From contig CAZTWG010000022.1 of NCBI GenBank assembly GCA_964617525.1, positions 1-7,528 on the forward strand: a stretch of DNA of 7,528 bases, written 5' to 3'. The DNA comes from an uncultured Gammaproteobacteria bacterium (GTDB lineage: Bacteria > Patescibacteriota > Patescibacteriia > UBA2591 > UBA6264). Both the position numbers and the translations under genes were made by a program. Below, piece by piece: positions 1-7,528 of this stretch (the stretch's first letter is position 1; each line of letters starts with the position of its first letter). A model generated the notes under the pieces. That model saw nothing but the letters and a program-made list of their open reading frames with translations, was not told the DNA's origin and did no database searches.

Positions 1-1230
1 ACTTTTATCCAAATGCTTTCTTTGCCAAACGCAGATGAAGAAAAGATTGCTAGTAATTTTTTTACTATCCGTTTAATTTCTAGTATTATTCTCTTGTCTT
101 TTGCCCCTTTAATATCTTTGTTAATCCCTCAATATTCCCATATTGTTAAATTAGGTATTGCAATTACTTCTATTTCTTTTCTTTTTGGGTCATTGACTCA
201 GCTTTTAACTGGGTTTTTCCAGAAGAAGATGCAAATGCTAAAAGTTGCAATTGCGGAAATAATAAGTAAATTAGTCTTTGCGATACTGATGTATCTTGTT
301 GTTTATTTAGATCTTGGCTTTCTGAATATTTTAGGAGTCGTTGTCATAGGTGGTTTTGTAAATTTTATTTTACTTTATTCGTTTTCACGAAAATTTGTTA
401 AGATTTCTTTGCGATTTGATAAAATAATTTGGCGCGACGCCATTAAAAAAACGTGGCCGATTGGATTATCAATTATTTTGACTACAATTTATTTTAAGGG
501 CGATACTATTATCCTTTCTTTATTTAGGCCATCTCAAGAAGTAGGAATCTATGGTGCTGCTTATAGGATATTGGAAGCTTTAATTATGTTTCCACCAATT
601 TTTATGGGCTTGATTTTGCCACACTTGACTTTAGCGTGGGCCAACAAAGACATTTTTGCTTTTAAGTTAATTTTCCAAAAAGCATTTGATTTTTTTTCTA
701 TTATGACCGTGCCATTGGTGGTTGGTGTCTTGTTTTTAGCTAGACCATTAATGGTGTTTGTTGCCGGTCCAGAATTTGCTATTTCTGCGGAGCCACTTAA
801 AATTTTAGTTTTCGCAACAATGCTTATTTTCTTTGGGAGTTTATTTACTCATGTAATTGTTGCTATAAATAAACAACGAGCAATGCTTCGATTCTACGGT
901 TTAGCAGCAGTAGTTGCTTTGATTGGATATTTTATCTTTATCCCACATTATTCTTATTATGGAGCGGCTTGCGTGACTGTTGTTGCTGAGTTTATAATCA
1001 CCATATCTGCTTTTATAATAATTCAACGTACTACTAAAATTTTTCCTTCTTTGAGAATTTTTTTGCCAGTGATTTTATCTAGTTTGGTGATGGGATTTAT
1101 TTTATTTATTTTTAGTGAAGTTAATTTACTTTTATTAATTCTCTTGGCAATTATTGTCTATTTCTCGGCTTTATATTTATCAGGGGGCATAAATAAAAAA
1201 ATGATTAGAGATATAATTAAAACAAACTAG
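1..1230 (+). CDS. MOP/Wzx-type polysaccharide flippase-like integral membrane protein (5-prime partial)
   Basis: The frame is open from base 1 (TFIQ precedes the first ATG at 13), so the gene probably starts upstream of the window. The 405+ aa are almost entirely hydrophobic helices separated by short K/R-rich loops. The central segment GIYGAAYRILEALIMFPPIFMGLILPHL resembles Wzx/polysaccharide-biosynthesis (MOP superfamily) transporters. Stop TAG at 1228-1230 lies 1 nt before the next ATG, and the neighbour is a glycan-ligase-like gene. Family call is from recall, not a search. Confidence 0.6.
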   Translation, partial: TFIQMLSLPNADEEKIASNFFTIRLISSIILLSFAPLISLLIPQYSHIVKLGIAITSISFLFGSLTQLLTGFFQKKMQMLKVAIAEIISKLVFAILMYLVVYLDLGFLNILGVVVIGGFVNFILLYSFSRKFVKISLRFDKIIWRDAIKKTWPIGLSIILTTIYFKGDTIILSLFRPSQEVGIYGAAYRILEALIMFPPIFMGLILPHLTLAWANKDIFAFKLIFQKAFDFFSIMTVPLVVGVLFLARPLMVFVAGPEFAISAEPLKILVFATMLIFFGSLFTHVIVAINKQRAMLRFYGLAAVVALIGYFIFIPHYSYYGAACVTVVAEFIITISAFIIIQRTTKIFPSLRIFLPVILSSLVMGFILFIFSEVNLLLLILLAIIVYFSALYLSGGINKKMIRDIIKTN

Positions 1231-1231
1231 C

Positions 1232-2554
1232 ATGATTTATCCTCTTGTATTTTTTTCTATATTCTTTATTTGGTTAAGCTGGAATTATCAAAAATGGTCA
1301 TTATTTTTGATTTTAGCAATTTTGCCATCTTACCAGATTAGATTTCAGGCTTTTGGGATTCCTTTAACTTTTCTGGAAGTTTTGATTTTAATTTTATTCG
1401 CTGTTTGGTTTGTTAAAAAAATAAAACACAAACAATATCCTATTTTTGATTACAAAAAGTTAGGAATATGGTTTTGGTTACTTCTGTCATGGCTTCTAAT
1501 CTCAACAATAGTGATGTTTGTGTCCCCTGATCTACGAGCTGGAGCTGGCGTTTGGAAGGCATATTTTTTAGAACCAATTTTATTTCTTGTTGTGTTTTTA
1601 GATATAATAAGAAATAAAAAGGATTTAATATTGGCGATTAAAGCTTTGGTCTTCCCCGGTTTATTGGTTGTTTTTTATACTTTTTATCAAAAAATTATTG
1701 GTCAAGGGGTTTGGAGCACTGAAGTTTGGGGACAGCCAAAGATTTTAAGAGCAACTGGGTTATTCCCTCATCCTAATTTTCTGGGTTTATATATTGGCCC
1801 TTTATTCATATTGGGATTGGGATATATATTTTTGAGTTTCAAAAAAAATATTTTATCTATTATTAAAATTTTAGTCTTTTCAATATTATTTTTGGGTTCT
1901 CTTGTTTTTGCTAGGTCTGAAGGAGCAATCGTAGCTATTTTTATCGCTTTATTCTTTTGCGCCATGTTTTACAAACCAATCAGAAAATGGGCCTTAGTCT
2001 TGGTTTTAGTTTCTATTTTGTTTTTATCGTCTTCTTCTGCCCCGCGCCATTATTTAACAGAAAAAATATTTTTTCAAGACCTTTCCGGACGTTTGAGAAT
2101 TAATATTTGGAAAGGTGCTTTAGAAATGTTAAAAGAAAAGCCTATTTTAGGCGTAGGATTAAATGGGTATCGCGCTTTGGCCCCTCAATATCAAAAACGT
2201 TATTACGACAAAGATACTCAAGAATTAATTTCAGTTGAAACTCATCCTTATCCGCATAATTTGTTTTTAACGATTTGGTTGGAATTAGGGTTGTTGGGTT
2301 TAATTATTTTTTTCTTGATTCTTTTCCAATTTTTTAAACAAGGTCTTAAAAATTTTAAGAAGGAACCGATTTTAATTGGCTCAATTATGGGTGCGATGAT
2401 GGTTATCTTAATCCATGGATTAGTTGATACCCCATATTTTAAAAATGATTTATCAATTCTTTTTTGTATAATTATTGGAATGATGATAATTATATCACGG
2501 AGAGGTACCGAAGTGGTCATAACGGCATCGCCTCGAAAGCGATTGGTCCCGTAA
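1232..2554 (+). CDS. O-antigen ligase / Wzy_C-family polytopic membrane protein
   Basis: 440-aa multi-TM ORF. ARSEGAIVAIFIALFF and the periplasmic-loop segment ETHPYPHNLFLTIWLELGLLGLIIFF match by eye the RS..A and H.HN.(F/Y)L..l.E.G..G signatures of the O-antigen ligase/polymerase (Wzy_C) domain. There is no stop before the tRNA: the last 56 nt (2499-2554, peptide RRGTEVVITASPRKRLVP) read through the tRNA-Ser gene, so the true C-terminus is uncertain. Confidence 0.7.
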   Translation: MIYPLVFFSIFFIWLSWNYQKWSLFLILAILPSYQIRFQAFGIPLTFLEVLILILFAVWFVKKIKHKQYPIFDYKKLGIWFWLLLSWLLISTIVMFVSPDLRAGAGVWKAYFLEPILFLVVFLDIIRNKKDLILAIKALVFPGLLVVFYTFYQKIIGQGVWSTEVWGQPKILRATGLFPHPNFLGLYIGPLFILGLGYIFLSFKKNILSIIKILVFSILFLGSLVFARSEGAIVAIFIALFFCAMFYKPIRKWALVLVLVSILFLSSSSAPRHYLTEKIFFQDLSGRLRINIWKGALEMLKEKPILGVGLNGYRALAPQYQKRYYDKDTQELISVETHPYPHNLFLTIWLELGLLGLIIFFLILFQFFKQGLKNFKKEPILIGSIMGAMMVILIHGLVDTPYFKNDLSILFCIIIGMMIIISRRGTEVVITASPRKRLVP

Positions 2555-2589
2555 GGGGCACGTGGGTTCGAATCCCACCCTCTCCGCCA
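2499..2589 (+). tRNA. tRNA-Ser (anticodon CGA), class II with long variable arm, CCA encoded
   Basis: Cloverleaf folded by eye. Acceptor GGAGAGG (2499-2505) pairs with CCTCTCC (2579-2585). D stem CCG/CGG. Anticodon stem ATCGC/GCGAT with loop CTCGAAA (anticodon CGA at 2534-2536). Long variable arm (TGGTCCCGTAAGGGGCAC). T arm GTGGG-TTCGAAT-CCCAC. Discriminator G2586 and CCA at 2587-2589. Confidence 0.9.
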
Positions 2590-2657
2590 TTAAACCTCGC
2601 TAACGCTTCGCTTTGATTGGCTATATGCACTACACTTATATACTCAAAAGTTTAAAA
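2584..2657 (+). repeat. Left copy of imperfect direct repeat (att-like): last 6 nt of tRNA-Ser plus downstream sequence including the GIY-YIG gene start
   Basis: CCGCCATTAAAC (2584-2595) is identical to 6279-6290. After an indel (17 nt here vs 5 nt in the right copy), 2613-2657 matches 6296-6340 at 43 of 45 positions by hand alignment, including a 32-nt perfect run TTGATTGGCTATATGCACTACACTTATATACT. Confidence 0.85.
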
Positions 2658-2807
2658 CAAGACGAGGCCATTTGTATTGACTATACCAATGATTTGAAAT
2701 CAAGATTAACACAATATAATTTAAAACACACTGGTTATAGTAATAAATATTTACCATTGGGAGTAGAAAGCTATTTTGTGTTTGCAGAACAATTGCGCGC
2801 CCTCTGA
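2625..2807 (+). pseudogene. Truncated/degenerate small stand-alone GIY-YIG nuclease gene
   Basis: MHYTYILKSLKQDEAICIDYTNDLKSRLTQYN... aligns by eye to the small GIY-YIG (UPF0213/URI-type) pattern hY.YIL.s..d..lYIGyTnDLkrRl.eHN. However YIG reads CID and EHN reads QYN. The ORF stops at 2805-2807, about 14 nt after composition switches to GC-rich near 2791 and before the conserved C-terminal Glu-containing region. The ORF track starts it at TTG 2613; ATG 2625 fits the family N-terminus better. Confidence 0.6.
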
Positions 2808-2959
2808 AAAAATTCTAAAAAGGAAAGGGAAAATTTCTGATCAGTCCCTCTCTCCAAGTGTTCGGGCGATGCCACAGGGCTTTGCTCGGATGGCTCGGCA
2901 TTCCTTCTCCAGACCCTTTCCTGCCAAGCCGTCCTCGCTTCTGGTAGCGGGCAGGCAAT
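2791..2959. other. GC-rich non-coding block with short inverted termini (MITE-like unit or structured RNA; unassigned)
   Basis: Composition jumps abruptly inside the GIY-YIG ORF. The left edge ATTGCGCGCCCTC (2792-2804) matches the reverse complement of the right edge (ATTGCCTGCCCGC, from 2947-2959) at 10 of 13 positions. It contains local hairpins, e.g. CCTGCC (2920-2925) with GGCAGG (2950-2955). The + strand ORF 2776-2979 and a 49-codon minus-strand ORF show no recognisable protein features. Confidence 0.35.
2921..2959 (+). repeat. Left arm of 39-nt GC-rich inverted repeat bracketing the HTH/ATPase genes
   Basis: CTGCCAAGCCGTCCTCGCTTCTGGTAGCGGGCAGGCAAT matches the reverse complement of 6178-6216 (CTGCCAAGCCATCCTCGCTTTGGGAAGCAGGCGGGCAAT) at 33 of 39 positions by hand count. 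If the arms paired as RNA, that gives 33 Watson-Crick pairs, 2 G-U pairs and 4 mismatches. Weaker similarity extends outward (CCAGACCC at 2910-2917 vs reverse complement CCAGTCCC). Confidence 0.85.
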
Positions 2960-2997
2960 TATTTACAAAGACGCAATAACTTAGTATCATTTTAGTA

Positions 2998-3024
2998 TTG
3001 ATTGGAAATATTACTTATACCTAT
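2998..3024 (+). repeat. Possible third, degenerate copy of the direct-repeat core / GIY-YIG 5-prime end
   Basis: TTGATTGGAAATATTACTTATACCTAT matches TTGATTGGCTATATGCACTACACTTAT (2613-2639 and 6296-6322) at 19 of 27 positions ungapped, with the first 8 nt identical. It keeps the same frame (MIGNITYTY vs MIGYMHYTY in the ORF track). Downstream words shared with the right copy (ATTTTAA, TATT-AAATT, ATTAGTG) sit in the same order with small gaps. Short and AT-rich, so chance is not excluded. Confidence 0.4.
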
Positions 3025-3050
3025 TTTAATACTATTAAATTATTAGTGAA

Positions 3051-3248
3051 ATGGCAAACATTGCTGACGACATACGAAAGGCTCGAAAGAAAAAAGGGGC
3101 TATCGCTGGGCAAGCTCGCCCACGAGGCGGGCGTTGCATGCAACACGGTTGTGAAGATTGAATTAGAGAACAAAACCCCGAACATTAAAATTTTTGCGGG
3201 GTTGTCGCAAATGCATTAGATGTTTCCGTTAATGAGTTAATCAATTAG
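3051..3248 (+). pseudogene. XRE/Cro-type helix-turn-helix regulator with interrupted reading frame
   Basis: No single frame encodes the whole domain. Frame of ATG 3051 gives MANIADDIRKARKKKG and then hits TGA at 3159-3161. The frame of ORF 2998-3219 gives LSLGKLAHEAGVACNTVVKIELENKTPNIKIFAG, the helix-turn-helix core. The first frame then resumes at about 3198 with VVANALDVSVNELIN and stop 3246-3248. The switches fall in the A6G4 run (3091-3099) and the G4 run (3198-3201). Total length 198 nt is a multiple of 3. The stop lies 3 nt before the ATG of the 974-aa ORF. Confidence 0.65.
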
Positions 3249-3251
3249 CTT

Positions 3252-6176
3252 ATGGAAAACCCAAAATTTGAAGCACAATTCGCGGAAAGAAAAAAAACGC
3301 TCGAGTCTTCGCGAAAAGAAATTAACGAATTTCTCAAACAGGAAACTTTAGACCAGAGAGACAGGCTTAGGTTGACGCGTGTTTTGCAACTTGTAGAACG
3401 TTACCGACCGGAACGGGAAGGAGAGGGAGAAAAAGTTAATAAGTGGAAAACATATCTCGAAAGTGTTTATCGTCTTCTGCCAAATAGAAGGAAATCACAA
3501 AAACCGATTCAGAATATTTCTGCTCGCTCATATTTGCTTGCAGAAAAAACCATCGCCTCTTTACGCGATTTGAGGCACGTAGATTTTCAACTGGAAGAAG
3601 AAAGTGGTTTTTCGGAAGATGAAGTTTTAAATCAAGAAAGACCAAAAGAAGTAGAGCGTGAAGAAACGCTAGATACATCACTTACTCTTGAATACGAAAA
3701 GAAAAATTGGGGCGTAGAACGAATTTGTCTTGATGGTATACAAAATCACTTACCGTCCGACTCGAAAGGTGAACATGTTTGGGTACGATGTTTGGTTGAC
3801 GGCAAGTGGGTTACGCTCGATGAAGCAAGACAGAGAAAGGACAAAATAGAAGCTGTAAGATTTGCCGATGACGGCGTTGGATTTGATGTCAAAAATCTGA
3901 CTCTTTTGTACTCCACAAAATCGGGGGAAGAAGAGTCAAGCGGGCAGTTTGGAGAAGGCATGAAAATGATGGCCGCCGCCGCTCTTCGCGAAGGACTGGA
4001 GCCGGAGATGGAATCGCAAACATGGCGGGCAAAGCCAACCCCCAAAGAGGTTAAACTTTACGATACGCGACATAAAAAAGAGCAAGGCATTCAGCAACTT
4101 TCTTTTAAAGTTGAGCATCTGACGGGAGAACCAATGATTGGATCTCGTACCACTTTTAATAGGCCAACAGAGGCATTTGTTGACGAGCTAATGCAAATTG
4201 AGAAAAAGGTTTTGGCTTTGCGCGAAAACTATCGTCCCGCTTTTGTGGGAAGTACTGGAGAAATTGTTGACCGAGAATCCGGAGGATTATTTGTAAAGGG
4301 TATTTATGTGGCTGGAAAGAAAACGCTATTTTCTTATAACTTTGAAGATGTAGAAACTAACAGAGACCGCAATACAATAGTTTCTGAGGGCATAGAGCGA
4401 AGAATTGCTAGAATAGTCAGAGAAATTTCTGACAAGCGACTCGTTAAAACAATGTTGCAGAAAAGTATTTTGGAGCCCGGTGCAGTAGAAAGTTCGTATT
4501 ATAATTTTGAAGCTGAGTACCCGAGTGTTTGGATTGACGGGTTCCACGAAGCATTTGGTGGAGATGCAGTATTGGATACGGGTTTCAAAATCCCAGAGGC
4601 ATTAAACGACAAGCCGATTAACAAAGTCAAATTGCCCTCAGGTATGGCAAATTTACTTTTACGCGCAGGAATAAAAACTGACCGAGAAGCAACACCTGAT
4701 TTTTGGGATGAGACGATACCAACATCTTTGACTCTTGAATACGGAAAAGATATTTGGAACGAAGAAAGAATCTTACTCGACGCTGTACAAAATCATTTAC
4801 CGCATGACTCTGGTGGGTCAACCATTGGCTTACGTTTCAAAACGAAAGATGGGAAATGGCACCCGTTTTCTGAGTTACCAGATACTCCTGACCAACAGGT
4901 TCAGGCACTAAAAATTTATGATGATGGACGGGGATATGATTCCCGTTTGCTTGGCTTTTTCTACTCAACGAAAGGAGCAAGCGAAAGCACAGGAAAATTT
5001 GGTGAGGGGTTAAAAATGCTTTGTGTTGCTTCGCTACGCAAAGGTGTTGATATGACCTTGTGTTCACAAAACTGGTCTGCCAAACCGCGCGCGCTTAAGC
5101 AAGAAATAGACGGTGAAGAAATTGACCAGCTTGTTTTTGACGTAACGCACGCTGTTAAGAAACGGGAAATGGACGACGACAAAGGCATTTACCAAAGCAG
5201 TTCGACTACATTTTCAAACCCGACATTGGAATTGTTGCAGGAGTTTCGCCAAATAAACAAGAAAGTTTTGGCAATAGAAAAAACCAAGCCAGTCGAAAAA
5301 ACGCCAAACGGAGACGTCCTTTCGCTTGAAGGTGGAATGGTATATGTTCGCGAATTACTTATCCCTGGCGACCACAATTTGCTTTTTACTTATCATTTAC
5401 CAAGATTAGAGATTAAGAACAGAGACAGAAGTTTTGTTGATCAGCAAGAGCTTACTCCAGCCATCGCACAAATTTGGTCGCAAACCGAAAACCCCGAAGT
5501 TATAAAAAGCTTTTTGTTCAAAGCAAATCTTGAAGCACAAAAAGGTGGTGGAAAAGATAAAATAGAGTTTTCTATGGATTTTTCGCCAAAAGATAGAGAA
5601 AACTGGAAAAAGATTTTTGAGGAGATTTTTGGCGAGGATACGGCAATTCGTGATATGCGATCTGAAGATTATGACGCTATGCAACAGAATAAACACGTTG
5701 GTTTGGATCTTGTATCTTTTCCGTCGTCTGTTTATCGTGTTTTGCAAAGGCTGGGACTGCCAACTTATGAATCTCGTCTACAAGAAATGACTGACGTTGA
5801 GCATATTCCCGATGAGGAACTGACAGCCGAAGAGAAAGCGTTGATGGAAGTTTTGACGGCGATTGACGAATACCTACCGAACAATCGCCAATCTGATATA
5901 CACGTATACAAACGCAAGTCCGCGGGCCAAAAAGTTGCCGCCGGATATTCCGATGGGGTAAGCATTCACCTTTTGCGCGAGACATTAACAGATTTTACTC
6001 GCGCTGCTGATGTATATGTCCATGAAAAAACTCATCACAATACTGGTGGCTCGCAAGATGCAAGTTCTGATTTTAGAGATTATCTTACCTTCGCGTTGGG
6101 GAAACTTGCGCTTGATCAATTAAAAAAAGTCAGGCCGGATTTAATAAAGCCAGAAGCGCAAGGGAGCGAGCTATAG
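3252..6176 (+). CDS. 974-aa protein: N-terminal charged helical region, two tandem GHKL (Bergerat-fold) ATPase-like modules, C-terminal HExxH zincin-like domain
   Basis: Long uninterrupted ORF, so coding status is very likely. Module 1 (aa 137-476) and module 2 (aa 486-838) align along their whole length. Each carries LD.(I/V)QNHLP.D (N-box-like; D161/N165 and D510/N514). Each carries a G1-box-like motif (DDGVGF at 206-211, DDGRGY at 557-562). Each carries YSTK......G(Q/K)FGEG(M/L)KM (G2-box-like; 220-239 and 571-589) and (R/S)TTF(N/S).P. The tail has ...AAGYSDGVSIHLLRETL...VYVHEKTHH (HEKTH = aa 924-928, nt 6021-6035), resembling SprT/DUF45/ImmA-type minimal zincins. Domain calls are by eye; function is unknown. 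Confidence 0.75.
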   Translation: MENPKFEAQFAERKKTLESSRKEINEFLKQETLDQRDRLRLTRVLQLVERYRPEREGEGEKVNKWKTYLESVYRLLPNRRKSQKPIQNISARSYLLAEKTIASLRDLRHVDFQLEEESGFSEDEVLNQERPKEVEREETLDTSLTLEYEKKNWGVERICLDGIQNHLPSDSKGEHVWVRCLVDGKWVTLDEARQRKDKIEAVRFADDGVGFDVKNLTLLYSTKSGEEESSGQFGEGMKMMAAAALREGLEPEMESQTWRAKPTPKEVKLYDTRHKKEQGIQQLSFKVEHLTGEPMIGSRTTFNRPTEAFVDELMQIEKKVLALRENYRPAFVGSTGEIVDRESGGLFVKGIYVAGKKTLFSYNFEDVETNRDRNTIVSEGIERRIARIVREISDKRLVKTMLQKSILEPGAVESSYYNFEAEYPSVWIDGFHEAFGGDAVLDTGFKIPEALNDKPINKVKLPSGMANLLLRAGIKTDREATPDFWDETIPTSLTLEYGKDIWNEERILLDAVQNHLPHDSGGSTIGLRFKTKDGKWHPFSELPDTPDQQVQALKIYDDGRGYDSRLLGFFYSTKGASESTGKFGEGLKMLCVASLRKGVDMTLCSQNWSAKPRALKQEIDGEEIDQLVFDVTHAVKKREMDDDKGIYQSSSTTFSNPTLELLQEFRQINKKVLAIEKTKPVEKTPNGDVLSLEGGMVYVRELLIPGDHNLLFTYHLPRLEIKNRDRSFVDQQELTPAIAQIWSQTENPEVIKSFLFKANLEAQKGGGKDKIEFSMDFSPKDRENWKKIFEEIFGEDTAIRDMRSEDYDAMQQNKHVGLDLVSFPSSVYRVLQRLGLPTYESRLQEMTDVEHIPDEELTAEEKALMEVLTAIDEYLPNNRQSDIHVYKRKSAGQKVAAGYSDGVSIHLLRETLTDFTRAADVYVHEKTHHNTGGSQDASSDFRDYLTFALGKLALDQLKKVRPDLIKPEAQGSEL

Positions 6177-6177
6177 T

Positions 6178-6216
6178 ATTGCCCGCCTGCTTCCCAAAGC
6201 GAGGATGGCTTGGCAG
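6178..6216 (-). repeat. Right arm of the 39-nt GC-rich inverted repeat
   Basis: ATTGCCCGCCTGCTTCCCAAAGCGAGGATGGCTTGGCAG starts 2 nt after the stop of the 974-aa ORF and is the inverted partner of 2921-2959 (33/39). It can also fold on itself (CCCGC...GCGGG, 6182-6220) and is followed by a second small hairpin (CTGGGATTATCCCTCAG, 6222-6238). No U-tract follows. Confidence 0.85.
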
Positions 6217-6278
6217 CGGGACTGGGATTATCCCTCAGGATCGTTAACGAAAAAGGTTAGAATTTCATTCAAATAATA

Positions 6279-6340
6279 CCGCCATTAAACTTTGCTTGAT
6301 TGGCTATATGCACTACACTTATATACTTAAAATTTTAAAA
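6279..6340 (+). repeat. Right copy of the imperfect direct repeat (att-like)
   Basis: CCGCCATTAAAC, then a 5-nt spacer, then TTGATTGGCTATATGCACTACACTTATATACTTAAAATTTTAAAA. See the left copy at 2584-2657. Only CCGCCA of the tRNA is duplicated; the sequence just upstream (GGTTAGAATTTC, 6255-6266) only faintly recalls a T-arm. Confidence 0.85.
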
Positions 6341-6346
6341 TATTGA
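6308..6346 (+). pseudogene. 12-codon stub of a second GIY-YIG gene copy
   Basis: ATG 6308 encodes MHYTYILKILKY and then TGA (6344-6346). This is the same N-terminus as the 2625 copy. Weak colinear similarity continues: TTGAAAT at 2694 vs 6343 and ATATTTwCCAyTG at 2747 vs 6395, with spacing 53 vs 52 nt. That implies a decayed paralogue with a roughly 34-nt deletion. Confidence 0.5.
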
Positions 6347-6634
6347 AATTGTAAATTAGTGGTGAGTTTTGAGTAAAATTTTGTATGAACCAATATATTT
6401 TCCACTGCCTCTGGTTAATGTGGAACCAAAACAGATAAATTTTCTTTTTCTTTTAAAAGGAAATTTATCTATTTTAACGTTTTGCTATTTATAAAATTAT
6501 AGAAACATTTTCCTATAATAATTTTATTTTTATTATTGTTCATTTTTTAAAAATTTTTATTGAAAGTATTTTTAATTATTTTGTTGCTATTATGAATTTT
6601 TTGATAAATTTATCTTATCGTTAAACTAAATAAC

Positions 6635-6663
6635 TTGACAAATACCCCATGGGGGTATATAAT
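6635..6663 (+). promoter_or_regulatory. Sigma-70-type promoter, TTGACA - 17 nt - TATAAT
   Basis: TTGACA at 6635-6640 and TATAAT at 6658-6663, with an exact 17-nt spacer, about 30 nt upstream of the ATG at 6693. Both hexamers match consensus. Confidence 0.7.
6642..6658. promoter_or_regulatory. Palindromic operator candidate ATACCCC-ATG-GGGGTAT overlapping the promoter spacer and -10
   Basis: Perfect 7-bp inverted repeat (6642-6648 and 6652-6658) around a 3-nt centre. The C/G tract flanked by AT-rich arms is the architecture described for CsoR/RcnR-family operators, and it sits directly upstream of a gene of that family. Confidence 0.6.
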
Positions 6664-6692
6664 GAAATTATATAATTTGAAAAATAAACATT

Positions 6693-6941
6693 ATGAGAAA
6701 AAACACAATAACTCAACGTTTAAACATCATTAAAGGTCAAATGGATGGACTAGCCAATCTTATCCAAAAAAAAGAAGATTGTCATAAAATAACAGAACAA
6801 TTTTATGCAATCAACGTTGGTTTAAAAAAAGTGATTGAAATGTATTTTAATGACAATTTATCTTTATGCACGAAATCTCTCAACCCTAAAAAAAGAAAAA
6901 CTATTGAGTTTTTATTAAAAGAAATAATTAAAAATAAATAA
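6693..6941 (+). CDS. CsoR/RcnR/FrmR-family (DUF156) transcriptional repressor
   Basis: 82 aa. RLNIIKGQMDGLANLIQKKEDCHKITEQFYAINVGLKKV matches by eye the family pattern RL.ri.GQ..g...mi.....C.d...Q..A...al..v. Cys30 and Cys59 occupy the X and Z ligand positions, and Asn55 sits where CsoR has His. Confidence 0.8.
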   Translation: MRKNTITQRLNIIKGQMDGLANLIQKKEDCHKITEQFYAINVGLKKVIEMYFNDNLSLCTKSLNPKKRKTIEFLLKEIIKNK

Positions 6942-6974
6942 TTAAGATAATTAATAATTAATAAAATTTAAATT

Positions 6975-7304
6975 ATGTTGAAAACAATTGAAGTAACAAA
7001 TACAAATTTTGAGGAAGAAGTTATAAAATCTGATTTGCCTGTTTTGGTAGATTTTTGGGCACCTTGGTGTCAGCCCTGTTTAATGATGGCACCCGTCTTA
7101 GAAGAACTCTCAGAAGAATTAGACGGTAAGTTGAAAATCTGTAAATTAAATACTGAAATTTCTGAAAATCAGCAATTGGCCGTGCAATATCAAATTCAAA
7201 GTATTCCTAATATGAAGCTTTTTAAGAATGGCAAGGTAGTAAAAGAATTTATTGGTCTTAGACCAAAGGATACTTTCAAGGCTGAGCTAGAGTTAGAGCT
7301 TTAA
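6975..7304 (+). CDS. trxA: Thioredoxin
   Basis: 109 aa. VLVDFWAPWCQPC...SIPNMKLFKNGK is the classic thioredoxin fold signature, including the cis-Pro motif (IPN in place of the usual IPT). The active site reads WCQPC (nt 7065-7079) rather than WCGPC. Confidence 0.9.
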   Translation: MLKTIEVTNTNFEEEVIKSDLPVLVDFWAPWCQPCLMMAPVLEELSEELDGKLKICKLNTEISENQQLAVQYQIQSIPNMKLFKNGKVVKEFIGLRPKDTFKAELELEL

Positions 7305-7331
7305 TTTCTCTAAAAACATAACAACAAATAT

Positions 7332-7528
7332 ATGGCGAACAAAATATTTATTGACATAGATAAAAGATTGGATGAAATCAAGAAACTCGAGAATTTGACC
7401 AATCAACAAGTTAGACTATTATCTACAGCAAAAAAAATTAATCGAAAAAGCTTAAAAATAGGTGATAAAAAAATACCAGCTTGGCGTATTCTTTTTAATG
7501 ACGCTTTAGGCCCTGGGAAAGGTGGCAT
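7332..7528 (+). CDS. Glu/Leu/Phe/Val dehydrogenase family protein (probable glutamate dehydrogenase), 3-prime truncated by window end
   Basis: ATG 7332 is open to the window end: MANKIFIDIDKRLDEIKKLENLTNQQVRLLSTAKKINRKSLKIGDKKIPAWRILFNDALGPGKGG. The A(W/Y)R..hN.ALGP.KGG segment is the conserved N-terminal catalytic-Lys region of this family. It is absent from the ORF track because it has no stop in the window. Confidence 0.7.
   Translation, partial: MANKIFIDIDKRLDEIKKLENLTNQQVRLLSTAKKINRKSLKIGDKKIPAWRILFNDALGPGKGG

Follow-up and report, generated by a model that had tools for sequence, protein, structure and literature searches.

A recombinase-free islet at a tRNA-Ser(CGA) gene as the probable relic of a large serine recombinase element in Patescibacteria

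How a GC-rich islet came to lie immediately downstream of a tRNA gene, between direct repeats and with no enzyme beside it that could have placed it there, is the question raised by this locus. The window, meaning the whole stretch of 7,528 nt that was analyzed, carries a tRNA-Ser gene followed by an islet that the initial annotation described as compositionally foreign and bounded by direct repeats, which are located here at 2584-2657 and 6279-6340. Both descriptions hold: the repeats withstand shuffle tests and the islet structure recurs in at least eight independent assemblies from three data sources, while GC content in 300-nt windows is 0.37-0.51 over 2700-6300 as against 0.19-0.36 in the flanks. 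We consider it likely that a large serine recombinase (LSR) once inserted a small integrative element at the CCA end of tRNA-Ser(CGA), and that the islet is what remains of it, its stranded cargo half. An island without a recombinase would then become an explained relic, for which the responsible enzyme, the true boundaries and the cause of immobility can all be named. The features of the locus are listed below; loci used for comparison carry L numbers.

2499-2589, plus strand: tRNA-Ser(CGA) with encoded CCA (ARAGORN; Rfam tRNA, 54 bits), the proposed integration target
2584-2589, plus strand: core copy 1, CCGCCA, made up of discriminator-proximal acceptor bases and CCA, in an intact attB-like context (tRNA, core, host downstream sequence)
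2584-2657, plus strand: left direct repeat
2590-2794, plus strand: host-type tRNA-downstream sequence with a 5' GIY-YIG gene fragment (ATG at 2625, about 57 codons kept)
2795-2967, plus strand: left arm, the inner 173 nt of a cargo-flanking arm (79% identity to L005 3495-3670, 84% to L124 1898-2063)
2962-2990, plus strand: promoter-like site of the cargo operon, TTTACA-17-TATCAT, its position beside the arm kept in L005 and L002
3051-3248, plus strand: XRE-family HTH regulator pseudogene (alignment with L005 and L002)
3252-6176, plus strand: intact 974-aa cargo gene, two tandem Hsp90/sacsin-like GHKL ATPase modules and a C-terminal domain
6178-6228, minus strand: right arm remnant, the inner 50 nt or so, with about 230 nt internally deleted
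6228-6284, minus strand: footprint of an LSR gene, codons W-R-Y-Y-L-N-E-I-L-T-F-F-V-N-D-P-E-G and stop (translation, tail HMM, nucleotide match to L124)
6279-6284, plus strand: core copy 2, CCGCCA, forming attR with the tail at left and host sequence at right
6279-6340, plus strand: right direct repeat, the core and the first 56 nt of host tRNA-downstream sequence

The inverted repeat, the recombinase tail, the regulator pseudogene and the true left edge were overlooked in the first reading.

The direct repeats and the left edge

Both copies of the repeat can be resolved into exact blocks. The window contains CCGCCATTAAAC at exactly two places, 2584-2595 and 6279-6290, and likewise the 32-mer TTGATTGGCTATATGCACTACACTTATATACT, at 2613 and 6296, and for neither did any of 200 shuffles give two matches. 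Repeat detection extends the second block to 45 nt at 96% identity (2613-2657 and 6296-6340), and some 11-12 additional bases (CTCGCTAACGC) separate the two blocks in the left copy. The first 6 nt of the repeat belong to the tRNA gene, and the duplication of only these 6 nt, which the initial annotation had found atypical, is explained by a crossover core that is itself just the 6 nt CCGCCA. Everything in the repeat beyond this core is tRNA-downstream spacer and the first 12 GIY-YIG codons, and is not att core. The description of the locus as a tRNA integration hot spot with a foreign islet is retained, and that of the repeats as a duplicated att core is retained for CCGCCA and given up for the remainder.

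The left edge of the islet had been placed at 2590. Homology to element arms begins at 2795, and the foreign DNA starts at about this position, with 2584-2794 being an intact attB-like copy of host sequence together with the GIY-YIG fragment; a similar post-tRNA sequence, including CGCTAAC, is found in a congener (L120). The GIY-YIG reading frame continues into the left arm to a stop at 2805-2807 and matches residues 1-40 of the 78-position Pfam GIY-YIG model with E=0.016, which is below threshold, and a 12-codon remnant of its start lies in the right repeat at 6308-6346 (MHYTYILKILKY, then a stop). The junction at 2794/2795 is not site-specific, and the window contains no attL, the left site being the intact attB-like junction. 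As a repeat that includes 56-68 nt of host flank is not a product of serine-recombinase integration, at least one extra, unobserved rearrangement is needed to account for it.

A recombinase footprint, inverted arms and a two-module ATPase

The absence of a recombinase, as first noted, holds for the gene and fails for its end. Scans of the islet open reading frames against Pfam, NCBIfam and PHROGs found no recombinase, tblastn with a related serine recombinase found no match in the window, and no recombinase gene was found in the source species across the window and some 10 kb around it. The last 18 codons of one survive on the minus strand at 6284-6231, which codes for WRYYLNEILTFFVNDPEG and a stop, detached from any recombinase gene body. 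Judged by sequence similarity, this stretch is the conserved C-terminal tail of an LSR family abundant in Patescibacteria. An HMM built from 16 database recombinase tails matches the footprint with E=1.7e-6, its sole match among 411 six-frame fragments of the window, and the footprint is 78% identical over 73 nt to L124 1765-1835, where an intact recombinase gene ends. The tail directly abuts CCGCCA, its W-R codons (TGG CGG) being the reverse complement of this tRNA end, and tail, core and host flank (TTAAAC...) together make up the attR of the window at 6228-6340.

The arms point to the same source. They form an inverted repeat of 39 nt at 85% identity (2921-2959 and 6178-6216), and the left arm is without the outer 175 nt or so that would carry the recombinase tail and core. 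In relatives the arms are 50-340 nt long, near-perfect and att-bearing, and enclose other cargos; the full arms end outward in the core (TGG CGG), followed by the last 15-20 recombinase codons. The window arms are homologous to those around the same cargo beside an LSR in L005 and L033 and also to those around a different cargo in L124, and L122 has the same architecture with a methylase cassette and arms of its own subtype. All of these loci, which share arms, cargo or architecture with the window, have an LSR gene with Resolvase, Recombinase and Zn_ribbon_recom domains. The 18-codon footprint and the arm homology suggest that a recombinase was formerly present at the islet itself. Structured RNA genes were also considered for the arms and dropped, with folding only modestly better than that of shuffles (z of about -2.5) and Rfam searches of the window and of the L005-L007 arms giving nothing besides tRNAs.

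The cargo comprises a dead regulator and an intact gene. Relative to intact 65-aa orthologues, the regulator carries a +1 change in an A-run, a -3 change and a +2 change in a G-run; its repaired translation matches HTH_3 (E=1.7e-6), and the identical frameshifts are present in all strains. With this repressor dead, expression of the cargo gene is probably constitutive. The 974-aa protein has the N-box, G1 (DxGxG) and G2 (GxxGxG) motifs of GHKL (Bergerat-fold) ATPases, as read from its sequence and predicted structure. The motifs QNHLP, DDGxGFD and GxFGEGxK occur in both modules, with invariant residues N165, D206, G208, G210, G231 and G234-G236 in module 1 and counterparts N514, G559, G561, G581, G584 and G586 in module 2, and the C-terminal domain has an invariant HExxH (H924, E925, H928). 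The AF2 model has a pLDDT of 78.6, and its top Foldseek matches are Hsp90 N-domains (prob 1.0, E=4e-4). The profile phrog_6077 matches the protein twice (E=1e-31), Pfam HATPase_c and HATPase_c_3 match it weakly and below threshold, and a weak match to the sacsin N-terminal model scores under the Pfam and NCBIfam cut-offs. The protein thus resembles Hsp90/sacsin-type GHKL ATPases in its Bergerat motifs and Hsp90 N-domain fold, but differs from them in its tandem duplication and C-terminal HExxH domain. It has more than 100 homologues; PADLOC gave no match, and no relative was found by a PDB sequence search or in IMG/VR.

Among the strains, the cargo gene has 11 SNPs, of which 7 are synonymous and 4 non-synonymous. 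The gene is probably kept by selection. MAGs labelled Saccharibacteria, Uhrbacteria and others encode the protein at 85-91% identity, and the GC content of its gene stays at 0.38-0.43 across hosts with flank GC from 0.29 to 0.53. Such identity across distant CPR lineages, combined with the maintained GC content, argues for horizontal transfer.

Origin of the islet

In the proposed origin, an LSR would have integrated the element at the CCA end of tRNA-Ser(CGA), with CCGCCA as the crossover core. Subsequent loss would have removed the recombinase half together with attL and the outer part of the left arm, and their place would have been taken by a second, untouched copy of the target, consisting of tRNA, core, host flank and the GIY-YIG fragment up to 2794. 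This may have happened through replacement of the left part by DNA from an element-free relative, with homologous exchange at the left and an illegitimate one at the right near the shared GCGCGCCC, or through a tandem duplication with later excision of the complete copy. Both routes would generate the observed direct repeats and remove the only sites and enzyme able to excise the islet. From the layout of its junctions, the islet is now fixed and immobile, and it could be lost only via homologous recombination between the 60-75-nt repeats. Among the four options offered by the initial annotation, that of a decayed island is the supported one, and that of a trans-mobilised non-autonomous element finds no support in an islet without attL and a left arm without an att site.

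The distribution of the islet bears on its age. Apart from SNPs, the same arrangement recurs in two ENA assemblies (ERZ27248110 and ERZ27248307) and two NCBI ones (GCA_053986565.1 and GCA_053985555.1), and partial contigs (ERZ27248162; JGI 3300021488/509/512; Logan SRR70510xx) are in agreement. Between the repeat copies there are an indel and 2 mismatches in 45 bases, against a divergence of only about 0.5% among strains, so that the event is old in comparison with the strains sampled. Every strain sampled from the source species carries the islet, as would be expected of an ancient native locus with a functional compositional difference, but three congeneric species (about 80% nucleotide identity) are without the islet and the cargo gene, so that both an ancient and a native status can be rejected. 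With congeners, synteny breaks off precisely at 2589 (blastn against L112, L117 and L118) and resumes at tRNA-Ala before ClpP. The identity of the cargo in distant CPR lineages also speaks against a native locus, and the agreement of the independent assemblies against a chimeric join, so that we regard a native or artefactual origin as next to impossible. A search for empty sites, suggested with the initial annotation, found none in the source species, where contigs with an identical CsoR-like or thioredoxin protein are all filled or break in the repeat, and succeeded among congeners without the islet; a complete element was likewise not found in the source species. The interval from tRNA-Ser to tRNA-Ala is different in every congener, and this tRNA-adjacent interval has the character of a hot spot that collects variable cargo.

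Other explanations assign the islet to a different enzyme. Its position at a tRNA 3' end, its direct repeats and its foreign GC content would all fit a classic island whose tyrosine integrase has since been deleted and whose repeats are the duplicated att core. This is hardly credible, however, given a repeat with merely 6 nt of tRNA, a serine-recombinase tail coded left of the right-hand core and a left junction where host sequence follows an untouched attB; in the loci examined, cargo relatives lie beside serine recombinases and never beside tyrosine integrases. Measured against Islander-type criteria, the locus has no tyrosine integrase and no displaced tRNA 3' fragment beyond 6 nt. A non-autonomous transposon with terminal inverted repeats at 2921-2959 and 6178-6216, moved by a transposase in trans, would account for the inverted repeats at the cargo here and for the long, near-perfect ones around it in 12 of 15 close relatives, but we judge it very unlikely. 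No target-site duplication was found at arm ends in any locus examined, and no transposase was found for the arm-bounded unit; the identical part of the arms in relatives varies from 46 to 313 nt, and the arms of the window are truncated and only 85% alike. The reading of arms as transposon ends or MITEs was rejected on their outer ends, where the recombination core and coding tail mark the full arms as att-bearing parts of a site-specific element. Finally, the repeat consists mostly of the 5' end of the GIY-YIG gene, as would follow from homing-like insertion driven by this nuclease or from unequal recombination between GIY-YIG paralogs, and homologous recombination in the repeat may indeed have contributed to the secondary rearrangement. 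As the origin of the islet this is nevertheless highly improbable: a homing cassette would have an intact nuclease gene travelling with the insert, and the gene here is a 57-codon fragment under the Pfam threshold; no GIY-YIG relative was found in any other locus examined, including some 30 in which the cargo gene has a full-length relative; and both the tail-core junction and the arms would be left unexplained.

A candidate element family in CPR bacteria

Insertion by a serine recombinase, which we favor, also has a living parallel at the same gene. One congener species, with an identical Wzy protein, is polymorphic for empty and filled sites at the same tRNA-Ser(CGA), with CCGCCA followed by ATTTTTATT in the empty L117 and by ATTTAGAATTTCAGC, an antisense LSR C-terminus (tblastn E=1e-8), in the filled L118/L119; this pair indicates that the LSR element family uses this site. 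The locus exposes an abundant serine-recombinase element family in CPR bacteria, with 7,825 recombinase homologues at E <= 0.001 among 8,000 candidates scored and Resolvase, Recombinase and Zn_ribbon_recom domains in the enzymes of relatives. Tails of the form ...NWR[YC]LLDEIRTFFEQNPD close 20 of the 120 best LSR cluster representatives, and another 63 carry ...NWR[RK]G[RW]DSNP..., the antisense translation of a tRNA T-arm, and the natural and antisense-tRNA tails all switch after the W-R codons. By this sequence comparison, crossover in the family is placed inside the recombinase's own W-R codons (TGG CGG). The same 6-nt core forms the junction in L005, L007, L118 and L121. In integrated relatives, the tRNA and core run into the antisense recombinase gene at attL (L005, L118/L119), and at attR the antisense tail and core run into host downstream sequence (L007); intact attP is seen in L005, L033, L121, L122 and L124. 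Complete relatives are divided into two halves, one with the recombinase and one with the cargo. The cargo half is led by an XRE regulator and bracketed by long inverted arms, and in L005, L121, L122 and L124 the inverted att-bearing arms flank both halves. The recombinase half lies one way round in L005/L033 and the other way round in L121/L122/L124, which are different lineages.

Our literature search found no description of this element family, and the family looks unusual and, as far as that search went, undescribed. We propose, tentatively and with some doubt, that the relic belongs to an undescribed class of CPR/Patescibacteria mini-elements that combine an LSR acting on CCA ends, crossover in the W-R codons and flippable or exchangeable halves. 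In such a class, the LSR may target the CCA end of many different tRNA genes, and recombination or inversion may exchange the C-terminal 15-20 residues of the enzyme, which could act as a built-in switch of recombinase activity or directionality. As the maps of relatives suggest, two inverted att-bearing arms of 0.2-0.5 kb may, in a 2-micron-like manner, set apart a flippable recombinase half from an exchangeable cargo half, the cargos seen so far between arms being the two-module GHKL protein, a TPR/protease set and a methylase. One idea for the origin of the inverted arms is that a palindromic crossover dinucleotide (CG or GC in CCGCCA) abolishes the polarity of the site.

Among known systems, LSR elements and prophages such as phiC31, Bxb1, SCCmec ccr and Tn4451 TnpX have a very short core and hybrid attL and attR, with no target duplication. 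The elements described here share with them the enzyme domains, the short core, the hybrid junctions and conservative insertion, but differ in targeting the CCA ends of several tRNAs, in a crossover within the last codons of the recombinase and in their two inverted att-bearing arms. Serine invertases (Hin, Gin) and shufflons act on segments between inverted recombination sites, the recombinase gene lying beside or within the segment, an arrangement that recurs here, whereas our repeats extend hundreds of bases beyond any plausible binding site and the elements also integrate. The inferred circle map is like that of the yeast 2-micron plasmid, in which Flp/FRT combines two long inverted repeats bearing recombinase targets with two unique halves, one of them with the recombinase; unlike the elements here, which are integrated in the chromosome with no replication genes seen, 2-micron is a replicating plasmid and Flp is a tyrosine recombinase, and the two orientations seen here come from different lineages rather than from one population.

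Placement of the att site within an integrase gene that targets a tRNA is known for integrases of the SSV1 type, an arrangement that a review describes as exclusive to archaea (PMC8371274). These 'suicidal' tyrosine integrases are alike in having att inside the recombinase gene and a tRNA target, whereas the enzyme here is a serine recombinase of bacterial hosts that exchanges only 15-20 C-terminal codons instead of falling into two large inactive fragments. A large serine recombinase was present in 27 of the 937 elements of the tycheposon study, which counted tycheposons together with cryptic elements (preprint 10.1101/2020.12.28.424599). Prochlorococcus tycheposons and classic tRNA islands are likewise tRNA-adjacent hot spots with variable cargo, but mostly have tyrosine integrases, a sizeable tRNA-fragment repeat and att outside the recombinase gene, and are without inverted att-bearing arms. 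According to the Islander paper, serine integrases that target tRNA genes are not known (PMC4383910). If confirmed, the class proposed here would run against that statement by providing serine integrases with tRNA CCA ends as targets, and would run against the archaea-only statement (PMC8371274) by placing att inside a recombinase gene in bacteria. Arms with interchangeable, regulator-led cassettes would further suggest a simple route by which tiny genomes shuffle accessory, possibly defence, genes, and short-core serine integrases that recognize conserved tRNA ends could serve genome engineering. In IMG/VR, a single phage-like contig, L123, was found to carry a 60%-identical recombinase, and its tail is different.

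The islet and its junctions

Our findings largely explain the islet between tRNA-Ser(CGA) and the CsoR-like repressor gene. Very likely it represents a family of elements in decayed form, as an immobilised relic that retains the cargo half and attR of a large serine recombinase (LSR) element at tRNA-Ser. The direct repeat reported in the initial annotation is real: CCGCCATTAAAC occurs at 2584 and 6279 only and a 32-mer of the second block (45 nt, 96% identity) at 2613 and 6296 only, with two matches in 0/200 shuffles for each. The described GC contrast also holds (0.37-0.51 in the islet, 0.19-0.36 outside), and, in agreement with the recombinase or transposase gene said to be missing, domain and profile scans of the islet ORFs and a search for related recombinases found none in the window. 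An assembly artefact, raised in that annotation as an objection to the repeat, is ruled out by the same islet structure in contigs of at least eight assemblies (ENA, NCBI, JGI, Logan), which show SNP differences only; the window differs from comparison locus L001 at 37 positions. An inverted repeat that had been overlooked, 2921-2959 / 6178-6216 (39 nt, 85%), encloses the GC-rich core.

Features of the window
13-1230, flippase-type polysaccharide biosynthesis gene
1232 to about 2497, O-antigen-ligase-type gene
2499-2589, tRNA-Ser(CGA), CCA encoded
3051-3248, XRE-type regulator gene, broken relative to intact 65-aa orthologues
3252-6176, 974-aa cargo ORF, intact
6284-6231, minus strand, recombinase tail, translating to WRYYLNEILTFFVNDPEG and then a stop
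6693-6941, CsoR-like repressor gene
6975-7304, thioredoxin gene

An HMM built from database recombinase tails alone matches the fragment at 6284-6231 (E=1.7e-6), the single match among 411 six-frame fragments of the window (next best 0.48). Positions 6212-6284 share 78% nucleotide identity with 1765-1835 of locus L124, where they form the end of an intact recombinase gene. To the right of the tail stand CCGCCA and then TTAAAC..., the same sequence as downstream of tRNA-Ser itself. This succession of tail, CCGCCA and tRNA-downstream sequence thus marks the right copy of the repeat as a site-specific junction with the tRNA-Ser target, which, judging from its sequence, we regard as the attR of an LSR element. 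About 230 nt are gone from the interior of the right arm, one of the inverted repeats around the cargo.

The left side is not a site-specific junction of this kind. The tRNA is followed by untouched target sequence, the first 24 nt of which align with the tRNA flank of the congener contig L120, and by 57 codons of a GIY-YIG gene, until at 2794/2795 the sequence enters the left arm midway (about position 175 of 350). The window lacks the recombinase half, attL and the second att site, and its left arm is without the outer half; a second target copy stands in place of all these. Because serine-recombinase integration leaves flanks unduplicated, a further event has to be assumed, for which two routes both fit. 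The left part may have been replaced by DNA of an element-free relative, by homology on the left and illegitimately at the right end of the replacement, near a shared GCGCGCCC; or a tandem duplication may have arisen, of which the complete copy was later excised. Between the repeat copies there is an 11-12-nt indel, and 2/45 bases differ, more than among the strains (about 0.5%); therefore either the rearrangement predates the radiation of the strains or each copy comes from a different lineage.

The recombinase family and its att site

The outer end of full-length arms reads TGGCGG and continues as a short open frame, W-R-Y-L-L-D-E-I-R-T-F-F-E-Q-N-P-D-stop; reverse-complementing the tRNA end CCG CCA gives TGG CGG. 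A motif search located the tail at arm/core junctions in 13 distinct fetched loci, not counting the window species' own contigs. Next to tRNA-Ser(GCT) in L005, but on the other strand, is the gene of a 528-aa large serine recombinase. After ...NAEIVNWR, this gene reads on into the antisense tRNA; its last 155 nt recur 1.5 kb away, there reading ...NAEIVNWR-YLLDEIRTFFEQNPD-stop. A search with the reconstructed recombinase returned 7,825 proteins at E <= 0.001 among 8,000 candidates scored, the named ones mostly from Patescibacteria. The natural tail is carried by 20 of the 120 best cluster representatives; 63 change after W-R to [RK]G[RW]DSNP..., which is the antisense translation of a tRNA T-arm, and most of the other 37 end before the W-R codons or at a contig end. 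The occurrence of natural and antisense-tRNA tails after W-R argues that the CCA end of tRNA genes is the family's integration site, and the point of the switch suggests that crossover takes place in the recombinase's own penultimate codons. For this family, attL consists of tRNA, core (CCGCCA) and antisense recombinase, and attR of antisense tail, core and host flank; both were observed among L005, L007, L118 and L121.

The reverse strand of L036 (about 4220-4330) has an intact tRNA-Thr(CGT) and, directly after it, a second T-arm, acceptor end and CCA, a fragment that looks like a tRNA 3' end displaced by an earlier integration at a hot spot. In L035 (4384-4517), two recombinase tails stand head to head about 30 nt apart, one with a degenerate core (CCGCTA), suggesting two elements or arms stacked at a single site.

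The enzyme's domain content is that of an ordinary large serine recombinase. Serine integrases have been described as not known to target tRNA genes (PMC4383910), a picture from which this family differs in its unusual targeting of tRNA ends; in a study of Prochlorococcus tycheposons, a large serine recombinase was found in 27/937 elements, tycheposons and cryptic elements taken together (10.1101/2020.12.28.424599). An att site inside the integrase gene is known from SSV-type tyrosine integrases of archaea, an arrangement said to be exclusive to that domain (PMC8371274), and this family resembles these integrases in that feature. The literature searched, whose coverage is incomplete so that an earlier description may exist, contained no description of the family. 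Among serine-recombinase integrative elements it looks like a new variant, one that merits a dedicated census and experiments.

Complete elements and their cargo

In four loci, the recombinase gene has its own 3' end on either side, in inverted orientation; in L005, L033, L122 and L124, the cargo is likewise framed by core, tail and arm as inverted copies.

Inverted copies of the recombinase 3' end
L005, 1515-1669 / 3172-3326
L121, 9768-9901 / 11394-11527
L122, 822-1123 / 2612-2917
L124, 1-119 / 1616-1734

In the circle that we infer from L005, a pair of inverted repeats, each bearing an att site and up to about 500 nt long, would divide a recombinase half from a cargo half, a layout reminiscent of the yeast 2-micron plasmid. 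The recombinase half is oriented one way relative to the cargo in L005 and L033 and the other way in L121, L122 and L124. Since the recombinase gene occurs in both orientations relative to tRNA and cargo, and its 3' end in inverted copies, the C-terminus alternates between the natural tail and antisense-tRNA read-through.

A regulator and a two-module ATPase form the cargo in L005, L033 and the window. Elements of this type also carry further cargos (L122 3005-7529, L124 2157-5432): a regulator with an N6/N4 DNA methylase, a methylase with a HinfI-type restriction enzyme, and a regulator with a Zn-ribbon/TPR/trypsin-like set. L122 holds the regulator and methylase in the same architecture with arms of its own subtype, and L124 the Zn-ribbon/TPR/trypsin-like set with arms homologous to the window's; in both cargos the XRE regulator comes first between the inverted arms. 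A defence role for the ATPase gene, suggested by the restriction-modification cargo in L122, is only a guess.

The ATPase cargo is a travelling cassette. Its protein has more than 100 homologues, nearly all from Patescibacteria metagenome bins, some 85-91% identical in protein despite bin labels of Saccharibacteria, Uhrbacteria and others; its GC stays at 0.38-0.43 as host flanks range from 0.29 to 0.53, and the gene repeatedly adjoins a tRNA gene (Leu, Thr, Val, Ser or Arg). Long inverted repeats (46-313 nt; 88-100% identical, mostly 97-100%) surround it in 12 of 15 loci at >= 84% protein identity. The right arm begins 5-14 nt past the stop codon, and 18-37 nt separate the left arm from the ATG, or about 290-350 nt where a regulator gene or other sequence intervenes; the arms are homologous between loci and to window 2795-2967 and 6178-6216. 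Bins L029 and L031, with close cargo relatives, are titled 'uncultured Gammaproteobacteria' yet are CPR-like in low GC and gene content, and are probably mis-binned or mislabelled.

The window's regulator carries a +1 in an A-run (A6G4), a 3-nt deletion and a +2 in a G-run; the two compensating frameshifts leave the first and last thirds in frame and the DNA-binding middle out of frame. These lesions are not sequencing errors, as they are identical in every strain. The 974-aa protein consists of two tandem copies of one module, with a phrog_6077 match at E=1e-31 and weak matches to HATPase_c and sacsin-type ATP-binding models; its C-terminal region holds an invariant HExxH, and its AlphaFold model (pLDDT 78.6) resembles the Hsp90 N-terminal ATPase fold. 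PADLOC and a PDB sequence search returned nothing for it. Strains differ in the gene by 5-8 synonymous and 2-4 non-synonymous changes. An intact ATPase gene with a dead regulator beside it suggests that selection retains the gene and that its expression is constitutive. The internal duplication is detectable in DNA (3660-3763 / 4707-4810, 104 nt, 72% identity), its 1047-nt spacing being kept in relatives.

The host locus in congeners

Three congeneric species, whose Wzy proteins are 78-81% identical to that of the window species at a nucleotide identity of about 80-83%, have a common gene order that includes, in succession, SpoIID, flippase, Wzy, tRNA-Ser(CGA), a variable stretch, tRNA-Ala, ClpP and RNase Y. 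Gene content between the tRNAs differs by species, the shortest being a single flavodoxin gene, and one 420-bp piece is common to L009 and L112 only.

Genes between tRNA-Ser(CGA) and tRNA-Ala(CGC)
Window species (L009 2898-11008), CsoR/thioredoxin/GDH/TrxR/UDG
Congener L112, six small genes
Congener L117, flavodoxin
Congener L120, two ArsP genes

Alignment to the window ends at 2589 in 3/4 congener contigs and 24 nt later in L120, and the cargo gene is absent from all four contigs, which represent three species. Acquisition of the islet postdates the diversification of the genus, and in the species sampled the islet is fixed. Within one congener species with an identical Wzy protein, the same tRNA-Ser(CGA) end (about locus position 8352-8358) is empty in one sample (L117) and runs on into an antisense C-terminus of a recombinase of this family in two others (L118, L119). 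This insertion polymorphism is live and affects the site that the relic occupies in the window; hot spot and enzyme family are therefore both active in the genus.

In the window's flanks, the O-antigen-ligase ORF (1232-2554, 440 aa in public annotations) extends 56 nt into tRNA-Ser on the same strand (2499-2554), as also in congeners, reflecting either a genuine gene/tRNA overlap or an earlier protein end. A perfect sigma-70 consensus (TTGACA-17-TATAAT, 6635-6663) lies upstream of the CsoR-like gene and is itself preceded, in a very AT-rich spacer, by a palindrome at 6428-6475 (21-nt arms, 90% complementary, 6-nt loop).

Follow-up and report, generated by a model that had tools for sequence, protein, structure and literature searches.

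The window, i.e. the whole stretch of 7,528 nucleotides that was analysed, carries a gene for tRNA-Ser (anticodon CGA) at 2499..2589 on the plus strand, found by ARAGORN and by the Rfam tRNA model (54 bits). The last 6 nt of this gene are at the same time the start of the left direct repeat (2584..2657, repeat families D9 and D2) of an insert of roughly 3.7 kb, which is bounded on the other side by the right direct repeat (6279..6340), consisting of the tRNA 3' end, a spacer and the first 15 codons of a GIY-YIG-like ORF. The direct repeats are 62-74 nt long, begin at the 3' end of tRNA-Ser and pair in two portions (2584-2601 with 6279-6296 and 2613-2657 with 6296-6340) at 89-96% identity. The duplicated codons are those of a truncated GIY-YIG-like ORF fragment of 64 aa (2613..2807, plus strand, repeat D2), which has a sub-threshold match to Pfam GIY-YIG (15.7 bits).

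The insert also contains a pair of inverted repeats. The left one (2795..2963, plus strand) has the full length of ~170 nt and shares about 80% identity with each of the two inverted repeats in the related loci L076-L078. It includes a conserved hairpin in which a 13-bp GC stem carries a C-rich loop. The right inverted repeat (6178..6222, minus strand; repeat I1, 39 nt, 85% complementary to 2921-2959) is truncated to ~45 nt, while the alignment of the relatives shows it there at its full length of ~170 nt. A consensus scan detected the promoter-like site TTTACA-17-TATCAT (2962..2990, plus strand, 10/12 matches) on the inner border of the left inverted repeat. Its sequence is conserved in L076-L078, and it probably drives the expression of an XRE-type regulator gene and the cargo gene behind it. 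The GC content is 0.42 in the insert gene compared to 0.33 in the flanks. This jump, together with the direct and the inverted repeats, agrees with the initial annotation, which had described a foreign, tRNA-adjacent islet.

The XRE-type HTH gene (3052..3248, plus strand) was recognized by three-frame translation and DNA alignment to the XRE genes of L074 and L076. Compared to the intact 65-aa XRE protein of L076, a relative with 88% identity, it has suffered two frameshifts and a 3-nt deletion, and its 73-aa ORF gives only a weak match to Pfam HTH_3. The initial annotation had described the cargo gene as encoded together with an XRE regulator, but the XRE copy in the window is a pseudogene. 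The cargo gene (3252-6176, plus strand, ATG start) encodes a protein of 974 aa; the called protein P0001 of a 28.8-kb ENA contig has the same sequence. Since its dN/dS ratio is 0.03-0.06 (versus relatives at 88-91% identity), this gene is functional.

Two GHKL modules and a C-terminal zincin

The 974-aa protein is a fusion of two Hsp90/MORC-type ATPase modules and a small zinc protease. It starts with a region (aa 1-136, 3252..3659, plus strand) that is helical and of lower confidence in the AlphaFold model (pLDDT 84.9 for the whole protein); this region is present in the CPR clade only and missing from the single-module and phage forms. GHKL module 1 (aa 137-485, 3660..4706, plus strand) combines the Bergerat motifs (N165, D206xG208, G231xxG234xG236, G297-S298) with a second subdomain carrying the invariant Y362 and D372-R373. 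GHKL module 2 (aa 486-838, 4707..5765, plus strand; N514, D557xG559, G581xxG584xG586, Y714, D725-R726) is a paralogue of module 1. Each module has an invariant Tyr…Asp-Arg motif in the subdomain that follows the ATPase. The two copies (residues 137-476 and 486-838) share 34% identity over 362 columns (E=5e-53), which is far above chance level.

The motifs quoted in the initial annotation all lie where it had placed them: the N-box-like LDGIQNHLPSD (aa 160-170) and LDAVQNHLPHD (aa 509-519), the G1-like DDGVGF (206-211) and DDGRGY (557-562), the G2-like STK...GQFGEGMKM (221-239) and STK...GKFGEGLKM (572-589), and HEKTHH (924-929). Each copy has a full set of Bergerat ATP-binding motifs, as had been proposed, and the alignment of 75 sequences confirms the conservation of the motif residues. 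Invariant are N165, D206, G208, S221, G231, G234, E235, G236 and K238 in module 1, N514, D519, G559, G584 and E585 in module 2, and E925, H928 and D936 in the zincin; D161, D510, D557 and H924 are conserved in at least 90% of the sequences. It was also correctly noted that an Asp takes the position of the usual catalytic Glu, four residues ahead of the Mg-binding Asn in both modules (D161, D510). In more distant relatives this site is occupied by the canonical Glu, for instance in Aneurinibacillus with ExxxNSLDA. The replacement may result in slow or no ATP hydrolysis.

A Foldseek search against the PDB gave TRAP1 as top match (6e-6, 470 columns, N and middle domain), besides the MORC4 ATPase (7e-5), Hsp90 N-domains and PMS1/MutL, and in a profile search topoisomerase VI-B aligned to the G1-G2 region. 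The relatives score above Pfam's own thresholds for HATPase_c and HATPase_c_3; the window protein itself stays below them (22.8 vs 26.4 bits and 22.3 vs 25 bits). Both the structural matches and the Pfam scores of the relatives bear out the MORC/Hsp90-like GHKL fold suggested before. NCBIfam sacsin matches only weakly (18.5 bits, cut-off 50).

The C-terminal domain (aa 839-974, 5766..6176 including the stop codon, plus strand) contains H924-E925-x-x-H928 and the invariant D936 and is modelled with a pLDDT of 94.8. All of its top fold matches are zincins (abylysin, selecase, BepA, HtpX, M32), with a probability of 0.92 for abylysin and selecase, although the matches are weak by E-value (0.036-0.1). 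In the structural search that gave the phage matches described below, a SprT-like phage protein at rank 43 matches the zincin part, and there is a weak profile match to an AIP56/NleC-type motif (E about 1). The structural matches, including the SprT-like one, support the earlier proposal of a minimal zincin. The third-His motif of SprT/WLM is missing from the sequence HEKTHHNTGGSQD, which has the invariant Asp in its place, and Pfam SprT-like, WLM and Peptidase_M78 do not match the 974-aa protein.

These observations bear on the idea that the GHKL modules close round DNA in the manner of MORC, MutL or topoisomerase VI-B, while a SprT/Wss1-like zincin cleaves DNA-bound proteins, for example those in DNA–protein crosslinks or bound phage or plasmid proteins. 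The MORC4, MutL/PMS1 and topoisomerase VI-B matches, the SprT-like phage protein and the location of phage copies among helicase, SSB, ligase and exonuclease genes are in line with it. However, Pfam detects no nucleic-acid-binding domain in the 974-aa protein, and the zincin has neither the third His nor a SprT-like or WLM match, so that we consider a DNA clamp of this kind to be very improbable.

The cassette and its regulator

In the relatives, ~170-nt inverted repeats bracket the XRE gene together with the GHKL-zincin gene. The core 22-mer of these repeats, whose consensus was built from 114 distinct copies, occurs in at least 119 metagenome contigs and has no match in viral contigs. In at least 18 of 80 contigs, a homologous large serine recombinase is encoded directly beyond one of the inverted repeats. 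Two elements (L124 and L158) have recombinases with 95-98% identity to the one of the GHKL element L076, and unrelated cargo. The slot between the inverted repeats is led by an XRE gene and takes exchangeable cargo, with a large serine recombinase next to it; the window gene is the cargo of such a cassette within a serine-recombinase element family of CPR bacteria.

DNA-methyltransferase and restriction-modification (R-M) genes are the commonest cargo class in this slot, with DNA methyltransferases making up 8-9 of the 41 cargo proteins from 13 cassettes. Five sister-cargo proteins match a PADLOC "control protein", and Type IIG-like enzymes, an N4/N6 methyltransferase, and a TPR protein with an HtrA-like protease were found as well. 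Since genes unrelated to defence occupy the slot as well (for a YcaO/RiPP enzyme, a PEP-synthase-like enzyme and redox enzymes), the sharing of the slot is suggestive, but not diagnostic.

An XRE/C-protein-like gene comes first in at least six sister cassettes. Because this layout also precedes unrelated sister cargo, XRE is a generic cassette controller and not a partner specific to the GHKL-zincin protein. Pairs of an XRE regulator and a HExxH protease are a familiar module of mobile elements, such as ImmR/ImmA and DdrO/IrrE, and in the closest relatives (L074-L079) the GHKL-zincin gene is preceded by an intact XRE gene at a distance of 4 nt. One could therefore imagine an ImmA/IrrE-like anti-repressor, in which the zincin cleaves the adjacent XRE repressor upon a signal sensed by the GHKL modules and the mobile element is switched on. 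This is extremely unlikely, as the same layout is found in front of R-M genes and other cargo, the window has a frameshifted XRE gene next to an intact protease gene under constraint, and Peptidase_M78 is not matched. Moreover, most family members have no XRE neighbour: the co-occurrence is seen only in the nearest subclade.

Distribution of the family and genomic context

The family comprises 627 clusters at E<=1e-30 from CPR bacteria, DPANN archaea, Clostridia and Bacilli, and also from megaplasmids and virulent phages. Its members are named only "hypothetical" or "ATP-binding protein" in their sources and PADLOC gave no match for the protein, in agreement with the earlier statement that it belongs to no named family or defence system. 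What the initial annotation overlooked is that the ATPase module is, judged by its sequence, a known phage protein family: phrog_6077 ("unknown function") matches in two stretches with E=1e-31. Forms with a single module plus zincin occur in DPANN archaea and phages; this is the ancestral form, from which the tandem form arose by duplication.

The phage relatives raise the question whether the protein is an offensive factor, made by a phage or another mobile element to take over or disarm its host, with a host defence or regulatory protein as one conceivable protease target. It would then be comparable to the rIIA-type GHKL proteins and the zincins of phages, and the chromosomal copies would be morons or remnants. 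Besides the phrog_6077 match, such a role is suggested by the best structural match, the uncharacterised phage protein A0A3G3BWI8 (437 aa, E=5e-21, TM 0.75), by the next ones from Erwinia, Pseudoalteromonas and Edwardsiella phages and an archaeal filamentous virus, and by dozens of rIIA proteins thereafter (E about 1e-6). According to PMC7824862, rIIA joins a GHKL domain to a variable C-terminus and acts in counter-defence. In a SPO1-like phage and in Moorella phage MTATph1, single-module-plus-HExxH proteins are encoded in early or DNA-metabolism regions. Nevertheless, we regard an offensive factor as unlikely. Most cellular copies stand alone among housekeeping genes, without other phage genes, and are under strong purifying selection, the equivalent cassette slot holds R-M systems, which protect their carrier, some phage copies have degenerate ATP motifs, and the inverted-repeat core has no match among viral contigs. 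As a side observation, A0A3G3BWI8 has the same length as the homologue of Exiguobacterium phage vB_EalM-132.

Housekeeping genes predominate among the neighbours at 54 loci. There was no conserved partner among the 216 genes at positions ±1-2, and only about 5-8 of these neighbours are defence-like. The lack of a conserved partner and of any enrichment of defence genes beside family members weakens the reading of the initial annotation, as do the frameshifts in the window XRE gene. Nor is a foreign GC content a trait of the family, since gene and flanks agree in most genomes (median difference 0.001; >0.05 in only 8/61 loci). One Woesearchaeota-like DPANN subclade displays stable synteny with a METTL5-like methyltransferase, and this synteny and the matched GC suggest long residence rather than rapid turnover. 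Of 11 independent loci in the CPR clade, 7 have a tRNA gene no more than 700 nt away (P from 1e-7 to 2e-4); seven different tRNAs are involved, and close relatives occupy different tRNA loci in different genomes. The suspected role in defence or conflict has only indirect support, from sister elements with near-identical recombinases that hold R-M systems in the same XRE-led slot.

It could also be assumed that the protein is a housekeeping chaperone–protease, in which an Hsp90-like client clamp and a protease serve protein quality control in the reduced proteostasis networks of CPR and DPANN, as a functional analogue of FtsH or Lon with a GHKL motor. TRAP1 as top PDB match over N and middle domains, the frequent occurrence of the family in CPR and DPANN genomes, the ameliorated GC with housekeeping neighbours in most loci, the stable synteny of the one subclade and the strong purifying selection would fit. 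We still judge it quite unlikely, since the distribution is patchy (63 loci confirmed among 185,579 species, one genome each; a lower bound, as the scan used three peptide patterns), close relatives differ in their tRNA loci, a recombinase cassette carries the gene as cargo, virulent phages and megaplasmids carry copies, and neither an Hsp90 C-terminal dimerisation domain nor a co-chaperone context was detected.

Proposed function and comparison with known systems

We tentatively favor, at somewhat less than even chances, a self-contained, ATP-regulated metalloprotease, encoded by an accessory and horizontally mobile gene, that plays a part in the conflict of cells with mobile elements or phages. 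By analogy to Hsp90, MutL, MORC and topoisomerase VI-B, binding of ATP would close the two ATPase domains on each other, and the tandem modules might permit this closure within one chain, while single-module relatives would need to homodimerise. D161 and D510 would stand in for the usual general-base Glu, and the invariant Asp-Arg pair may sense the gamma-phosphate through its Arg. The closure might capture or sense a macromolecular ligand and gate the zincin, which would then cleave a protein target. The role is suggested by the context, e.g. defence or exclusion through ATP-gated proteolysis.

The protein shares with the GHL ATPases (Hsp90/TRAP1, MORC/paraMORC, MutL, topoisomerase VI-B) the N-box Asn, DxGxG, motif IV, the Gly-rich lid GxFGxG as in Hsp90, MORC and Topo VI-B, and a second subdomain after the ATPase. 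It differs from them by two modules per chain, the Asp instead of the catalytic Glu and a zincin as C-terminal output, and it has no nuclease, CW, coiled-coil or Hsp90 C-terminal dimerisation domain. Prokaryotic MORCs have been described as linked to R-M or helicase partners (PMC2292703); the GHKL-zincin gene shows no such linkage. Sacsin likewise repeats several Hsp90-like ATPase modules per chain and gives the weak NCBIfam match, but the present protein is prokaryotic or viral, lacks DnaJ, HEPN and UBL and has a protease output. FtsH, which carries a HExxH zincin at its C-terminus, and Lon also unite ATPase and protease in one polypeptide. This is a functional analogy without homology, since the AAA+ hexameric unfoldase and the GHKL clamp differ in fold and mechanism.

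With the minimal zincins (the minigluzincins abylysin and selecase, M48/HtpX/BepA, SprT-like, NleC/AIP56 M85), the C-terminal domain has a helix, a three-stranded sheet, the HExxH helix and a following helix in common, and its motif HE..HH.TG..D resembles 'HEIVHHVTGSSD' of AIP56 (E about 1). Here, however, the presumed third ligand is the invariant Asp 8 residues past the second His, no Pfam peptidase family matches, and the domain is fused to ATPase modules instead of being free-standing or membrane-embedded. Phrog_6077, of which the ATPase module is a direct sequence member, covers one module only (366 positions) with the zincin outside, and like Pfam PF25856 MPN635_N, to which most family members have weak or faint precomputed matches, it is a label without function. 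Phage T4 rIIA is similar in its N-terminal GHKL ATPase, its variable C-terminal part and its relation to conflict (PMC7824862), and many rIIA models match the query, but far more weakly than the phrog_6077-type phage proteins do; rIIA has no zincin and is membrane-associated with rIIB.

Mobile R-M units with long inverted repeats, a long target duplication and integration at tRNA genes have been described (Furuta et al. 2010, PMC2853133). The cassette around the window gene resembles them in the ~170-nt inverted repeats, the 62-74-nt direct repeat at the tRNA, the C-protein-like XRE gene in first position and the R-M genes of its sister cassettes. It differs in that its cargo is the GHKL-zincin gene and that its cassette family has a large serine recombinase alongside and a conserved hairpin within the inverted repeat. 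VcSduA, in which a GHKL ATPase is fused to a Shedu PD-(D/E)xK nuclease, is a precedent for single-gene defence in which a GHKL ATPase controls the effector fused to it (PMC12137116). The GHKL-zincin protein differs from it by a metalloprotease instead of a nuclease effector, the duplicated ATPase, the lack of DUF4263 and of a PADLOC match, and a defence role that is putative. Both have an N-terminal GHKL ATPase that presumably controls a C-terminal effector, both are stand-alone genes carried on mobile DNA, and the best reading is that the GHKL-zincin protein fits the theme of a GHKL ATPase plus effector.

A constrained gene for tandem GHKL modules and a predicted zincin

The ORF listing of the window contains a single ORF at 3252-6176 (+ strand) that encodes 974 amino acids, and an identical product was called on a 28.8-kb ENA metagenome contig. 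Since pairwise dN/dS is 0.058 against a relative with 91% protein identity and 0.029 against one with 88%, the sequence comparison argues for a constrained and functional gene. All motifs quoted in the initial annotation were found at the residue numbers given there when checked against the sequence. The proposal that one polypeptide contains two sets of motifs holds as well, since its halves (aa 137-476 and 486-838) are clear paralogues with 34% identity over 362 columns (E=5e-53).

Conservation of the motifs was scored on an alignment of 75 homologues reaching down to ~20% identity. Residues N165, D206, G208, S221, G231, G234, E235, G236 and K238 of module 1 and N514, D519, G559, G584 and E585 of module 2 are invariant, and at least 90% of the sequences share D161, D510, D557 and H924. 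The Bergerat motif set is complete in both modules: the Mg-coordinating Asn of GHKL motif I (the N-box) is represented by N165 and N514, and motifs II-IV by D206-x-G208-x-G210, G231xxG234xG236 and G297-S298..T in module 1 and by D557-x-G559-x-G561, G581xxG584xG586 and S650-x-T652 in module 2. The canonical general-base Glu, four residues before the N-box Asn, was not found in the window protein; D161 and D510 occupy its position, as had been noticed initially, and distant relatives have kept the Glu (Aneurinibacillus, ExxxNSLDA). The alignment indicates that an acidic residue is conserved at the general-base position and that the clade of the window deviates from the canonical motif. In the structural model, each module is built from an ATPase sandwich of ~190 aa and a second alpha/beta subdomain, in which a Tyr and an Asp-Arg pair are invariant (Y362 and D372-R373 in module 1, Y714 and D725-R726 in module 2). 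The motif FSYN…NRDR is common to all distant relatives, phage proteins included. The transducer domain of GHL proteins carries a Lys or Arg that senses the gamma-phosphate, and by analogy the Arg of the Asp-Arg pair may act as such a sensor.

The sequence profiles of the window protein itself provide weak evidence for a GHKL ATPase: it reaches 22.8 bits with Pfam HATPase_c (cut-off 26.4) and 22.3 bits with HATPase_c_3 (cut-off 25), and a PDB sequence search with the single protein as query gave no match. The Pfam thresholds are passed by relatives at the loci L072 (33.1 bits), L030 (27.5 bits) and L019 (29.7 bits), and a profile search against the PDB aligned the G1-G2 region with topoisomerase VI-B, a marginal match. 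The best PDB matches of the full-length AlphaFold2 model (pLDDT 84.9, pTM 0.60) are zebrafish TRAP1 (E=6e-6, 470 columns) and the human MORC4 ATPase (7e-5), and the others include many Hsp90 N-domains, PMS1/MutL and histidine-kinase CA domains, with a match probability of ~1.0 for TRAP1, MORC4, the Hsp90 N-domains and MutL/PMS1. The assignment to the GHKL ATPases, and with it the Bergerat fold suggested initially, is therefore based on the full motif set, the relatives above the Pfam cut-offs, the topoisomerase VI-B alignment and the fold matches of the model. The resemblance to TRAP1 and Hsp90 could also be read as that of a housekeeping Hsp90-like chaperone–protease of reduced genomes. However, Hsp90/HtpG proteins possess a middle and a C-terminal dimerisation domain and one ATPase per chain, whereas the window protein possesses two modules and a zincin C-terminus, and it has no match to Pfam HSP90. 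This alternative seems distinctly improbable to us.

The last 135 residues, modelled alone (pLDDT 94.8), fold in the order helix, three-stranded sheet, HExxH helix and long helix, with strands at 882-887, 898-900 and 904-908 and helices at 915-930 and 939-960. The HExxH motif is located on the model helix 915-930. Next to H924, its residues E925 and H928 are invariant in the 75 homologues, as is D936, eight residues past H928, which is a candidate for the third zinc ligand. The top PDB fold matches of this model are all zincins, namely abylysin (E=0.036, probability 0.92) and selecase (0.096, probability 0.92), and further zincin matches are BepA, HtpX and an M32 carboxypeptidase. The E-values are weak across the set (0.036-1), yet the matches are consistent and the HExxH motif and D936 are conserved, so that the C-terminal domain is probably a zincin.

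The domain had been compared initially to minimal zincins of the SprT/WLM/DUF45/ImmA type. The zincin fold stands, but a closer kinship with SprT/WLM or ImmA was not found: a third His of the SprT/WLM HExxHx5H type was not found, the sequence HEKTHHNTGGSQD being without a conserved His at +6, and the window protein has no Pfam match to SprT-like or WLM and none to Peptidase_M78 at E≤10. In a viral structure library, a SprT-like phage protein matches the zincin part, weakly. A MORC/MutL-like DNA clamp with a SprT-like protease could draw on this match and on those to MORC4 and PMS1/MutL, but given the missing SprT features we consider it very improbable. As a marginal lead only, HEKTHHNTGGSQD resembles the AIP56/NleC-type "HEIVHHVTGSSD" (profile search against the PDB, E about 1). 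Searched by itself for homologues, the zincin domain retrieved gene fragments only. Taken by itself, the architecture, that is two GHKL modules with complete ATP sites and a catalytically complete predicted zincin in one constrained polypeptide, is very likely correct.

Distribution of the family and its architectural variants

A word-indexed search resulted in 106 clusters, none of them with a functional name, and an exhaustive HMM search of 1.84 billion representatives in 5,625 matches at E≤1e-3, 2,918 at E≤1e-10 and 627 at E≤1e-30. A scan of one genome per GTDB species yielded at least 63 loci. The members from CPR/Patescibacteria, to which the window protein belongs, have the tandem form with an N-terminal helical extension (~970 aa). 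Those from Clostridia comprise ~1,100-1,170 aa, and a Firmicute branch of ~1,075-1,130 aa, with megaplasmid copies among them, has the RefSeq name "ATP-binding protein". The family is also present in Omnitrophota, Melainabacteria, Elusimicrobiota and Desulfofundulus, and with many members in DPANN archaea, where most proteins comprise 490-560 aa with one module and the zincin. Proteins with a single module and HExxH are furthermore encoded by the Moorella phage MTATph1 and the SPO1-like Exiguobacterium phage vB_EalM-132, in both of which the gene is located among replication and nucleotide-metabolism genes. The tandem form is a duplication of an older protein with one GHKL module and a zincin, in which only the second module has kept the protease. 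The tandem module was also observed inside giant proteins (P0169, 6,439 aa, residues 2433-3370; P0183, 1,994 aa; P0148, 1,726 aa). No further informative Pfam domains were found in larger relatives of 1,343-1,941 aa.

Two labels without function were matched. The GHKL module is a member of phrog_6077 ("unknown function"), which matches the window protein in two stretches (E=1.1e-31, 111 bits) and the phage homologues with E-values of 1e-27 to 1e-36. For Pfam PF25856 (MPN635_N) there are only precomputed matches classed as "weak" or "faint", and in the literature MPN635 is mentioned only as a non-essential gene of M. pneumoniae. Among all structural matches, the best is A0A3G3BWI8 (BFVD, 437 aa; E=5e-21, TM 0.75), which we take, by its protein length, as the Exiguobacterium phage homologue; it is followed by other uncharacterised phage proteins and then by dozens of rIIA proteins. 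This ranking and the occurrence in phages would suit an offensive factor of phages or other elements related to rIIA-type proteins, an explanation that we regard as unlikely.

Mobile cassettes and genomic neighbourhood

The gene of the window lies in a segment (~2590-6280) with a GC content of 39-47%, in comparison to 20-35% in the flanks. The segment is enclosed by direct repeats, the left copy of which (2584-2657) starts with the last 6 nt of a tRNA-Ser gene and runs into a truncated GIY-YIG-like ORF (2613-2807) directly after this tRNA gene. The right copy is located at 6279-6340, and the first 15 codons of the ORF are repeated at 6296-6340, which suggests earlier insertions at the same site or a role of the GIY-YIG gene in insertion. 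An XRE gene and the 974-aa gene lie inside it, between the arms of an inverted repeat of 39 nt (2921-2959 and 6178-6216) that is also part of the segment. The left inverted repeat is complete (2795-2963), with a promoter-like site conserved with the relatives at its inner edge (2962-2990), and the right one (6178-6222) is truncated to ~45 nt. The GC jump, the direct repeats abutting tRNA-Ser and the inverted repeats of the cassette bear out the initial view of a foreign islet. Beyond the tRNA 3' end, the flanks have no DNA similarity to the other family loci. A perfect sigma-70 consensus (TTGACA-17-TATAAT, 12/12) at 6635-6663, upstream of genes for a CsoR-like repressor and a thioredoxin, is a resident host promoter just outside the insert.

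At the loci of the nearest relatives (L074-L079, with P0002 at 91% and P0003 at 88% identity), an intact XRE gene, with a product of 65-68 aa, ends 4 nt before the family gene, and both are flanked by near-identical inverted repeats of ~170 nt. The XRE regulator reported initially is thus intact in the relatives but broken in the window, where its gene (3052-3248) is a pseudogene: in comparison to L076 it is frameshifted twice, in A/T runs, and lacks 3 nt. The frameshifts may be assembly errors in homopolymers. The 974-aa gene downstream is intact.

The 22-nt core of the inverted repeat, GCTCGGAYGGCTYGGCATTCYT, is present in at least 119 JGI metagenome contigs and had no match in viral contigs. 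Facing copies are 1.9-4.2 kb apart in at least 15 contigs, and a consensus built from 114 distinct copies reveals a ~75-nt core with >90% conservation. This core can form a hairpin with a 13-bp GC stem and a 21-nt C-rich loop (GGACGGCTCGGCA, loop, then TGCCGAGCCGTCC; window 2880-2950), which has no Rfam match and could be a recombination site, a structured RNA or a terminator. The arms of the inverted repeat as such are not a plain terminator, since they are 3.2 kb apart and conserved across cassettes with different cargo.

The cargo of the cassette contigs (loci L074-L079 and L083-L162) was annotated in aggregate and by eight individual checks. An XRE-type HTH protein is encoded by the first gene in at least six cassettes. 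DNA methyltransferases account for 8-9 of the 41 cargo proteins in 13 cassettes (N6_N4 4, N6 3, C5 1, Eco57I-type 1), and PADLOC "control protein" matches occur in five cargo proteins. The individual checks revealed type IIG-like enzymes, an N4/N6 methyltransferase, a YcaO/nitroreductase RiPP enzyme, a PEP-synthase-like enzyme, and a TPR protein with an HtrA-like protease. At least 18 of 80 contigs encode, just outside one inverted repeat, a homologue of the large serine recombinase of L076. A "216-aa ORF" beside the recombinase of L076 is not a gene but the translated inverted repeat, as it matches every copy of the repeat. Since recombinases 95-98% identical to that of L076 adjoin wholly different cargo in the cassettes L158 and L124, the gene of the window is the cargo of a modular element composed of recombinase, inverted repeat, XRE, cargo and inverted repeat. 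The element in the window is decayed: it is without a recombinase, its XRE gene is broken and its right repeat is truncated. In the clade of the window the gene is mobile and accessory, and the cassettes may represent an undescribed element type of CPR bacteria.

The XRE gene also bears on the idea that the protein is an ImmA-like anti-repressor acting on XRE. The arrangement in L074-L079 agrees with such a pairing, and ImmA/IrrE proteins do have an XRE partner. However, within the family only the nearest subclade has XRE, unrelated cargo is preceded by the same XRE layout, and in the window the protease is intact next to a dead XRE gene, so that we find this idea hardly credible.

For the family as a whole, genes in the retrieved loci were called with a simple greedy ORF picker and the ±4 neighbours were clustered. 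No family-wide conserved partner was found among them, only syntenies at clade level. The 216 genes at ±1-2 in 54 loci, analysed with Pfam and PADLOC, are mostly housekeeping genes, with a handful of defence-like matches (IetA, PDC-S05, SoFic, type I S subunit); GmrSD or BrnT/A are found near the family gene at individual loci. In most loci the GC content of the gene equals that of the flanks (median difference 0.001; >0.05 in 8 of 61 loci). The expectation that enrichment in defence islands and co-occurrence with XRE are traits of the whole family was thus not confirmed.

Among the syntenies, the single-module form in DPANN archaea (L052-L058, L064, L071) and in L007 has a gene for a METTL5-like methyltransferase (NPPF motif) upstream, which in L007 overlaps the start of the family gene, and one for a protein of ~86 aa downstream. 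In Clostridia and relatives (L005, L019-L022), a conserved protein of 114-167 aa ("YSEVLGVLL…KIKYWC") is encoded directly downstream and is a possible clade-specific partner.

In the CPR clade, 7 of 11 independent loci (L011, L012, L013, L015, L018, L023/L024 and the window) have a tRNA gene within 700 nt (25-663 nt), each time a different one. Ser-CGA, Leu-CAG, Thr-GGT, Val-GAC, Val-CAC and Ser-GGA are located upstream on the same strand, with gaps down to 25-32 nt, and Ser-TGA is convergent and downstream of the family gene. The probability of this adjacency by chance is 1e-7 to 2e-4, depending on the assumed tRNA density. Insertion by a targeting mechanism or the use of tRNA transcription may account for it. 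In seven other tRNA-adjacent loci, a search around the gene found no att-like direct repeats, and no integrase was seen in them. In L023 (11122-11325) and L024 (11120-11320), a direct repeat of 63-65 nt (94-100% identical, spaced ~139 nt) is located between the end of the family gene and the convergent tRNA-Ser(TGA).

Proposed working and comparison with known systems

We propose that ATP binding would pull together two modules, which would belong to one chain in the tandem forms and to the two subunits of a homodimer in the single-module forms. Closure of the modules would then sense or clamp a ligand and license the zincin to cut a protein target, and the system would serve in the conflict between host and element. 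As a package of ATP-gated closure, ligand clamp, zincin cleavage and conflict role, this proposal is tentative and somewhat short of probable. A wider reading, possible but more doubtful, is that the family represents an unrecognised class of ATP-dependent proteases, in which a minimal zincin is gated by a GHKL clamp instead of an AAA+ ring. In CPR bacteria, DPANN archaea, Firmicutes and large phages, its role would be that of a single-gene module for immunity or exclusion, or of the phage-borne counterpart of such a module, and the CPR copies would reside in an undescribed serine-recombinase element with an XRE-controlled, swappable cargo slot bounded by inverted repeats.

To our knowledge, it is AAA+ machines that carry out ATP-dependent proteolysis in prokaryotes. 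If a GHKL clamp is coupled to a zincin, this would be a mechanistically different and widespread way of protease gating (627 clusters at E≤1e-30; 2,918 at E≤1e-10). As far as we know, the effectors under GHKL ATPases in conflict systems have so far been nucleases, to which the family would add a protease. The family is common in CPR bacteria and DPANN archaea, the defence repertoire of which is poorly known, and in virulent phages, and this makes it a tractable candidate when Firmicute or phage homologues are screened for defence or counter-defence. The cassette family, with at least 119 copies, cargo rich in restriction-modification (R-M) genes and an adjoining large serine recombinase, constitutes a "hotspot" that can be mined for conflict genes of uncultivated bacteria.

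The initial statement that the protein could not be assigned to a described family or a named defence system agrees with the absence of a functional name in all 106 clusters and with PADLOC-DB 2.0, in which no family matches the window protein at E≤10. No description of a GHKL-zincin fusion was found in the literature searched. The sacsin-like repeat NF047352 (NCBIfam) reaches 18.5 bits against a cut-off of 50. MORC/paraMORC proteins are linked in genomes to R-M, helicase or nuclease partners (PMC2292703), and no conserved neighbour was detected in 54 loci. The protein is thus without the genomic partners of MORC/paraMORC and falls outside Hsp90, sacsin, SprT/WLM, ImmA/IrrE and every PADLOC system.

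Mobile forms of R-M systems have long inverted repeats, long target duplications and integration at tRNA genes (Furuta et al. 2010, PMC2853133), and the layout of the cassettes matches these forms. FtsH, which combines an ATPase with a zincin, is a functional parallel. By analogy, the family would work like proteins in which a GHKL ATPase is fused to an effector, such as MutL, MORC/paraMORC, the GHKL-Shedu protein VcSduA (PMC12137116) and rIIA (PMC7824862).
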